From a virus: 64,000 nucleotides of DNA. The notes beneath the pieces were generated by a model. It did no database searches, had not been told where the DNA came from, and saw nothing but the letters and a program-made list of their open reading frames with translations. This document shows positions 1 through 64,000 of this stretch, one piece after another; position 1 is the first letter of the stretch, and each line of letters opens with the position of its first letter. The DNA lies in the IMG/VR virus record IMGVR_UViG_3300044729_002487, positions 1 to 64,000 of that record. One strand, 5' to 3'. The position numbers were made by a program, and so were the translations under genes.

Positions 1-1
1 A

Positions 2-262
2 CTATTCAATGTTGACCGGATGCAGATCAATGCACCTATTATAATACCTAATATCATGTCTGAATTGGATAAAGTGCGTGGTGTACAAACCGTAGCTCGT
101 TTTGAATTAGTTAATTTATATAACACGGCATTGGGATATTCTCAGTATGTATATGATTTGAATGCGGCTACAAAGAATGGTATTATTTACCCAAGCTTAG
201 ATCCAATGATATTTGAAATCAGAAATCCTGATGTAGATATTAAAGGTAGAATTATAAGCTAA
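2..262 (+). CDS. C-terminal part of a probable baseplate wedge protein (gp6/baseplate J-like), 5'-truncated by the window
   Basis: Frame is open from position 2, upstream of the listed ATG; ends ..IYPSLDPMIFEIRNPDVDIKGRI; lies at the head of a baseplate cluster. Confidence 0.45.
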   Translation, partial: LFNVDRMQINAPIIIPNIMSELDKVRGVQTVARFELVNLYNTALGYSQYVYDLNAATKNGIIYPSLDPMIFEIRNPDVDIKGRIIS

Positions 263-278
263 TTTTTGGAAGTGTACT

Positions 279-1436
279 ATGTATAAACTATTTTATATTG
301 AAAAAGATACAACGTTGTATGAACGCATACCTACCCAAAACACGGGTATAGATCCGATATTAGAAATAACAAAAATTGCGTCTGGAAGTAAATTAGAAGG
401 TGTAGTACAAGCAAAAACATATAATACACGTATATTAATAGATTTTGGAAATCAACTTACTGTATTGTCGCAATCAATAGCAACTGGTAAAATTCCTAAG
501 GTCGGTAATTCACCAAAATCTGCATCTGTATATTTGACTATGGTAGCCGCGGATGCTACTGATTTACCTTTATCTTTTCAATTAAAAGCATTTCCGGTAT
601 CACAATCCTGGACAATGGGTAATGGAAATTTAAACGATAATCCAATTTCTAAAAAAGGCGTGTCATGGTATTACCGTGATGCGGATGAACCAGGGACGAG
701 ATGGAATACTGGATCAGCTCATAGTAAAAATGATTATTCTACGACAGAATTAAAAGGCGGTGGTACATGGATTACCGGGTCAGGATTTGAAGCTAGTCAA
801 TCTTTTTCATTTCCTACCGACTTAGATGTTCGTATGAATATCACTGATATAGTATCAAAATGGTTAAAAAAGACAATTCCTAATAATGGATTGATACTTA
901 AACGTCCTAAGGCTGATGAACGGTCTGGTGATATATTAGGTAGTATTAAATATTATGGAAATGAAACGCATACTATTTTTATTCCAAGATTAGAAGTATC
1001 ATGGAATGATTCAATACTAACCGGTACTGCATCGTTAAACGAAATTTCTTCTGAGACATATGTACCATATTTTAAAAATATAAGACCGACATACCGTACC
1101 GAGGATAAAGCAAAATTCCGAATTGGTGTAAGACCAGAATATCCTACTCGTACGTATGGTACAGGTTCGGTATATTTAACTGAATATCGTTTACCTACAT
1201 CGAGTTATTATACTATAGTCGATGCATATACAAATCAAACATTGATACCGTATAATACAAAAGCAACGCAGATATCATGTGATGCAGAAGGTTCGTTTTT
1301 TAAATTAGATATGAATTCATTTATGCCAGAACGTTATTATAGAATTATGTTAAAGGTAGAGCGTGATGGTGGAGATGATGTACAAATACATGACAATGGA
1401 TATTATTTTAAAGTAGAGCGATATAATGGCAGATAG
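279..1436 (+). CDS. virion protein with DNRLRE/CBM96-like domain
   Basis: Pattern DTTLYE..RILIDF..W..PNNGLILK..PRLEVSW resembles DNRLRE-type domains; structural gene context. Confidence 0.5.
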   Translation: MYKLFYIEKDTTLYERIPTQNTGIDPILEITKIASGSKLEGVVQAKTYNTRILIDFGNQLTVLSQSIATGKIPKVGNSPKSASVYLTMVAADATDLPLSFQLKAFPVSQSWTMGNGNLNDNPISKKGVSWYYRDADEPGTRWNTGSAHSKNDYSTTELKGGGTWITGSGFEASQSFSFPTDLDVRMNITDIVSKWLKKTIPNNGLILKRPKADERSGDILGSIKYYGNETHTIFIPRLEVSWNDSILTGTASLNEISSETYVPYFKNIRPTYRTEDKAKFRIGVRPEYPTRTYGTGSVYLTEYRLPTSSYYTIVDAYTNQTLIPYNTKATQISCDAEGSFFKLDMNSFMPERYYRIMLKVERDGGDDVQIHDNGYYFKVERYNGR

Positions 1437-4176
1437 TAATCAGTTTTCCGGCCGGCCAGCAGAATTACGTGATATCAAAGTCAATGATATCATTATTCGT
1501 GCCTTACGTGATGAATTTCCTAATGATGAATTATTTCAGCAAGGAATGATATCGACGACAAATCGACCAGAACCAAAACCAGTCACATCAATTGCACAAC
1601 GAAGTAAGGTAACTAAATTATTAGAAATTGATGCGGATGTATCGGCATCATATGGTGAATATGAATTATCAAAACTATTACCCGGTATTGAAGATAACGA
1701 ATTAGATGAAATACTGGAAGACGAATTTGCATATTTCGTAGCAGATTTCACCGTACCGGGATTTCCAGTACCTCCGACATCCGGATTATTTTTAATACCA
1801 GTTGATATTGACAACATTCCATTAGACTGGCATGACCGATATGTACAATCAGGACCTGAATTAATTACAGAAATGATTGCTAGTGGTATGGATGATGATG
1901 ATGTTATTCGTAATGTGTTCTGTGTATGGTATATTGAGCGTGATCAGGGTCGTCCGATTCCTAACTACAAAACATTGGAATATATGTTAGTAGAACGCGG
2001 ATTAACATATAATGATATTGGAATTGCGACTGTAGAAGATATTGCTAGATATGATTTACGATTAGATGGAAGATATAAAGATTATGCACTTGAAGATGAA
2101 AATGGTGTATCTTTAACACCGCCTACATTATTAGATGAATTTGTAGATCGATCAATTGTCAGTAAAGCCGGAGCGTGGACATATAAAACAAGGTTCTTAT
2201 CCGGATATCGACCGGGTAAAACAACTACCGCTGAACAATTTTTACGCGATCCAGGCGATTATATGCGTCCGGAAGCTGATCGTGTTCCTGGATTTACAGA
2301 AACATATTCTATTGGTAATGAATTATTAACGCGTACAGTTACGCCTCGAGAAGCTCGAATTAGACGCGATGATCCAGAATTTGATCCGGCTGTGCAGACG
2401 GCACCATGGGTTGATGCAGATCCAAATGATTTATATTTTGATCAGGTATTTTATCAGACTGATGTTGAGCGATTGCGTGCTAAATATGAAGGCCGATTAA
2501 TTCTTCCGACATGGTCATCGGCAACTACTAGTACGTTGTTTAATCTTGAAATAGGTAATGGTTCAGAAAATATAACATTTGATGATTTATTTTTTAATTT
2601 AAGTTTTGTAATGTTCGGCCATGCTAAACAAGTAATATCATTAAGTACTCTTAAAAAAATTGCTAGAAACTTAGACATTAATTTATTAGATTATAATTCC
2701 GGATTGGAAGATATATCCGGATTAATCGAAGATGAGAATATTGATTTATTAGATAATGAACAATACGAAGCATTACGAGATTTGTTAGGTATTGTTAATA
2801 CTATGGTACGTCAAGGTGCAGTAGATGTATTAGGCGGCGAAACAGATCCGGACTGGATATTTTTTCCAAAAGTAGCGGAAGTTAATCGTTTAGATATTAC
2901 CGAATATGAACAGTATGTAAATGAATTTGCACCAAATGGTATGTTTAATGTAGAGGAATTATCACCGTATGAACCGGCCGGTAGTTTAGTATATTATAAT
3001 CGCCGTCCGCAGATGAAACAAACAGTTCAGATATTATCTGATCAGGCCGCGGCTCAGGCAATATTATCCCAATATAAAGATGCAATTATCGAAAAATCTA
3101 TACCATTAGCGGCTAAAGCAGCTGAATTTCGTCGTCGCATGAACATTATCGGTAATGGAGGATATGTCAATAAACTACAAAGATTATTTGGCCCGGATGG
3201 TGATGCTCAAAATATTTTATATGAAACTGCTAATGTCGGAAATAAATCATGGCAACTTAAAAAAGAATTAAGTAAAAAAGGTATTGATACAAAAGGCGTG
3301 CAAGATGCGTTTTTTAAATTAGTTGAGACCGAAGGACAGATAATACGAGATTCGATGCGAACAGAAACATCAGAAAATGAAATGTTCTGGTTACCATCGA
3401 ATAGAATAACATGGCATGTAAATACTCGAGGAGATGATCCGAAGGGTGCGGCATTAATACTAGGATATGGGCCGCGAGTCGAAGATGGTGTACGTTTAAT
3501 AACACAAAGTGAAGTAGAAGCAATGCAAAGAGCCGGTCTTGGCATAGATGTCGAAACCGTCGGTGCTCAAAGATATCAACGGCCGGAAAGTAAAAGATCA
3601 GGTAACCGATCAGATCAACAAATGAAAGATCCAAGATATTTTCGAGCGACGATGGCACAATATATTATGGAGTTTATTTTTGATCCAAATAAGTTTCATC
3701 CAAATTATGATAATGTACCAAAAGCGCCAGAAGATTTTTGGCCACAATTTAGTGGCAATGCACAGCCAAAAGATTTAGTAAGTATATGTAAAGAGGCAGA
3801 TAGATTTATCATAACTGTACAGTCAGCGGTTGTAGAAATTGAACAAGTAATTGCAAATTTAGATCAAACAATATTGGATTGTGATACAATAGAAGAAGCT
3901 ATAGCATTAGATGCCATCGTAAAAAATTGTGAAGCGGCTATTGATTCATTTGATGAAGACATGTTTGATTACTATGATAAACTTAATAGATATATTGAGA
4001 GACGGCATCGTGATTTGATATCTGGCGTGGTTGCATCAATACAGTTTGTACGTCAACGGGTGCAGAGTCGTAATAAAAAATATTATATTGAATGGTCAGA
4101 ATCTGCAAAATCACGTGTTAATAAATGGATAGGTGACCCCGGATTTTTCGATTTTCGTTCTGAAAATGCATATTAA
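1426..4176 (+). CDS. hypothetical protein (916 aa, acidic N-half, helical C-terminus), probably virion-associated
   Basis: Long ORF overlapping the upstream gene; no recognised motif. Confidence 0.4.
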   Translation: MADSNQFSGRPAELRDIKVNDIIIRALRDEFPNDELFQQGMISTTNRPEPKPVTSIAQRSKVTKLLEIDADVSASYGEYELSKLLPGIEDNELDEILEDEFAYFVADFTVPGFPVPPTSGLFLIPVDIDNIPLDWHDRYVQSGPELITEMIASGMDDDDVIRNVFCVWYIERDQGRPIPNYKTLEYMLVERGLTYNDIGIATVEDIARYDLRLDGRYKDYALEDENGVSLTPPTLLDEFVDRSIVSKAGAWTYKTRFLSGYRPGKTTTAEQFLRDPGDYMRPEADRVPGFTETYSIGNELLTRTVTPREARIRRDDPEFDPAVQTAPWVDADPNDLYFDQVFYQTDVERLRAKYEGRLILPTWSSATTSTLFNLEIGNGSENITFDDLFFNLSFVMFGHAKQVISLSTLKKIARNLDINLLDYNSGLEDISGLIEDENIDLLDNEQYEALRDLLGIVNTMVRQGAVDVLGGETDPDWIFFPKVAEVNRLDITEYEQYVNEFAPNGMFNVEELSPYEPAGSLVYYNRRPQMKQTVQILSDQAAAQAILSQYKDAIIEKSIPLAAKAAEFRRRMNIIGNGGYVNKLQRLFGPDGDAQNILYETANVGNKSWQLKKELSKKGIDTKGVQDAFFKLVETEGQIIRDSMRTETSENEMFWLPSNRITWHVNTRGDDPKGAALILGYGPRVEDGVRLITQSEVEAMQRAGLGIDVETVGAQRYQRPESKRSGNRSDQQMKDPRYFRATMAQYIMEFIFDPNKFHPNYDNVPKAPEDFWPQFSGNAQPKDLVSICKEADRFIITVQSAVVEIEQVIANLDQTILDCDTIEEAIALDAIVKNCEAAIDSFDEDMFDYYDKLNRYIERRHRDLISGVVASIQFVRQRVQSRNKKYYIEWSESAKSRVNKWIGDPGFFDFRSENAY

Positions 4177-4210
4177 CCCGTAAAGTCAATTAGTTGATAT
4201 TTATTAATGT

Positions 4211-7200
4211 ATGCCATTAAGTAGATTTACAAATATTGAAGAAATACGATCCGAACCTGGATTAGTACGGGGTGTGTTATGGAATCAATCTGCAATCGCA
4301 GAATTAGATTTAGATGAAGTAGTAGTACGTCCAGAATTTACGCCAGATGTAGAAGTTCATATTTATACACCGACGAATGAGACATATTTAGCTGGTGGAC
4401 CTATAACAGATTTTGTACAACGTGGTGATAAGATATATATTGATTATGTATCTGTATTTGCTAAGTATGGTATTAAACGAGGATTTTTTAGAGTAGTTGT
4501 CAATGTACATTACAGTATCACCGGCGATTATGAGTATCCAACTTTAAAAGTCGTTGAAACATCATCAGATGGTTTAGAAGTTTTATTAAAACAATTTTCG
4601 CCTCGAGCAAATGATACCAGACCACGTACAATTGTACAAGATTTTTTAACGGCATATCCTAAAGCATATGAACGTGATTTTGCATTAAATTTTGGCGAAA
4701 ATCAAATATTTAAAATTCTTAATTACAAACGTTATTTAGATGATAATGTACTAGCAGTACGCGTAAGTCAGGTATTACCAAATGAATTAACTGATTTAAC
4801 TCGTGTTAACATTGTTGAACAACTTACTGATTCATGGATTGATAATATAAGTTTAGATCAGTTAGCTCCGTCCACGCCGATAAGTAAATTACGAGGTCCT
4901 AATTTTGAAATTGAAAGTGGTTATACTACTATAACTGAAACCGATTTTTTAAATTGGAATCAATTGTTAGGAACTAATATTTCAACATCTCAAAAAATTG
5001 TAGATTCATTTTTCTCCGGATCTATCGCAGGTGTTGAATTAGGAATTGATTATACAGCATTTCCTAATTATGTTTATTATTCATCCGCGGCACATCGTGT
5101 TGCAAATTTTAAACAAAAATTAGAATCGATAGAATATTACAATGAACGATTAGGAATACTAAATAATGTAAGCGGTTCATCTTCTGGTTCATTATCTGTA
5201 AACATTGCTAATGTTACTAAGAAAATTGATAATGTTGTTGGTAGTTTTGATTCATTCGAACGTTGGTTGTATAATGAACCGACTGCTAGTATTTTTACAC
5301 ATGGATTATCCGGAAGTGCTATAGCCGGTGAAGGTGAATTTTTTGCCGTAACTCCATATCCTAAACGTATTGTCAATAGCAAGCAAGTATTATATCATTC
5401 AACAGCATCTGTTAGTGATACATGGTACAATGACTTGTATGCGGCTGCTCGTTCATATGATGATAATAATCCACATGCATTAGTAAAAGCTATTCCATTA
5501 CATATTAGAGAGGATGCAAATAATAGCGAATTTGAAACATTCGTTAATATGATAGCACATCACTTTGATATTTTATATACATATGCAAATTCATTAACAC
5601 GAGTACATGTAAAAGAAGAACATCCAAAACGTGGTATTGATAAAGATGTGTTAGTTGATATAGCTCGTTCTCAGGGTTGGCATTTGGTTAATGGTAACCA
5701 GGCAAGTCAGTTATGGAAATATAAATTAGGTACAAACCAATCAGGTGAGTATGCATCAACCGGTAGTATTTTTTCATTAAGCGATGAAATGATTACTGAT
5801 GAGGTATGGAGACGTATAGTAAACAATTTACCATATATTCTTAAAACTCGAGGTACTGAACGTGCAATAAAAGCGCTATTAAATATTTACGGAATACCAC
5901 AAACCATATTAAGTATACGTGAATATGGTGGACCGTTAGTAGGAGAAGAATGGCCAGCATTAACTGAAGATAGATACTCATACGCGGTATTATTTAACTC
6001 AGGTTCGTCGATTAGGTATCCAGCGGTTCATGTAAGTTCAAGTATTGCAAATTGGGGCCGGCGATTAGGTAAAAATAATGTTGTACCGCCACAAACACGA
6101 GAATTCCGTTTTAGGCCTTCATATACCGGTAGTATGTTATTGTATTCTCAGATAAGTTCATCCGGGTCTCCTTTAATGCATATTGCGTTAGAATATACAA
6201 GATCGTTTTCTGGCAGTAATACATATGGTCGTATCAATACAGTCTTTGCAAGAGCTAATGGATCTGCGCCTGTAACATCGTCAACAAAATGGCTGCCATT
6301 GTATAATGGCCAATATTGGAATATCCGTTATGGATGGACAACACCGGGTATACATTTTAACACCGGTTCAAATACTAATACGACATATAATATTAAAGTC
6401 CAGCAATCATCTAATTTTATACGCGGTAAAATTAATTTTTCAGCTAGTATTAATATTACTCCGAATAACGCTAATCATTATTTAGTATGGTCACATCCAA
6501 AAGATATAACAAAAAATATTGTACATATAGGTGGTAACACTGGATCTGCCGATACATTGAATGTTAATAGTTATCTTTCACATCGAATGAAAGGACGTGT
6601 TGGTACGTTCTCAGGTTCAATGCAAGAATATAAAGAATGGCTTGAATTCATTGATAACGCAGCATTCGATGATCATACATTTAATCCAACATCATATGTA
6701 AGTTATTTATCTCCTAGTAGTTCATATGACACATTAGTACGTCATTATACATTAGGATCTGAACTTATTGGTGTTAATTTAAACACATTTAAAATTATAT
6801 CATCGAGCCATCCAAATCAAGCAATAAACGATTTTACAAGGGCTAATCCGTATTCTACAAATGCAACGGCTAATAACTTTAAAGTGCCATCCGATACTCA
6901 AAGGGGTAATTTCATACCAGTCGAAGAAACATATTATATTAGAGGTGCATCGTTAGGAGCTAATAATCCTAGATCTGAAAAAATACGTTTAGAAGATAAT
7001 TTCCTTGTACGTCGATTATCACCTACAAATACGGCAGAACGATCTAGTTTTGATACTGCGCCATTGGATTCTAATAAATTAGGTTTATTTTATAGTTTTG
7101 CTGACCAAGTCAATAAAGATATCTTTAATCAAATTGGTACAATAGACTTAGATGATTACGTTGGTGATCCTGATGATGAACATGAATTGGCATATGAAGA

Positions 7201-9097
7201 TTTAAAATTCTTTGCAACGCAATACTGGAAGAAATTTAATAATTCATCAGATGTAAATTCATTTAACCGTATTTTTAGTCAATTTGATTTTTCCGTATTT
7301 AATCAGATAAAACAAACTTTGCCATTACGAGTTGATGACGTTTCTGGATTATTAGTTGAACCTAACATATTAGAACGTTCTAAGGTACAACTTACTAAAC
7401 CAATTAAAGTTGAAAATCCGCAGTATGATATCGTAATCAATCAGATACCGCCTACTAGTAGTGGTGTTGTAACAGTACCGTATGAAGCGTTAATTGATAA
7501 TGGTGAAACGACAGTATACACGCCTTCTGCTACATTCCAAGAAGAATACATCGGTCAAACTAATTTGATTCAATATACTAGTAGTATGAATTATTGTACT
7601 ATACAAACATTACCGGTAGATGAATTGATGACATATACCGCATCTATAATTGATTCGAATTATTTTGTTAGTAAATCTGGCGCGTTTACTTATGGTTATG
7701 TAAAAAATTATTATGGTAATCAAGATGTATTATTTGATCCGACAAGTACTAAATCAACTGCATTATGGAGAGATATATCAGTGCCTATCTTTTCAAAATT
7801 TAATTGGAATGAAAAAATTCAAACTGTAACTAGTGGTGCTACTATTAGTACTGGGACAGTTGCTACCGGTAGTTACGCAGATCAAATACGGTTTAAATTA
7901 GATACATATAATCAGTATGATGTACATGCACGTCCGGAAATACGATTTTTAGACACTGCTAATCCATTTCCATCGGCGGCCGGTTATCCAACGCTTGAAT
8001 ATACATTATTATTAGCTGAAACTGAAACATCTGATATTAATTCTCGTATAACGCGTGTATTAGATTCGCAAATTTTTCAAGCAGCATCAAATGGTGCTGG
8101 CAAAACAGTTAAGTTTAAAAGTGTATTGATTCCGGCTCAGACACATTTAGTTGTGATACTGCAAATGAAATTACCAGCTCAAACGTATTTAGTTTATGTT
8201 GGTACTCAGGTAAGTGCGTCGATTACATTTCAACCAAATAAAGCTATAAAGGCAGATGGTAGTCAAAATATGCCATATGATACTAATTATACTGCATCGG
8301 TTGCTAATGCGGATATCGTAACAAACGCGCATAATATTAATTGGTTTATTGATAATTTAGGTAGTAGTTGTTTAATGTATCATAATGCGGCTCCTCAACC
8401 TTTTGATATAGATGGTGTCGATACTAATGAAACACTAGCTGCACAACTATTAATGACAAATGCTAGTGGTTCTGATACTTGGATATATTTAGGTCCGACA
8501 GCGGATGGCAATCCTAGTATTAATGAATCATTTAATGATGTCGCTGATGCAATTGCTCCTTTCACTGTAGATATTACTGATGTATTTGACGGATCTGGAA
8601 ATTTTTCTTGGGAATCCGGATCATTCAGTACTTCCAATGCAACAAGCGTATCACAAATCGATTTCTCATGGTTCCGTGTATATATGACAATCGATGAAGT
8701 ATGTCATACTGCGAGAGGAGCTGAAATAAATGAACCTCGTACTAGCGGTATATATCAAAAATATATTTATCATTTCTCTGGCAGTCCTTCTATTACAAAT
8801 CCAATTGCTCGTAATTTAGCCGCGGCTCAAAGTGAATCATTAGGAATATATTACAGTAGAAGTTTAGCGCCAGCAAGTTATCGTGATGATTTCTTTGAAA
8901 CATATGAACGTGCATTTTATACAGGTACTCAATTAACTGCTACAGCAGTTAATCAAAATTCAACTAATGCAGCGTTAGGAAATGCACCAATTATAGAAAT
9001 TTATGAAGTTAATCCAAACCAAATTTTCTATAATTCAACGCCTAGACAGGCTGGTCCAGGAAATACTTTAGATCCTGGAAACATAACAATTAGATAA
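4211..9097 (+). CDS. large baseplate wedge protein (T4 gp7 / P2 gpI-like core)
   Basis: Motif WRRIVNNLPYILKTRGTERAIKALLNIYG matches the K-GT..ai..ll signature of gp7/gpI-type wedge proteins; 1628 aa; preceded by ATATTTAT. Confidence 0.6.
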   Translation: MPLSRFTNIEEIRSEPGLVRGVLWNQSAIAELDLDEVVVRPEFTPDVEVHIYTPTNETYLAGGPITDFVQRGDKIYIDYVSVFAKYGIKRGFFRVVVNVHYSITGDYEYPTLKVVETSSDGLEVLLKQFSPRANDTRPRTIVQDFLTAYPKAYERDFALNFGENQIFKILNYKRYLDDNVLAVRVSQVLPNELTDLTRVNIVEQLTDSWIDNISLDQLAPSTPISKLRGPNFEIESGYTTITETDFLNWNQLLGTNISTSQKIVDSFFSGSIAGVELGIDYTAFPNYVYYSSAAHRVANFKQKLESIEYYNERLGILNNVSGSSSGSLSVNIANVTKKIDNVVGSFDSFERWLYNEPTASIFTHGLSGSAIAGEGEFFAVTPYPKRIVNSKQVLYHSTASVSDTWYNDLYAAARSYDDNNPHALVKAIPLHIREDANNSEFETFVNMIAHHFDILYTYANSLTRVHVKEEHPKRGIDKDVLVDIARSQGWHLVNGNQASQLWKYKLGTNQSGEYASTGSIFSLSDEMITDEVWRRIVNNLPYILKTRGTERAIKALLNIYGIPQTILSIREYGGPLVGEEWPALTEDRYSYAVLFNSGSSIRYPAVHVSSSIANWGRRLGKNNVVPPQTREFRFRPSYTGSMLLYSQISSSGSPLMHIALEYTRSFSGSNTYGRINTVFARANGSAPVTSSTKWLPLYNGQYWNIRYGWTTPGIHFNTGSNTNTTYNIKVQQSSNFIRGKINFSASINITPNNANHYLVWSHPKDITKNIVHIGGNTGSADTLNVNSYLSHRMKGRVGTFSGSMQEYKEWLEFIDNAAFDDHTFNPTSYVSYLSPSSSYDTLVRHYTLGSELIGVNLNTFKIISSSHPNQAINDFTRANPYSTNATANNFKVPSDTQRGNFIPVEETYYIRGASLGANNPRSEKIRLEDNFLVRRLSPTNTAERSSFDTAPLDSNKLGLFYSFADQVNKDIFNQIGTIDLDDYVGDPDDEHELAYEDLKFFATQYWKKFNNSSDVNSFNRIFSQFDFSVFNQIKQTLPLRVDDVSGLLVEPNILERSKVQLTKPIKVENPQYDIVINQIPPTSSGVVTVPYEALIDNGETTVYTPSATFQEEYIGQTNLIQYTSSMNYCTIQTLPVDELMTYTASIIDSNYFVSKSGAFTYGYVKNYYGNQDVLFDPTSTKSTALWRDISVPIFSKFNWNEKIQTVTSGATISTGTVATGSYADQIRFKLDTYNQYDVHARPEIRFLDTANPFPSAAGYPTLEYTLLLAETETSDINSRITRVLDSQIFQAASNGAGKTVKFKSVLIPAQTHLVVILQMKLPAQTYLVYVGTQVSASITFQPNKAIKADGSQNMPYDTNYTASVANADIVTNAHNINWFIDNLGSSCLMYHNAAPQPFDIDGVDTNETLAAQLLMTNASGSDTWIYLGPTADGNPSINESFNDVADAIAPFTVDITDVFDGSGNFSWESGSFSTSNATSVSQIDFSWFRVYMTIDEVCHTARGAEINEPRTSGIYQKYIYHFSGSPSITNPIARNLAAAQSESLGIYYSRSLAPASYRDDFFETYERAFYTGTQLTATAVNQNSTNAALGNAPIIEIYEVNPNQIFYNSTPRQAGPGNTLDPGNITIR

Positions 9098-9137
9098 TTC
9101 AACAATGAGCATATTTATTAAAAAATCGGAGTAAAAC

Positions 9138-9803
9138 ATGGGATATTTAGATAATAGTACAATAACAGTAGATGCTATTTTAACTAAAAAAGGAAGAGAG
9201 TTATTAGCGCGTGGACAGAATGAGTTTAAAATTACTCAGTTTGCTTTAGCCGATGACGAGATTGATTATGATTTATATAATCTTGAACATCCACTTGGTA
9301 CAGCATATTACGGTGCAGCAATTGAAAATATGCCTGTAGTAGAAGCATTAACAGATGAATCACAAATGATGAAATATAAATTGGTAACATTACCTAAAGG
9401 TACTGCGCGTATACCAGTTATTTCAATTGGTCAAACAGAAATAACATTGCGTGATAATCAATCAGTTGTTGTTCGTCCGGTAACGACTAATTTTGTCCAA
9501 GGTAATCAATCATTTGGTTATACAGCAATTTTATCAGACTCCGATGCGGCTACAATCGTAGCTACAAAAGCAGCTCCAAATTCATCTGGTGCAACTGTAC
9601 CTCAATTTATTGGTGATAACGAAGCAGCGCAGTCAGTAACTGTAACTGGTGTTGAATTTGAAATTACAGCTAAAGGACAATTAATATCTAGACGCACAGC
9701 CACTGTATTAATTATTGGTAATGAAACAGGTGGTAGAGCATTATTAACGATAACGATTGAACCTCAGCAAATTCAAGGTATATCTAATATAGCATCGTTA
9801 TAA
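9138..9803 (+). CDS. baseplate/tail-fibre attachment structural protein
   Basis: N-terminal ILTKKGRELLARG..FKITQFALADDEIDY resembles the start of tail-collar/fibre attachment domains; GGAG SD. Confidence 0.5.
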   Translation: MGYLDNSTITVDAILTKKGRELLARGQNEFKITQFALADDEIDYDLYNLEHPLGTAYYGAAIENMPVVEALTDESQMMKYKLVTLPKGTARIPVISIGQTEITLRDNQSVVVRPVTTNFVQGNQSFGYTAILSDSDAATIVATKAAPNSSGATVPQFIGDNEAAQSVTVTGVEFEITAKGQLISRRTATVLIIGNETGGRALLTITIEPQQIQGISNIASL

Positions 9804-9818
9804 TAATTAAAGGAAAAA

Positions 9819-11063
9819 ATGGGACTTGGGAATAGAAACGTAACAGTACAAGGAAGATTAAACCCTAGGCCATCAGCCGCGGCTGGTGCTGTAGAAGCAA
9901 CTGCGAGACAAATTGCAGATCAAATTATACGCGAAAGAGACTTTGCAAGACAACGTTCTAGAAACGGTCGTGTATATACACCGTTTAATCCAACAGATGA
10001 CGTATTACCAAATAATATTGAAATTGTTACTAAAGGTTTATTTTCTGGTAACACTGGTAGCTTATTAAATTTCCATACACAATCATCTGCTACAGCGATA
10101 CAAAATACTTACTTTCGTCAAATTTACAATGAAAAATCGACGAACCGTACAGCTCAACCGCAATTTTCAATTGCATATGGTCACTATTTAGGATCTGGTT
10201 CAAAGGACCTTACCGGTAACTTAAATGATGATACACCTAGCCGTGCTATTTATAAACAATATGCTCAATTATTGTTACAGCCATTAGATAAGAAATTTAC
10301 AATTAATGGACAAGATACTGATAGTATTTATGTACTTAATTTTAATAGAGCTCGTTTCCGTGAAAAGTTAGATCCAGGAAATTTAGAAATTAATTTATCA
10401 CAATTATCCGGTGCATTTTATGCTAACCGAATTCATACCGGTTCTAATGTAAAACCAACTAAAGGCGCGGGAGTTGCTCGTAAAGTCATTTCATTAATTG
10501 ATGATTCGTCATTATCATCGGCTCGTGTTGTTGAATCTGGACGTGTTTATAATATTGTATCTGGTACTATTGATGATGGTACGGTTATTCATAAATCATC
10601 AGCTCCTCATTATTATGGATTAATTTATCCTGAGGCTGGTGTTATAATTTTAGATGCAAAAAAATTAGACATATCATGTTCGTTTAATACCGTAACCGGA
10701 TCTGGAGTACAAGGTGATAATGCTATGAAATTGTTTAGATCTATTTCTGGATCTGCAGTTGCATTAGCGCCATCAGGTAGAAATTTTGGATTACAAGCTC
10801 GATCATCAGAGCAAGTTAAATCTACTTATTTCTTTGTACGTGTAAAAAATGGTGATTATAACTATTCAAATAATCCATCATTCGTATCTGGATCTAATGG
10901 CGATTTAGCATATTCTACTTTTATTAATAATCCGCAGACATATATTACAACTGTTGGTTTATATAATGACCGTAAAGAATTGTTAGCAGTAGCAAAAATG
11001 AGCCAGCCTATATTGAAATCATTTACGCGAGAAGTATTGATTAAGGTAAAATTAGATTTTTAA
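9819..11063 (+). CDS. virion structural protein (baseplate/fibre attachment)
   Basis: C-terminal YITTVGLYNDRKELLAVAKMSQPILK, shared with the next gene. Confidence 0.5.
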   Translation: MGLGNRNVTVQGRLNPRPSAAAGAVEATARQIADQIIRERDFARQRSRNGRVYTPFNPTDDVLPNNIEIVTKGLFSGNTGSLLNFHTQSSATAIQNTYFRQIYNEKSTNRTAQPQFSIAYGHYLGSGSKDLTGNLNDDTPSRAIYKQYAQLLLQPLDKKFTINGQDTDSIYVLNFNRARFREKLDPGNLEINLSQLSGAFYANRIHTGSNVKPTKGAGVARKVISLIDDSSLSSARVVESGRVYNIVSGTIDDGTVIHKSSAPHYYGLIYPEAGVIILDAKKLDISCSFNTVTGSGVQGDNAMKLFRSISGSAVALAPSGRNFGLQARSSEQVKSTYFFVRVKNGDYNYSNNPSFVSGSNGDLAYSTFINNPQTYITTVGLYNDRKELLAVAKMSQPILKSFTREVLIKVKLDF

Positions 11064-11074
11064 GATAATATGAT

Positions 11075-12853
11075 ATGCCTATTACACCGTCAGTATTTAG
11101 ACCGATACGTAGAAACGATATACACCAAAGACCATTTAAAGCATATAAAAACTATGTTGTAAATGACTTTGGTGCCATCGATGAAAAATTCGGTGTACAA
11201 CGTGCTTCACATAAAAAATTTACTGCCCATGTAGGTGATGATACATATCGGTATCCAAAAAATTCTACTGATAGTACAAACCAACATGTTGTATGGAAAT
11301 GGATAGATAATCGATATTATCGTTATCCATATGACCAAACAAGGTGTATGGAATTAACAGATGAAAATACTGTCGAAAAAAGATACTTTATGACAGCATC
11401 TATAATTACTGTACCATATCATCAAATGGGCGAACGAATAAAACCGGGTTCATTAACGTTCTCATCTTATATATCAGGATCGGCGACAAACTTATTAAAT
11501 AAAGTTTTTCAAGTAACCGGATCTGATGACAGTCATGGTAATTTACGTGATATACAAATATCAACTGCATCATTTGCGTTACCAAATAGATGTATGATGT
11601 ATTTTCATTTTAATGATCAGTTTAGAAAATTTGATGACAATTTTGGTCAGTTAAGGACAAACGATTCTATACCGTATAATCTTAAACGACGTATATATAA
11701 TGCAAAAGCATCAAACGTTGTAATTGAACGAGGTGTTAGTACGTTTGTTTCACATAGTTTATATGTACCGTCCGGCCTATCCGGATATTTTTCAAGTAGT
11801 TTAAACTCATATGTAAAATTAAATGACAATCAATTATTTGAACAATTTCAGCGATGTGATCAATGGTTATTATCGTTTTGGATTAAACCTAAGAATTTAA
11901 CTAGTACCGGTAGTATAATAAGTAAAATTGCAAATATCAATGAACAATATTATGATAACATTGATAAACGTAGAAAGATACGTGAAGTAAACAAAGGAAT
12001 ACCGGTACCGGGCAAAAATTTTGCAAATTATCGTACGCCATTTCATATCTCGTTAATTGGTAATAAAATACATTTTCAAGCATCTGATGGTTTACGACAA
12101 ATGCATTTATCTGCATCACTTAATTTACGAGATGGTTGGGCACATGTAGCTGTTGCTAATTCAGCATCTTTATGTAAAATGTATGTTAACGGAAATCTTA
12201 CTGGTAGTGAAGGACGTATACCAATTGATTCGACAGCTAATGATGCAAATGTACTTATTGGCACTGATACATTAGATACGACTAGACAATATACTTTTAA
12301 CGGTAATATTGCAGAAGTACGGATGTACGATTATGCATTATCTCAGCCACAAATTAAATCGTTAGCTAATATAGATTTTTATACAGGTTCTATATATCAG
12401 ACAAATGTTTTTGGTAACGTCTTTTACCGCAATGGCGCTGTTGTAATGTCATCGCCAATGCCAAAATATCATGACGTATTATTTGTCAAACCAACCGGTT
12501 CGATGAATCAATTTAAAATGACATACAAAGGACAGCATACTATTTACGAAAATGAAGTAATGGTACGTATACCAAAAAATGCATTTAATATATCTACTAA
12601 TCCATCATCTGTATACAGACCGGCTGCTGGAATTGATAATGGATGTAACACTACTGGCGGTAATGCTGAGAAATTTTTACGACCAGGCGATTACCGAAAA
12701 ACCATGTTTATATCAGGTACAGCTTTTCCATATATTACAACTGTCGGTTTATATAATGAACAAGGTCAATTATTAGCAGTTGGTAAAATGGCAGAGCCGA
12801 TTCAAAAACGAGATGATGTTGATATGAACATTGTAATACGCTGGGACTATTAA
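11075..12853 (+). CDS. virion protein with LamG/concanavalin A-like domain
   Basis: LSFWIKP..WAHVAV..MYVNG..IG..FNGNIAEVRMYDYALS is a LamG-like pattern; C-terminus is paralogous to 9819..11063. Confidence 0.7.
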   Translation: MPITPSVFRPIRRNDIHQRPFKAYKNYVVNDFGAIDEKFGVQRASHKKFTAHVGDDTYRYPKNSTDSTNQHVVWKWIDNRYYRYPYDQTRCMELTDENTVEKRYFMTASIITVPYHQMGERIKPGSLTFSSYISGSATNLLNKVFQVTGSDDSHGNLRDIQISTASFALPNRCMMYFHFNDQFRKFDDNFGQLRTNDSIPYNLKRRIYNAKASNVVIERGVSTFVSHSLYVPSGLSGYFSSSLNSYVKLNDNQLFEQFQRCDQWLLSFWIKPKNLTSTGSIISKIANINEQYYDNIDKRRKIREVNKGIPVPGKNFANYRTPFHISLIGNKIHFQASDGLRQMHLSASLNLRDGWAHVAVANSASLCKMYVNGNLTGSEGRIPIDSTANDANVLIGTDTLDTTRQYTFNGNIAEVRMYDYALSQPQIKSLANIDFYTGSIYQTNVFGNVFYRNGAVVMSSPMPKYHDVLFVKPTGSMNQFKMTYKGQHTIYENEVMVRIPKNAFNISTNPSSVYRPAAGIDNGCNTTGGNAEKFLRPGDYRKTMFISGTAFPYITTVGLYNEQGQLLAVGKMAEPIQKRDDVDMNIVIRWDY

Positions 12854-12885
12854 CCCTTAGCATATTTATACTAAAAGGTTATATC

Positions 12886-13293
12886 ATGTCATGGAATTCA
12901 TCATCAAAGGCTAGACGCAATGCTATAAAACATGGTTACAGGTCCGGATTTGAACATATCATCTCAGATCAATTAACAGAGGCTAAAGTTGAATTTGGCT
13001 ATGAAGATACTGTAATCAATTATATTAAGCCAGAAACTAAACACAAATATACAGTTGACTTTAGATTACCAAATGGCATTCTAATCGAAACAAAAGGACG
13101 TTGGACAGCCGATGACCGTAAGAAGCATTTACTTGTCAAGAAGCAACATCCTACCGTAGATATAAGAATAATTTTTCAATCGGCCAAAACAAAAATAAGA
13201 AAAGGTTCAAAAACATCGTACGGCGATTTTTGTGACAAGTACGGAATTCAATGGGCGGAAAAAAAGATTCCGGAAAGTTGGTTAAAAGGTTGA
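12886..13293 (+). CDS. T7 endonuclease I-like Holliday junction resolvase
   Basis: GYRSGFE..YTVDFRLPNGILIETKGRWTADDRKKHLLVKKQHP..DIRIIFQ closely follows T7 gp3 motifs. Confidence 0.9.
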   Translation: MSWNSSSKARRNAIKHGYRSGFEHIISDQLTEAKVEFGYEDTVINYIKPETKHKYTVDFRLPNGILIETKGRWTADDRKKHLLVKKQHPTVDIRIIFQSAKTKIRKGSKTSYGDFCDKYGIQWAEKKIPESWLKG

Positions 13294-13320
13294 TTCTTTG
13301 AGAAAATTTTAATATATTTA
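13289..13320 (+). promoter_or_regulatory. Bacteroidota sigma-A-like promoter (primase operon)
   Basis: GTTG(13289-92)-N20-TATATTTA(13313-20); resembles the TTTG-N19-21-TANNTTTG consensus. Confidence 0.55.
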
Positions 13321-13417
13321 ATGTATTAATAAATTTGTATGAATGTATATGAATACAACATTGACATATGAAATATGTAATGAAAATAATTAATATAATT
13401 AATATTAATATATAATA

Positions 13418-14344
13418 ATGAGTAACTTTCCGATAATCACGCTTCTCGAAACGGTGTTAGGTAAAGGGCGCATTTCAACGAACGATAACGTCGCATTTAA
13501 CTGTCCTTTTTGTCATCACCATAAAAAGAAACTTGAAGTTAATATCACATCTCAACATTGGCATTGTTGGGTTTGTAATGCAGCTGGACGTAAGTTACCT
13601 TTATTATTACGGCGGTTAAATGTTGATAGAACAAAGATATCTCAATTAACTGTAATGTTAGAAGACGTTGAATATAAACCAAAAACAACGACTACGAATA
13701 CTCCGGTATTATCATTACCTGAAGGATTTAAACCATTATGGATTCTTAATACTAATTCTCCAGATTTTAGAAATGCAATTCATTATCTACGTGGTAGAGG
13801 TATTACAATTTATGATATACTTAAATATCGAATTGGATATTGTGAATCCGGAGCGTACGCTGGCAAAATAATCATTCCGAGCTTCGATGCCAATGGAAGT
13901 TTGAATTATTTTGTATCACGTGCATTTTATAAAGATGATTTACAGAAACATAAGAATCCAGCATTTTCAAAAGATATCATTGGATTTGAATTACATATCA
14001 ATTGGGAAATGCCAATCATCTTAGTCGAAGGCGCATTTGATGCAATTGCCATACGACGCAATGCCATTCCATTATTTGGTAAGACAATATCAGATACATT
14101 GAAAAAGCGTGTAATTGAAAGAAAGGTTAAAACAATTTATATTTGTTTAGATAATGATGCTCGTAAACAAGCATTGGAAACGGCTGAGTATTTTATTTCA
14201 AATGGTATACATGTACATTTCGTTGACTTACCTACGGGCGATCCAAGTGAATTAGGATTTGCTCAAGTAAAAGATATCATCGAAGATACAATTGAATTAA
14301 CAGCAGATAAATTAATGCAAGAAAAAATATTATGCAGACTATAA
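13418..14344 (+). CDS. dnaG: DNA primase (Zn finger + TOPRIM, DnaG/gp61-like)
   Basis: CPFC..WHCWVC Zn finger; YLRGRGI; EGAFDA and DND TOPRIM motifs. Confidence 0.9.
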   Translation: MSNFPIITLLETVLGKGRISTNDNVAFNCPFCHHHKKKLEVNITSQHWHCWVCNAAGRKLPLLLRRLNVDRTKISQLTVMLEDVEYKPKTTTTNTPVLSLPEGFKPLWILNTNSPDFRNAIHYLRGRGITIYDILKYRIGYCESGAYAGKIIIPSFDANGSLNYFVSRAFYKDDLQKHKNPAFSKDIIGFELHINWEMPIILVEGAFDAIAIRRNAIPLFGKTISDTLKKRVIERKVKTIYICLDNDARKQALETAEYFISNGIHVHFVDLPTGDPSELGFAQVKDIIEDTIELTADKLMQEKILCRL

Positions 14345-17300
14345 ACATTGGAATAGATAAGATTGATAAAATCTTTCATATAGCAGATGTACACGTACGT
14401 AACGTAAACCGCCATAAAGAATATTCAGAAGTCTTCAAACGGCTGTATACATACATTCGAAAAAATAAAACAGCGAATAGTATTATTTATGTGGCTGGTG
14501 ATGTAGTACATGCTAAAACAGATATGTCACCGGAATTAGTCCATATGGTATCAGATTTTTTCAAATCATTAGCCGACATTGCGCCTACTATATTAATCAC
14601 CGGAAACCATGATTGTAACTTAAATAACTCTAATCGTTTGGATGCCTTGTCTCCCATTGTTAGAGCCTTAAATCATTCATCCTTACACTATCTTAAAGAC
14701 AACGATGTATATGAGATATCGAATGTACACTTTAACGTTATGTCAGTGTTTGAAAAGCCAGCAAATTATATAAAAGCCACAGATTTTAATGGTAAAATAA
14801 AAATTGCATTACACCATGGAGCTGTAAATTCTGCGACAACTGACTTAGGAATTACCTTAAGTAACACACATGTCACTACTGATTTATTCGCCGGACATGA
14901 TTTAGTATTGTTAGGTGATATACATAAAATGCAATTTTTAGATGATAAAAAACGAATTGCATATCCTGGATCGTTGATTCAACAAAATCACGGCGAAGGA
15001 TTGGTACATGGTATATTTGAATGGTGCCTAAATGATTTTTCAGCAAAGTTTGTTGAAATTGAAAATACCTATGGATATTATACATTTGAAGTTGAAAATG
15101 GTAAAATTCTTAATCCATCTGATAAGGTACCGAAAAAACCGCGTATACGTATCAAAGTGAAAGATACCGATTCTGCAGATCTTAAACGTATCATTTCAGA
15201 AATACGTACACAATATAAAGTACAAGAAGTAGCTATTCATAAAATTCATTCATTGAATAGTGGACAAGCACAACAGAAAGTTGGGTTTGGAAATATACGC
15301 GATGTAGAATGGCAAAACAAAATTATTACAGAGTATTTAGAAAATGAACAAGGGTTAGATGACCAGATGTTAGATGTTGTAAGGCATATTAATAGAACTG
15401 TTCATTCTAAATTACCTGAATCTGAAATGACTCGTAACGTTGTATGGTCACCTAAGACATTTGAGTTTTCGAATATGTTTAGTTATGGCGAAGATAACTC
15501 AATTGATTTTTCAAATATATCTGGGGTTAATGGATTATTTGCACCTAATGCTAGTGGTAAATCAACATTATTAGATGCATTGGCATTTTGTTGTTTTGAC
15601 CGGTGTAGCCGTACAACAAAGGCAGTGCATGTATTAAATAATAAAAAGACGACGTTTACATGTAAATTAAATTTTGAATTAGATGGTCGTGATTATTATA
15701 TCGAACGCCGCGGAAAGAAACAATCTAACGGACATGTAAAAGTTGATGTAGATTTTTGGACTATTGGTGACTCTGGTGAAGAAGTGTTGCTGAATGGCGA
15801 ACAACGTGATAATACAAATAAAATTATACGTAAGTATATTGGTTCATATGATGACTTTATTTTAACAGCATTATCATTGCAAAGTAATAATACTGGGTTT
15901 ATTGACATGTCTCAACGTGAACGAAAAGAATTGTTAACTCAGTTTTTAGATATCGATGTTTTTGAATTACAGTATCAGATTGCTGCTGAAGATATTCGCG
16001 AAACATCGGCATTAATTCGTGAGTATAAACGCCATGATTATAGTACAATATTATCTGATGCTGAAAAGACACTTGACCAATTATCTGCTCCATATGAACG
16101 AATGAAACAGGAAAAGTTAGAACATGATAAAATGGTTACTGACTTAAATGATATTATCATATCACTTACAAAAGAGATAAAAACTATATCAGATGATGTT
16201 ATTGATCCAACTGTAGTTGAAAAAGAATTAGAAGATTTAGAAATAGCAGAATCCGATTTATTTGATACAATAAAGACGACAAAATCAGAATGGCGTAATT
16301 GGAATGCAACTATAGCTGATTGTGATTTACGTATAGCAAAATTTGATAAACAGGCGTTAATTGATGAAGTGCAAACAATTAACAATTATATTAAAGAACG
16401 TTCTGACTTAGATAGTAAACAACAGTTAGTTGCTGCTCGAATTGATCATGCCAAAGATATGGTATCAAAATTAAATAATCATAAATGGGATCCGAACTGC
16501 GAATTTTGTATGGCAAATCCATGGCTACAAGACACTCAATCAGTTGCCAAAGAATTACCATCATTGGAAACAGAATACGATGTAATTGATACTGCAAAAA
16601 CGCGTTTAACAGATTTAATCGATCAATCCGAAGCGGAATATGATTTGATTAAATTAGGTCAAATTGAAGATGAAAAATCGAATGCGGTTTGGCAAACTGC
16701 TACTTATGATAAACAGTTAGAAATATTAAAATCAAAATCTGAATTACACGTTTCTCGTAAGGAACAGGCTAATGAAAAATTAAATCGTTGTAGACAACAT
16801 GAAGCTGATTTAAAATTTAATGTACAAAAAACAAAAGAAATTGAAGAAGTTACATCAGAACGTGATGATTTAATTATTGAAATAAAATCTTTAGAAGATA
16901 GTATTTTATCTATATCTGGTAAAATTCAAGTCGCAGAGCAATCCAAACAAAATGCAATTCAGTCAATTGATCGATTGCAAGAACTTGAAACTCAATATAA
17001 AGGTTTTGAATATTATTTACAAGCAATAAAACGTGATGGTGTTCCGTATCAATTGATTACAAAAGCTTTACCTCAAATTGAAGCAGAGATAAATAATATT
17101 TTAACTCAGGTAGTTGATTTTTCAATGATATTAGAAACGGATGGTAAGAACATTAATGGTTATATCGTATATGATTCTGATAATTTCTGGCCATTAGAAT
17201 TGACATCTGGAATGGAAAAGTTTATTGCATCATTGGCAATACGTACATCATTGATAAATACGACATCATTACCACGTCCAAATTTCTTAGCAATTGATGA

Positions 17301-17478
17301 AGGATTTGGCGTGTTAGATTCTGAAAATTTGAATAACATGTATCTGTTATTTGATTATTTAAAATCTCAATTTGGGTTTGTGTTATGCATTTCTCATATT
17401 GATGCTATGCGAGATGTTGTAGATAAATTAATTGAAATCAAAAAAGTTAACGGATACTCTAAAATAAACTATTCTTGA
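14332..17478 (+). CDS. fused SbcD/Mre11 nuclease - SbcC/Rad50 ATPase (T4 gp47-gp46-like)
   Basis: Phosphoesterase motifs DVH, GD, GNHD, GDIH, YPGS; Walker A APNASGKS; coiled coil with CEFC zinc hook; signature TSGME; Walker B LAIDEGFG; ISH. Confidence 0.92.
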   Translation: MQTINIGIDKIDKIFHIADVHVRNVNRHKEYSEVFKRLYTYIRKNKTANSIIYVAGDVVHAKTDMSPELVHMVSDFFKSLADIAPTILITGNHDCNLNNSNRLDALSPIVRALNHSSLHYLKDNDVYEISNVHFNVMSVFEKPANYIKATDFNGKIKIALHHGAVNSATTDLGITLSNTHVTTDLFAGHDLVLLGDIHKMQFLDDKKRIAYPGSLIQQNHGEGLVHGIFEWCLNDFSAKFVEIENTYGYYTFEVENGKILNPSDKVPKKPRIRIKVKDTDSADLKRIISEIRTQYKVQEVAIHKIHSLNSGQAQQKVGFGNIRDVEWQNKIITEYLENEQGLDDQMLDVVRHINRTVHSKLPESEMTRNVVWSPKTFEFSNMFSYGEDNSIDFSNISGVNGLFAPNASGKSTLLDALAFCCFDRCSRTTKAVHVLNNKKTTFTCKLNFELDGRDYYIERRGKKQSNGHVKVDVDFWTIGDSGEEVLLNGEQRDNTNKIIRKYIGSYDDFILTALSLQSNNTGFIDMSQRERKELLTQFLDIDVFELQYQIAAEDIRETSALIREYKRHDYSTILSDAEKTLDQLSAPYERMKQEKLEHDKMVTDLNDIIISLTKEIKTISDDVIDPTVVEKELEDLEIAESDLFDTIKTTKSEWRNWNATIADCDLRIAKFDKQALIDEVQTINNYIKERSDLDSKQQLVAARIDHAKDMVSKLNNHKWDPNCEFCMANPWLQDTQSVAKELPSLETEYDVIDTAKTRLTDLIDQSEAEYDLIKLGQIEDEKSNAVWQTATYDKQLEILKSKSELHVSRKEQANEKLNRCRQHEADLKFNVQKTKEIEEVTSERDDLIIEIKSLEDSILSISGKIQVAEQSKQNAIQSIDRLQELETQYKGFEYYLQAIKRDGVPYQLITKALPQIEAEINNILTQVVDFSMILETDGKNINGYIVYDSDNFWPLELTSGMEKFIASLAIRTSLINTTSLPRPNFLAIDEGFGVLDSENLNNMYLLFDYLKSQFGFVLCISHIDAMRDVVDKLIEIKKVNGYSKINYS

Positions 17479-17503
17479 TATTTATTAGAAAGGACTATAG
17501 TTT

Positions 17504-20500
17504 ATGCCATTACGGAAAAAAGCTAGTAAAATAAATCTTGCCGAAACGTTCACGTATGTTACTCGTGATACGTCCCCAACATCGGATCGTTATTTTGGTA
17601 TTGTTAAATTTCCGGATAGATTAACTGCTGGTAAAAACTTATTTAAGTTACGTATTAACAATACAAACTTTGTAGAGAATAGCCAGATTCATATTGAAAT
17701 TTTAGATTTTAACGGTGAACCGATATATTGGGAGCCATTGTATTATATTGAAAAAGATGGTACGCGAGTCATTGCTATTTATATCTATCCTGAAACCGCG
17801 CCCGGTAACGCAACTATTTATGTAGCCGGCCGTTTACGCGAAGGCGGAGGTACTGGTTTGCCATTTAGCCGTGATTTTAATTCACCACAGCATGCCGATA
17901 TTCCAAATATATTATGGAGTCGTACAGTACCAGTTGCGCCATTTGCATCAAATGATTCTGAAATAATATTTACTACTCAACCAAAATTAACGATAAGTGA
18001 AGTTGTACAGCCATATTTACAACCAACTAATTTAACAAATGTATTTACTCGAGTATCTGCATCTGCAAATGCAACATTGACAATTGTACCTCAGCCAAGT
18101 ACAACGACACAAACACCTGCAGTACCAGCATCGCCGGAAGGAGCATTATCAGCAGGTACACCTAATTTTGGAAAACAGTTTTTTGATATATCGACTATAC
18201 AAACAGCATTACAGCAATCCAATAATTCACAAATGGATTCGCCTCCATTAAATACATTGTCCGGATTTTCTAAATTAACTACTACAAACTTTCCATTATC
18301 AAAATCAATGGAAGGTGGTGTTTTAGTCATTAACAATCCGATTATATCGGTACCGCCGTTGACCGGTCGAAATTCGGCAAATAAAGTAATTCCTGGCAGT
18401 CAAACATCTACACAATGGAATAATAATACAGTAAATGCCGTTAGTAATCAAACATTGTCTGGTTCATACAAATTTGCTATTACACAAGTTATAAATTCGA
18501 CTACGGCTCGCGTTGCGCAATTTGCTGGATTTGCAAATGATGATGATAATACAAATGGACCATGGGCGGTACAGATAAGAAAAGGTCCGGTAACAACATT
18601 GAATTCTCCGACTGGTATAGTACGTGTACAACCTGCTACACAAACTATTAATCGTATAGAATCTGCGACATCATTTACTGCTAGTTTTACTAAACCAACA
18701 CAAGTTATTTATACTCAAAATTCATCGTCATTTGCTGATATAATTTTAGCTAATACTGAACCAGCGACTGGCGATGTATACCGTATAAAGACATTATATA
18801 AACCTAGTGGATTCTTTGGTGATTTCATTGATTTAGGTGATACAATACTAGAACGGCAAAACATTTTAATTGATAGTAGTTCATTAGAAACAAATATAGC
18901 CGTAGGATCTGCATATGAACAATTTGGTAACTTTGAAAGTTTACAAGAAATAAATACATATTGGTCTGCATCTTCTGTCGGTAATTTAGCTGCCAATCCA
19001 ATGGCATTGGCATATAATGAAGATATATTAATAGGAAGTGCTGATTTACGTACTAATTGGTCAGGTATTAATCAATATACTGCCTCAATTGGCGCAGCAT
19101 CGTTATTCCAGATAAAAAAATTATATCGACCGATAATTTATAAAGATACTACATATATTGTAAATTTTCAAGTCGGATTACCAAATGATATAAAATTATA
19201 TAATTCATTAGATCCAAACATATTAAATAATAGACTTGATGTATACATATCAGGATCATCAGTTACACCAGAGACAGAAACTCTTAACGTTTCTATAGGC
19301 GATGTATTTGTTGAACGTAATATACCAGCTACATTAACTGGAGTATTCGCAGATGGTAAACAGTTAGGAACTCGTATTGGTTCTGTTCGTTGCAAATCTA
19401 TACCAAAGGCAACTGCTACAGTTACATTACAATTCAAGGCCTTAAAAACCGGGCCGATGGATATTAAATTTGTTACTCGTCGCGGTACTTGGCTTGTAGG
19501 TGAAATTGAAGTATTAGCTGATAAACAAACAGGATTCTCACCTAATTATGTACGTGTATTCAAGCGTATTCCGACTGAACATTTAAAGACTCCATTAACG
19601 TTTAAGTTTCAATATTATGATTTTCGTGGTAATAAAGCCGATTTAGAGACAATTGCATATGGTGCTATTTTTAAAGGTGGTAACGTTTATATCGACGGAA
19701 ATAACAATTTAATGACAGGTTCTACATATATCGGTAACACTGTAGGATCTGGAATTGAAATGGCTGGTGTAAGTTCAGGTTATTTACGATCAGTTGGTTA
19801 TAAAGGATTTACATCTGCATCATTAGGTAAAGGTCCTGGCGGATTTTTAATGTGGTCTGGGTCAAACAATTTAACGGTAGGTGTTGATACATATTTAGGT
19901 GTTGGGTTAGAATTGATTGCAGGATCTGGTAGTTATTTCCGATATAGAACAAATCCATCAGAAATAATTGTACAGACGGATAAATTTTTCTTTGGTTCTC
20001 AAAATCAATATATAAGTGGTGCTAATGGTAACATTGAAATATCATCATCTAATTTTCATTTAGATGCCAATGGTAATGTTACAATGCAAGGTACTATAAC
20101 AGCTACTGCTGGTAACATTGGTGGATTTACTATTAAGTCATCATCATTGGCATCTTCTAACGGAAATATGTTTATTAGCGGTTCACCATTAATTGGTGGC
20201 GTTAACAATCGTCGATACATGTTTATTTCTGCATCGCGATTTAATGTTAAACAGAATGGTGATATATCTGGCTCTCAAGTATTGTTTACTGGAGGTAAGG
20301 TAGGAGGATTCCGTATCACTAATCAAGTTATTTCTGGCGCTAACATTATTATTGATTCGGCCGGTAGTATACGAACAGGTAATTATATTCCAGATTTACA
20401 AGGATGGGCAATTACATCCACCGGTAATGGATTTGCTGAATTTGAAAATGCTAAAATACGTGGTACTTTATCAACAGCTGTATTTGAAAAACAGTCTGTT

Positions 20501-21565
20501 AATGCTGTAGGCGGGCAATTATATATTGCAAATTCAACTGTATTAACCGGTAGTTCGCAATATCCAAACGGGAACCATCCTGCATCTGCCACTACAATGT
20601 CAGTTGAAAATGTGACAGGATTTGTAGCAGGTGAAATATTATCAGCTAAAAAAGTAACATCGACTGGATTTAAAACAGAATATATACGAGTAATGTCAGC
20701 CTCGCGATTTTTTCCGGCAAGCGAAACAAATTTAAGTGGTCGATTGTTTGTTCAACGTGCGTATGGTTCTGGTGTTAGTGGGCCATCTGCATCATTAGGA
20801 GGCACTCCCGGTACAGCTCAATCGTATAGCGGTTCTCAGGTATTGGTAAGTACGGGCCGAATCGGTACGGGTTATATTCGAATAAATGCAAATCCGCAAG
20901 ACGATTCAACACCGTTTATTGATATTGTTGAGCGAACCGGTTCTGGTATTTATGCAGTCGATTTAAAAGCACGTTTAGGAGATTTATCCGGACTATCGGG
21001 CACATCAAAAGTGTTAGGCCGTACTAATCCTGGATTTGGATTAGCAACTGATAATGTTTACCTTCAAGGCGGTATCAATGCTCGGTTTGGTAACATTGGT
21101 GGATTTGCTATAACGCAACATGCTATTACCGGTTCCGGATTTTTCCTGTCTGGATCTGCTCCGAATTCCGGTGTTAATTTACGACGTAACATGTTCATTT
21201 CTGCATCGCGTTTCAATGTGAAAGGTAATGGTGATATCACGGCATCAAATGCATTATTTAGTGGAAATGTGACAGCGGCTAATTTTACTGTCCGGCTAGT
21301 CACTGTCGTAAATGCTAATTCTGGATCATATTTACGTTCAGTCGCTGGCGGTAAAAAATTAGTATTTAATGGAGCATTAGGCGGTTTACGTACATATGCC
21401 ATGTCAATCGACGTTGATTCGCCATTTGTCATTAAAGGCATTGAATTACCAAATACCGGTTCGGGTATAAATAATACAGTTGATGTATATATACAAACTC
21501 AAGGAATAACCTTTGATGATACCGTCGTTGGTACCGGTATTGCAAGTGCATTTCCTGCTCGATAA
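17504..21565 (+). CDS. large tail fibre / host-specificity protein
   Basis: 1353 aa, beta-rich with many Gly/Ser/Thr/Asn; three G(N/K)(I/V)GGF.I repeats; duplicated MFISASRFNVK.NGDI block. Confidence 0.6.
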   Translation: MPLRKKASKINLAETFTYVTRDTSPTSDRYFGIVKFPDRLTAGKNLFKLRINNTNFVENSQIHIEILDFNGEPIYWEPLYYIEKDGTRVIAIYIYPETAPGNATIYVAGRLREGGGTGLPFSRDFNSPQHADIPNILWSRTVPVAPFASNDSEIIFTTQPKLTISEVVQPYLQPTNLTNVFTRVSASANATLTIVPQPSTTTQTPAVPASPEGALSAGTPNFGKQFFDISTIQTALQQSNNSQMDSPPLNTLSGFSKLTTTNFPLSKSMEGGVLVINNPIISVPPLTGRNSANKVIPGSQTSTQWNNNTVNAVSNQTLSGSYKFAITQVINSTTARVAQFAGFANDDDNTNGPWAVQIRKGPVTTLNSPTGIVRVQPATQTINRIESATSFTASFTKPTQVIYTQNSSSFADIILANTEPATGDVYRIKTLYKPSGFFGDFIDLGDTILERQNILIDSSSLETNIAVGSAYEQFGNFESLQEINTYWSASSVGNLAANPMALAYNEDILIGSADLRTNWSGINQYTASIGAASLFQIKKLYRPIIYKDTTYIVNFQVGLPNDIKLYNSLDPNILNNRLDVYISGSSVTPETETLNVSIGDVFVERNIPATLTGVFADGKQLGTRIGSVRCKSIPKATATVTLQFKALKTGPMDIKFVTRRGTWLVGEIEVLADKQTGFSPNYVRVFKRIPTEHLKTPLTFKFQYYDFRGNKADLETIAYGAIFKGGNVYIDGNNNLMTGSTYIGNTVGSGIEMAGVSSGYLRSVGYKGFTSASLGKGPGGFLMWSGSNNLTVGVDTYLGVGLELIAGSGSYFRYRTNPSEIIVQTDKFFFGSQNQYISGANGNIEISSSNFHLDANGNVTMQGTITATAGNIGGFTIKSSSLASSNGNMFISGSPLIGGVNNRRYMFISASRFNVKQNGDISGSQVLFTGGKVGGFRITNQVISGANIIIDSAGSIRTGNYIPDLQGWAITSTGNGFAEFENAKIRGTLSTAVFEKQSVNAVGGQLYIANSTVLTGSSQYPNGNHPASATTMSVENVTGFVAGEILSAKKVTSTGFKTEYIRVMSASRFFPASETNLSGRLFVQRAYGSGVSGPSASLGGTPGTAQSYSGSQVLVSTGRIGTGYIRINANPQDDSTPFIDIVERTGSGIYAVDLKARLGDLSGLSGTSKVLGRTNPGFGLATDNVYLQGGINARFGNIGGFAITQHAITGSGFFLSGSAPNSGVNLRRNMFISASRFNVKGNGDITASNALFSGNVTAANFTVRLVTVVNANSGSYLRSVAGGKKLVFNGALGGLRTYAMSIDVDSPFVIKGIELPNTGSGINNTVDVYIQTQGITFDDTVVGTGIASAFPAR

Positions 21566-21577
21566 ATATAAAATATT

Positions 21578-22294
21578 ATGGCAAATATACGATTAACATC
21601 TGGTGAACGATATACGTTTGGGGTATTAAATAATGTAGCAGTGATAGCGAATTCAACGGATCATGCGGAAGCACAATATAATATTGCAAATATAGTAAAA
21701 ATTCAGCCAGGATATCTTTGGGTATCTGCATCATCCGGTACAAATAACCAAGTAGCGTCTCCGCAAGTACGTCTGCAAAATGGAACATATGCAACTAGTT
21801 TTTATATGGCACATAACAAAACAACTCTAACAACAGTAACTACACCAGGTTTACGTACATTAGGTAATTTTGGAGGTTGTTTTGGATTTTTACCAGGAGC
21901 ATCACCTTCGGAACCATATATGGTCATGTCAAGTTCTGCTAATTTTAATAATAGACGCGTACTCATTTCAGCTGGCTTGCATACGGCATATCGACAAAGT
22001 GGTGGTACGTTTACAGTTGATGAAACCGATCATTTTATTGAACATACAGCTGCAACTAATCAAACAGTTACATTACCATCTGCAGTTGCAAAAGAAGCTG
22101 GTAGACAATTATTGATTACAAAATTAAATTCCGGCGGAACATTAACCGTATCAGCTAGTGGTACCGATCGTATCGTACGAGCCGGTGCTGCGACACCAGG
22201 ACGCCGGACTACACAACAATATGCATTTGCTCAATATTTTTGTAATGGCGAAGGTGAATGGTATGCAGCGGAACAAGGTACTTGGGCAGGGTAA
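21578..22294 (+). CDS. putative tail fibre tip protein
   Basis: C-terminal TVTLPSA..GRQLLITK..LTV..GTDRI..C.G.GEW pattern typical of fibre tip domains; follows a fibre gene. Confidence 0.5.
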   Translation: MANIRLTSGERYTFGVLNNVAVIANSTDHAEAQYNIANIVKIQPGYLWVSASSGTNNQVASPQVRLQNGTYATSFYMAHNKTTLTTVTTPGLRTLGNFGGCFGFLPGASPSEPYMVMSSSANFNNRRVLISAGLHTAYRQSGGTFTVDETDHFIEHTAATNQTVTLPSAVAKEAGRQLLITKLNSGGTLTVSASGTDRIVRAGAATPGRRTTQQYAFAQYFCNGEGEWYAAEQGTWAG

Positions 22295-22310
22295 CATATT
22301 TATTAAAAAA

Positions 22311-22342
22311 TTTGGTAATTTGAAAAATTATTCTTACCTTTA
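22311..22342 (+). promoter_or_regulatory. Bacteroidota sigma-A-like promoter
   Basis: TTTG(22311-14)-N20-TACCTTTA(22335-42); an ATATTTAT copy also lies just upstream (22296-22303). Confidence 0.6.
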
Positions 22343-22360
22343 TATAAAGAGATTAAAATT

Positions 22361-25180
22361 ATGAGTTTAGCTGAATGGATGGTGGAAAGTATATTAAATG
22401 AAAGCGATATCAAGCAAGTCATTGTGATATACCCCGGCCGTTTTCAACCGATGGGACGACACCATGCTGCCGTGTACAAAAAATTAGCATCGCAATTTGG
22501 TAAATCAAATACATATATTGCAACATCTGATGTAGTTAATCCACCTAAGTCTCCTTTGAATTTCCAAGAAAAAGCTCAGGTAATGAAGGCTCATGGAATA
22601 ACAAATGTCGTTCAAGTTAAGAATCCATATCAGTCATTGGAAATAGTTGAAAAATATGACCCGGCGACTACGGCAGTATTATTTGCGGTCGGTAAAAAAG
22701 ATATGGCGGAAGATCCTCGATTCCGAGTAGGCGCAAAAAAGAATGGAGAGCCATCTTACTTTCAATATTATGATGAAAACAAAGACAATTTACAACCATA
22801 TGGTAAGCATGGTTATCTAATAGTTGCACCACATGTGGATATTCAGATTCCTGGTTTTGGTGAAATGTCTGGAACAACTCTGCGTCAGGTATTAGCTTCT
22901 GCAGATGAAAAAACATTTAAAGATGTGATGGGATTCTATGATCCAAAAATACATGACATGCTTAAAAAAAAGTTTGAATCTTTAAAGTCTGAAACGGTTG
23001 TACAAACCAATACAGCAAACGAAACCGTTGTATTTAGTAAGAATTGGTGGTCAAAATTGATTGTAGAAGGACGTTACGATAGTTTAGTTACTACATTATC
23101 GCGAGACATTGTCACTCAAATGAAAAGCCGTAAAGGTACTCGTAATTATGAAGTTTCATTTGATGTTGATAGAGGTGATAATACTGCCGAAATTGATTTG
23201 GTTGTCAAATTTAAACCACGCCGCAATTGGGAATTTGCATATGAAACCAAAGGATGGACGGATGGTGAAATGATGGAAATAACATTAACGTTTAATCCAG
23301 CTGCTTTTCCAACATCATATAGTAATCTTATTCCAGAATTAAAAGAAACATTACGGCATGAAGTTGAACATGTGGCTCAAATGCATTTTCAAGATATGAA
23401 AATGATCGAACCAAAAACAAAAGCCTTTTATCAGTATTTGTTAGCTCCTCATGAGGTAGCAGCATTTACTCAAGGTTTATATAAAAGAGCAAAAACTAAA
23501 CGCGTTCCAATTGACATTGCAATGGAAGAATGGTTTGATGAAAATGTACGAAATTTCTCACCATCGCAAAAATATAATCATTGGAACATTGTGAAATCGG
23601 CTTGGTTGGAGTATGCTCATAAACATATACCAACTGCGCAATATAGCGACGAATTAACCGAAGGTATTGTTTCGGATACCGTAAAAAAATATAGTGCCAA
23701 GTTATCTGATAAATACAAAGACTTTGTTAAGCGATTGAAAATTGAAGGTAACGAAACAAAAGAAGCGTATCATAAAATCGTAGATGCAGTTGTTAACGGA
23801 AAGGAATTATCAAAAGAAGAGCGAAAAGAAGTTGGAGAACAACTCAAAGACGTTCTTAAATTGATAGGATTTACTGCGGCATCTATACTACCAGGCGGTA
23901 TCATTTACTTGTTGTTAACGCGAGTAACTAAATTGAAACGGCATTTAGTACCATCCGCATTTTTAGAAAACCAAAACCCAGATAATATGATTAAATTAAA
24001 ACCTTTGTTAGTTAAAGAAGCAAAAGCAAATACACATTTAACGCATTTAGAAGAATTGATTTTAACTCAAGGCCGCGACGGTTATGATTTAGCTCGGTCA
24101 TTCTTATTAGAACTGATTAAAAATCTTAAAGGTAATTCCAATAACAAAGTTAATACCACTATCAAATGGGACGGAGCACCTGCAATCATATCAGGCGTTG
24201 ATCCAGCTTCTGGCAGATTCTTTGTAGGTACAAAGTCTGTGTTTAATAAAGAACCTAAACTTAACTTTACAAATGAAGACATTGATCGTAATCATGGCGA
24301 AGCACCAGGATTAGTTGATAAATTGAAAAGAGCTTTAGCATACTTACCTAAATTAGGTTATAAAAATATTATGCAAGGCGATTTCATGTTTGACGATTCC
24401 ACATTGAAAACTCAGACAATTGACGGTGTTAAACATTATACATTTAAACCAAATACAATTACATATGCAGTAGAAGCTGATTCGGATTTAGGACGTCGTA
24501 TTTCTAAAGCAAAGTTTGGTATTGTATTTCATACCGGTTATAAGAACTTACAATCCGGAGCAGAATTTGGAGTTAGTGTATCAAATATAAGACAAAATCC
24601 GGATGTTTGGTTTGATGATGCATTCTTTAAAGATACTACCGGTACGGTATTGTTAACTGATAATGAAGCCAAAGAGGTTGCTCGATTAATTAAAGAAGCA
24701 GATTCATTGAAAGTCGATTATCGCTCAATTCCATCAGAACTATTGAATACATATATTAATAGCGAAATACGAATTGGTCAGTTTTTAGATTCACCTGATA
24801 AATCATATGATGCATTTTTAAAATGGTTACAACTTCGTAATGACAAAAACATTGATAAATTGAAATCATTGGCTGGTAAAGAAAAAGCATTAAATGCAGC
24901 TAAAGAACAAATGAAATCGGTCACTGATAACAAACAAAACATTGTGAATGCATTTAAGGTATCAAAATTGTTAGCAGAAGCTAAGATGATATTTGTGCAA
25001 AAATATAACAATGCTGTTTACAATACAAAACATTTTGTTGACGATGGCCAAGGAGGTTTACGAGTTTCAAATCCAGAAGGATATGTAGCAGTAGATCATA
25101 TCGGTAACGGTATTAAATTAGTAGACCGATTAGAATTCTCTAGAGCCAATTTTGCCATGGACAAAGGCTTTACTAAGTAG
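22361..25180 (+). CDS. multidomain protein: cytidylyltransferase-like + HExxH zincin-like + hydrophobic helical module + KxDG ligase-like (DUF6267-type) domain
   Basis: YPGRFQPMGRHH..MSGT; LRHEVEH..PHEVAAF; NTHLTHLEE..KWDGAPA..QGDFMF..EGYVAVD..KLVDRLEFS. Confidence 0.7.
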   Translation: MSLAEWMVESILNESDIKQVIVIYPGRFQPMGRHHAAVYKKLASQFGKSNTYIATSDVVNPPKSPLNFQEKAQVMKAHGITNVVQVKNPYQSLEIVEKYDPATTAVLFAVGKKDMAEDPRFRVGAKKNGEPSYFQYYDENKDNLQPYGKHGYLIVAPHVDIQIPGFGEMSGTTLRQVLASADEKTFKDVMGFYDPKIHDMLKKKFESLKSETVVQTNTANETVVFSKNWWSKLIVEGRYDSLVTTLSRDIVTQMKSRKGTRNYEVSFDVDRGDNTAEIDLVVKFKPRRNWEFAYETKGWTDGEMMEITLTFNPAAFPTSYSNLIPELKETLRHEVEHVAQMHFQDMKMIEPKTKAFYQYLLAPHEVAAFTQGLYKRAKTKRVPIDIAMEEWFDENVRNFSPSQKYNHWNIVKSAWLEYAHKHIPTAQYSDELTEGIVSDTVKKYSAKLSDKYKDFVKRLKIEGNETKEAYHKIVDAVVNGKELSKEERKEVGEQLKDVLKLIGFTAASILPGGIIYLLLTRVTKLKRHLVPSAFLENQNPDNMIKLKPLLVKEAKANTHLTHLEELILTQGRDGYDLARSFLLELIKNLKGNSNNKVNTTIKWDGAPAIISGVDPASGRFFVGTKSVFNKEPKLNFTNEDIDRNHGEAPGLVDKLKRALAYLPKLGYKNIMQGDFMFDDSTLKTQTIDGVKHYTFKPNTITYAVEADSDLGRRISKAKFGIVFHTGYKNLQSGAEFGVSVSNIRQNPDVWFDDAFFKDTTGTVLLTDNEAKEVARLIKEADSLKVDYRSIPSELLNTYINSEIRIGQFLDSPDKSYDAFLKWLQLRNDKNIDKLKSLAGKEKALNAAKEQMKSVTDNKQNIVNAFKVSKLLAEAKMIFVQKYNNAVYNTKHFVDDGQGGLRVSNPEGYVAVDHIGNGIKLVDRLEFSRANFAMDKGFTK

Positions 25181-25215
25181 GTTCGTCTATATTTATATTT
25201 AAAATAAGGAATGCT

Positions 25216-25836
25216 ATGAAAGAAACTGAATTACGTCGTATAATTCGTGAACATATTAAACGTTTATTGGAAGGTCCTTCATTAGGAGCTGGTTCATCTG
25301 AATTAGAGCGAGGATTAGGTAAAATTGAAAAACGTGCATCTAATTTGACACCACGTCAAAGAGTGGCAGCTGTTTTACCGGTATTACAAAAATTCGGTAT
25401 TCAGTCAAGCGATCTTTCATTGATTAAAATTGAATTGGCAAAAGCTGCAAAACAAGCTACGGTACAAGATGCATCCGCTGATAAAGCTGCCGATGATGCC
25501 GCGGCTAAAGCAAAAGCCGATGCAGAAGCAAAAGCTGATACAGAAACACCTGAAGAAGAGCCAACTAAAAAAGAAGAGCAATATACAGCAGGCGTTGATG
25601 ATAATTATGCCGGCAAGGCGTTTAAACGTCCAAAGGCAATGCAAGAAAATTTAACATCATTATATTCAAAAGCGGAAAAGGTTGATAAAACACAAGCTTT
25701 CCAGATGTTACAAAGAGCAGTAGCTCAAAAACCTTCAACTATGCAAGCAGATTTTGTTGTGGATTTAATTAATAAATTCAATTTAGATGATTCTGCAAAA
25801 CGTAGATTAAAAATGATAATTAGAAACATGGCATAA
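25216..25836 (+). CDS. hypothetical, probable capsid-internal protein
   Basis: Leader MKETELRRIIREHIKRLLE shared with the 52731 ORF; Ala/Asp/Glu-rich linker; ATATTTAT and TAAGGA upstream. Confidence 0.45.
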   Translation: MKETELRRIIREHIKRLLEGPSLGAGSSELERGLGKIEKRASNLTPRQRVAAVLPVLQKFGIQSSDLSLIKIELAKAAKQATVQDASADKAADDAAAKAKADAEAKADTETPEEEPTKKEEQYTAGVDDNYAGKAFKRPKAMQENLTSLYSKAEKVDKTQAFQMLQRAVAQKPSTMQADFVVDLINKFNLDDSAKRRLKMIIRNMA

Positions 25837-26468
25837 TGTCAAACAAGTTACACAATATTAAAGCGGTTGAAAAAATGCTCCATGGCGAGCATAAGTCACA
25901 GACTAAAACAACCCATGGTTTCAATCAGACATCAAAATCGGTAAAACGTAACATTGGTGATACGTGGATTGAATCAGATCCTAAGACCGGTACAGTTTGG
26001 ATGTATGAACAACGTGATGGTTTCCGTACAAAGAAACCTGCTAATAGCGCATCCGACATGATCAAAAAAATTCTTACTGCACCTGACACATGTCCTTGTT
26101 GTGAGAAATCAATGAAAGGTGTTTCCGAACAACGATTAAATCTTAAAATGTACTTTATACATAAAAAGTGTTTTGATTGTGTTGTAAAAGAAGAATCATT
26201 GATTAGAGCTAAAGGCAAAGAAGCATGGACTGAATATTCTCGACAAAGAATGATGGCAAATGCAGAGTCATGGTTTAGTGATGCAGATCAAGAGGTAATG
26301 GCATTACGAGAAGCAATTAAAATGCAATACGTACAAAATGCTGATGGTAACATAGAAGAATGGGATATGACCGCTTTTTTAGAAAAATTTGATGCGGACT
26401 ATGAACAATTAAAAAAACAAATATTTGAAAATCTAAAGGGTAAAGATGGCAAAGAATCGATCGCTTAA
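25836..26468 (+). CDS. hypothetical protein with CxxC..CxxC zinc finger
   Basis: CPCC and CFDC motifs; translationally coupled (TAATG). Confidence 0.5.
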   Translation: MSNKLHNIKAVEKMLHGEHKSQTKTTHGFNQTSKSVKRNIGDTWIESDPKTGTVWMYEQRDGFRTKKPANSASDMIKKILTAPDTCPCCEKSMKGVSEQRLNLKMYFIHKKCFDCVVKEESLIRAKGKEAWTEYSRQRMMANAESWFSDADQEVMALREAIKMQYVQNADGNIEEWDMTAFLEKFDADYEQLKKQIFENLKGKDGKESIA

Positions 26469-27849
26469 TAAAATTGGAAAAGAGTTCGACGAGTTAGTAG
26501 CAGATATGAAAAAGACTGCTGCTGATTGGGCTAAAGCTTCTGGCGCAAAGAAACAGACTCTGTTAATGAAAATGAAACAGATGACGAAAGAGAAAAAAGA
26601 GCTTCAAGCTGAAATGGAACGCGCTGTTATGGACGTCGATAAAGATGCTACATTGCAAGTAGATGAAAGATATGTTAAAATTGCTATGAAAAGTGCTATT
26701 GGTCGATTAGTCGAAGAACAATTAAAAACTATCATTCCTAATAGAACTGCGCGTCGTTCTTTAAAAAGATTAACCGAATCTGCAAATTTATTAGAATCGA
26801 GGTCTCAATCAATATCTAGGTCATTAAGAAAAGGAATGTCTGAATCTACATGGAATAATGTACAAAATACATGTAGATCAGTATTAGGTATTACTGAAGC
26901 CGGTATGTCTGATGATGCATTAGCAAAAGTAATTGCTCAAGTAGCGAAAGAAGCATCCGGCGGAAAAGTTGCTGTTGATCCGAATAAAATTAATATTGAT
27001 GCATTAGAAAATCCTGAATCAATTGATTCGAGAGAAGATTTTATTGAAGAAAATTTACTTACTGAAGGCGATCCTGTAACAACTGCTTTATTAGCTGCTC
27101 CTACTATAATTAAATTTTTAGGAGGAATTATTGATTGGGTTGGAGGTCTTGCAATGGGTAATGAAGAGTCTCGAGCTGTTAATCGTATTATCGGTCGAAT
27201 GCATGCATATGCAAAGAAAAATAATCAGATTCCTGCTAAACAAGATATGGTGAAAGAATTAGGCGGTGTTGGAAAAGGTATAATGTCAGGGGTATCATTT
27301 AAAGATGATGCAAAATATATTGATCAAGCATATGAAAGAGTTGCTGAATTCGTAGAAAAGGCAAATGCAGCCGGTGCAGGAAAACCAGGTCACCATAATT
27401 CAGAATTTTCAGCAGAAGGCGCCGGATCACAGCCGGTTGATGAACATATGTTACATATGTTACATGATGCATCGGCTAATACAAAAGTAGGTAAGTTTCT
27501 AGGTAATTTAGCTCATAAATTACATGAAATATATTTAGTACCATTGCAAGTTGTAATAACCGGTGTTATTTTTCTTGTAATGCCATCAAAAATAATGCAA
27601 GCCAAAAAAGTTTGGGCTCAAGCAAAAAAGATTGCTGAATTTATATATGCGTTTGTTATGTTATTTGTGGCAGTTAAAGGAGGTATAGGAGCATTCCAGC
27701 ATATCGCAGAATTAATGCCACAACTTCAATCAGCGTTAGATGCTACAGGTCATGCTGGTACGATATTTACAGCAGTAGCTGATTCGGCAAAAGCAGGTGA
27801 TATGTCAGTCGAAGTTCTAAAAGGTATTTTATCATTAGCTGGTAAATAA
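26446..27849 (+). CDS. hypothetical protein with several L-x-E sites and C-terminal hydrophobic helices
   Basis: LVEE, LTE, LLE, ITE, LLTE sites; hydrophobic stretches IYLVPLQVVITGVIFLVM and FIYAFVMLFVAV. Confidence 0.4.
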   Translation: MAKNRSLNKIGKEFDELVADMKKTAADWAKASGAKKQTLLMKMKQMTKEKKELQAEMERAVMDVDKDATLQVDERYVKIAMKSAIGRLVEEQLKTIIPNRTARRSLKRLTESANLLESRSQSISRSLRKGMSESTWNNVQNTCRSVLGITEAGMSDDALAKVIAQVAKEASGGKVAVDPNKINIDALENPESIDSREDFIEENLLTEGDPVTTALLAAPTIIKFLGGIIDWVGGLAMGNEESRAVNRIIGRMHAYAKKNNQIPAKQDMVKELGGVGKGIMSGVSFKDDAKYIDQAYERVAEFVEKANAAGAGKPGHHNSEFSAEGAGSQPVDEHMLHMLHDASANTKVGKFLGNLAHKLHEIYLVPLQVVITGVIFLVMPSKIMQAKKVWAQAKKIAEFIYAFVMLFVAVKGGIGAFQHIAELMPQLQSALDATGHAGTIFTAVADSAKAGDMSVEVLKGILSLAGK

Positions 27850-27852
27850 TTT

Positions 27853-28203
27853 ATGAAAAATAAAACAACGGTTATATTATCATTAGTTATTGCTGTGTTA
27901 GTTTGTGTAATCATTATCATGTACACAACTAAACCATCTTATACAGATGCTAATGCAAAAGCTCAATATCAACATACTATTGATAGTTTGGATAATGTAA
28001 TTTTGAACTACAAACGCGATCAACTTGAATTGGATAAAAAAATTGCCGGATATGAATTAGATATCCGGCGATTGGATTTTCAAATTGATTCAGCGGAAAA
28101 CAAAATAATTGAAGTAAGAAACTATTATGCTGAACGAATTAAAAATGTTGGTCGTTTTTCTACTGCTGAGCTTGACGACTTTTTCTCAAAACGGTACAAA
28201 TAA
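27853..28203 (+). CDS. putative inner-membrane spanin-like protein
   Basis: N-terminal TM helix followed by a coiled coil; overlaps the next exported gene. Confidence 0.5.
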   Translation: MKNKTTVILSLVIAVLVCVIIIMYTTKPSYTDANAKAQYQHTIDSLDNVILNYKRDQLELDKKIAGYELDIRRLDFQIDSAENKIIEVRNYYAERIKNVGRFSTAELDDFFSKRYK

Positions 28204-28564
28204 CGAACCTCAAGTTTGTATGCCATTAACAAAGGCACGCCAAGTAGCACAAGATCTATTACGTTTAGATTCATTACAAGCTGAACATAACAAAACATTG
28301 TTTGTGTTAGAACGTACGAATTCTAAAATAGAAATCAAAGATAGTATTATAAATGCCAATACAGAAAAGATTGATAAATATCTTAAAGAAATTGGTACAC
28401 ATGAAGAGAAGTTTAAAACATCGTCAGAACGAATTACAAAGTTAGAAACAGAGGTTACTGACTTGCAGACAAAAAATACTCGATTACGTGGATGGATACA
28501 AGGCTTAGGCGGCGGTTTAATTGCAACTCTTACTACATTAATATCTGTAATTGCTATAAAGTAA
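28127..28564 (+). CDS. exported coiled-coil protein, spanin-partner-like
   Basis: Signal peptide ..VVFLLLSLTTFS-Q, coiled coil, C-terminal hydrophobic anchor; overlaps the upstream gene by 77 nt. Confidence 0.45.
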   Translation: MLNELKMLVVFLLLSLTTFSQNGTNNEPQVCMPLTKARQVAQDLLRLDSLQAEHNKTLFVLERTNSKIEIKDSIINANTEKIDKYLKEIGTHEEKFKTSSERITKLETEVTDLQTKNTRLRGWIQGLGGGLIATLTTLISVIAIK

Positions 28565-28565
28565 A

Positions 28566-28598
28566 TTTGGTACTTTAAAAAAGTTTTATTATATTTAT
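28566..28598 (+). promoter_or_regulatory. composite host-like/late promoter of terminase
   Basis: TTTG(28566-69)-N20-TATATTTA(28590-97), which also contains ATATTTAT (28591-98). Confidence 0.6.
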
Positions 28599-28603
28599 AG
28601 TAT

Positions 28604-30175
28604 ATGACGCAGAAATCATTAAAAGAAATTATTAAAGACGAGTACAAAAAATGTGCGATGGACCCCGTGCATTTTATGAAAAAATACTGCGTTATCCAAC
28701 ATCCAACAAAAGGAAAAATGTTCTTTCATTTATATCCTTTTCAGGAAGAAGTACTTACTTCATTGCAACATAATCGTTATAGTGTAATTCTTAAATCACG
28801 GCAGTTAGGTATTTCCACTTTAACTGCAGGATTTTCATTATGGGCAATGTTATTTCGTTCAGATTATAACGTATTAGTCATTGCTACAAAACAAGAAGTA
28901 GCAAAAAACTTAGTTACCAAAGTACGTGTAATGCATGATAATTTACCTTCATGGTTAAAAGGAAAATCAGTCGAAGATAATAAATTGTCATTACGATTTA
29001 AAAATGGGTCTCAAATCAAAGCTGTATCATCAAAAGGAGATGCAGGTCGTTCTGAAGCATTATCATTACTAGTAATAGATGAGGCGGCATTTATCGATCG
29101 AATCGATGAAATATGGACTGCAGCTCAACAAACATTAGCAACTGGTGGTGGTGCAATCATGTTATCAACACCTAACGGTACTGGTAATTTATTTCATAAA
29201 ACATGGGTTGATGCAGAAGCGGGAGGCCAATTTCATCCAATTAAATTGCATTGGTCAGTACATCCTGAACGAGATCAGGCATGGCGTGATATGCAAACAG
29301 AATTGTTAGGTGAAAAAGCAGCTGCGCAAGAATGTGATTGCGACTTCATATCATCCGGACATACAGTAGTTGATGGTCCTATCATTCAATGGTATGAGCA
29401 AACATATGTCGAAGATCCTAAAGAGAAACGTGGATTTGATGGTAACTATTGGATATGGGATTATCCAAATTACAATAAAGCATATGCAGTTGTAGCTGAC
29501 GTTGCTCGAGGCGATGGTGCTGACTATTCAGCGTTCCATGTCATTGATATTGAATCTATGACTCAGGTAGCAGAATATCGAGGTAAAATAGGAACTACGG
29601 AATACGGTAACATGTTAGTATCTGTCGCAACTGATTATAATAATGCATTGCTAGTAATTGAAAATGCTAATATTGGTTGGGCTGTAATACAAGTTGCAAT
29701 TGACCGTGGATATCCAAATTTATATTATTCATACCGCGATGATGCATATGTAGATGAAAATATACATTTATCAAAAGGATATGACCTCAAAGGCAAGGCA
29801 CAAAAAGTTCCAGGATTTTCAACTACATCAAAATCACGTCCTTTGATAATTTCAAAGATAGAAACATATTTCCGAGAAAAAGCTCCAATCGTCCGTAGTA
29901 AACGGTTGACAGATGAATTATATGTATTCATTTGGAATGGTTCAAGAGCAGAAGCTCAAAGAGGTTATAATGATGACTTGATAATGTCATTCGGTATCGC
30001 TTTATGGGTACGCGATACGGCGTTACGTTTACATCAACAAGGAATAGATTTAACCAAAAAAACATTAGGCCATTTAGGTAAATCACAAGGAGTATACTCA
30101 GCAAATAAAAATAGTAACGGTTCTTGGGACTGGAAAGCTGGAGCCGACTCAGATGACTTGAAATGGTTACTTTAA
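28604..30175 (+). CDS. terL: terminase large subunit (T4 gp17-like)
   Basis: LYPFQ Q-motif, KSRQLGIS Walker A, VIDEAAF Walker B, STPNG, ADVARG and DDLIMS nuclease motifs. Confidence 0.95.
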   Translation: MTQKSLKEIIKDEYKKCAMDPVHFMKKYCVIQHPTKGKMFFHLYPFQEEVLTSLQHNRYSVILKSRQLGISTLTAGFSLWAMLFRSDYNVLVIATKQEVAKNLVTKVRVMHDNLPSWLKGKSVEDNKLSLRFKNGSQIKAVSSKGDAGRSEALSLLVIDEAAFIDRIDEIWTAAQQTLATGGGAIMLSTPNGTGNLFHKTWVDAEAGGQFHPIKLHWSVHPERDQAWRDMQTELLGEKAAAQECDCDFISSGHTVVDGPIIQWYEQTYVEDPKEKRGFDGNYWIWDYPNYNKAYAVVADVARGDGADYSAFHVIDIESMTQVAEYRGKIGTTEYGNMLVSVATDYNNALLVIENANIGWAVIQVAIDRGYPNLYYSYRDDAYVDENIHLSKGYDLKGKAQKVPGFSTTSKSRPLIISKIETYFREKAPIVRSKRLTDELYVFIWNGSRAEAQRGYNDDLIMSFGIALWVRDTALRLHQQGIDLTKKTLGHLGKSQGVYSANKNSNGSWDWKAGADSDDLKWLL

Positions 30176-30201
30176 CATATTTATTATAAACGGAAAAACG
30201 C

Positions 30202-32079
30202 ATGGCAGATACTTCATTACGGACACGATTACGCAGACTATTTTCTACCAGTGTAGTCGTTAGGCGTATCGCAAAAAACCGATTAAAGGTAGTCGATGCT
30301 AATAAATTACAGTCATCCGGTAACATGCAGAACCCGTCATGGGTAGATCGTTTTGCTGGATTGCATCGTGGGCAAAATGGTTATATCACTTATAATCAAA
30401 CTTACAATTTTCATCAATCAAAATTAGAATTATTTTCTGATTATGAGGCAATGGATATGGATCCTATATTATCATCGGCGTTAGATATTTACGCGGATGA
30501 GTCGACAGTAAAAAATACCGAAGGTGATACATTAACAATTTCATCTACTAATCCAGAAATTCAAAAAGTACTACGTAATTTATTTTATGATATATTAAAC
30601 ATAGACTACAATTTATGGCCATGGATTCGCAACGCATGTAAGTATGGTGATTTCTTTTTGCATTTAGATATTGAAGAAGAAGTTGGTATTGTCAATGTAA
30701 CACCATTGTCATCATATGAAATTCGGAGAGAAGAAGGATTTGATCCAAACAACCCATATGCATATCGATTTGTATTGGAAGGTACTCATATGTCTTATGC
30801 AAATGCGACAAGACCAAATCCACAGCAATTTGAAAATTATGAAGTAGCTCATTTCCGTTTAATATCAGATTCAAATTTCTTGCCATATGGTAAATCAATG
30901 ATTGAGCCAGCTCGTAAGATTTTTAAACAATTAGCGTTAATGGAAGATGCGATGTTAATCCAACGTATTATGCGTGCACCGGAACGTCGTATTTTCAAAA
31001 TAGATGTAGGAAATATTCCACCTCATGAGGTTGATAATCATATGCAACAGATTATTAACAAAATGAAAAAGATTCCATATATGGATGAAAAGACTGGGGA
31101 ATATAATCTTAAGTTCAATATGGAAAACATGATGGAAGATTATTATCTTCCTGTACGCGGTTCTGAATCTGGTACATCTATTGAATCTTTACCTGGATTA
31201 ACAAATGATGGTCAAATTGAAGATATTGAATATCTACGTAATAAAATGATGGCCGCATTAAAAATACCAAAAGCCTTTTTAGGTTATGATGAAGGTGTTG
31301 AAGGTAAAGCAACATTAGCGGCGGAAGATGTACGATTTGCAAGAACAATTGAACGTATTCAAAAAATCTTTATTTCTGAGCTTACGAAAATTGCAATAGT
31401 ACATTTATATACACAAGGATTTACGGATGAAAATTTAGTTGACTTTTCTTTGGATTTAGTTTCACCAAGTATTATCTATCAGAAACAAATGGTGGAGTTG
31501 ATGGAATCTAAAATTGGTTTAGCTAATACATTAAAAGAATCATTGATGTTTTCTGAACAATGGATTTATGAAAACATATTTAATCTTTCAGCACAGGAAT
31601 GGACAGAAGAACGTGACCGAGTAATTGAAGACCAAAAAGAAGCATTCCGTAGAGAACAAATCAAATCAGAAGGAAATGATCCTAAGAAGACAAATATGAG
31701 TTTTGGTACACCGCATGATATTGCATCAATGCACGTTGCATCTAAAGGTACATTGTTACCTGGCATGGAACAAGAGCATGTAGGTGGTAGTGGTAGACCA
31801 AAAGAGCCAGGTACATGGGGTAAACATTCAAGCCCTCATGGAAGAGATCCGTTAGGAATAAAAGCATTATCAGGTACATTTAATACAGACAAGTCCCCAT
31901 TAGATACAAAGTTTAGAAAATCATCACCATTAAGCGTTGAGAATAAACAAATTGTCGATACATTGCGCGGATCGTCTTTAAAAACAAAAAGTATAATTCA
32001 GGAATCTATATCCGAAACAACTGTATCAAATGAAGATGCAGGAACGATGTTAGATGAATCACAATTACTTGAGGATTAA
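30202..32079 (+). CDS. gp20: portal protein (T4 gp20-like)
   Basis: QLALMEDAMLIQRIMRAPERRIFKIDVGN, EDYYLPVRG, IESLPG, ALKIPK. Confidence 0.95.
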   Translation: MADTSLRTRLRRLFSTSVVVRRIAKNRLKVVDANKLQSSGNMQNPSWVDRFAGLHRGQNGYITYNQTYNFHQSKLELFSDYEAMDMDPILSSALDIYADESTVKNTEGDTLTISSTNPEIQKVLRNLFYDILNIDYNLWPWIRNACKYGDFFLHLDIEEEVGIVNVTPLSSYEIRREEGFDPNNPYAYRFVLEGTHMSYANATRPNPQQFENYEVAHFRLISDSNFLPYGKSMIEPARKIFKQLALMEDAMLIQRIMRAPERRIFKIDVGNIPPHEVDNHMQQIINKMKKIPYMDEKTGEYNLKFNMENMMEDYYLPVRGSESGTSIESLPGLTNDGQIEDIEYLRNKMMAALKIPKAFLGYDEGVEGKATLAAEDVRFARTIERIQKIFISELTKIAIVHLYTQGFTDENLVDFSLDLVSPSIIYQKQMVELMESKIGLANTLKESLMFSEQWIYENIFNLSAQEWTEERDRVIEDQKEAFRREQIKSEGNDPKKTNMSFGTPHDIASMHVASKGTLLPGMEQEHVGGSGRPKEPGTWGKHSSPHGRDPLGIKALSGTFNTDKSPLDTKFRKSSPLSVENKQIVDTLRGSSLKTKSIIQESISETTVSNEDAGTMLDESQLLED

Positions 32080-32150
32080 ATGTATATGGAATTGGCAGAA
32101 ACTGGATATTTATTAAAAACATGTGTACTATCATATAAGGATTCTTTTTC

Positions 32151-32999
32151 ATGAAAAAGATTAAACATTCAAAGATAAAAAATACGGGCTTGGTATTCGA
32201 GCTTTTAGTTCGTCAAGTCGCAGTAGACACGATGAATAATAGAAATTCTGCATCATTATCAATCCTTAATAAATTCTTTAAAGGATCAACAGAATTATCA
32301 AAAGAACTTAAATTATATCGTTCTTTACAAGAAGAAACATTTAACACTGAAAATAAAGCAATTAAATTTATTGATGCAGTTGTTTCGGCTCGTAAAACAT
32401 TAAATGAAGCACAATTGAAACGTGAGAAATATAATTTAATTAAAGAACTTAAAAATCGATTTGATATTGAAGAATTCTTTAAATCACGTGTTTCTAATTA
32501 TAAATTACATGCATCTATTTATAATATCTTTGAGCATTCTGAAGCGGATGAGCCAGGCGTATATGTACGTAATAAATTCATCGTTTGCGAACATGTGCAA
32601 GAGAAAAAGAATAAGTCTGAGGCTAAACCATCGTTAATGTCTGAAGATAAAGATGTTCGTATTTTGGCATCAAAAATTGTTATTGATAAATTTAATGAAA
32701 AATATTCCAAAACTTTAACAGGTAAACAAAAAAATATTTTACGTGAATTTATTAATAATGTAACAAATTCAGAAAAACTTAAAAAATACGTTGTTACTGA
32801 AACCAAAGGTATTCAAAAAGAATTGGCAGATCTTAAAATGTCAGTTGCTAGCAAAGTAGTACGTATTAAAATAAATGAAGTGACAAAATTACTATCTCAG
32901 TTACAAAAGAAACATACCATTGAAGATAAAGATGTATTAACAATGCTTCGATATTATGAATTGATTAATGAGATTAAAAAATGTAAGGATGTGAAATGA
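32151..32999 (+). CDS. hypothetical head-module protein
   Basis: 282-aa basic helical ORF between portal and protease; ATATTTAT and TAAGGA upstream. Confidence 0.45.
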   Translation: MKKIKHSKIKNTGLVFELLVRQVAVDTMNNRNSASLSILNKFFKGSTELSKELKLYRSLQEETFNTENKAIKFIDAVVSARKTLNEAQLKREKYNLIKELKNRFDIEEFFKSRVSNYKLHASIYNIFEHSEADEPGVYVRNKFIVCEHVQEKKNKSEAKPSLMSEDKDVRILASKIVIDKFNEKYSKTLTGKQKNILREFINNVTNSEKLKKYVVTETKGIQKELADLKMSVASKVVRIKINEVTKLLSQLQKKHTIEDKDVLTMLRYYELINEIKKCKDVK

Positions 33000-33292
33000 G
33001 CCAAGGACCATATATAATTGCAGATTCATATAGCCAATTCGAGAGACATGGCCATCCGGGAAAATATGTTCATCCTATAAAAGTCACAAATGCAACCGTC
33101 GAATTCACGGGTTCATTATATGGATATGGTGCAATATTAGTACAAAATAATACAGGTTTGGAAGTAACCGCATCTAATGGTGTTGGTATACCCGGAGCTG
33201 CTTTTACTACCGGTATAGTACATGAAGTTGGTATTCGTCGTATAAAAGCTGGAGCTTCTGGTATAGTTTATGTATTTAGGAGACAACAATAA
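32996..33292 (+). CDS. hypothetical small beta-rich virion protein
   Basis: ATGA overlap; TAAGGA SD. Confidence 0.4.
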   Translation: MSQGPYIIADSYSQFERHGHPGKYVHPIKVTNATVEFTGSLYGYGAILVQNNTGLEVTASNGVGIPGAAFTTGIVHEVGIRRIKAGASGIVYVFRRQQ

Positions 33293-34143
33293 TGGGTTTA
33301 CTGCAAGACATAGATCGTTCATTTAAGCGTTTATATGAAAGTGTCGATAAGATATCTGACAAAGAAGCTGAAATGGACTTTGATGATTTAGATGATAAAG
33401 ACGTTGACAATGACGGTGATTCTGATAAGTCAGATAAATACCTACATAACAAATTAGGCAATGTTGCTAAAAGGGTAGATGAAACGGCATATAAAGAAGT
33501 AAAAGCAAAGTATGCAGGTAGACCAGTTGTTATACATTATATTGGTAATGATATGACAAAATGGTTAGTGACATTTACTAAAACAAATAAAACAGTTCCA
33601 TATGCTGATGTGGTTGCAAACCTTACAGATATGAGTGGTAAACCAATCGGCTTTCCATCCGGGTTTCGTTCAATGTATGAAGCTGATGAAGAGGAATTGG
33701 AAGAGATGTCAACTACTGCCGGAGTACCTGGTTATCAAACTCCATTTGCATTTGGTGATGCAGATGAAGATACATATGGTCAAGGCGGTATGAAGAAAGT
33801 TAAAAAGACTAACCGTATATTCAAACCTATGGAATCAAAGTCTACTTTTAAAAAAATGATGTCTGAAATGTATGGTGTAAAATCATCTACAAATGAAGCG
33901 GTATCATATAGAGATTATAAAAAAGATCCTACATCAACTCCTCAACAAAAAGTTAACAAAGGTATTGCCGAAGTTAATGCTATGTTAAGCGAAATGGAAA
34001 AGATTGTAGCAAATAACTTAAGATTGAAAACCGAAATGGGTGTACAATCAAATCATTTTTGGAAATCGACTGGTGCTCGTTTTGCAAAGATAAATGAACG
34101 AATGACTCGTATTGCAAATAAATTAAAGGAACTATCACAATGA
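33292..34143 (+). CDS. hypothetical prohead core/internal protein
   Basis: DxDxDNDGDxD loop; L-x-E sites (LYE, LEE); AGGAG SD. Confidence 0.45.
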   Translation: MGLLQDIDRSFKRLYESVDKISDKEAEMDFDDLDDKDVDNDGDSDKSDKYLHNKLGNVAKRVDETAYKEVKAKYAGRPVVIHYIGNDMTKWLVTFTKTNKTVPYADVVANLTDMSGKPIGFPSGFRSMYEADEEELEEMSTTAGVPGYQTPFAFGDADEDTYGQGGMKKVKKTNRIFKPMESKSTFKKMMSEMYGVKSSTNEAVSYRDYKKDPTSTPQQKVNKGIAEVNAMLSEMEKIVANNLRLKTEMGVQSNHFWKSTGARFAKINERMTRIANKLKELSQ

Positions 34144-34301
34144 TTCCAGATAGATCATGGCAACAATTTATTAAAGCCAAAGAAAATCAAAATTTACCAT
34201 TGCAAGAGCAAAAAAGGAAATATGCAGACGAACGAAAACGTTTTGAACAGCAAAGAGCATTCGTCAATTCTGGATTATTCATGCAAGGACTAAAAAAATG
34301 A
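34140..34301 (+). CDS. small hypothetical protein (53 aa), absent from the ORF track
   Basis: MIPDRSWQQFIKAKENQNLPLQEQKRKYADERKRFEQQRAFVNSGLFMQGLKK; ATGA overlaps at both ends; AAAGGA SD; fills the gap exactly. Confidence 0.7.
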   Translation: MIPDRSWQQFIKAKENQNLPLQEQKRKYADERKRFEQQRAFVNSGLFMQGLKK

Positions 34302-34903
34302 GTAAGCAATTATTAGTAGATTATACATTGTTTGAAGTATCGCCTCAACAAATAAATGAGTCATTAAATAATAATGGTGGCCGTTTAATTGTTAATGGTG
34401 TATTGCAACGAGCAGAAGCTAAGAATCAAAATGGACGTATCTATCCTAGAAACATATTAATGCGCGAAGCAAACAAATATGCTGATTCATTTATTAAAGA
34501 GCGTAGAGCGTTAGGAGAATTAGATCATCCAGATTCATCCGTTGTTAATTTGAACAATGTATCTCATAACGTATTAGATATGAAATGGCAAGGAAATGAC
34601 CTTGTTGGTACAGTTGAGGTATTATCTACCCCAGCTGGTAACATATTAAAAGAACTGTTCAAAGCAGGAATAAAACTAGGGATTTCGTCACGTGGAATGG
34701 GTTCGGTTAAGGAAGTTATGCGTGAAGGTGAAAATACTGTTGAGGTACAAGCTGACTTTGAACTTATTGCATTTGACTTTGTATCAAATCCATCTACTCA
34801 TGGAGCATTTTTATCACCAGTAAATGAGTCAGTTAACAGAGTGGTTGCAGATAAATATGCAAATGTTAATACGCTTATTTCTAACATAATTAGGGAGTTT
34901 TAA
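34298..34903 (+). CDS. gp21: prohead protease (T4 gp21-like)
   Basis: NQNGRIYP, ALGELDHP, GISSRGMGS, DFVSNPS. Confidence 0.95.
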   Translation: MSKQLLVDYTLFEVSPQQINESLNNNGGRLIVNGVLQRAEAKNQNGRIYPRNILMREANKYADSFIKERRALGELDHPDSSVVNLNNVSHNVLDMKWQGNDLVGTVEVLSTPAGNILKELFKAGIKLGISSRGMGSVKEVMREGENTVEVQADFELIAFDFVSNPSTHGAFLSPVNESVNRVVADKYANVNTLISNIIREF

Positions 34904-34904
34904 A

Positions 34905-35162
34905 ATGGCACTTATTGATTTATCACATACATCGGCATATGGTCCGAATAACCGAGGCAAAAAAGGAACTGGTACTGCATTAGGACCTAACAATTCGCCA
35001 TTACCGAATGCACAATTTGGTAACCCTACTGCAAACGCTGCTACATTTAATTCATTACAAGATGCATCACATGCTAGCTTATACGGACCTTTCAATAAAG
35101 TAGGAAGTAAAGGTACAGGCATTTCACCTGACTTATTTGGTAATATTCCATCGGAGTTATAA
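34905..35162 (+). CDS. small hypothetical protein with internal duplication
   Basis: SAYGPNNRGKKGTG and SLYGPFNKVGSKGTG; GGAG SD. Confidence 0.45.
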   Translation: MALIDLSHTSAYGPNNRGKKGTGTALGPNNSPLPNAQFGNPTANAATFNSLQDASHASLYGPFNKVGSKGTGISPDLFGNIPSEL

Positions 35163-35164
35163 TA

Positions 35165-35707
35165 ATGAATTTACAAAAACGATATGCGCAATTATTTGAA
35201 GGTAAACTTCGAAGTAATGATAAAGCCTTATTAGCAGAAGGTGATATGACAAGACAATATGACGGATTTATTGTATCTTCGGTAGATAATAAACTAAAAT
35301 ATAAGTTCCGTTATATGAAAGGTATACGAAATAATAAAGTAGAAGATGTAGCTATAGCAGATGTAATGAAAAAGACTGGAAAGCCTCGTTCATACTTTTG
35401 GGTTACTGGTGGTATTAAAAAAGGTCAATGGGATCAAACTAAAGCAGAAATATTAGAAACTCGTATTAAAGAAGCTAATGAAATTCCATTACCAGAAGAT
35501 ATAATAAAAGATGGCATGGATGAAGTTAATCGTGTAATCGATGAACTACGTGATTTAGAACAGACTGTTATGTCATCTATTGAAATGTATCAAGAAGAAA
35601 CAGGTGATTTACGATTTGAACAAATTTTAAATCAAGGCGCTCGTTACATTCAATCTGCAGAACGCAATTTAGAATATTTACATAAAATGTTAAAAAGGAA
35701 TCTCTAA
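35165..35707 (+). CDS. hypothetical, probable internal head protein
   Basis: L-x-E sites (LFE, LAE, ILE, IKE); GGAG SD. Confidence 0.4.
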   Translation: MNLQKRYAQLFEGKLRSNDKALLAEGDMTRQYDGFIVSSVDNKLKYKFRYMKGIRNNKVEDVAIADVMKKTGKPRSYFWVTGGIKKGQWDQTKAEILETRIKEANEIPLPEDIIKDGMDEVNRVIDELRDLEQTVMSSIEMYQEETGDLRFEQILNQGARYIQSAERNLEYLHKMLKRNL

Positions 35708-35708
35708 T

Positions 35709-36479
35709 ATGAAATCGTGGGAACAACAATTAATGCGACATATCCTAAACGAAAAGTTTTTAGGAGAAGACGAAAAACCAGAACTGCGAAAAGAAGATAA
35801 AAAAGCATTTTTGGAGGCAGTTGCTAATTATCATCGTTTAGGTGAAATGGTATATGCTAAACGTGGTTTGAAAGAGGTTACTAAAACTGTACAAGGCATT
35901 GTTGAAAAAGCCGAAGCACTAACACTTCAAGAATCTGAGCATTGGTTTGACAATGTTACGGTATCGCGCCATATGAAACAATTGAAAGAAGCTTATAAGG
36001 TGTTTGAAAAAACAGCTGGTGAGATGTCTGGTCTGCAACAACGGTTAGAAGCAGCGTATGATGATATGGGTTCTATTTTAGGACGTTATTATAAAGTCGG
36101 TAATTCATTAAATGAAGATGATTATCAATATACAGCTGGCGTAGATGATGAAGGGCCTGCATTAGAAGAAGATACTTATACAGCTGGTGTAGATGACGAA
36201 GGTCCTGCATTAGAAGAAACTGCTAGAAAAAAAAAGTTATCGCGCTTAAACGAAGGCACTGATTATACGTTTTCGGGTACAGATAAATTCATGGATCGAG
36301 TTGCAGTCAACGTGTTTAAAAAACACGGCATCGGTCAGTCTAAGTTGAATCGTGAATATGATGCAAATGAGGGCATTGTTGAATTTACAGTAAATCTAGA
36401 AGATGCGTTAGTTAATAAAATTAGTAAAGAGCTTGAAACGGTTGATAGAGGTAAGGGAGAATATGGCGGATATTATTAA
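35709..36479 (+). CDS. hypothetical, probable internal head protein
   Basis: ILNE, LQE, LNE sites; tandem YTAGVDDEGPALEE repeat; AAGGA SD. Confidence 0.45.
   Translation: MKSWEQQLMRHILNEKFLGEDEKPELRKEDKKAFLEAVANYHRLGEMVYAKRGLKEVTKTVQGIVEKAEALTLQESEHWFDNVTVSRHMKQLKEAYKVFEKTAGEMSGLQQRLEAAYDDMGSILGRYYKVGNSLNEDDYQYTAGVDDEGPALEEDTYTAGVDDEGPALEETARKKKLSRLNEGTDYTFSGTDKFMDRVAVNVFKKHGIGQSKLNREYDANEGIVEFTVNLEDALVNKISKELETVDRGKGEYGGYY
36129..36218 (+). repeat. 42-nt direct repeat x2 (48-nt period) encoding YTAGVDDEGPALEE
   Basis: 36129-36170 and 36177-36218 differ only at synonymous positions. Confidence 0.9.
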
Positions 36480-36488
36480 TATAAAACA

Positions 36489-36520
36489 TTTGGTACTTTG
36501 AAATAAAGTTATTATATTTA
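36489..36520 (+). promoter_or_regulatory. Bacteroidota sigma-A-like promoter of bS21
   Basis: TTTG(36489-92)-N20-TATATTTA(36513-20). Confidence 0.65.
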
Positions 36521-36543
36521 AAGAGTTATTAATAAAAAAGTAT

Positions 36544-36798
36544 ATGAGTAAAATAGAAAAACGAATCGATCACATTATCCCAGGACAGACTCTGGGTGTT
36601 AAAGTTACTAAAACAAAAAGATTTCCAGAAGGCGACGTTAATGGAGCAATTTTAAAATGGAAACGAATGGTAAAGGATGCGGGTGTATTGGATGAAGTTA
36701 AAGACCGTCAGGAATTTAAAAAGAAGTCAATCGCTAAGCGTGATCAATTAAGTAAAGCCAAATATATACAAAAGATTCAAAGAGAAAATAATTTCTAA
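36544..36798 (+). CDS. rpsU: ribosomal protein bS21 homolog
   Basis: GDVNGAILKWKRMVKDAGVLDEVKDRQEFKKKSIAKR matches the bS21 pattern (ALrrFKr...G.l.e.r.r..f.KPS..r); basic, 84 aa; phage bS21 genes are known among head genes of large phages. Confidence 0.85.
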   Translation: MSKIEKRIDHIIPGQTLGVKVTKTKRFPEGDVNGAILKWKRMVKDAGVLDEVKDRQEFKKKSIAKRDQLSKAKYIQKIQRENNF

Positions 36799-36820
36799 AA
36801 AAATCTTAAAAAAGTTTTCC

Positions 36821-36958
36821 TAATTCGGTGGTTTAAACTCCTCGTGCAATATATATTATTGTAACATGATACTACGTTCCAATACGTAGTCACTCAAATA
36901 TTTTTATACTATCTATTAAGATTTCAAATAATCTTACTTCCGAATTAAATACGAGGAG
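36821..36958 (+). promoter_or_regulatory. structured 5' leader of scaffold/MCP operon
   Basis: Two perfect 7-bp hairpins with TCMAAT loops (36871-90, 36917-36); CTCCTCGT(36838-45) is complementary to the SD ACGAGGAG(36951-58); TAATTCGG(36821-28) is complementary to CCGAATTA(36940-47). Confidence 0.65.
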
Positions 36959-36966
36959 CAAATCAA

Positions 36967-37827
36967 ATGAGAGATTTATTAAAAGAAGCTATTGCTGACG
37001 CAAAAGCCGTAAGGGAAACTGCACTAGCTAACGCAAAAATTGCATTAGAAGAAGCATTCACTCCAAGACTTCAAAGCATGCTTTCTGCACGTTTAGCAGA
37101 AGAAGAAGAAATGGAAGAGCCTGAAATGACTGAAGAAGAAGAAATGGACATGGAAGAGCCTGTTGCCGAAGGTGATGAAGAAGATTACATGGCAGAGGAA
37201 GAGGAAATGGAAATGGAAGAAGGTGAAGACATGGAAATGGAAGAGCCTGTTTCTGAAGAAGAAGAGATGGATGCTGAGTTAGAAGAAATTCTTCGCGAAC
37301 TTGAAGGTAGCGATGAAGAGGAAATGACTGAAGAAGAAGAAATGGAAGAGCCAGTCGCTGAGGGCGAAGAGGAAGAAGAAGTTTCTATCGAAGAAGTAAT
37401 TCGTGCTTTACGTGAAGAAGAAGAAATGGAAGAAGAGCCAGTAACTGAAGAAGAGGAAGCTCCGGAAGCTGAAGCTGAATTGGAAGAAGCTATTCGAGTT
37501 ATCAAATTCTTAAAGTCTAAATTGAATGAAGTTAATCTTCTTAATGCAAAATTGTTATTCTCTAACAAGTTGTTTAGAAATTATCCGTTATCTGAAGCTC
37601 AGAAAATGAAAGTTATTGAAAACTTCGACCGAGCTAAATCAGTACGAGAAGTGAAATTAGTGTACGGTACAATTGCCGAATCATTAAAATCACCAAAAAC
37701 AAAACGACCAATGGTCAAAGAAAGCTATGCTTCAAAACCAAGCCGATCTACAGCTCCTAAAAAAGCTATCCTTTCTGAAGGAACTACATTGGCAGCACGT
37801 TGGAAAAAATTAGCTAATTTAAAGTAA
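36967..37827 (+). CDS. prohead core scaffolding protein (gp22-like)
   Basis: Glu-rich low-complexity coiled coil directly upstream of the capsid gene; strong GAGGAG SD. Confidence 0.8.
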   Translation: MRDLLKEAIADAKAVRETALANAKIALEEAFTPRLQSMLSARLAEEEEMEEPEMTEEEEMDMEEPVAEGDEEDYMAEEEEMEMEEGEDMEMEEPVSEEEEMDAELEEILRELEGSDEEEMTEEEEMEEPVAEGEEEEEVSIEEVIRALREEEEMEEEPVTEEEEAPEAEAELEEAIRVIKFLKSKLNEVNLLNAKLLFSNKLFRNYPLSEAQKMKVIENFDRAKSVREVKLVYGTIAESLKSPKTKRPMVKESYASKPSRSTAPKKAILSEGTTLAARWKKLANLK

Positions 37828-37849
37828 TCGAGAAAAAGGGAAACAAAAA

Positions 37850-39577
37850 ATGAATTTGAATTCTTTATTACCTCATGATGCTCAAAGTACTCAAAACAAA
37901 GTTGCTATCGCTTTAGAAAAGAAGTGGCAACGTACAGGTCTTTTAGAAGGACTTGATAATGAGGTTGAGCGCAGAGGAATGGCGGTTCTATTAGAGAACC
38001 AAGCAAAACAATTGGTAACAGAAGCTAACGCAACTTCTACTTCTGCAAATGCTGAAGAGTGGGCTGGTGTTGCTTTACCATTAGTACGTCGTATCTTTGC
38101 TGAAATTGCAGCTAAAGATTTCGTTTCTGTACAACCTATGAACCTTCCTTCTGGACTAGTATTCTTCTTGGATTTCAAGTATGGTACCGCTCAGCAAGTA
38201 AAAGGATCTACCGCTGGTGGTAATGATTTTTTAACTGGCCAAGGACGTAAGTCTCAAGGTGATTCAGTATTTGGTATTACTGATGCTGGTGGTCTTGGAA
38301 CTGAGGCAGCTGGTGGAACTGCTCCATCCGAAGGTCTTTATGGTGCTGGACGTTTTGGTTATACAATCAATGACGTGACATCATCTACTTTCACATTGGC
38401 TAACTCTGTAACATCTGCTCGTACAGGATCTGTTGCAGTTGGTACTGGTGTATTCTCAAACGGTGGTAACTTAACAGGTGCTAGATTTGATTATGTTACT
38501 AACTACAATTCAGAATTATCTGCATCAGTAGTTTCTACCGGAGCTGGACCATTTACTATCTTATCAATTCCTACCGCATCATTGAGCAATCCTGACTTGA
38601 ATGGTCTTCGTGCATTCAACGTACAAGGTACTAACTTAGATGCTGTATATCCTGAATTCACTCGCCTTTCTAAAGGAAAAGGTCATATTGAATTCTTAGT
38701 TGAAGCTGATAGCGACTTGAATGCAGTAACAGTAATCTACCAAAAACAACCAGGTGCTGCTAGCCGTGGTGATTTTGAAGATCCAACTGCACTTACAAAT
38801 AACGTTAAAGCTGCTTATTTAGATATCCCAGAAATTAACTTGGAACTTCGTTCTGAAGCAATCGTTGCTAAGACTCGTAAGTTAAAAGCAATCTGGTCTC
38901 CTGAATTCGCTCAAGACCTTAACGCATACCACTCAATTGATGCTGAAGCTGAATTAACTTCTATGTTATCTGAGTACATCTCCCAAGAGATTGACCTAGA
39001 GATCTTAGACATGTTGATCCAAAATGCTCAGACAGTCGATCGTTGGTCTGCTAAAATTGGTTTTGAGTGGTCTGCCGCTTCTAACTCATTCGTTCAGTCT
39101 AATGCTACTGCTCAAGCATACAACCAAGGAACTTGGTTCCAAACATTAGGAACTAAAATCCAGAAAGTAAGCAACCGTATTCACCAATTAACAGTACGTG
39201 GTGGAGCAAACTTCTTAGTATGTTCTCCATCTGTAGCTACTATCCTTGAGTCAATCCCAGGATATGCTGCTGATACTGATGGTGATAAAATGCAGTTTGC
39301 AATGGGTGTACAAAAAGTTGGTGCTATTAATAATAGATTCCAAGTTTATAAAAACCCATACATGACTGAAAATGTAATCCTTATGGGTTATAGAGGATCT
39401 CAATTCCTTGAAACAGGTGCTGTATATGCTCCATATGTTCCGTTGATCATGACTCCATTAGTGTACGATCCTAACAACTTTACACCAAGAAAAGGTGTTA
39501 TGACTCGTTACGCTAAGAAAATGGTTCGTCCAGAATTCTACGGAAAAGTATATGTTTCTGCATTGGATACCATCTAA
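37850..39577 (+). CDS. gp23: major capsid protein (T4 gp23-like)
   Basis: VSVQPMNLPSGLVF, AKTRKLKAIWSPEFAQDLNAYHSIDAEAEL, YAPYVPL, FTPRKGVMTRY. Confidence 0.97.
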   Translation: MNLNSLLPHDAQSTQNKVAIALEKKWQRTGLLEGLDNEVERRGMAVLLENQAKQLVTEANATSTSANAEEWAGVALPLVRRIFAEIAAKDFVSVQPMNLPSGLVFFLDFKYGTAQQVKGSTAGGNDFLTGQGRKSQGDSVFGITDAGGLGTEAAGGTAPSEGLYGAGRFGYTINDVTSSTFTLANSVTSARTGSVAVGTGVFSNGGNLTGARFDYVTNYNSELSASVVSTGAGPFTILSIPTASLSNPDLNGLRAFNVQGTNLDAVYPEFTRLSKGKGHIEFLVEADSDLNAVTVIYQKQPGAASRGDFEDPTALTNNVKAAYLDIPEINLELRSEAIVAKTRKLKAIWSPEFAQDLNAYHSIDAEAELTSMLSEYISQEIDLEILDMLIQNAQTVDRWSAKIGFEWSAASNSFVQSNATAQAYNQGTWFQTLGTKIQKVSNRIHQLTVRGGANFLVCSPSVATILESIPGYAADTDGDKMQFAMGVQKVGAINNRFQVYKNPYMTENVILMGYRGSQFLETGAVYAPYVPLIMTPLVYDPNNFTPRKGVMTRYAKKMVRPEFYGKVYVSALDTI

Positions 39578-39622
39578 TAGTTATTTAGTAATTGACAAAT
39601 GACAATTGCTTAATGCGAGAAA

Positions 39623-39646
39623 GGGAGGCTTCGGTCTCCCTTTTTT
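39623..39646 (+). terminator. intrinsic terminator after MCP
   Basis: GGGAGGC-TTCG-GTCTCCC followed by T6; cUUCGg tetraloop. Confidence 0.92.
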
Positions 39647-39693
39647 ACTATCGTAACACATGTAACTACATATTTATATTAAAAGGAAAAAGT

Positions 39694-40095
39694 ATGTCCG
39701 CAGGAAGATATTCGTTTGTCATTGAACAAGGTGCAACTTTAGATTTAGAAATCGTTTATAAAGATGCATCAGGTACGCCTGTAAATTTATCCGGATATAC
39801 CGCTGCGATGCAGATACGAAATACTCAAGGCGGTTCGACATTATATGCTACATTAACATCGAGTTTAGGTAATGTATATAATAAAAAATCAGGATCGGCA
39901 TTTTTAAGTTTATCAGGAAGTACATTAGCAAAACCATTGGCATCAGGAAGTATTGGTGTATATATAGGTCACACTGTAACTAATGGATTTACGTTTAACG
40001 AAGGTTATTATGATTTAGAGTTAACTAATGGTCAAACTCGAGTTCGATTATTAGAAGGTAAAGTTCAAGTATTAAAGCAGGTGACTACAGTATAA
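39694..40095 (+). CDS. Ig/BppU-like virion protein (true start 39694)
   Basis: IEQGATL..VNLSGYTAAMQIR..YYDLEL..RLLEGKV; ATG follows ATATTTAT and AAAGGA, downstream of the terminator. Confidence 0.6.
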   Translation: MSAGRYSFVIEQGATLDLEIVYKDASGTPVNLSGYTAAMQIRNTQGGSTLYATLTSSLGNVYNKKSGSAFLSLSGSTLAKPLASGSIGVYIGHTVTNGFTFNEGYYDLELTNGQTRVRLLEGKVQVLKQVTTV

Positions 40096-40595
40096 TGAGC
40101 TTATCAGTACAAAAAAATATTAATGATGTAAAAGTTACTCGACCGGCGTCGAATCTAATTATTACAGACAATAGAAAAGGTACTACGGTAACAGTTACTA
40201 AACCAAATGATGTAATTACTGTTACAAATTTATCCGGATTACAAGGAGCAGCTGGATTGCAAGGACCTCAAGGACCAGTTGGACCTGCAGGCCCTGTACG
40301 GCCATTTATTGCCACAGGAAGTATTTCTGCAAGTGTAAACATAGGCACGAATATCTTCTTTGTAAATTCAGGTAACCAAACGTTCTTAAACCTAACCAAT
40401 CAAGGCTCTTTTACGGTAGCGAGTAGTGCACAAAATGTATTCTTAATTAAGAATGTAAATACTAATGCTGCTATATTAACTGTTAGTCAGAGTGGTATAG
40501 TAAAATTTGCAACTCAATCGAATAATCCAATTGGTTCAACAACTGCAGGATCGATATATTTCACATCATCATCATTATTCATTGGATTAGAATAA
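40095..40595 (+). CDS. fibre-like protein with short collagen segment
   Basis: GLQGAAGLQGPQGPVGPAGPV (7 G-X-Y triplets). Confidence 0.55.
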   Translation: MSLSVQKNINDVKVTRPASNLIITDNRKGTTVTVTKPNDVITVTNLSGLQGAAGLQGPQGPVGPAGPVRPFIATGSISASVNIGTNIFFVNSGNQTFLNLTNQGSFTVASSAQNVFLIKNVNTNAAILTVSQSGIVKFATQSNNPIGSTTAGSIYFTSSSLFIGLE

Positions 40596-40640
40596 TTGAT
40601 AACAGTATATTTATTATAAATGATTTAGTAAAGGAATAAA

Positions 40641-41594
40641 ATGGCAACTTGGAAAAAGGTAGCAGTCTCGGGTAGTAATATATCTCAGTTCGTAAACGAT
40701 AAAAATTATTTAACATCGGTATCTGCACAGCATGCATTTTCAACTGCATCGTTTTTATCAACGCAGATGTTGGCAGGCGGATCAAATGGTAATTTAACAT
40801 TTGCTTCATCTTCTGCATCTGGTTTGAAAATTTCAGCTAATGCTGGTACTGATACCGTAACATTTAGTTTGAGTAGTGTACCTAATTCAAGCTTGGCAAA
40901 TTCATCCGTAACTATAGGCGGTACGGCTATAAGTTTAGGTGGATCATCTAATGGGCCATTTAGCGGACTTACATTAACTAATCTTAAAGCTTCTGGATCA
41001 TTCTCTGGATCGTTTAGAGGTAATGGATCTGGATTGACTGGTATTGCGACTACATTAAATATTAATGCCGGTACCGGTGGTCCAAGTACTGTTGCATTGA
41101 CATCGCAAACATTGACAGTTGCTGGCACTAGTAATGAAGTAGAAACATCTGTATCTGGTCAAACTATTACAGTTGGATTACCAAATGATGTAACTGTCAG
41201 CAATAATTTAACAGTTGGTGGTAACTTAAATGTACAAGGTACAATAACTTATGTTAACACTACTGATTTATTAGTTGAAGATAAATTCATTTTATTAGCA
41301 TCAGGTTCTGCTACAGCAGGCGATGGCGGTATTATAATAGACCGCGGTTCTGATGGTAACGGAAATATTGCATACGGATATGACTCGTCAACAGATCGTT
41401 GGGGATTCCAAAATGGTATCGCTGATTCATCTAATGCATTAGACCCAACCTCAGGTAACGGTGTAAATGGAGCATTTGTTGGATATGTATTCACAGAGGC
41501 AGCTCATACTGCAACAAAACCAACTACGGGTGAATTTGTTGTCGCCGGCGCTGTTTATACATCTACGGCGGGCGATATTTGGATTTATTCATAA
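40641..41594 (+). CDS. fibre/whisker protein
   Basis: MATWKKVAVSGSN start shared with 42097; SGSFSGSFRGNGSGLTGI; NLTVGGNLNVQGTITYVNT..VEDKFILL. Confidence 0.6.
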   Translation: MATWKKVAVSGSNISQFVNDKNYLTSVSAQHAFSTASFLSTQMLAGGSNGNLTFASSSASGLKISANAGTDTVTFSLSSVPNSSLANSSVTIGGTAISLGGSSNGPFSGLTLTNLKASGSFSGSFRGNGSGLTGIATTLNINAGTGGPSTVALTSQTLTVAGTSNEVETSVSGQTITVGLPNDVTVSNNLTVGGNLNVQGTITYVNTTDLLVEDKFILLASGSATAGDGGIIIDRGSDGNGNIAYGYDSSTDRWGFQNGIADSSNALDPTSGNGVNGAFVGYVFTEAAHTATKPTTGEFVVAGAVYTSTAGDIWIYS

Positions 41595-41597
41595 AAA

Positions 41598-41807
41598 ATG
41601 ATACAACAAGTTATGGGAATAGTAAATAAAATTATATCAAAAAATGATAAAACTCAAGTTCTAGATCCGAACATTTTAACGGCTCCGGAGCTTGAGTTTC
41701 TACTTAATACTCTTCGCGGTACAACTATTAAAGGAGAGCAAGTAGAAATGTTTTATAATTTAGTTGTAAAAATACAAAATCAATATATAAATCAAACAGT
41801 AAAATAA
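41598..41807 (+). CDS. small helical protein (possible fibre chaperone)
   Basis: Similar to the following ORF; lies between fibre genes. Confidence 0.4.
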   Translation: MIQQVMGIVNKIISKNDKTQVLDPNILTAPELEFLLNTLRGTTIKGEQVEMFYNLVVKIQNQYINQTVK

Positions 41808-41813
41808 TAAGTT

Positions 41814-42005
41814 ATGGACATGTTCTCAATCGATTTAACACCACAGGAAATTAGTGTGTTACGGCAAGCTTTAGATACGATTACATTAACAGGTAAAGAT
41901 GCAAAGTATATTGCTAGCCTACAAATTAAACTAGAAACAGAATTATCAGAGATTCAAAAACAGCTTAATACACCTCCTGTAAAAACAGGTAAAATCTCCA
42001 AGTAA
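41814..42005 (+). CDS. small helical protein (possible fibre chaperone)
   Basis: LTPQEISVLRQALDTITLTGKD resembles LTAPELEFLLNTLRGTTIKGEQ of the preceding ORF. Confidence 0.4.
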   Translation: MDMFSIDLTPQEISVLRQALDTITLTGKDAKYIASLQIKLETELSEIQKQLNTPPVKTGKISK

Positions 42006-42020
42006 GATATTTATATTAAA

Positions 42021-42081
42021 TGTTGTTGGCCGAAAGGAAGTGGGCACACTCACGGCATAGTGTTTGTAACCAACCGCAACG
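42021..42081 (+). ncRNA. candidate structured cis-regulatory RNA (three-way junction) in fibre gene leader
   Basis: GC-rich island between ATATTTAT and the SD: GTTGG/CCAAC stem, CC-GAAA-GG hairpin, GGGCAC/GTGTTT stem. Confidence 0.5.
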
Positions 42082-42096
42082 TAAAAGGAAAACGAT

Positions 42097-44136
42097 ATGC
42101 CATCTTGGAAAAAGGTCATTACATCTGGCTCTAATGCCTCATTAAATTCTTTATATGCACCAAGCATTACTGGGTCTTTATTAGGAACTGCATCATATGC
42201 ACTAACAGCATCATATTCAAATAATTTACAAATATCGGGTTCAATTAACAATGTAAATTATATTGATTTTAATACTAGCGCATCAATCCCGCCATATCAA
42301 AATGGTAGAATATTTTGGGATAATACAGAAGGTGCACTATCTGTGTATAATTCAGAAGCTGATGTTACTTTACAAGTAGGACAAGAGAATTGGACTCGAG
42401 TGTATAACGATACTGTAGCTACTATCGCAAATGGAGCTCCAGTACGAATTATAGGAACACATGGCGATCATCCAGAAGTGGTATTAGCCGCATCCATACG
42501 AGTATCAGGAAGTTCTAATTTAGTTAATCAGATTTTAGGTTTAGCAACTCATGATATTGAAGCTGGTACATTCGGATATGTAACTACGCAAGGATTAGTA
42601 AGAGGTGTAAATACTTCAGCATTTAATGATGGAGATACTCTATACCTTTCTTCATCGGCAGGACAATTAACATCAACAGTACCGTCAGCACCTTATGAAA
42701 TCGTACCAGTAGGACAAGTTGTAAAAGCAAGTCCCGGAGGAAGTGGTATTATTTATGTTGCAGTTCAACAACCATTAGACTTTACAGATTTAAGTTCTGT
42801 TGCATTAGGGTTAGGAACATATCAAGATGGAGATATTTGGACATATTATGGCCCTACGAAACAATGGAGACATCAAAAACAACTTTCAGGCTCGTATGGT
42901 ATCACAGGATCATTATCAGTACGAGGTAACACCGGTGTTAACGTATTAAATACAAAAACATATACATTACGCGGATCCGGCCCTAGTGCTAGCGTTGACT
43001 GGGAAAGCCGTACATTAAATAATACAGCCGGTACAGCAGTTCTTAACTGGAGAACTTTACAAGGAAGAGATGCTAACAGCAAATTATCATATGAATGGAA
43101 TGTACGTAAATTATATGATGCAAGTGCCACTCAATCGATTGATTGGCGCATACGCACTGCATATGATACATTAGGCACAGGATCAGTTTTATGGAACGAC
43201 CGCCAATTAAGAGATTCGTCATTTAACAGATCCGTAGTATGGAGTACTCGAGTCACATATGACGATGGTAACCGCATATCAATTGATTGGAAAAACCGAC
43301 AATTAATTAATAGTTCTGGTACTATCGCGGTATTGGATTGGCAAACGCAACGAGCATTTAGCACTACTACGTCGCAATCCATTGACTGGAATAATCGAAT
43401 TTTAACTGATGATGGAACGCCGGCTGGAGGCGGGCCACCTCAGACAGCAGTTGACTGGCAAAATCGAGCGCTGAATGATTCGGTTGCTGTGACATCAATT
43501 GACTGGGCCGGTAGAGCTTTATATGATCCAGCTGGCATCCCATCAATTGACTATCGCGGCCGAGATCTCCTTGATTCCACCGGCATAACAGCACTGAATT
43601 ATAATATCACATCTAACGTATCCGCAGTTCAGCAAACTGCCTGGACACGTGCATTGATAGATATTCCGACTGTCGCTGAACCATTAGCATATTGGTCAAA
43701 TTATGGTAAATATCTTCCTACCGGTGAAATACTTGCCAGCGTAACATTTGATGGTTCAGTTGTGGATTATGATTTAGTTGGTATGCGTGAAGATGGAATA
43801 TGGTATTCGCAAGATGCCTCATCAGCAAATGTCGCAACAAAATTATTAGGATTAGCTTTTAATGTTGCCAATGGTGACAACGTATTATTAGAAGGTACTG
43901 CAGTCGTTGCATCTAGTTCATTTGGTAGTGCGTTTCCTAAAGTTGATAAGTTACAATTTGGTGCACCTGTATATCTTAATACAACATCATCTGCCGGTAA
44001 TTACATGTCAACTACGGCACCATCATTATCCGGTCAATTTGTACGAATAATAGGACATGTATATTATCGTAGTACAAATGATCCAGATTTCTATCTAATA
44101 AAATTTAAACCTTCACATGAGTGGTATGAGATATGA
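42097..44136 (+). CDS. tail fibre-like protein with central 16-aa Trp repeats
   Basis: MPSWKKVITSGSN start; GYVTTQGLVRGVNT..GDTLYLS domain; 13 copies of SIDWxxRxLxD. Confidence 0.65.
   Translation: MPSWKKVITSGSNASLNSLYAPSITGSLLGTASYALTASYSNNLQISGSINNVNYIDFNTSASIPPYQNGRIFWDNTEGALSVYNSEADVTLQVGQENWTRVYNDTVATIANGAPVRIIGTHGDHPEVVLAASIRVSGSSNLVNQILGLATHDIEAGTFGYVTTQGLVRGVNTSAFNDGDTLYLSSSAGQLTSTVPSAPYEIVPVGQVVKASPGGSGIIYVAVQQPLDFTDLSSVALGLGTYQDGDIWTYYGPTKQWRHQKQLSGSYGITGSLSVRGNTGVNVLNTKTYTLRGSGPSASVDWESRTLNNTAGTAVLNWRTLQGRDANSKLSYEWNVRKLYDASATQSIDWRIRTAYDTLGTGSVLWNDRQLRDSSFNRSVVWSTRVTYDDGNRISIDWKNRQLINSSGTIAVLDWQTQRAFSTTTSQSIDWNNRILTDDGTPAGGGPPQTAVDWQNRALNDSVAVTSIDWAGRALYDPAGIPSIDYRGRDLLDSTGITALNYNITSNVSAVQQTAWTRALIDIPTVAEPLAYWSNYGKYLPTGEILASVTFDGSVVDYDLVGMREDGIWYSQDASSANVATKLLGLAFNVANGDNVLLEGTAVVASSSFGSAFPKVDKLQFGAPVYLNTTSSAGNYMSTTAPSLSGQFVRIIGHVYYRSTNDPDFYLIKFKPSHEWYEI
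42991..43602 (+). repeat. 13 degenerate ~16-aa repeats (S-I-D-W-x-x-R-x-L-x-D-x-x-G)
   Basis: SVDW, VLNW, SYEW, SIDW, SVLW, SVVW, SIDW, VLDW, SIDW, AVDW, SIDW, SIDY, ALNY at about 16-aa spacing. Confidence 0.85.
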
Positions 44137-44855
44137 GTAATATAAGTAAAATAAACGGTCGATTAATTACGGCACAGACAGCGTCTTTTGCTCATAATGC
44201 AAACAATGCTATAAGTGCTAGTTATGCTCCATATACACCCGGTAATTTATCATCGGCACAAGCTCGAAGAACGTCGGGCTATACATTAACAAATGCATTT
44301 GCATCAATAACATTTGATCGTACAGATGTAGAAAATTATCCAGCTGTTATATCACATGATAATACTAATACAGATAGAATATATGTTTATTTAAATGGGC
44401 TGTATCTAATTCATTATCATGCAGATGTAGGACCTGGTACTGTAAGTGATTTTGAATTTGCAGTTTCAAAAAACGGTATTACCAATAATTTAAGTGGTAG
44501 TTTAACGGCCGGAAAAAATTCTAGTACAGATAAAGTAGTTGCAAGCGCCGATACCATGGTATTATTGAATGCCAATGATTACGTTACATTGGTAGCGCGA
44601 TATCCAGCGTCTTCTGGCGGATTAGCAAATAACGTTGTATTAAGCGTTACTAAAATGGAAGGTGTTGCCGGACCGCAAGGGCCATCCGGATCCGCCGGCG
44701 GTGTAACTCAGATAATTGCAGGTACTAATATAACAATATCACCTACCGGTGGTACTGGGGCGGTAACGATTAATTCAACAGGTGGAAGTGGAAATGTTGA
44801 TTTAGGTAAGGTATTGTCTATAACTCAAATTATGTATCCATTTTCAGGTTTTTAA
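44133..44855 (+). CDS. fibre protein with C1q/TNF-like beta domain and short collagen linker
   Basis: ITFD..GLYLIHY..LNANDYVTL; GVAGPQGPSGSAG; GVTQIIAGTNITISPTGGTGAVTIN. Confidence 0.55.
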   Translation: MSNISKINGRLITAQTASFAHNANNAISASYAPYTPGNLSSAQARRTSGYTLTNAFASITFDRTDVENYPAVISHDNTNTDRIYVYLNGLYLIHYHADVGPGTVSDFEFAVSKNGITNNLSGSLTAGKNSSTDKVVASADTMVLLNANDYVTLVARYPASSGGLANNVVLSVTKMEGVAGPQGPSGSAGGVTQIIAGTNITISPTGGTGAVTINSTGGSGNVDLGKVLSITQIMYPFSGF

Positions 44856-44879
44856 TATTTATATAAAAAGAAAAAGATT

Positions 44880-45338
44880 ATGCCAGCAAATACAAGTCCA
44901 ATTTTCGCATTAACACCTAACATAGGTGACGTAAAGATTACAACAACAGCTGCATTAGTTAGATCAGATGGTTCTGCAGCTAACGCAATAGGTACAGATC
45001 ATTTCCTTGCATTTACGGCAGGAGCGGATGGTTCTTTTATTCAACGTGTAAGATTTATACCAGTTGCATCCGCAGCTGCGGTTACTTCAGTAGCGACAAC
45101 ATTACGAGTATTTTTAAGTACGGTTAATACTGGTACACCTACTGCTGCTAATACTAATCTAATAGCGGAAATATCTGTACCTGCCATATCGACATCAAAC
45201 TCGACTAACGCAGTTAACTACTATGAAATACCATTGAACATTGCAATACCGACTAGTCATTACATTTTAGTTTCGCAACATGTTGCTCAAACAACTAACC
45301 AAAGCTGGCAAGCAATGGTTATTGGTGGCGACTATTAA
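44880..45338 (+). CDS. small fibre-associated structural protein
   Basis: MPANTSPIF..GGDY, beta-rich; ATATTTAT upstream; precedes the Gly-rich adhesins. Confidence 0.45.
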   Translation: MPANTSPIFALTPNIGDVKITTTAALVRSDGSAANAIGTDHFLAFTAGADGSFIQRVRFIPVASAAAVTSVATTLRVFLSTVNTGTPTAANTNLIAEISVPAISTSNSTNAVNYYEIPLNIAIPTSHYILVSQHVAQTTNQSWQAMVIGGDY

Positions 45339-45349
45339 TAGTATATAAT

Positions 45350-46366
45350 ATGTATTTTGGAAATTCATCATCTGACTTTGGCTTCCTACCTCCTAATTTT
45401 AAAGGAGATGTTCAAGTATTTTATCCAACCGGAATAACAGTATCTGCTACTCAGAACTGGCAAAACTGGGCCAAGCCTAAAGGCGTTTCAATGATATATA
45501 TGATGTGTATTGGAGGCGGAGGTGGAGGTGGTGGTGGTCATACCTCCGCTAATGGTTCTACACGCGGAGGAGGTTCTGGAGGAGCATCTAGTGCTTTGAC
45601 TACATTAATACTTCCTGCTTTGTTAGTTCCTGATGCATTGAAAATTGCGGTTGGTTTTGGAGGACAGGGAGGAGCCGCATCTAGTAACGGTACCTCAGGT
45701 AATCCATCTTATATTTCATTAGGTTCTGCATTAACGAATGGGACAGCTATTCCAAACATGATATTAAGAGCAAATGGTGGCGGTAACGGTATTGCTGGTA
45801 CTGGTGCAGCTGGTGGTGGTGTATCGACAGGAGGTGCAGTTACTACAATTGCGAATTTAGGACCTATAGGTAAATTAGGTATGTTTTCGAATAATGGTAC
45901 AGCTGCAAATGCAGGTTATGCCGGCATCGGTGGTAACGCTGGTGGAGCTCAGACTGGGGCTGTAGGAGCGTCAGTAACAACTGTATTTAATACATTTCCA
46001 TTGCATGGTGGAGCAGGAGGTGCTGGTGTAGGTACCGCTGCTAACACCGGATTTGCCGGAGGTTCAATTTCATTGCAAGCGGCAGTAGATTATGAGGGAG
46101 GGACAATGACTCCTGCGTCAAATATCATACCAGCTGGAACTGCGGGTAACGACACAGTCGCTGCCGGAAACGGAAGTGCCGGTATTAAATCATTTCGTCC
46201 ATTTTTAAATACAGGAGGATCTGGAGGCGGTAGTGCTTCAGGCCAAGTTGGAGGACAAGGAGGTCCTGGTGGATATGGTTGTGGCGGCGGCGGCGGCGGT
46301 GGCGGTACTACCGGAGGTCGTGGTGGAGCTGGCGGAGAAGGATTAGTCGTAATAATCAGTTGGTAA
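45350..46366 (+). CDS. glycine-rich adhesin / receptor-binding protein (gp38-like polyglycine)
   Basis: W.KPKGV.MI.M.CIGGGGGGGGG..GGAGGEGLVVIISW. Confidence 0.65.
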   Translation: MYFGNSSSDFGFLPPNFKGDVQVFYPTGITVSATQNWQNWAKPKGVSMIYMMCIGGGGGGGGGHTSANGSTRGGGSGGASSALTTLILPALLVPDALKIAVGFGGQGGAASSNGTSGNPSYISLGSALTNGTAIPNMILRANGGGNGIAGTGAAGGGVSTGGAVTTIANLGPIGKLGMFSNNGTAANAGYAGIGGNAGGAQTGAVGASVTTVFNTFPLHGGAGGAGVGTAANTGFAGGSISLQAAVDYEGGTMTPASNIIPAGTAGNDTVAAGNGSAGIKSFRPFLNTGGSGGGSASGQVGGQGGPGGYGCGGGGGGGGTTGGRGGAGGEGLVVIISW

Positions 46367-46369
46367 GTT

Positions 46370-47347
46370 ATGATATTTGAAAATTCTGATACTGCATTTA
46401 ATTTTTTACCGGCAATGCACCGATCCAATGTGCAAATGTTCCTACCTAATTCAAATGCTGCGACCCAATGGCAACGTTGGCGCAAACCTAAAGGCGTTAC
46501 AATGATTCATATGTTATGTATCGGAGGAGGCGCCGGCGGTGGAGGAGGTCAATCCGCGGCAGGTAACAAAGGCGGTGGAGGCGGAGGAGCATCTGGCACA
46601 ATTGCATCTATCATAATACCTGCAATATTTTTACCAGATTCATTATGGGTTATAGCAGGAGCAGGAGGCAAAGGCGGCGCGGCTGCGACAAATGGCACAG
46701 CTGGTTTAGGAAGTTATATATCATTATCATCCGGCGTTACAGCTGGAACATCAATTCCTAATATTATTTTATTCGCAAATGGCGGAATCCAAGGAACGTC
46801 TGCAAACCCGGGAGGAGCAGGAAGCGCACCCGCAGTTACTACAATCGCCGCATGCGGTCCATTAGCTAAATTAGGATTTATTCCAAATGTGGGAAACGTT
46901 GCTAATGCTAGTATAACAGGTTTAGCTGGAACGGCTGGTGGATCATCAACACTTCCATATACGCCCGGCATAACGACCGGTGCATGGAACGTATTGCCAA
47001 TAACAGGCGGTACAGGCGGTGGCGGAGGAACTAATGCAGCTGCAGGCCCTGGTGGTACCATAACATTACAAGCAGCTACGGATTTCGAAGGTGGCGGAAC
47101 ATATCTCGCCCTTAACACGTTAACGGCTGGTAATCCTGCAGGAGGTTTAGATGGTAACAACGGAATACGGTCATTGAAACCATTTTTAAATACCGGAGGA
47201 ACAGGCGGTGCAGGATCACCATCGGGAACGGGTGGTAAAGGCGGCGACGGTGGTTATGCCTCCGGAGGTGGAGGCGGTGGAGCTGGTGTGACTGGAGGAC
47301 GTGGTGGTAATGGCGGCGACGGTATTGTAATTATTACATGTTGGTAA
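46370..47347 (+). CDS. glycine-rich adhesin paralog
   Basis: Same architecture: WRKPKGVTMIHMLCIGGGAGGGGG..GGRGGNGGDGIVIITCW. Confidence 0.65.
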   Translation: MIFENSDTAFNFLPAMHRSNVQMFLPNSNAATQWQRWRKPKGVTMIHMLCIGGGAGGGGGQSAAGNKGGGGGGASGTIASIIIPAIFLPDSLWVIAGAGGKGGAAATNGTAGLGSYISLSSGVTAGTSIPNIILFANGGIQGTSANPGGAGSAPAVTTIAACGPLAKLGFIPNVGNVANASITGLAGTAGGSSTLPYTPGITTGAWNVLPITGGTGGGGGTNAAAGPGGTITLQAATDFEGGGTYLALNTLTAGNPAGGLDGNNGIRSLKPFLNTGGTGGAGSPSGTGGKGGDGGYASGGGGGGAGVTGGRGGNGGDGIVIITCW

Positions 47348-47406
47348 TCAATCAAAAAATTTCTTATAAACGCGGAGTGTGTGATATTTATTAAAAAGGA
47401 TATTAC

Positions 47407-48576
47407 ATGGCAGTTAACATTCCTATATGGCCCGGCTCATCAAGCTTTTTTCCTGGCGAAACTCCGTTTGGAATATATGACCACGACTATGATTTTCAGA
47501 TCGACGTTGATAAAGTATCTGATTGGTGTGCAAAACGCCTAGGTTATCCTATATCTGAAATTGAATTACAGGATGTTAATTTCTATACATGTTTCGAAGA
47601 AGCAATTTCAGAATACGGTGCACAATTAAATACATATAATATACGAGATAATATGTTGAATCTATATGGTTCAGCAACCGGATCAGGTATCAATTTATCA
47701 GGACAAAAAGTATCTCCATCAATGGGTGGAATGATTGAGTTAGCTGAAGAATATGGAACAGAAGCAGGTTCGGGCGGTAATGTAACATATTATACTGGTA
47801 GTATTACTGTACAAGCTGGAAAGCAAATTTATGATTTAACAGATCCTAACATTGTTAAATTAGAGTCAGGTGTTGCAGGAGTAGATGCAATTGAAATAAA
47901 ACGAGTATATCATGACCCACCTCCAGCATTGGCTCGATTCTTTGATCCATTTATCGGTACCGGTATTGGTACTCAGCAAATGTTAGATGCATTTGGATTT
48001 GGTTCATATTCACCAGGCGTATCATTTATGATGATGCCAGTATTTGCTGATATGTTACGTTTACAGGCAATTGAAATAAATGATGTTGTACGTAGATCGG
48101 CTTGGTCATTTGAAATGTCTAAAAATAGAATTAAAATATTTCCAATACCTAATGCAGTACAGTTTACAAAAATCTGGTTTGAATATGTTAAAAAGGCAGA
48201 ACGTAACAATCCATTGAAATCACCTACCGGTACTGTATCCGATTTTTCAAATATACCATACCAAAACATAACTTATAGTCATGTCAATGCAGTAGGTAGA
48301 CAATGGATCCGTAGATATACATTAGCATTATCAAAAGAAATGTTAGGATGGGTACGAAGCAAGTATTCATCTTTACCGATACCAAATGCTGAAATAACAT
48401 TAAATGGTTCTGATCTAGTATCAGGAGCTCAAACGGATAAAGAAGCACTTATAACTGAACTCAAAGAAATATTGGATTCAATGTCTAGACAAGCTCAGTT
48501 AGAAAGAAAGCAAGCAGAAGCCGATGCGTTATCTATGCAGTTAAGCAAGATACCATTGAAAATTTACATTGCATAA
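47407..48576 (+). CDS. neck / head-tail adaptor protein (gp13-like)
   Basis: RLGYPISEIEL..WIRRYTLALSKEMLG.VRSKY..P..EITLNG. Confidence 0.75.
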   Translation: MAVNIPIWPGSSSFFPGETPFGIYDHDYDFQIDVDKVSDWCAKRLGYPISEIELQDVNFYTCFEEAISEYGAQLNTYNIRDNMLNLYGSATGSGINLSGQKVSPSMGGMIELAEEYGTEAGSGGNVTYYTGSITVQAGKQIYDLTDPNIVKLESGVAGVDAIEIKRVYHDPPPALARFFDPFIGTGIGTQQMLDAFGFGSYSPGVSFMMMPVFADMLRLQAIEINDVVRRSAWSFEMSKNRIKIFPIPNAVQFTKIWFEYVKKAERNNPLKSPTGTVSDFSNIPYQNITYSHVNAVGRQWIRRYTLALSKEMLGWVRSKYSSLPIPNAEITLNGSDLVSGAQTDKEALITELKEILDSMSRQAQLERKQAEADALSMQLSKIPLKIYIA

Positions 48577-48595
48577 TTTTATATAGGACACTACC

Positions 48596-49132
48596 ATGGC
48601 TTTATTCGGTTCAGCGCGAGATGCATCAATGATTCGGTCAATCAACCGAGAGCTTATCAATCGTTATATTGATATGGAAGTTGGTTTCTATAAACTAAAC
48701 CTACAAGCTACTAACACAAACATATACGATGAATCTGATAACAAAGTTTATTATGATCTAATTCGTATCAATGCTATCATATTAAAAGATACAAAAACAA
48801 CTCAATCAGATGATTATGGTATTGATTATATACGTAATGGTACATTTGCATTTTTACGTGATGATTTAATTCCTAGAAGCATAGTAATTGAAGTCGGTGA
48901 TATCATTGAATATGATGGTGAATATTTTGAAGTTGATAACACATCATCTACCCAGTATTTCCGTGGTACCAATCCAGAACAAGACTTAGGTTACGATTTA
49001 GGATTGCGTGCAGAGTTTGGTTGGCCAGTTTCGGTTGTAGTAGATACACATGTAACCAGAAAGAATCGATTGAACATTCAGTCGTTCCGAAGTGGTATTA
49101 ATAAACCAAATAATATACCAAGGAACTTATGA
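48596..49132 (+). CDS. neck / head closure protein (gp14-like)
   Basis: Follows the gp13-like gene; TNIYDE, EVGDII.YDGEYFEV. Confidence 0.6.
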   Translation: MALFGSARDASMIRSINRELINRYIDMEVGFYKLNLQATNTNIYDESDNKVYYDLIRINAIILKDTKTTQSDDYGIDYIRNGTFAFLRDDLIPRSIVIEVGDIIEYDGEYFEVDNTSSTQYFRGTNPEQDLGYDLGLRAEFGWPVSVVVDTHVTRKNRLNIQSFRSGINKPNNIPRNL

Positions 49133-49977
49133 GTGAAATAGAAAGAAATAGAGATTTTAAAAGGTCGTATAGTACGTTTACGGATAACAAAGATTTATTC
49201 GCGAATACTACCAAACGTAATGTGGACCAAATCCGAAGGGATGACGATGTCGTAAAGACACCGAAATGTACTATTATAGATATAGACTTTGCGATTATGT
49301 CTTATATTAGGGAAACTATACAACCACAGATCATTGAGAATAACGCAGTTGTTGATGTGCCTGTATTTTATGCAAATGGTGAGAAATGGGCTCAATTCCA
49401 AAAACGTGGTTACATGTTAGATGACCGCGGGAAGGCAATGACTCCTTATATTGGTATACGTAGAAATTCGATGACAGACCGTGCTACTCTTAAAACATTA
49501 GCAGTTAATCGCCAGCCGGCTGGAAATGAATATGTATTTCGTAATAAATTTACTAAACGAAATAAGTATGACAGATTTTCTTTGTTACAAGGTATACAGC
49601 CGAGTCGAGAATATTATATAGCACCTGTACCGGAATTTGTAGATGTATCATATGACTTATTAATATGGACGGAATACATTGATCAATTGAATTCTATTAT
49701 AGAACAGATAATGCCGTTAAATGGATTTGCATGGGGAACTACTTGGAAATTTCCAACCTTCATATCTGACTATACATTTGAAAATGTAAATACTATCGGC
49801 GATGATCGAGTGGTAAGAGCATCATTGCCATTAACTGTTAAAGGTACAATGTTAATGCCATATGAATTGCGAGTATCAAATCTACGTAAACAATATGCAG
49901 TTAAAAAGGTATCATTCGGAAATGAGATTATTTCATTTAATGTTAATATAACAGACCCTCCTCCCGGCGGTTATTAG
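49129..49977 (+). CDS. tail terminator / sheath stabiliser (gp15-like)
   Basis: VPVFYANGEKW..P..VDVSYDLLIWT..QLNSIIEQI; lies just before the sheath gene. Confidence 0.65.
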   Translation: MSEIERNRDFKRSYSTFTDNKDLFANTTKRNVDQIRRDDDVVKTPKCTIIDIDFAIMSYIRETIQPQIIENNAVVDVPVFYANGEKWAQFQKRGYMLDDRGKAMTPYIGIRRNSMTDRATLKTLAVNRQPAGNEYVFRNKFTKRNKYDRFSLLQGIQPSREYYIAPVPEFVDVSYDLLIWTEYIDQLNSIIEQIMPLNGFAWGTTWKFPTFISDYTFENVNTIGDDRVVRASLPLTVKGTMLMPYELRVSNLRKQYAVKKVSFGNEIISFNVNITDPPPGGY

Positions 49978-50016
49978 TATTAAATGTATATTTATATTAA
50001 ATAAAAAGGAAAAGTT

Positions 50017-50289
50017 ATGTCAGAAAAACATGTTATCGATCAGGAATTTCTAACGCAGATCAATCAATTACGTGAAACCAGTACTGAGTTAATTTACGAG
50101 TTAGGTCAAATTGAAATGGAATTGATTGCCACGGAACAGCGACTCGAAGATTTGCATAAAGCAAAAGCTGCTGCTGTTAGCGAGTATAAACAACTGCAAG
50201 TTAATGAAACAGAACTAGTAAAACAATTATCGGACAAATATGGTACCGGTACACTAAATATCGAGTCGGGCGAATTTGTTGAATCTTAA
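50017..50289 (+). CDS. small coiled-coil protein
   Basis: ELGQIE..LSDKYGTGTLNIESGEF; ATATTTAT and AAAGGA upstream. Confidence 0.5.
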   Translation: MSEKHVIDQEFLTQINQLRETSTELIYELGQIEMELIATEQRLEDLHKAKAAAVSEYKQLQVNETELVKQLSDKYGTGTLNIESGEFVES

Positions 50290-50352
50290 TGCATGTTTGG
50301 CTCCGTTAACTGATATTTATATGTAGATAAACAATTAATAAGGAGCAAACTA

Positions 50353-52098
50353 ATGGCTGAAAGAATAGTATCACCCGGGGTGTTTACAAACGAAGTCGAT
50401 CAATCGTTTTTACCTGCTGGTGTCGCTGCAATTGGAGCTGCCGTTATCGGACCAACTGCAAAAGGACCTGCCGGGATTCCTACTATAGTAACAAGCTACT
50501 CTGATTTTGTACAAAAATTTGGTGGTGTAATTACTAGTGGTTCCGGAGCAGCGCAAAAAAATTACAAATACTTGACTAATTATATGGCTCAAGAATATCT
50601 GAAGTATGCAGATACATTGACCGTTGTTAGGATTTTGGCTGGTAATTATGAACCAGCATCTGCGAATGTTAGGACATTTGCAACAGCATCACAGCAGTCA
50701 TTTAGATTGTATACATTATCAGATGGAGCTGACCAAAACAGTAACGGTGCAGAAGGTACAAATAATACATTGGTTAACGGTACTGTAAACAATTTACGAT
50801 GGGAAGTATCAAATGTTAATACTACAAGAGGTACATTTACATTGTTAGTTCGTCGCGGTGATGATACAAGTAAAAGAAAAATTGTTCTTGAACAGTATAA
50901 TAACTTAACATTAGATCCAAACTCAAGTAATTACATTGCAAAAGTAATTGGTGACCAAGTTTATACATTGAGAGATTCTGCTACGACAGATCCATTCTTG
51001 CAATTATCAGGTTCATTTGCAAATCGTTCAAATTTAGTTCGTGTTGAAGTATTAAAGACTACATATAACTATTTAGATGCAAATGGTAACATTCGTGATA
51101 ATGCATTATCTGCATCATTACCAGCAGCCGTATCCGGAACATTTGCAGGCGGTTCAGATGGTACTGTAGCTCATCCTAAAAGATTTTATGATGAAATTAC
51201 TAATACAAATACACAAGGATTTAACTTAGGTGTATCTGGTGCTAAAAATGCTTATGAAGATGCTATCTATTTATTAAGAAACCAAGATGAGTATGATATT
51301 AACTTATTGGCATTACCAGGATTAGTTGATAATTATGCAAACCATGCGGCTGTACTTACTACTGCATTAAATGCTTTAGAATCTAGAGCTGATGCATTCT
51401 TATTAATAGATCCAGTTGAATATGGAGCATCTATTGGGCAAGCAACTGCAAAGGCAGAAGCTCGTGATACTAATTATGCTGCTGTATATTGGCCATGGGT
51501 TAAAATTCCAGATGCAGATTTAGGACGTAATGTTTGGGTTCCGGCATCTACTTTGATTCCAAGTGTGTATGCATTTAATGACCGAGTAGCTGCTCCATGG
51601 TATGCTCCTGCTGGTTTAAATCGTGGTGCATTGGATATCGCTGTTCAAACAGAAAGAAAATTGACTCAATCAAACCGTGATACATTGTATGAAAAGGCTG
51701 TGAATCCTATTGCAACTTTCCCTAATGCAGGTGTTGTTGTATACGGGCAAAAAACATTGCAGAAAAAAGCTTCTGCATTGGATCGTGTTAACGTAAGACG
51801 TTTATTGATTGCTGCTAAGAAATTTGTTGCATCTGCTACTAAGTTCCTTGTATTTGAAAACAATACTGCGGCTACGAGAAACAGATTCTTATCAATCGTT
51901 AATCCATATTTTGAATCAGTACAGCAACGTCAAGGTTTGTATGCGTTCAAAGTAGTTATGGATGAGACTAATAATACACCGGATGTAATTGACCGAAATG
52001 AGATGAGGGGAGCTATTTATTTGCAACCTGCTAAGACAGCTGAATTCATTATCATTGATTTCAATATCTTACCTACCGGAGCATCGTTCCCAGAATAG
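50353..52098 (+). CDS. gp18: tail sheath protein (gp18-like)
   Basis: SPGVFTNEVD, YWPW, WYAPAGLNRG, VNPI, GQKTL, DRVNVRRLL, PAKTAEFI. Confidence 0.96.
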   Translation: MAERIVSPGVFTNEVDQSFLPAGVAAIGAAVIGPTAKGPAGIPTIVTSYSDFVQKFGGVITSGSGAAQKNYKYLTNYMAQEYLKYADTLTVVRILAGNYEPASANVRTFATASQQSFRLYTLSDGADQNSNGAEGTNNTLVNGTVNNLRWEVSNVNTTRGTFTLLVRRGDDTSKRKIVLEQYNNLTLDPNSSNYIAKVIGDQVYTLRDSATTDPFLQLSGSFANRSNLVRVEVLKTTYNYLDANGNIRDNALSASLPAAVSGTFAGGSDGTVAHPKRFYDEITNTNTQGFNLGVSGAKNAYEDAIYLLRNQDEYDINLLALPGLVDNYANHAAVLTTALNALESRADAFLLIDPVEYGASIGQATAKAEARDTNYAAVYWPWVKIPDADLGRNVWVPASTLIPSVYAFNDRVAAPWYAPAGLNRGALDIAVQTERKLTQSNRDTLYEKAVNPIATFPNAGVVVYGQKTLQKKASALDRVNVRRLLIAAKKFVASATKFLVFENNTAATRNRFLSIVNPYFESVQQRQGLYAFKVVMDETNNTPDVIDRNEMRGAIYLQPAKTAEFIIIDFNILPTGASFPE

Positions 52099-52142
52099 TA
52101 GCGAGGACATATTTATAATAAATTATTAAAGGAGTAGAAAAG

Positions 52143-52631
52143 ATGGCAGAATTACTTGACCCAACCGAGATATTTTATACGGCATATGAACCTAAAATGT
52201 CAAACCGGTTCATTATGTATATCGAGGGTATTCCGTCTTACCTCGTGAAAGCTGCTTCGAGACCGTCGATCGATCAAGGTGAGGTTGTATTAGACCACAT
52301 CAACGTTGAAAGAAAGTTGAAAGGTAAATCTAGATGGCAAGACGTAACCGTATCATTATACGACCCAGTCGTACCATCAGGAGCGCAAGCGGTAATGGAA
52401 TGGGTTCGTTTACATCACGAATCAGTAACAGGTCGAGATGGATATTCAGATTTCTATAAAAAGGATATTACATTTAACACTTTAGGTCCTGTAGGTGATA
52501 AAGTTGAAGAGTGGACATTGAAAGGTGCATTTATTTCATCAGCGACGTTTGGTGATTTAGATTGGTCTTCAGAAGATCCATTGATGATTGAACTTACATT
52601 GAAATACGATTACGCAATTCTTCAATTCTAA
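52143..52631 (+). CDS. gp19: tail tube protein (gp19-like)
   Basis: Follows the sheath; KGKSRWQDVTVSLYD, WTLKGAF, LTLKYD. Confidence 0.9.
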   Translation: MAELLDPTEIFYTAYEPKMSNRFIMYIEGIPSYLVKAASRPSIDQGEVVLDHINVERKLKGKSRWQDVTVSLYDPVVPSGAQAVMEWVRLHHESVTGRDGYSDFYKKDITFNTLGPVGDKVEEWTLKGAFISSATFGDLDWSSEDPLMIELTLKYDYAILQF

Positions 52632-52670
52632 TTGTATTTGGATTGGGGTGACCCTGGTCGAAAAATTAAA

Positions 52671-52695
52671 GCCTTTCTTCGGAAGGGCTTTTTTT
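52671..52695 (+). terminator. intrinsic terminator after tail tube
   Basis: GCCTTTC-TTCG-GAAGGGC followed by T7; cUUCGg loop. Confidence 0.9.
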
Positions 52696-52730
52696 ATGTT
52701 CAAATATTTATATTAAATAAAGGATTTAAA

Positions 52731-53060
52731 ATGACTGAAAAAGAATTAAGACGCATTATTCGAGAAGAAGTTAAAAGAAAATTATTATCAGAAGCCGATG
52801 TAATTCCTGTTGGACCAGATGGTCAAGAAATTAGCGATCCTAAGGTTATTAAAAATCTTAACATGGCATTAAAAGCAATTGGCGGAAACATTCGTGGAAA
52901 AATCATTGATATGATTGAAGATCCGACAGCCGTGAAAGATCTTTCGAATACATCTCAAAAAGCAGCGGTAATGGCGGCTATGGCAATTGCCTTTGGTATT
53001 ACCGGAAAAGAATTTGCGCAGATAGTATCAAAAATAAAAGCAATACTACCAGCTGAATAA
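52731..53060 (+). CDS. hypothetical, probable internal head protein (true start 52731)
   Basis: MTEKELRRIIREEVKRKLLSE leader; ATG follows the terminator, ATATTTAT and AAAGGA. Confidence 0.55.
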   Translation: MTEKELRRIIREEVKRKLLSEADVIPVGPDGQEISDPKVIKNLNMALKAIGGNIRGKIIDMIEDPTAVKDLSNTSQKAAVMAAMAIAFGITGKEFAQIVSKIKAILPAE

Positions 53061-53506
53061 TGATTAAGTTGAAATCTATATTGTCTGAAATTTTGCTCGA
53101 ATCAGAGTTAACGACATATGGCGATTTAAAACAGCTTATTAAAATGATTAAATTAAAACAAAAAGGTGGTACGATTGTATCAAAAGGCGTAGAAGTAGGC
53201 GTTGATACACTACTAGGATTTTTACCAGGTGCAAATTCAGCAAAAACGTTTTATGATTTTTTTAAAGCAGCTACAAAGAAACCGGATACTAAAAAAACTA
53301 AAACATGGTTAGATAATTTAGATATTGATGATCAGGTTTCTGCTATTGTAGATGACACTGTAGAAAATGGATTTCTTCAAGATTTAGCAGCATCTATAGA
53401 AAGTGAATCAGATACTAAAGAGTTAGAACCTGATTTTAATATGAACAAAAAGCTTCAGGATTACCTAGCAGACAAATATGATAAACGTACAGTTACGATG
53501 AAATAG
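53060..53506 (+). CDS. hypothetical, probable internal head protein
   Basis: MIKLKSILSEILLE leader; TAATG coupling. Confidence 0.45.
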   Translation: MIKLKSILSEILLESELTTYGDLKQLIKMIKLKQKGGTIVSKGVEVGVDTLLGFLPGANSAKTFYDFFKAATKKPDTKKTKTWLDNLDIDDQVSAIVDDTVENGFLQDLAASIESESDTKELEPDFNMNKKLQDYLADKYDKRTVTMK

Positions 53507-53588
53507 ATTAGTAAATAAAATTTATCTTATTATATGAATATCTGGTCTGCGTTATATTTATATTAAATAAAAGTTATAAAGGAGAAAT

Positions 53589-54461
53589 ATGTCTACGACA
53601 CTTAATGATGATTACCCTAAAAAGAATGTTGAATTGTCCGATGCTGCTTTAAAGGCAAAGGCAATTGCACAATTCGAAGCACAACAGGTAATCGATAAAG
53701 TACAACCACAAACAAGTAAATTTCCAACGGAAATTATTCAATTGCCATCTAAAGGAAAATTTTATCCTGAAGGACATCCTTTAAGATCTGGTACTATTGA
53801 AATGAAATATATGACCGCAAAAGAAGAAGATATTCTTACTAACCAATCATATATTAAACAAGGTGTTGTATTAGATAAATTGTTTAAATCATTAATTGTA
53901 ACTCCATTTGATTATAACGACCTGCTTGTAGGTGATAAAAATGCTGTAATGATTGCAGCACGAGTATTAGGTTATGGTAAGGATTATGACGTTGAAGTAG
54001 TTGCTCCGTCAGGTGTTAAACAAAAAGTACACGTCGATCTAACTCAATTAGAGGATAAAGAAATTGATTGGGAAGCAGCAGATAATGGTGATTCATATTA
54101 TGAACTAGAATTACCAGCGTCAAAACGTACAGTAACAGTTCAATTAGTTACTCAAGGAATGCAGCGTAAGATTGATGAGGAAATGAAAGCCTTAACAAAA
54201 ATCAAAAAAGATGCAACTGTTACTACTATGTTAAAACATCTTATTTCTTCAATTGATAGTGATACTGATCCTAAAGCTATACGTCATTTTGTTGATAATG
54301 AATTGTTTGCAATTGATTCTCGATATATTCGAAATGAGCTAAAAAAAATTACTCCTGATATTAATTTAGAGATCGATTGTATCGACGAGGAGACAGGAGA
54401 ACCCTTTCGTTGTCCCGTTACCATCGGATTGGACTTTTTTTGGCCTGACTCAAAAGTATAG
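53589..54461 (+). CDS. tail/baseplate hub assembly chaperone (T4 gp26-like)
   Basis: LPSKGKFYP, MTAKEEDIL, GDKNAVMIAAR..YG, ends in LDFFWP; lies between tube and tape measure. Confidence 0.75.
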   Translation: MSTTLNDDYPKKNVELSDAALKAKAIAQFEAQQVIDKVQPQTSKFPTEIIQLPSKGKFYPEGHPLRSGTIEMKYMTAKEEDILTNQSYIKQGVVLDKLFKSLIVTPFDYNDLLVGDKNAVMIAARVLGYGKDYDVEVVAPSGVKQKVHVDLTQLEDKEIDWEAADNGDSYYELELPASKRTVTVQLVTQGMQRKIDEEMKALTKIKKDATVTTMLKHLISSIDSDTDPKAIRHFVDNELFAIDSRYIRNELKKITPDINLEIDCIDEETGEPFRCPVTIGLDFFWPDSKV

Positions 54462-54669
54462 GTTAAATGTATATGACCAGATATTTGATCTGGTTTATTA
54501 TGGAAAAGGTTTTTCATATTCGGACGTAACGGAAATGCCTGTATATCTTCGTGTATACTATATTAACAAGATAAACAAAATTTTCAAAGATCGTAATAAA
54601 GCCCAGGAAAAGGCTAATAGACAAGCACAAGTATCTAAGAAGGCATCACCACCTAAATTTCGTAGATAG
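54436..54669 (+). CDS. gp51/gpT-like chaperone extension, probably reached by frameshift
   Basis: 77-codon +1 frame ORF FFGLTQKYRLNVYDQIFDLVYYGKGFSYSDVTEMPVYLRVYYI..; begins in a T7 run and has no ATG/GTG/TTG before 54535. Confidence 0.65.
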   Translation, partial: FFGLTQKYRLNVYDQIFDLVYYGKGFSYSDVTEMPVYLRVYYINKINKIFKDRNKAQEKANRQAQVSKKASPPKFRR

Positions 54670-54698
54670 TCATATTTATTAAAAAGAAAAGGTAAAGT

Positions 54699-54968
54699 AT
54701 GACTCATGATAAATTTGAATCAAAGCTTCTTAAACAGATTAATTCAATTGACCAAATCGATGAAGGATTAGGTTCTACTATTCTCAATTTATTATTTGGT
54801 GGTAAATTTAAAAAAACTTTACAAACAATTTCACGCGAAGAAGATGATTTTCCGGAATATCAAGCAGCTTTAGCAGACTTTCATACAAATCTACAAAATT
54901 TAGAGAAATTACAAGCTCGTATGAATAAACAGGTGAAGGCATTAAATAAAGCTAATAAACGTAAATAA
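54699..54968 (+). CDS. hypothetical protein
   Basis: ATATTTAT and AAGG upstream; immediately precedes the tape measure gene. Confidence 0.45.
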   Translation: MTHDKFESKLLKQINSIDQIDEGLGSTILNLLFGGKFKKTLQTISREEDDFPEYQAALADFHTNLQNLEKLQARMNKQVKALNKANKRK

Positions 54969-54969
54969 A

Positions 54970-57666
54970 ATGGCTAAAAGTAATAAAACTCCTGGCATCA
55001 GCAAAGCACAACAAGAAGCTGCTCAAGCAGTTGCAGAATCATATGAACAAGGGCTTATTACTTTATCGCAATATGATAAGATATTAGATAAGATATTAGA
55101 TAAAACATTAGCTACTAAAGATGCGATAATAGAACAGTTGGTTAAACAAGAAGAACTACGTTCAGTTGTACAAGGTCGTGAAAAATTAGAAGAACGCAGT
55201 AAAACTTTAGCAGAAAAACGAAAAACTCTTGACGAAGATATTACAGACCATGCTCGCGACTTAAATGAAATGCAAGCAGATTTATTCAAATCTAGTACTG
55301 GTTTATTTCGATTAACCGGTGATCAACTCGATGCTCAAAAAAAATTAGTTGCGGATAAAATCACAGAATTACAATTATTAAAACAAAGCGTCGACGGTCG
55401 TACATCGCAAGGTAAACTAATTCGAACTGAATTAGATATGGCTAATGAGTTGATGACTGCTTTAGAAAATCAGGAACGTATACTAGGAACTGATCAGCAT
55501 GCAAAAATGGTTGGTGCATTTAATGATGCATCTGAAAAAGCAAAAGAATTGGGTGGCGCTGTAGATACGATGTTTGATTCATTGCCTGCTGGCGGATTCA
55601 TCGCTGCGTCATTAGGATTAGATGATGCATCAGATAAATTGCAAAATGGAGTAAATGTCGGATTCCAAGCAATGAATGCTCATCTTGTTCAAGGCGGTAC
55701 ATTAGCCGGAGGTTTAACTGCGGCAATGCGTGCATTTAATTCAGTTGTAATGATGAATCCGTTATTATTAGTAGTAGCGGCTGGTACGGCATTATTTGGT
55801 GTATTGTCAGAAATAGAAGGAGCTGCTCAAGACTTCAATAAATCAACCGGTTTAGATATTGCACAATCAAAGCAGTTAGTTAAAGAAACAAGAACTCGTG
55901 CAATGGACAGTAAAAATCTATTAGCAAATACAGAAGATGTATTAGCTATACAGCAAGAGTTAATTAAAGAAATGGGTACCGCCGGTAAATTATCGACTGA
56001 GACTGCAACCCAAGTAGCAGAAACTGCTAAAGCATATGGTATCACATCGGATGTAGCTGCAAAAGGTATTGAAGCATTTGAAAGGCAAGGAGCTTCGGCT
56101 GAAGAAGCTGCGAAGATACAAGAATCATTAGCGGCAAAAACATTTAAGTCAGGAATATCAACTGGTCAGGTAATGGAAGACATCGCCGCTAATTCAGAAG
56201 ACGCCATGAAGTATATCGGCGGCGGAGCAGAAGAATTAGCCGATGCAGCGTTTGAAGCAGCAAAGATGGGAATGAACTTGAAGCAAATGACAAACATTGC
56301 CGATGGTCTATTAGATATTGAAAAGTCATTAAATGCTCAGTTTGAATTCCAAGCTTTGAGCGGAAAACAAATAAATTTAGATAAAGCACGTGAATTAGCA
56401 CTTGAAGGTGATTTAGTAGGTGCAAGTAAAGAGGTAATGAAGAACGTTGGTTCGTTAGCTGAATTTAATGAAATGAACCGATTTGAAAAAGAAAAATTAG
56501 CCGAAGCCACTGGTATGGAATTAGGCGAGTTACAGAAGACGTTAACGTTACAAGAAAAACTCGGAGACTTATCTGAAGAACAAGCTGCGGCTGCTCAGTC
56601 ATTAGGATTGTCGGCGGAGCAACTAGCTGATATGAGTCCAGAACAAATAAAAGCAAAAATGCAAGAAGCTCAGGCAGCTGAACAAATGAAAAAGTCGATG
56701 GATGATTTGATGATGAAATTAAAATCGGCATTTTTACCAGTCGCAGAAGCAATTGGTAGTGTGTTTACTGCACTTGCACCTGTAATTAGTTTCATCGGCG
56801 AAGGATTTTCTGCAATAGGTAAGATATTAGGTTATGTACTAGCACCTGTAAAAGCAATATTCGAAGGAATATCAGGCGTATTTAATATGTTAGGTCCAAT
56901 TGGTACACTTGTTAAAGTTATTGGAGCTGGATTGTTATTATGGTGGTTATATAAAAAATGGATGGCTAGACAAGACGCATCCGCCAAAGCTGACATGATG
57001 CAAAAAACCATTATGCAAGCACAATATAATGCTGCGTTGAAACAAGAAGAACGCGTTACCGATGAAATAAAAGATGACATTGATTCCACATTGCGAGATG
57101 AAAGAAAGCGTGAAAGACAAATAAAAGACCAGACGAGAGCATTAAAATCACAAGGCGACCAAATACAGAAAAATGCAAAAGCCGCAGCAGATACTGGACC
57201 AAAGCGTAGAGGTTTAGGTGGTATGTTCGGTGGCGGAGGCGGCGGTATGATGGGCGGTATGGGCGGTATGGCAATGGGCGGCGGAATATTAGCATTGGCT
57301 GGAGCTGGTATGGCAATGAGTGGTGGAATGAATATGGACCAATTCAAATCATCCGGACCAGTCGTAGGCGTTGGTGATTTAGCAATTGATCCGAATGGAG
57401 GTCCAGTAGTCGCATCTCCAAAAGAGGGTGGTATATATCAAGGTACTAAAAATGATGGCGTATCAATGTCACCATCGCATGGCAAGACTGGTAAAGGCGG
57501 TGAATCCGGAGGCGGAGGTAACAGCGGCGGCGGTATTGATTATGAAAAGCTAGGTGCAGCAGTTGCGGCGGCAATTGCATCTAATCCACCTCAAGTGAAT
57601 ATGGATGGTCACCAATTAAGTAAACAAGTATCAGCAACTCAATCAAGAGATAAAGGAATACGATAA
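54970..57666 (+). CDS. tape measure protein
   Basis: Long Ala/Gly-rich helical ORF with hydrophobic segments, LLDIEKSL.AQFE..LSGKQINLDKARELAL; follows the chaperone genes. Confidence 0.8.
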   Translation: MAKSNKTPGISKAQQEAAQAVAESYEQGLITLSQYDKILDKILDKTLATKDAIIEQLVKQEELRSVVQGREKLEERSKTLAEKRKTLDEDITDHARDLNEMQADLFKSSTGLFRLTGDQLDAQKKLVADKITELQLLKQSVDGRTSQGKLIRTELDMANELMTALENQERILGTDQHAKMVGAFNDASEKAKELGGAVDTMFDSLPAGGFIAASLGLDDASDKLQNGVNVGFQAMNAHLVQGGTLAGGLTAAMRAFNSVVMMNPLLLVVAAGTALFGVLSEIEGAAQDFNKSTGLDIAQSKQLVKETRTRAMDSKNLLANTEDVLAIQQELIKEMGTAGKLSTETATQVAETAKAYGITSDVAAKGIEAFERQGASAEEAAKIQESLAAKTFKSGISTGQVMEDIAANSEDAMKYIGGGAEELADAAFEAAKMGMNLKQMTNIADGLLDIEKSLNAQFEFQALSGKQINLDKARELALEGDLVGASKEVMKNVGSLAEFNEMNRFEKEKLAEATGMELGELQKTLTLQEKLGDLSEEQAAAAQSLGLSAEQLADMSPEQIKAKMQEAQAAEQMKKSMDDLMMKLKSAFLPVAEAIGSVFTALAPVISFIGEGFSAIGKILGYVLAPVKAIFEGISGVFNMLGPIGTLVKVIGAGLLLWWLYKKWMARQDASAKADMMQKTIMQAQYNAALKQEERVTDEIKDDIDSTLRDERKRERQIKDQTRALKSQGDQIQKNAKAAADTGPKRRGLGGMFGGGGGGMMGGMGGMAMGGGILALAGAGMAMSGGMNMDQFKSSGPVVGVGDLAIDPNGGPVVASPKEGGIYQGTKNDGVSMSPSHGKTGKGGESGGGGNSGGGIDYEKLGAAVAAAIASNPPQVNMDGHQLSKQVSATQSRDKGIR

Positions 57667-60401
57667 TGGCATTGATAGATCTTAAATCAAATTTGTCTTG
57701 GTATAGTTCAAACGGTAAGCCTCCTGGATACCGTCCAAATCCGGACAGGAGTACAACGAACTATGTTAATAACGATGATTTAACTGTTAGTGCAACACCT
57801 CGAGGATTTGATAATAATGGTTCTGCCATTACATTTACTCCTCGTACTTCAGCAAACGAATTTTTAATAGATAATAATAGTACTAGCTTCCGTGGCAATG
57901 CTTCGCGTTTAGCTCAGTTAGGTAATGGTTCAAAATTTCCATTAGGTCCTCAAGGCCAAGTATTTGAATTTGATAGACCGCGTACAGGGTTTAATGTAAA
58001 AACAAAGTATAGCGAGACATTTAGTGCATTGTCAAATGCTGGATTGGCAGATACGTATGTATTACGAAAGCCAATTGATGCAATGTATAATAAATTTAAA
58101 GTGCGAGATCAAGTATATAATCCATACGGCGATCCAGCGCCACCATTTATTTTACGAGGTATACAGAAAGATGATAGCATAGATCCGGAACGATATGGAC
58201 CAGCCGGATTTTCGCCTGATACACCTCGAGGTGGACCAATCACTGCTGCATTGCGAGCTGAATTAGATGTTGAACGTATTCGTAAGTTTATGGCTCGGCC
58301 GGCCGGACAATGGTTTATAGCTAAACAAAATCAGTTGCATTTAATGTATCCTAATAGGGAAGGTGTTGATGGTAGACCTCAATCGCCTGCATATAATGCT
58401 AACTCACCAAAGGTATTCGATGTACAGAACTTAATTAATCAAGTTGGTAAAGTATGGAAAGGCGAACATGATCGTAAACATGGTCAGTTTCCATATGATA
58501 CTCCTGGGTTCTTGCCATTTCCTCCTTCACCGCCATCTAATTACGAGGATATTCATAAAGAACGTAATATAGGTCTAACACAGTCAGGTAGACGTGTATC
58601 GCCTACATTAAATAACCGTTTGGTAATTTTGCGTCGCGAATCAATGTGGGATTCAAAAACCGGTTGGATTGAAGGTACTGGATTAGGACAAGGATTTGGA
58701 AACTTATCGGATAAATTAGGACCAAATTCAATAACATTTGATGGACAGGTTAAAGATACGATTGTTCGTCGATGGGTATCTACAATACCAAATGCAACAG
58801 CTGAAATTCCTATAGGTGGTCAGTACGGTGTTGGAATAACAGCGAAATTTTCTAGCTATCGTGCAAATTTATATTCATATCTATTTCCATATTATTCTCG
58901 TACTATAACATTAAATACATTCGGTATTCGATTTAGGGCAGAAGGTAAAAATACAGATTTAGAAGGACCATACAAAGGAAGAGATTCGTTAGAGCGTCGA
59001 TATACAAAATTATTATCTGATAGCAATCGTAAATGGAATGCTCATGAAAATGATCGTGACTTTATCGCTCAACCATATGATGGCGATAGAAGAGTTCGTC
59101 CGGATGATATTATCGATCCTCAATCATATTCATTGATACAAAAAGGTAATGATTTAAGATTAAATGCTGGCCCTGGTCGTGACAAAATTGTTGATTTCAG
59201 AGCCGGTCGTTTAAGTAAATCAAATGAAATAAAAGAAGATCCGTATACAGCATTTAGATTTGAATCGGATACTGCTCATAACCCTGGTACTGTTGAACGT
59301 AATGAAAGTATGCTTCGATTATTACGTGAGGATATTAAAACAGGTGATACAGCACCAGATGGTGTACGTGGTAAATTTAATGGTAGAGGAATTACTCATA
59401 GAGCTATAAACGATGGCCCAAATGATGCATCAAAAGTGCAAGAACGAGATCCGATTACCGGTAAATGGAAAACACCAACAGAAGCTCAGTCAAGTCGTAC
59501 GTCAGAAGATGAATACATTGCACTAGGACAGGCAGCCAGAGATCGAAGAGAGAATGCTAATACTGTTTTAGATTTCCGCGAAGATCCTACAAATAAGGGT
59601 GAACGATATAATGCATATATAGGAATCAATACTGGAGATGAAGGTACTACAGATACATCATATCAACGTATTAAAGGTAAAGATTTTGACGGATTTAGAG
59701 ATCCTCAAAAAACAGTACCAGATAGAAATCCAGCAACAGCTGAACCGCCATCCGAAGGAAATATCTCATTGCAAAAATATAAAACAATGAGATATGATCA
59801 AATTCGTAGCACAGCTGGATCTAGACAATTAAATTATAAAAATCCACAGATAGTGGATTTCCGTAAGGCCGGAGCGAAATTAGAAGCGAAATTAGCAAGA
59901 TATAATGAACAAGTAAATACATCAGAACTAGTTCCATTTAAAATTGGTAGTTTATCTTTTAAAGCATATATAACATCTATCTCGGATAATTTCTCTGCCG
60001 GATTAAATGGAGAGTCAGATCAGAACAGAGCAGATCCTAGATATTTATATACAAGCTTTGAAAGGTCTGTTAGTATTTCATTTATAATTGCATATGAAAA
60101 ATCTAATGAATCGCCATGGGAAAAGATACGACAGTTAGCGCAATATTCATTACCTGGGTATGGTGGAGGACCATGGGCACAAGCTGTTAATGTTACAATT
60201 GGTAAATTATATCGAAATATACCAATGACGATGGAATCTATCAGCTATGATTGGGATAATGAAACACCGTGGTCATTAAAAGATGATCAGGCAAATATTG
60301 AAGATGGATTACCGATGTATACAAATGTTGATATACAGTTTAAATATCTTGGTAATGTTAAACCTGCAAAAGGTAAAGGTTATGTATTGTATGGTAAATA
60401 A
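57666..60401 (+). CDS. baseplate/tail tube initiator-like protein with long N-terminal extension
   Basis: C-terminal tube-like domain FKAYITSISDNF..RADPRYLYTSFERSVSISF..VTIGKLY..SISYDWD..PW. Confidence 0.55.
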   Translation: MALIDLKSNLSWYSSNGKPPGYRPNPDRSTTNYVNNDDLTVSATPRGFDNNGSAITFTPRTSANEFLIDNNSTSFRGNASRLAQLGNGSKFPLGPQGQVFEFDRPRTGFNVKTKYSETFSALSNAGLADTYVLRKPIDAMYNKFKVRDQVYNPYGDPAPPFILRGIQKDDSIDPERYGPAGFSPDTPRGGPITAALRAELDVERIRKFMARPAGQWFIAKQNQLHLMYPNREGVDGRPQSPAYNANSPKVFDVQNLINQVGKVWKGEHDRKHGQFPYDTPGFLPFPPSPPSNYEDIHKERNIGLTQSGRRVSPTLNNRLVILRRESMWDSKTGWIEGTGLGQGFGNLSDKLGPNSITFDGQVKDTIVRRWVSTIPNATAEIPIGGQYGVGITAKFSSYRANLYSYLFPYYSRTITLNTFGIRFRAEGKNTDLEGPYKGRDSLERRYTKLLSDSNRKWNAHENDRDFIAQPYDGDRRVRPDDIIDPQSYSLIQKGNDLRLNAGPGRDKIVDFRAGRLSKSNEIKEDPYTAFRFESDTAHNPGTVERNESMLRLLREDIKTGDTAPDGVRGKFNGRGITHRAINDGPNDASKVQERDPITGKWKTPTEAQSSRTSEDEYIALGQAARDRRENANTVLDFREDPTNKGERYNAYIGINTGDEGTTDTSYQRIKGKDFDGFRDPQKTVPDRNPATAEPPSEGNISLQKYKTMRYDQIRSTAGSRQLNYKNPQIVDFRKAGAKLEAKLARYNEQVNTSELVPFKIGSLSFKAYITSISDNFSAGLNGESDQNRADPRYLYTSFERSVSISFIIAYEKSNESPWEKIRQLAQYSLPGYGGGPWAQAVNVTIGKLYRNIPMTMESISYDWDNETPWSLKDDQANIEDGLPMYTNVDIQFKYLGNVKPAKGKGYVLYGK

Positions 60402-60409
60402 GGAGTGAT

Positions 60410-60709
60410 ATGGCAGTAATGAATAGATATTTATTTTCGACAAAAACGGCAAATGGTCGGTTTGAAACTGTACGTATGCCTAAACCATCTGTTGAACCAG
60501 AGGACAAATATATAATTACTCGCGAAGGTGACCGTTTTGATTTATTAGCACAGGAGTTTTATCAAGATGTTGCGTTATGGTGGTTCATTGCAGTTGCAAA
60601 TGATATTAGACCTGCATCGATGATAGTTCCGGTAGGTATACAATTACGTATACCAGCTAACTTAGATTATTTAGGAAGACAGTTAGAAAAAGCAGAAAAG
60701 GATAAATAA
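60410..60709 (+). CDS. LysM-like baseplate protein (gp53 / P2 gpX-like)
   Basis: YIITREGDRFDLLAQEFYQDVALWWFIAVAN..G.QLRIP. Confidence 0.85.
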   Translation: MAVMNRYLFSTKTANGRFETVRMPKPSVEPEDKYIITREGDRFDLLAQEFYQDVALWWFIAVANDIRPASMIVPVGIQLRIPANLDYLGRQLEKAEKDK

Positions 60710-60710
60710 A

Positions 60711-62507
60711 ATGCCAAGTAACATTTTCAATAGAGGCCCGGCTCCGCAGCCACCTGGAGGAAGTGGTGGTGTTGGATATTCATTGCGTTCAAATGGTTAT
60801 GCATCGGTTGGATTTGCTGGAGGCGGTCCTGATAGTCCATTAGTTGCAATGGGAGGCGGAAAAGGTCGACCGGTAGCGACATTGAAATCGGTTAAAGTGA
60901 CATTGGAAGGTGAGGCTGGTTCATTACGCCGCGGTGAATTTGTCGTGGTTGTATATAACGCATCTGAATTAGAAACAGTATTAACCGGTATTGGAAAGAT
61001 CGGATGTTCTGTTACATATACAATAGGACGTTCAGGCCCAGGAGCAGGCGCTGGTAATTCTTGGACATTAGTTAACTATAAAAACTCATTTCAAAGTGAT
61101 AAAGATGGCCGATATACAATAACTGTACAATCAGTTGGTAAAGGTAATGAAATACTTAAGAAAGATGGTATTGCATTACCAAATGGCGGTAAAGGTCGTA
61201 AATTTAAAAAGTTTGCATCATTCTTTGGTTTTCCGTTTATTGAAGAAGTTGGAATAACTAGTTTGATAGATTGGATGTTATGGGAGGCATTAGATGGAAC
61301 GATAGCCGGATTTCCATTATTACTATCACCGGATTCTGGAACAGGAGATGGGTCAAATTATGTACAATTCATAGCACCTACAGGAGTTGCTGCTTCAATG
61401 GCTCCCGAATCTAAGGTCGGTGTCGGTGCTAATCGATTAGTATACTTTTCATTAAAATTTATTATTGATAATATTAATAAAGGATTGCCAGCTGGTGCTA
61501 AACCAATTAAATTAGATGCACAAACTGAAACACAGATTGGAGGTGTACATTTAATATCAGGCGACCCATTGAACGTATTAATAAAAAATGATCCGCATAC
61601 AGATTATCCAGCTGGTACTCCTCCTACAGCAACTCAGGTAATTAGTGATTTAATTGCTTCGTTGTTAGGAGTGCCAAGTGGTATTTTTACATCTGCTGCG
61701 CAAATGGCACCAGTACAAGGCGGCGGCGCGGATTGTGGTAACATATACATATCATATGCAGCATTAAAATCTATTGAAACGTCATTAGGTGGTGGACAAA
61801 AATCGGCGGCCCAAAAACGTCAAGAAGCATTAGAAGATAACGTTGCAACTAAAATGACATTGGAAGGATTTTTATCGTCTATTTTTGGAATAATTTCAGA
61901 AGCTACCGGCGGTTGGATTGAATTAGATTTTGTACAAGATCCGGCAGCCTGGGTTGCTGGTGAGCGAGATGCTCAAATTGTCATTATCAATAAAAAGGAT
62001 AAACTCAATCCTGCTAGCGAAGCTGTATATGATGATGTATCAGGTGAGGGTGGTGTACGTGAAGCAACTATTAATGGAGACGTTCCGGAAGGATGGCAGG
62101 CAGAGGCATTTGGTCAGGCCGGCGTATCATCCGGATGTGATGTTAAAGTAGAAAAAACTAAAACAGAAAAACCAGACTTTTTAGCATTGAAATCTGATTT
62201 AGCTAATATGGGATATGATGCTTCTCAAGCCGGCGGTTTAAAAGCGGCATTAAGAAAAACGTTGTCAGATATTGATAATGCAGAAGCAGCGAATAAAACA
62301 AATAGACCATATCCAATTGGAGTGGCTGTGACATTGAATGGTGTACATGGAATTGAGTTTGGTCATAACTTCACCATTTCATCATTATCACCTACTAGAT
62401 GGGGAGCCTCACCAAAAACGACGTTTATGGTTACACGAGTCGAACATACCGTCGAAGGACAAGATTGGGTAACAGTATTAACATCAACAGCTAAACTAAC
62501 AACATAA
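60711..62507 (+). CDS. baseplate hub protein (gp27 / P2 gpD-like)
   Basis: Follows the LysM gene; C-terminal VTLNGVHGIEFG..FMVTRVEHTV...WVT. Confidence 0.6.
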   Translation: MPSNIFNRGPAPQPPGGSGGVGYSLRSNGYASVGFAGGGPDSPLVAMGGGKGRPVATLKSVKVTLEGEAGSLRRGEFVVVVYNASELETVLTGIGKIGCSVTYTIGRSGPGAGAGNSWTLVNYKNSFQSDKDGRYTITVQSVGKGNEILKKDGIALPNGGKGRKFKKFASFFGFPFIEEVGITSLIDWMLWEALDGTIAGFPLLLSPDSGTGDGSNYVQFIAPTGVAASMAPESKVGVGANRLVYFSLKFIIDNINKGLPAGAKPIKLDAQTETQIGGVHLISGDPLNVLIKNDPHTDYPAGTPPTATQVISDLIASLLGVPSGIFTSAAQMAPVQGGGADCGNIYISYAALKSIETSLGGGQKSAAQKRQEALEDNVATKMTLEGFLSSIFGIISEATGGWIELDFVQDPAAWVAGERDAQIVIINKKDKLNPASEAVYDDVSGEGGVREATINGDVPEGWQAEAFGQAGVSSGCDVKVEKTKTEKPDFLALKSDLANMGYDASQAGGLKAALRKTLSDIDNAEAANKTNRPYPIGVAVTLNGVHGIEFGHNFTISSLSPTRWGASPKTTFMVTRVEHTVEGQDWVTVLTSTAKLTT

Positions 62508-62508
62508 T

Positions 62509-63249
62509 ATGAAATCATTTAAAAAGCCAATATACGTTGATCAGGATGAAATACAAATTGGAATTACCTTAGGCGGTGAATTCATGTATGGTGATACATT
62601 ACAAGAATACTTCGGTGAGATTCATGTGTACCCAAACGGTGCGGTTTATTCTGATGCAGAATATAATGTGAAAACAAGTAGACAATTATTGCCATTGATA
62701 AAGCCGTTACAGAATCCTATATGCCAGACGTACCTGCAATTGAAAAAAATATTAATGAATCGTCATACACCACCGACTCAATATTTTGTTACATTATCAG
62801 CTGAGAATTATAAAATTGGTAAATTTTTAAGATTCTTTATTCAGAAAATAAATGAACGTGAAAAAATATATGAAGTAGATGAAGAAACTTTTAAAGCGTA
62901 TAATCGATCTAATCAACCTGGTCCTAATGCATTTTTATACAGACGTGACATTATTCAATGGCAATTAACTGGTGATATTGATCTTATCTATAAATTGAAT
63001 TCTCAAGCAATTCAAACCGCTGAAAAAACATTACCGGGTATCGGAACATACTTGTTAACTGATGCTACTGAATTTGCTAAAATACCATATACCGGTCCGC
63101 GTAATAATTTGTTTACTGCTGGCGGTTTATTAAAAAATGCCGATGGAATGACATTTGTAGGTGCATATCATGTCCGTGACGATGGCAATACATATGAAGG
63201 TGCGGTTCAAATTAGTGGAGTAAATCGTCAATTATTTCCTGTAGAATAA
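62509..63249 (+). CDS. hypothetical protein
   Basis: Terminal duplicated motif (TLGGEF..Y.G.IHV and TAGGLL..F.GAYHV); RFFIQKIN. Confidence 0.45.
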   Translation: MKSFKKPIYVDQDEIQIGITLGGEFMYGDTLQEYFGEIHVYPNGAVYSDAEYNVKTSRQLLPLIKPLQNPICQTYLQLKKILMNRHTPPTQYFVTLSAENYKIGKFLRFFIQKINEREKIYEVDEETFKAYNRSNQPGPNAFLYRRDIIQWQLTGDIDLIYKLNSQAIQTAEKTLPGIGTYLLTDATEFAKIPYTGPRNNLFTAGGLLKNADGMTFVGAYHVRDDGNTYEGAVQISGVNRQLFPVE

Positions 63250-63282
63250 TTTGGTACTCTGAAAAAAAGTTATTATATTTAT
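63250..63282 (+). promoter_or_regulatory. Bacteroidota sigma-A-like promoter of polA-like gene
   Basis: TTTG(63250-53)-N20-TATATTTA(63274-81). Confidence 0.65.
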
Positions 63283-63285
63283 GTA

Positions 63286-64000
63286 ATGGTTATAGTAGAG
63301 AATAGTACGGATCTTAAATATCTGCAAAATTGTATAAAAGAGCATGATAGTTTCTGGATTCCTGTCTATTCAGATGTATATAAACATTATACGGCTAATC
63401 AATTAAGTTTCATTTATATCTATTGTATACATCATGATGAGGATTACATTTTACCTCTCCGTCATTACGATTGTTTGAGCCTCAATACCGAACATGTACA
63501 ACAGCTTACAAGTCAGGCTGATATCTTTGTATTAGCCAAGAAACGGTTTAAAAAGTTCTATTCCGGAAAATGTTATGATGCTGATATGGTTGCATGGTGG
63601 CAAACCCATTCAATGCTACCTTTAAATGATACAAATACCATGGCTCATGATGTATGGAATCGGTGGTGGCATAATGAAACTAATATAAATGATTGGTTAC
63701 CAATTACAAGACATATTGAACGATGTCGTGCAATGCGAGATGAGTTTATGCGGTCGTATCATACATTTGAAATCAGCGAGGCCTTTAAATCATATGAGGC
63801 AATGACGATTGATAATTTTTTTGCAATTGAACAGAATGGATTGCGAGTTGATAAAACAATGTTTACAGAAAAATTTCAAACCAATGGTATCAATGATAAT
63901 AAAGTTTTTACAGAGTATAATTTGTATACTACAACGGGACGACCTTCTAACAAGTTTGGCGGTGTTAATTACGCGGCTTTAAACAAAGAGGATGAATCGC
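63286..64000 (+). CDS. polA: family A DNA polymerase-like protein, 3'-truncated by the window (not in ORF track)
   Basis: Open frame from ATG 63286 (MVIVENSTDL..) to the window end, with IEQNGLRVD and YNLYTTTGRPSNKFGGVNYAALNK, matching PolA E.nG..vD and T.TGR.S...N motifs. Confidence 0.8.
   Translation, partial: MVIVENSTDLKYLQNCIKEHDSFWIPVYSDVYKHYTANQLSFIYIYCIHHDEDYILPLRHYDCLSLNTEHVQQLTSQADIFVLAKKRFKKFYSGKCYDADMVAWWQTHSMLPLNDTNTMAHDVWNRWWHNETNINDWLPITRHIERCRAMRDEFMRSYHTFEISEAFKSYEAMTIDNFFAIEQNGLRVDKTMFTEKFQTNGINDNKVFTEYNLYTTTGRPSNKFGGVNYAALNKEDES

Follow-up and report, generated by a model that had tools for sequence, protein, structure and literature searches.

The window, a 64,000-nt stretch of viral DNA, comes from a freshwater, T4-like phage in which a Pfam search identified gp21- and gp23-family proteins. 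A gp21-type prohead protease gene (34298-34903, PF03420) and a gp23-family major capsid protein (MCP) gene (37850..39577, plus strand; PF07068, 263 bits) flank an open reading frame for a 286-aa acidic protein (36967..37827, plus strand). Because this protein had no match to gp22 or any other family in Pfam or PHROG, it is taken to be the prohead scaffold, in the position of gp22, from synteny and acidic composition only. The scaffold and MCP genes are separated by 22 nt without a promoter motif, and one metatranscriptome contig bridges their junction, which does not in itself prove a single transcript. The upstream neighbor of the leader described here is a gene for the ribosomal protein bS21 (36544..36798, plus strand; 84 aa), which matched PF01165 at 28.9 bits (cut-off of 27) and corresponds to PHROG 21469, ribosomal protein S21. 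Compared with solved structures, the phage bS21 came nearest to 9i5v_9 (E 5.7e-6) and 7jil_z (E 2.2e-4), both short bS21 chains, and it retains a tyrosine at the position of the residue said to contribute to blocking the anti-SD. A putative promoter-like composite, a TTTGGTACTTTGAAA box followed by TTATTATATTTA, precedes the bS21 gene (36489..36525, plus strand). The box pattern had five matches in the window, every one on the plus strand, compared with 0.67 expected, and both halves of the composite were common to the sites at 28567, 36490, and 63251.

An earlier note on this DNA had proposed a multi-hairpin leader before the scaffold and MCP genes. All of the sequence strings it listed were found in place, as was the ATG at 36967, and comparison of homologous leaders upheld the proposal, with covarying stems in both hairpins and conserved loops. 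HP1 (ACTACGT-TCCAAT-ACGTAGT, 36871..36890, plus strand) has a 7-bp stem, the loop UCCAAU, and a predicted stability of -7.9 kcal/mol. HP2 (TAAGATT-TCAAAT-AATCTTA, 36917-36) likewise has a 7-bp stem, with one G-C pair, the loop UCAAAU, and -4.4 kcal/mol; together with the UAU that precedes it, the element spans 36914..36936 on the plus strand. Both hairpins were recovered independently by RNAalifold, with compensatory changes in 9 of 13 pairs. In a MAFFT alignment of 47 distinct leaders, 91.8% of HP1 cells and 98.2% of HP2 cells were paired, and the covariation score of 0.314 exceeded that of shuffled alignments (0.165; 0/500 shuffles as high) and of alignments with the partners slid (0.065-0.129). 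Alignment of 73 distinct leaders to a covariance model gave paired fractions of 96.1% for HP1 and 100% for HP2 (98.2% overall), with double (compensatory) changes in 5 of the 6 HP1 pairs and 5 of the 7 HP2 pairs, a total of 10/13, and a covariation score of 0.599 versus 0.225 shuffled, again with 0/500 shuffles as high. G-U pairs (e.g. 10 at one HP2 pair) were consistent with an RNA transcribed from the plus strand. HP1 and HP2 are real RNA structures kept by compensatory evolution. The distance between them varies freely, and in some clades it contains an extra hairpin.

The loops are conserved in sequence as well as in shape. As had been claimed for a repeated loop motif, HP1 and HP2 share a near-invariant AAU ending, conserved across the 73 leaders at 97/89/99% in HP1 (89-99% for AAU(A)) and 100/100/100% in HP2, where the first A of the 3' arm is also invariant (73/73 leaders). 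The third copy noted, TCAAATA, is present at 36894-900, but the identity of its columns is only 58-81%, and conservation does not extend to its AAU; most of it falls within a poorly conserved, variable spacer (36896..36913, plus strand). Further conserved letters include GUCACUC at the 3' foot of HP1 (36889..36895, plus strand; alignment columns 58-100% conserved), the UAU before HP2 (89-100%), and CUUCC with an A/U-rich tract between HP2 and the Shine-Dalgarno (SD) region (36937..36950, plus strand; family consensus UUUCC, 87-96%). AAU, UAU, and UUUCC are 87-100% conserved while the stem sequences differ between leaders. The SD region, ACGAGGAG (36951..36958, plus strand), lies 8 nt before the ATG, and four of the five positions of its core, aGGAg, were 88-96% conserved, with 60% at the final G. 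In the late RNA a weak pairing of CUUCC with GGAG is predicted, so that the SD would be partly paired. A third local hairpin, UUUCC:GGAGA, was also considered; 87.6% of its cells were paired versus 88.0% when shuffled, with no double changes, which is evidence neither way. No conserved small ORF was found in the leader, the ATG at 36867 opening 7 codons that are absent in relatives. Strong sequence conservation of a leader could have a cause other than a trans-acting factor.

The covariance model was searched against 83 sources, 74 further loci, and the phage's own contig (85.5 kb). The search yielded 70 matches in the 83 sources, with one copy per phage contig, and 52 matches in the 74 further loci. 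The 13 sources without a match comprised 11 loci that begin inside the scaffold gene and two distant phages, immuto and Mel-JY01. The own contig contained one match, and no second copy was found in it or in the window. Matches were always directly 5' of the scaffold gene. An exact 28-nt piece of HP2 was present in at least 120 IMG/VR contigs, of which 80 were fetched; a same-strand MCP gene followed 0.9-1.4 kb downstream in 63, and the remaining 17 were too short to judge, leaving 0 exceptions to the MCP linkage. HP2 and its flanks (UAU before; UUUCC and an A/U tract after) are constant in position, 22-30 nt upstream of the start codon, and an HP2 with an AAU-ending loop was recognized by eye in immuto, in Mel-JY01, and in a clade without detected bS21. 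The leader is linked to the scaffold gene and not to bS21: it is kept where a small ORF follows bS21, and relatives without bS21 also keep it. Rfam release 15 gave 0 matches at gathering scores across the whole window and, within 36480-37000, only three chance-level matches (E 6-9.9). A limited literature search found no description of a scaffold/capsid leader motif of this type, and the leader apparently represents a large family of phage leader RNAs undescribed so far. Covarying structure at a fixed place before one gene points to a structured cis-regulatory mRNA leader; by comparison, the leader before the gene at 42097 had no structure above chance (z = -0.19).

The earlier note had also placed a variant late motif upstream of the hairpins. 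ATATATAT (36849-56) indeed differs by one base from the recurrent, gene-proximal, promoter-like motif of this phage, ATATTTATW, and with the next base, as ATATATATT (36849..36857, plus strand), is a putative late promoter of the scaffold-MCP unit. All 23 ATATTTATW matches in the window fall on the plus (coding) strand, compared with 11.0 expected on both strands, and relatives L010, L020, L022-24, and L029 carry the canonical motif in the same alignment column as ATATATAT. The motif mostly stands 16-90 nt before ORF starts (16-20 nt for other motif genes), versus approximately 110 nt for the scaffold gene. From the promoter position, transcription would start within 36860..36870 (plus strand). 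Among the matches listed, near-identical assembled metatranscriptome contigs from three runs begin at 36872, 36883, and 36893, a weak hint of promoter use just 3' of ATATATAT. None of the contigs among the matches listed from four metatranscriptome runs covered 36638-36771, which is not evidence of absence.

Upstream of the putative promoter lies the segment CTCCTCGT (36838..36845, plus strand), the proposed anti-SD, whose exact 8-bp complementarity to the SD region (36951-58) was confirmed. Of 300 segments of equal length drawn at random from the locus, 0.7% reached or surpassed the duplex energy of -18.0 kcal/mol, and the minimum-energy structure of the entire spacer contains the helix. In a 465-nt read-through RNA from the promoter-like site of bS21, the anti-SD and SD paired with a probability of approximately 0.8, so sequestration of the SD in read-through RNA is a model prediction. 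The accompanying claim, that a late transcript drops the anti-SD, is supported by position: because the anti-SD is 5' of the promoter motif, an RNA begun there would lack it. The locus has in silico two features of a gene-e-type lock, an SD predicted to be paired upstream in the longer RNA and a promoter-like motif 3' of the anti-SD. No terminator-like site lies between bS21 and the scaffold gene. Of the 13 leaders in the two nearest clades, 11 had an anti-SD next to the promoter, in two types, CTCCTCG with a GAGGAG SD and TTCCTTG with a GAGGAA SD. The 13-sequence alignment placed the anti-SD approximately 3 nt apart in these clades, in different registers; on alignment A1 the helix was 58.9% paired, in a poorly aligned region. 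Only 13 of the 75 scored leaders had a strong anti-SD (duplex of -8.9 kcal/mol or lower). Among the leaders compared, the anti-SD is confined to the clade of the window and its nearest neighbors, outside the conserved family core. On the folding model, a clade-specific translational lock like that of T4 gene e is plausible. The timing rationale for such a lock is weakened by a near-copy of the late motif inside the bS21 promoter-like site, since bS21 expression may then not be earlier. Mutual exclusion of a terminator and the anti-SD was considered and was not significant (3/10 vs 31/31, Fisher p = 0.12, kinship ignored).

A second long-range pairing in the earlier note did not hold. TAATTCGG (36821..36828, plus strand) had been proposed to pair with CCGAATTA (36940-47), forming a pseudoknot with the anti-SD helix or an alternative to it. 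At least one long-range 8-mer complement arose in 32% of spacer shuffles, and TAATTCGG:CCGAATTA was kept only in the two nearest relatives, L003 and L006, being lost in L001, L008, L010, and L011 (duplex -1.4 to -3.6 kcal/mol). Its probability in the fold of the 465-nt read-through RNA was 0.0, and it was judged a chance complement. Another long-range complement, AAATCTTAA (36801-09) with TTAAGATTT (36916-24), was absent in L003 and L006 and was also treated as chance.

The reading we favor, and consider reasonably probable, is that 36863-36966 is the leader of a late scaffold-MCP mRNA and a control module for a trans-acting factor, to which an anti-SD lock has been added at the level of the clade. 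The leader probably sets the amounts of scaffold and capsid protein made late. Transcription would start a few bases 3' of the variant late-type promoter at 36849-57, which would put HP1 near the 5' end; HP1 may shield that end and supply a second copy of the loop motif. HP2 and its flanks would form a sequence-specific docking site; the factor bound there, which may be a protein or else the 30S subunit by its platform side, would set initiation at the start codon of the scaffold gene. For this phage and its closest relatives an extra layer is proposed, in which the anti-SD pairs with the SD in read-through RNA from bS21, so that only promoter-proximal transcripts would be well translated, as in T4 gene e.

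Several other explanations of the conserved leader were weighed. A purely cis-acting leader, with HP1 as a 5' stabilizer, HP2 leaving the A/U tract and SD unpaired as a standby or enhancer site, and no trans factor at all, is a tentative possibility. It would suit a leader before the genes of the most abundant head proteins, leaders being very short at the other late-motif genes, and it agrees with the position of HP1 near the inferred 5' end and with the free HP1-HP2 spacing and the extra hairpin of some clades. A stabilizer or insulator, however, needs no invariant letters, in conflict with the conservation of AAU, UAU, and UUUCC, and folding of the late RNA predicts an SD that is partly paired rather than open. 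The earlier note suggested, by analogy with P22, that the repeated loops serve as a protein operator, through which the scaffold protein (or MCP or bS21) would exert autoregulation. The same conserved loop ending in two hairpins, the strict tie of the element to the scaffold gene, and the reported precedent of P22 are in favor of such an operator, yet nothing points to the scaffold protein over any other factor, and the protein has no match to a known RNA-binding family in Pfam or PHROG. As a universal ligand, bS21 is excluded, since HP2 is kept in immuto, a complete genome without bS21, and in the L132-type clade. Autoregulation through the loops is regarded as improbable.

A transcription attenuator or RNase processing site formed by HP2 and the U-rich run after it would explain the UUU(CC) found there in most family members. 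This is very unlikely, given that the HP2 stem is weak at -4.4 kcal/mol, that the run reads CUUCC in the window, that a terminator scan of 36300-37100 found 0 terminator-like sites, and that three assembled RNA contigs are continuous through HP2 into the scaffold gene. Lastly, the hairpins might be functionless, chance inverted repeats of an AT-rich spacer. A single perfect 7-bp hairpin occurred in 13% of spacer shuffles, two or more occurred in 3.0% of 5000 dinucleotide shuffles, and the late leader alone folded modestly better than its shuffles (z -1.8; 9/200 as good). Covariation and family-wide conservation contradict a chance origin, which is extremely improbable.

It was also considered whether HP2, the UUUCC tract, and the strong SD together make the scaffold-MCP mRNA selective for ribosomes carrying the phage bS21 in a Bacteroidota host, a reading we regard as doubtful. 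It presumes a host whose normal ribosomes ignore SD sequences, as in Bacteroidota. The likeness of the phage bS21 to short bS21 chains and its retained tyrosine are hints in favor. In the three lineages with bS21, 35-36% of gene starts were preceded by a strong SD core, versus 4-5% of random positions; in the two lineages without detected bS21 the fractions were 8% and 2%. With a loose SD definition, the clade without detected bS21 was still enriched (0.37 vs 0.06; strict cores 0.08), and the scaffold leader of Flavobacterium phage immuto, which has no bS21, is without an SD. The pattern is only suggestive of a tie between bS21 presence and SD use. Differing hosts would explain it equally, and HP2 is kept even without bS21.

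To the few structured leaders known from phage late genes, this leader adds a well-supported, widespread motif with hundreds of members, from abundant uncultured aquatic T4-like phages. It offers a concrete handle on the control of scaffold and capsid output, and a specific binding partner is to be expected from the fixed letters of its loops. Its place beside a phage bS21 gene, in SD-rich genomes, makes a role of phage bS21 testable with one defined mRNA. The anti-SD suggests that T4-style hiding of a ribosome site from read-through RNA may span approximately 100 nt and act on a structural gene.

Parts of this arrangement resemble known systems. Hairpins of the ompA type at the 5' terminus stabilize long-lived bacterial mRNAs, and HP1 is similar in that the inferred 5' end of its mRNA, a highly expressed one, is at most approximately 10 nt away; unlike that type, HP1 has conserved loop letters, which are not expected of a pure stabilizer. 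The P22 scaffolding protein reportedly regulates its own synthesis post-transcriptionally, according to work of 1985 by Wyckoff and Casjens and by Casjens and Adams that PMC5529062 cites. The likeness proposed here is that of a head scaffold gene under post-transcriptional control; a likeness in sequence or structure is not known. Among the proteins of T4, gp32 and gp43 act on translational operators, that of gp43 being a hairpin with fixed letters in its loop. T4 RegA is described in PMC3014915 as a phage protein acting on the initiation region in a translational operator system. The leader shares with these operators a short RNA element at or before the initiation region and, putatively, a phage protein that reads it; the T4 operators belong to early and middle genes and overlap the initiation region, whereas the hairpin here belongs to a late structural gene and stands 30-50 nt ahead of its start codon.

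A close parallel is with T4 genes e, soc, 49, and I-TevI, for which section 29 of PMC3014915 describes a ribosome binding site that longer early or middle transcripts sequester and that is free in transcripts from a late promoter in or beside the 5' arm. In keeping with that account, a segment upstream of the SD in this T4-like phage is its complement, a putative late-type promoter separates the two, and the shorter RNA would lack the inhibitory arm. Unlike the local stem-loop described for T4, the arms here lie approximately 105 nt apart, with two other hairpins between them, in a sequence-based prediction, and unlike the T4 lysis and homing genes of that account, the gene here encodes a head scaffold and has the anti-SD in the nearest clades only.

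Within its 85.5-kb freshwater phage contig, the window encodes all of its 54 called ORFs on the + strand, and the DNA and RNA runs containing it are lake or freshwater metagenomes. A prohead protease (34298-34903, + strand; PF03420) lies upstream of ribosomal protein bS21 (36544-36798, + strand; PF01165, 28.9 bits vs. a cut-off of 27). After a spacer of 168 nt comes an acidic 286-aa protein without a family match (36967-37827, + strand), putatively named scaffold by position and composition only, and then the gp23-family major capsid protein (MCP; 37850-39577, + strand; PF07068). The closest cultured phages by MCP were Microcystis phage Mel-JY01 (58%), Flavobacterium phage immuto (55%) and Rhodothermus phage RM378 (36%). 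Since the MCP gene begins 22 nt past the scaffold gene and the gap contains no late-type motif, the spacer probably supplies the leader of both genes. Further downstream, the ORF called at 39592-40095 begins at TTG, but it contains a late-type motif (39670) and, approximately 100 nt inside, an ATG in the same frame, which suggests a shorter gene starting near 39694. Two other long inter-ORF gaps (27850-28126, 277 nt, and 54462-54698, 237 nt) appear to hold short uncalled ORFs, not leaders.

Relatives were collected from IMG/VR by MCP search and the best 80 of 570 were retained. The bS21 gene was followed by the scaffold gene in 56 of the 80 loci, as in the window, and the spacer was 136-205 nt long in 47 of these 57 rows; longer spacers contained an extra small ORF. 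Some relatives (L050, L051, L067 and L073; L008, L010 and L011) carry an extra stretch of 280-456 nt 3' of bS21. In the first four it includes a small ORF, predicted to encode a hydrophobic product, and a terminator 3' of that ORF. The leader stays beside the scaffold gene. In a MAFFT alignment of 47 distinct leaders, unguided RNAalifold predicted only two hairpins, HP1 (36871-36890) and HP2 (36917-36936), with compensatory changes in 9 of 13 pairs. HP1 was paired in 91.8% of cells with double changes at six of seven pairs, and HP2 in 98.2% with double changes at four of seven. The covariation score was 0.314, vs. 0.165 for shuffles (0/500 as high) and 0.065-0.129 for slid partners. The earlier note had proposed a covariation analysis of this region, and both stem compensation and loop conservation were found in the homologues.

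A covariance model built from the aligned leaders was run on all loci, the window and its own contig. It yielded 70 matches in 83 sources, at most one per source, and in every case the match ended at the start codon of the scaffold gene; the 13 unmatched sources were 11 loci starting within the scaffold gene and the two distant phages immuto and Mel-JY01. The window and the entire contig around it gave a single match (36867-36969, 103 bits). A second MCP search with the Mel-JY01 protein as query added 74 loci, 52 of which contained full-length matches (lowest 25 bits), again about 1 kb 5' of the MCP gene. Across 73 distinct model-aligned leaders HP1 was 96.1% and HP2 100% paired, with double changes at 10 of 13 pairs and a covariation score of 0.599 vs. 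0.225 for shuffles (0/500 as high) and at most 0.107 for slid partners; this alignment was fitted to the model and is hence biased toward structure, while the MAFFT result is independent of it. G-U pairs in both helices are consistent with an RNA read from the + strand. At least 120 IMG/VR contigs contained an exact 28-nt pattern of HP2 plus UUUCC. Of 80 that were fetched, 63 had an MCP gene in the same orientation 0.9-1.4 kb further 3', the other 17 being too short to tell, with no exceptions. The leader had no match in Rfam and no DNA-level match among cultured phages in GenBank, where blastn matches were confined to coding parts. The leader hairpins are a robust new RNA motif family, strictly linked to the scaffold gene as a conserved two-hairpin leader with HP2 at a fixed distance from the start codon.

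Every string named in the earlier note was present in its place. By the window's spacer alone, the hairpins are mildly unusual, two or more perfect 7-bp hairpins arising in 3.0% of 5000 dinucleotide shuffles. The entire spacer folded at -36.3 kcal/mol (z = -4.5; 0/200 shuffles equally stable), with both hairpins enclosed by a helix between the anti-SD and the SD, and from 36860 on it folded at -17.6 kcal/mol (z = -1.8; 9/200 equally stable). An AT-rich 8-mer complement is not unusual, at least one long-range example occurring in 32% of the 5000 shuffles. The second long-range pairing first proposed, of TAATTCGG (36821-36828) with CCGAATTA (36940-36947), was accordingly dropped as chance-level, unconserved and of predicted probability 0.0 in the read-through RNA running from bS21 into the scaffold gene. 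It was retained only in relatives L003 and L006 and lost in L001, L008, L010 and L011 (-1.4 to -3.6 kcal/mol); CCGAATTA itself is conserved because it lies inside the UUUCC-A/U tract.

Conservation outside the stems was concentrated at the loop ends and flanks. Over the 73 leaders, the HP1 loop ended in A (97%), A (89%) and U (99%) followed by A (90%), and the HP2 loop in AAU then A, all four invariant in 73/73, the preceding three loop letters being free. The UAU 5' of HP2 was 89-100% conserved, the UUUCC 3' of it 87-96%, and the SD core aGGAg 88-96% at four of five positions, with 60% for the final G. The near-identical loops remarked on at the outset are therefore a family-wide trait of conserved AAU ends; the third TCAAATA, also listed then, falls where column identity is only 58-81%, and its AAU is unconserved. 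Between the hairpins the stretch is unconstrained, with an extra hairpin in several clades. Three different insertions were seen there, by clade (L035/L039/L043/L045/L079; L046/L056/L071/L074-76; L057/L080/L062).

On visual inspection, the leaders of immuto, Mel-JY01 and a clade without detected bS21 also have a promoter motif and two hairpins, the second of which has the AAU-then-A loop and lies 22-23 nt 5' of the start codon; UUUCC is missing from these leaders. This retention argues that HP2 is the oldest part of the element. In immuto (L081 2370-2462; GenBank MW353175), the 30-aa 'hypothetical protein' immuto26A_203 falls within the counterpart of the scaffold leader, where the late motif and both hairpins are present, so that this annotation probably does not represent a gene; immuto26A_204, a 'DNA polymerase phi-like protein' (L081 2490-3731), occupies the scaffold position 5' of the MCP gene.

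Loop and flank letters stay fixed while stems vary, which points to something that reads this RNA specifically and not just to a stabilising or insulating structure. HP2, 22-30 nt 5' of the start codon, would lie where a bound 30S subunit has its 5' edge, and we favor a putative docking site for a protein or the ribosome itself, through which scaffold initiation would be set; HP1, close to the 5' end, would perhaps protect the RNA. Folding of the late RNA predicts that the SD pairs partly with CUUCC, in a small helix without covariation support. The scaffold protein, suggested earlier by analogy with P22, is one candidate binder among several; bS21 cannot be the universal partner, since HP2 persists in genomes without it.

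The motif ATATTTATW occurs at 23 window sites (4197 to 60427), all on the + strand, vs. an expectation of 11.0 for the two strands combined. An ORF start follows most copies at a distance of 16-90 nt, and for many the ATG is just 16-20 nt away. It is probably the late-promoter core of this phage, a reading based on the T4 late consensus as quoted in PMC3014915; if so, many late genes would have leaders of only ~10-15 nt. The variant late motif proposed at 36849-36856, ATATATATT, gained support from relatives (L010, L020, L022-24 and L029) that carry the canonical form in the same alignment column. Among the contig matches listed from three metatranscriptome runs of three studies, starts fell at 36872 (X8, no differences from the window), 36883 (X9, none) and 36893 (X16, one), a weak hint of an RNA start between promoter and HP1, given that contigs cannot reveal true RNA ends. 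In all three runs the same RNA contig fuses the scaffold coding sequence (window 36976) to a different, A/C-rich leader without SD, suggesting that a relative whose leader resembles that of immuto co-occurs with this phage. A second promoter-like class consists of a TTTGGTACTTTRAAA box ~10 nt 5' of TTATTATATTTA (28567, 36490 and 63251; variants at 22312 and 48102). The box pattern had five matches vs. 0.67 expected, the TTATTATATTTA half nearly reproduces the late motif, and bS21 is among the genes behind this class.

Use of the SD differed between lineages. A strong core (GGAG or GAGG, 4-18 nt 5' of the start) was scored in the window's contig, L001-L156 and L278 (immuto 100-150 kb). It preceded 141/404 starts (35%; random 4.9%), 42/118 (36%; 3.6%) and 9/26 (35%; 4.3%) in three groups with bS21, 5/62 (8%; 2.6%) in the clade without detected bS21, and 1/52 (2%; 10%) in immuto; bS21 is missing both from the complete immuto genome and from the complete 297-kb record to which L132 belongs. 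In the window, no SD-like motif precedes the ATG of bS21 itself (AATAAAAAAGTATATG; 36526-36546), in contrast to the adjoining scaffold gene. The nearest solved structures to the window's bS21 are two short bS21 chains, one in 7jil, which we take to be the Flavobacterium johnsoniae ribosome. The window's bS21 retains the tyrosine aligned with the residue that Chen et al. (PMC9723584) discuss as a contributor to anti-SD blocking. Phage bS21 has been proposed to redirect ribosomes to phage mRNAs (PMC9976891, PMC9723584), a proposal not tied to SD use in phage genes in the portions of these papers available. The contrast may mean that phage bS21 accompanies SD-led translation, or that hosts differ, which would explain the rates equally well. 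Although a side observation, it may outweigh the leader finding.

A translational lock on read-through RNA had been put forward in the earlier note. Its anti-SD, CTCCTCGT (36838-36845), lies 4 nt 5' of the promoter motif and so is absent from transcripts that begin at this promoter. Paired with the SD region (36951-36958), it forms a predicted duplex of -18.0 kcal/mol, equalled by only 0.7% of 300 random locus segments, and pairing of the SD letters with it is predicted at ~0.8 in the 465-nt RNA from the bS21 promoter-like site, with no terminator-like sites within 36300-37100. In the two nearest clades the anti-SD abuts the promoter in 11 of 13 leaders, as CTCCTCG-type with SD GAGGAG (window, L001, L003, L006, L008, L011) or TTCCTTG-type with SD GAGGAA (L015, L019, L021, L024, L026), and is missing in L010 and L013. 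The joint change of last SD letter and first anti-SD letter is, as read from these leaders, one compensatory event, the registers being ~3 nt apart between clades, which precludes a column test. Overall, a duplex of -8.9 kcal/mol or stronger was found in only 13 of 75 scored leaders. In many of the remaining leaders bS21 is instead followed by an intrinsic terminator, although exclusivity with the anti-SD was not significant (p = 0.12). The near-copy of the late motif in the bS21 promoter-like site also makes it less certain that bS21 is transcribed earlier than scaffold. For the window's clade, the lock is plausible as modeled. The same arrangement is documented for T4 e, soc, 49 and I-TevI in the accessible text of PMC3014915; the likeness is one of arrangement, whereas here the SD pairing is long-range and predicted.
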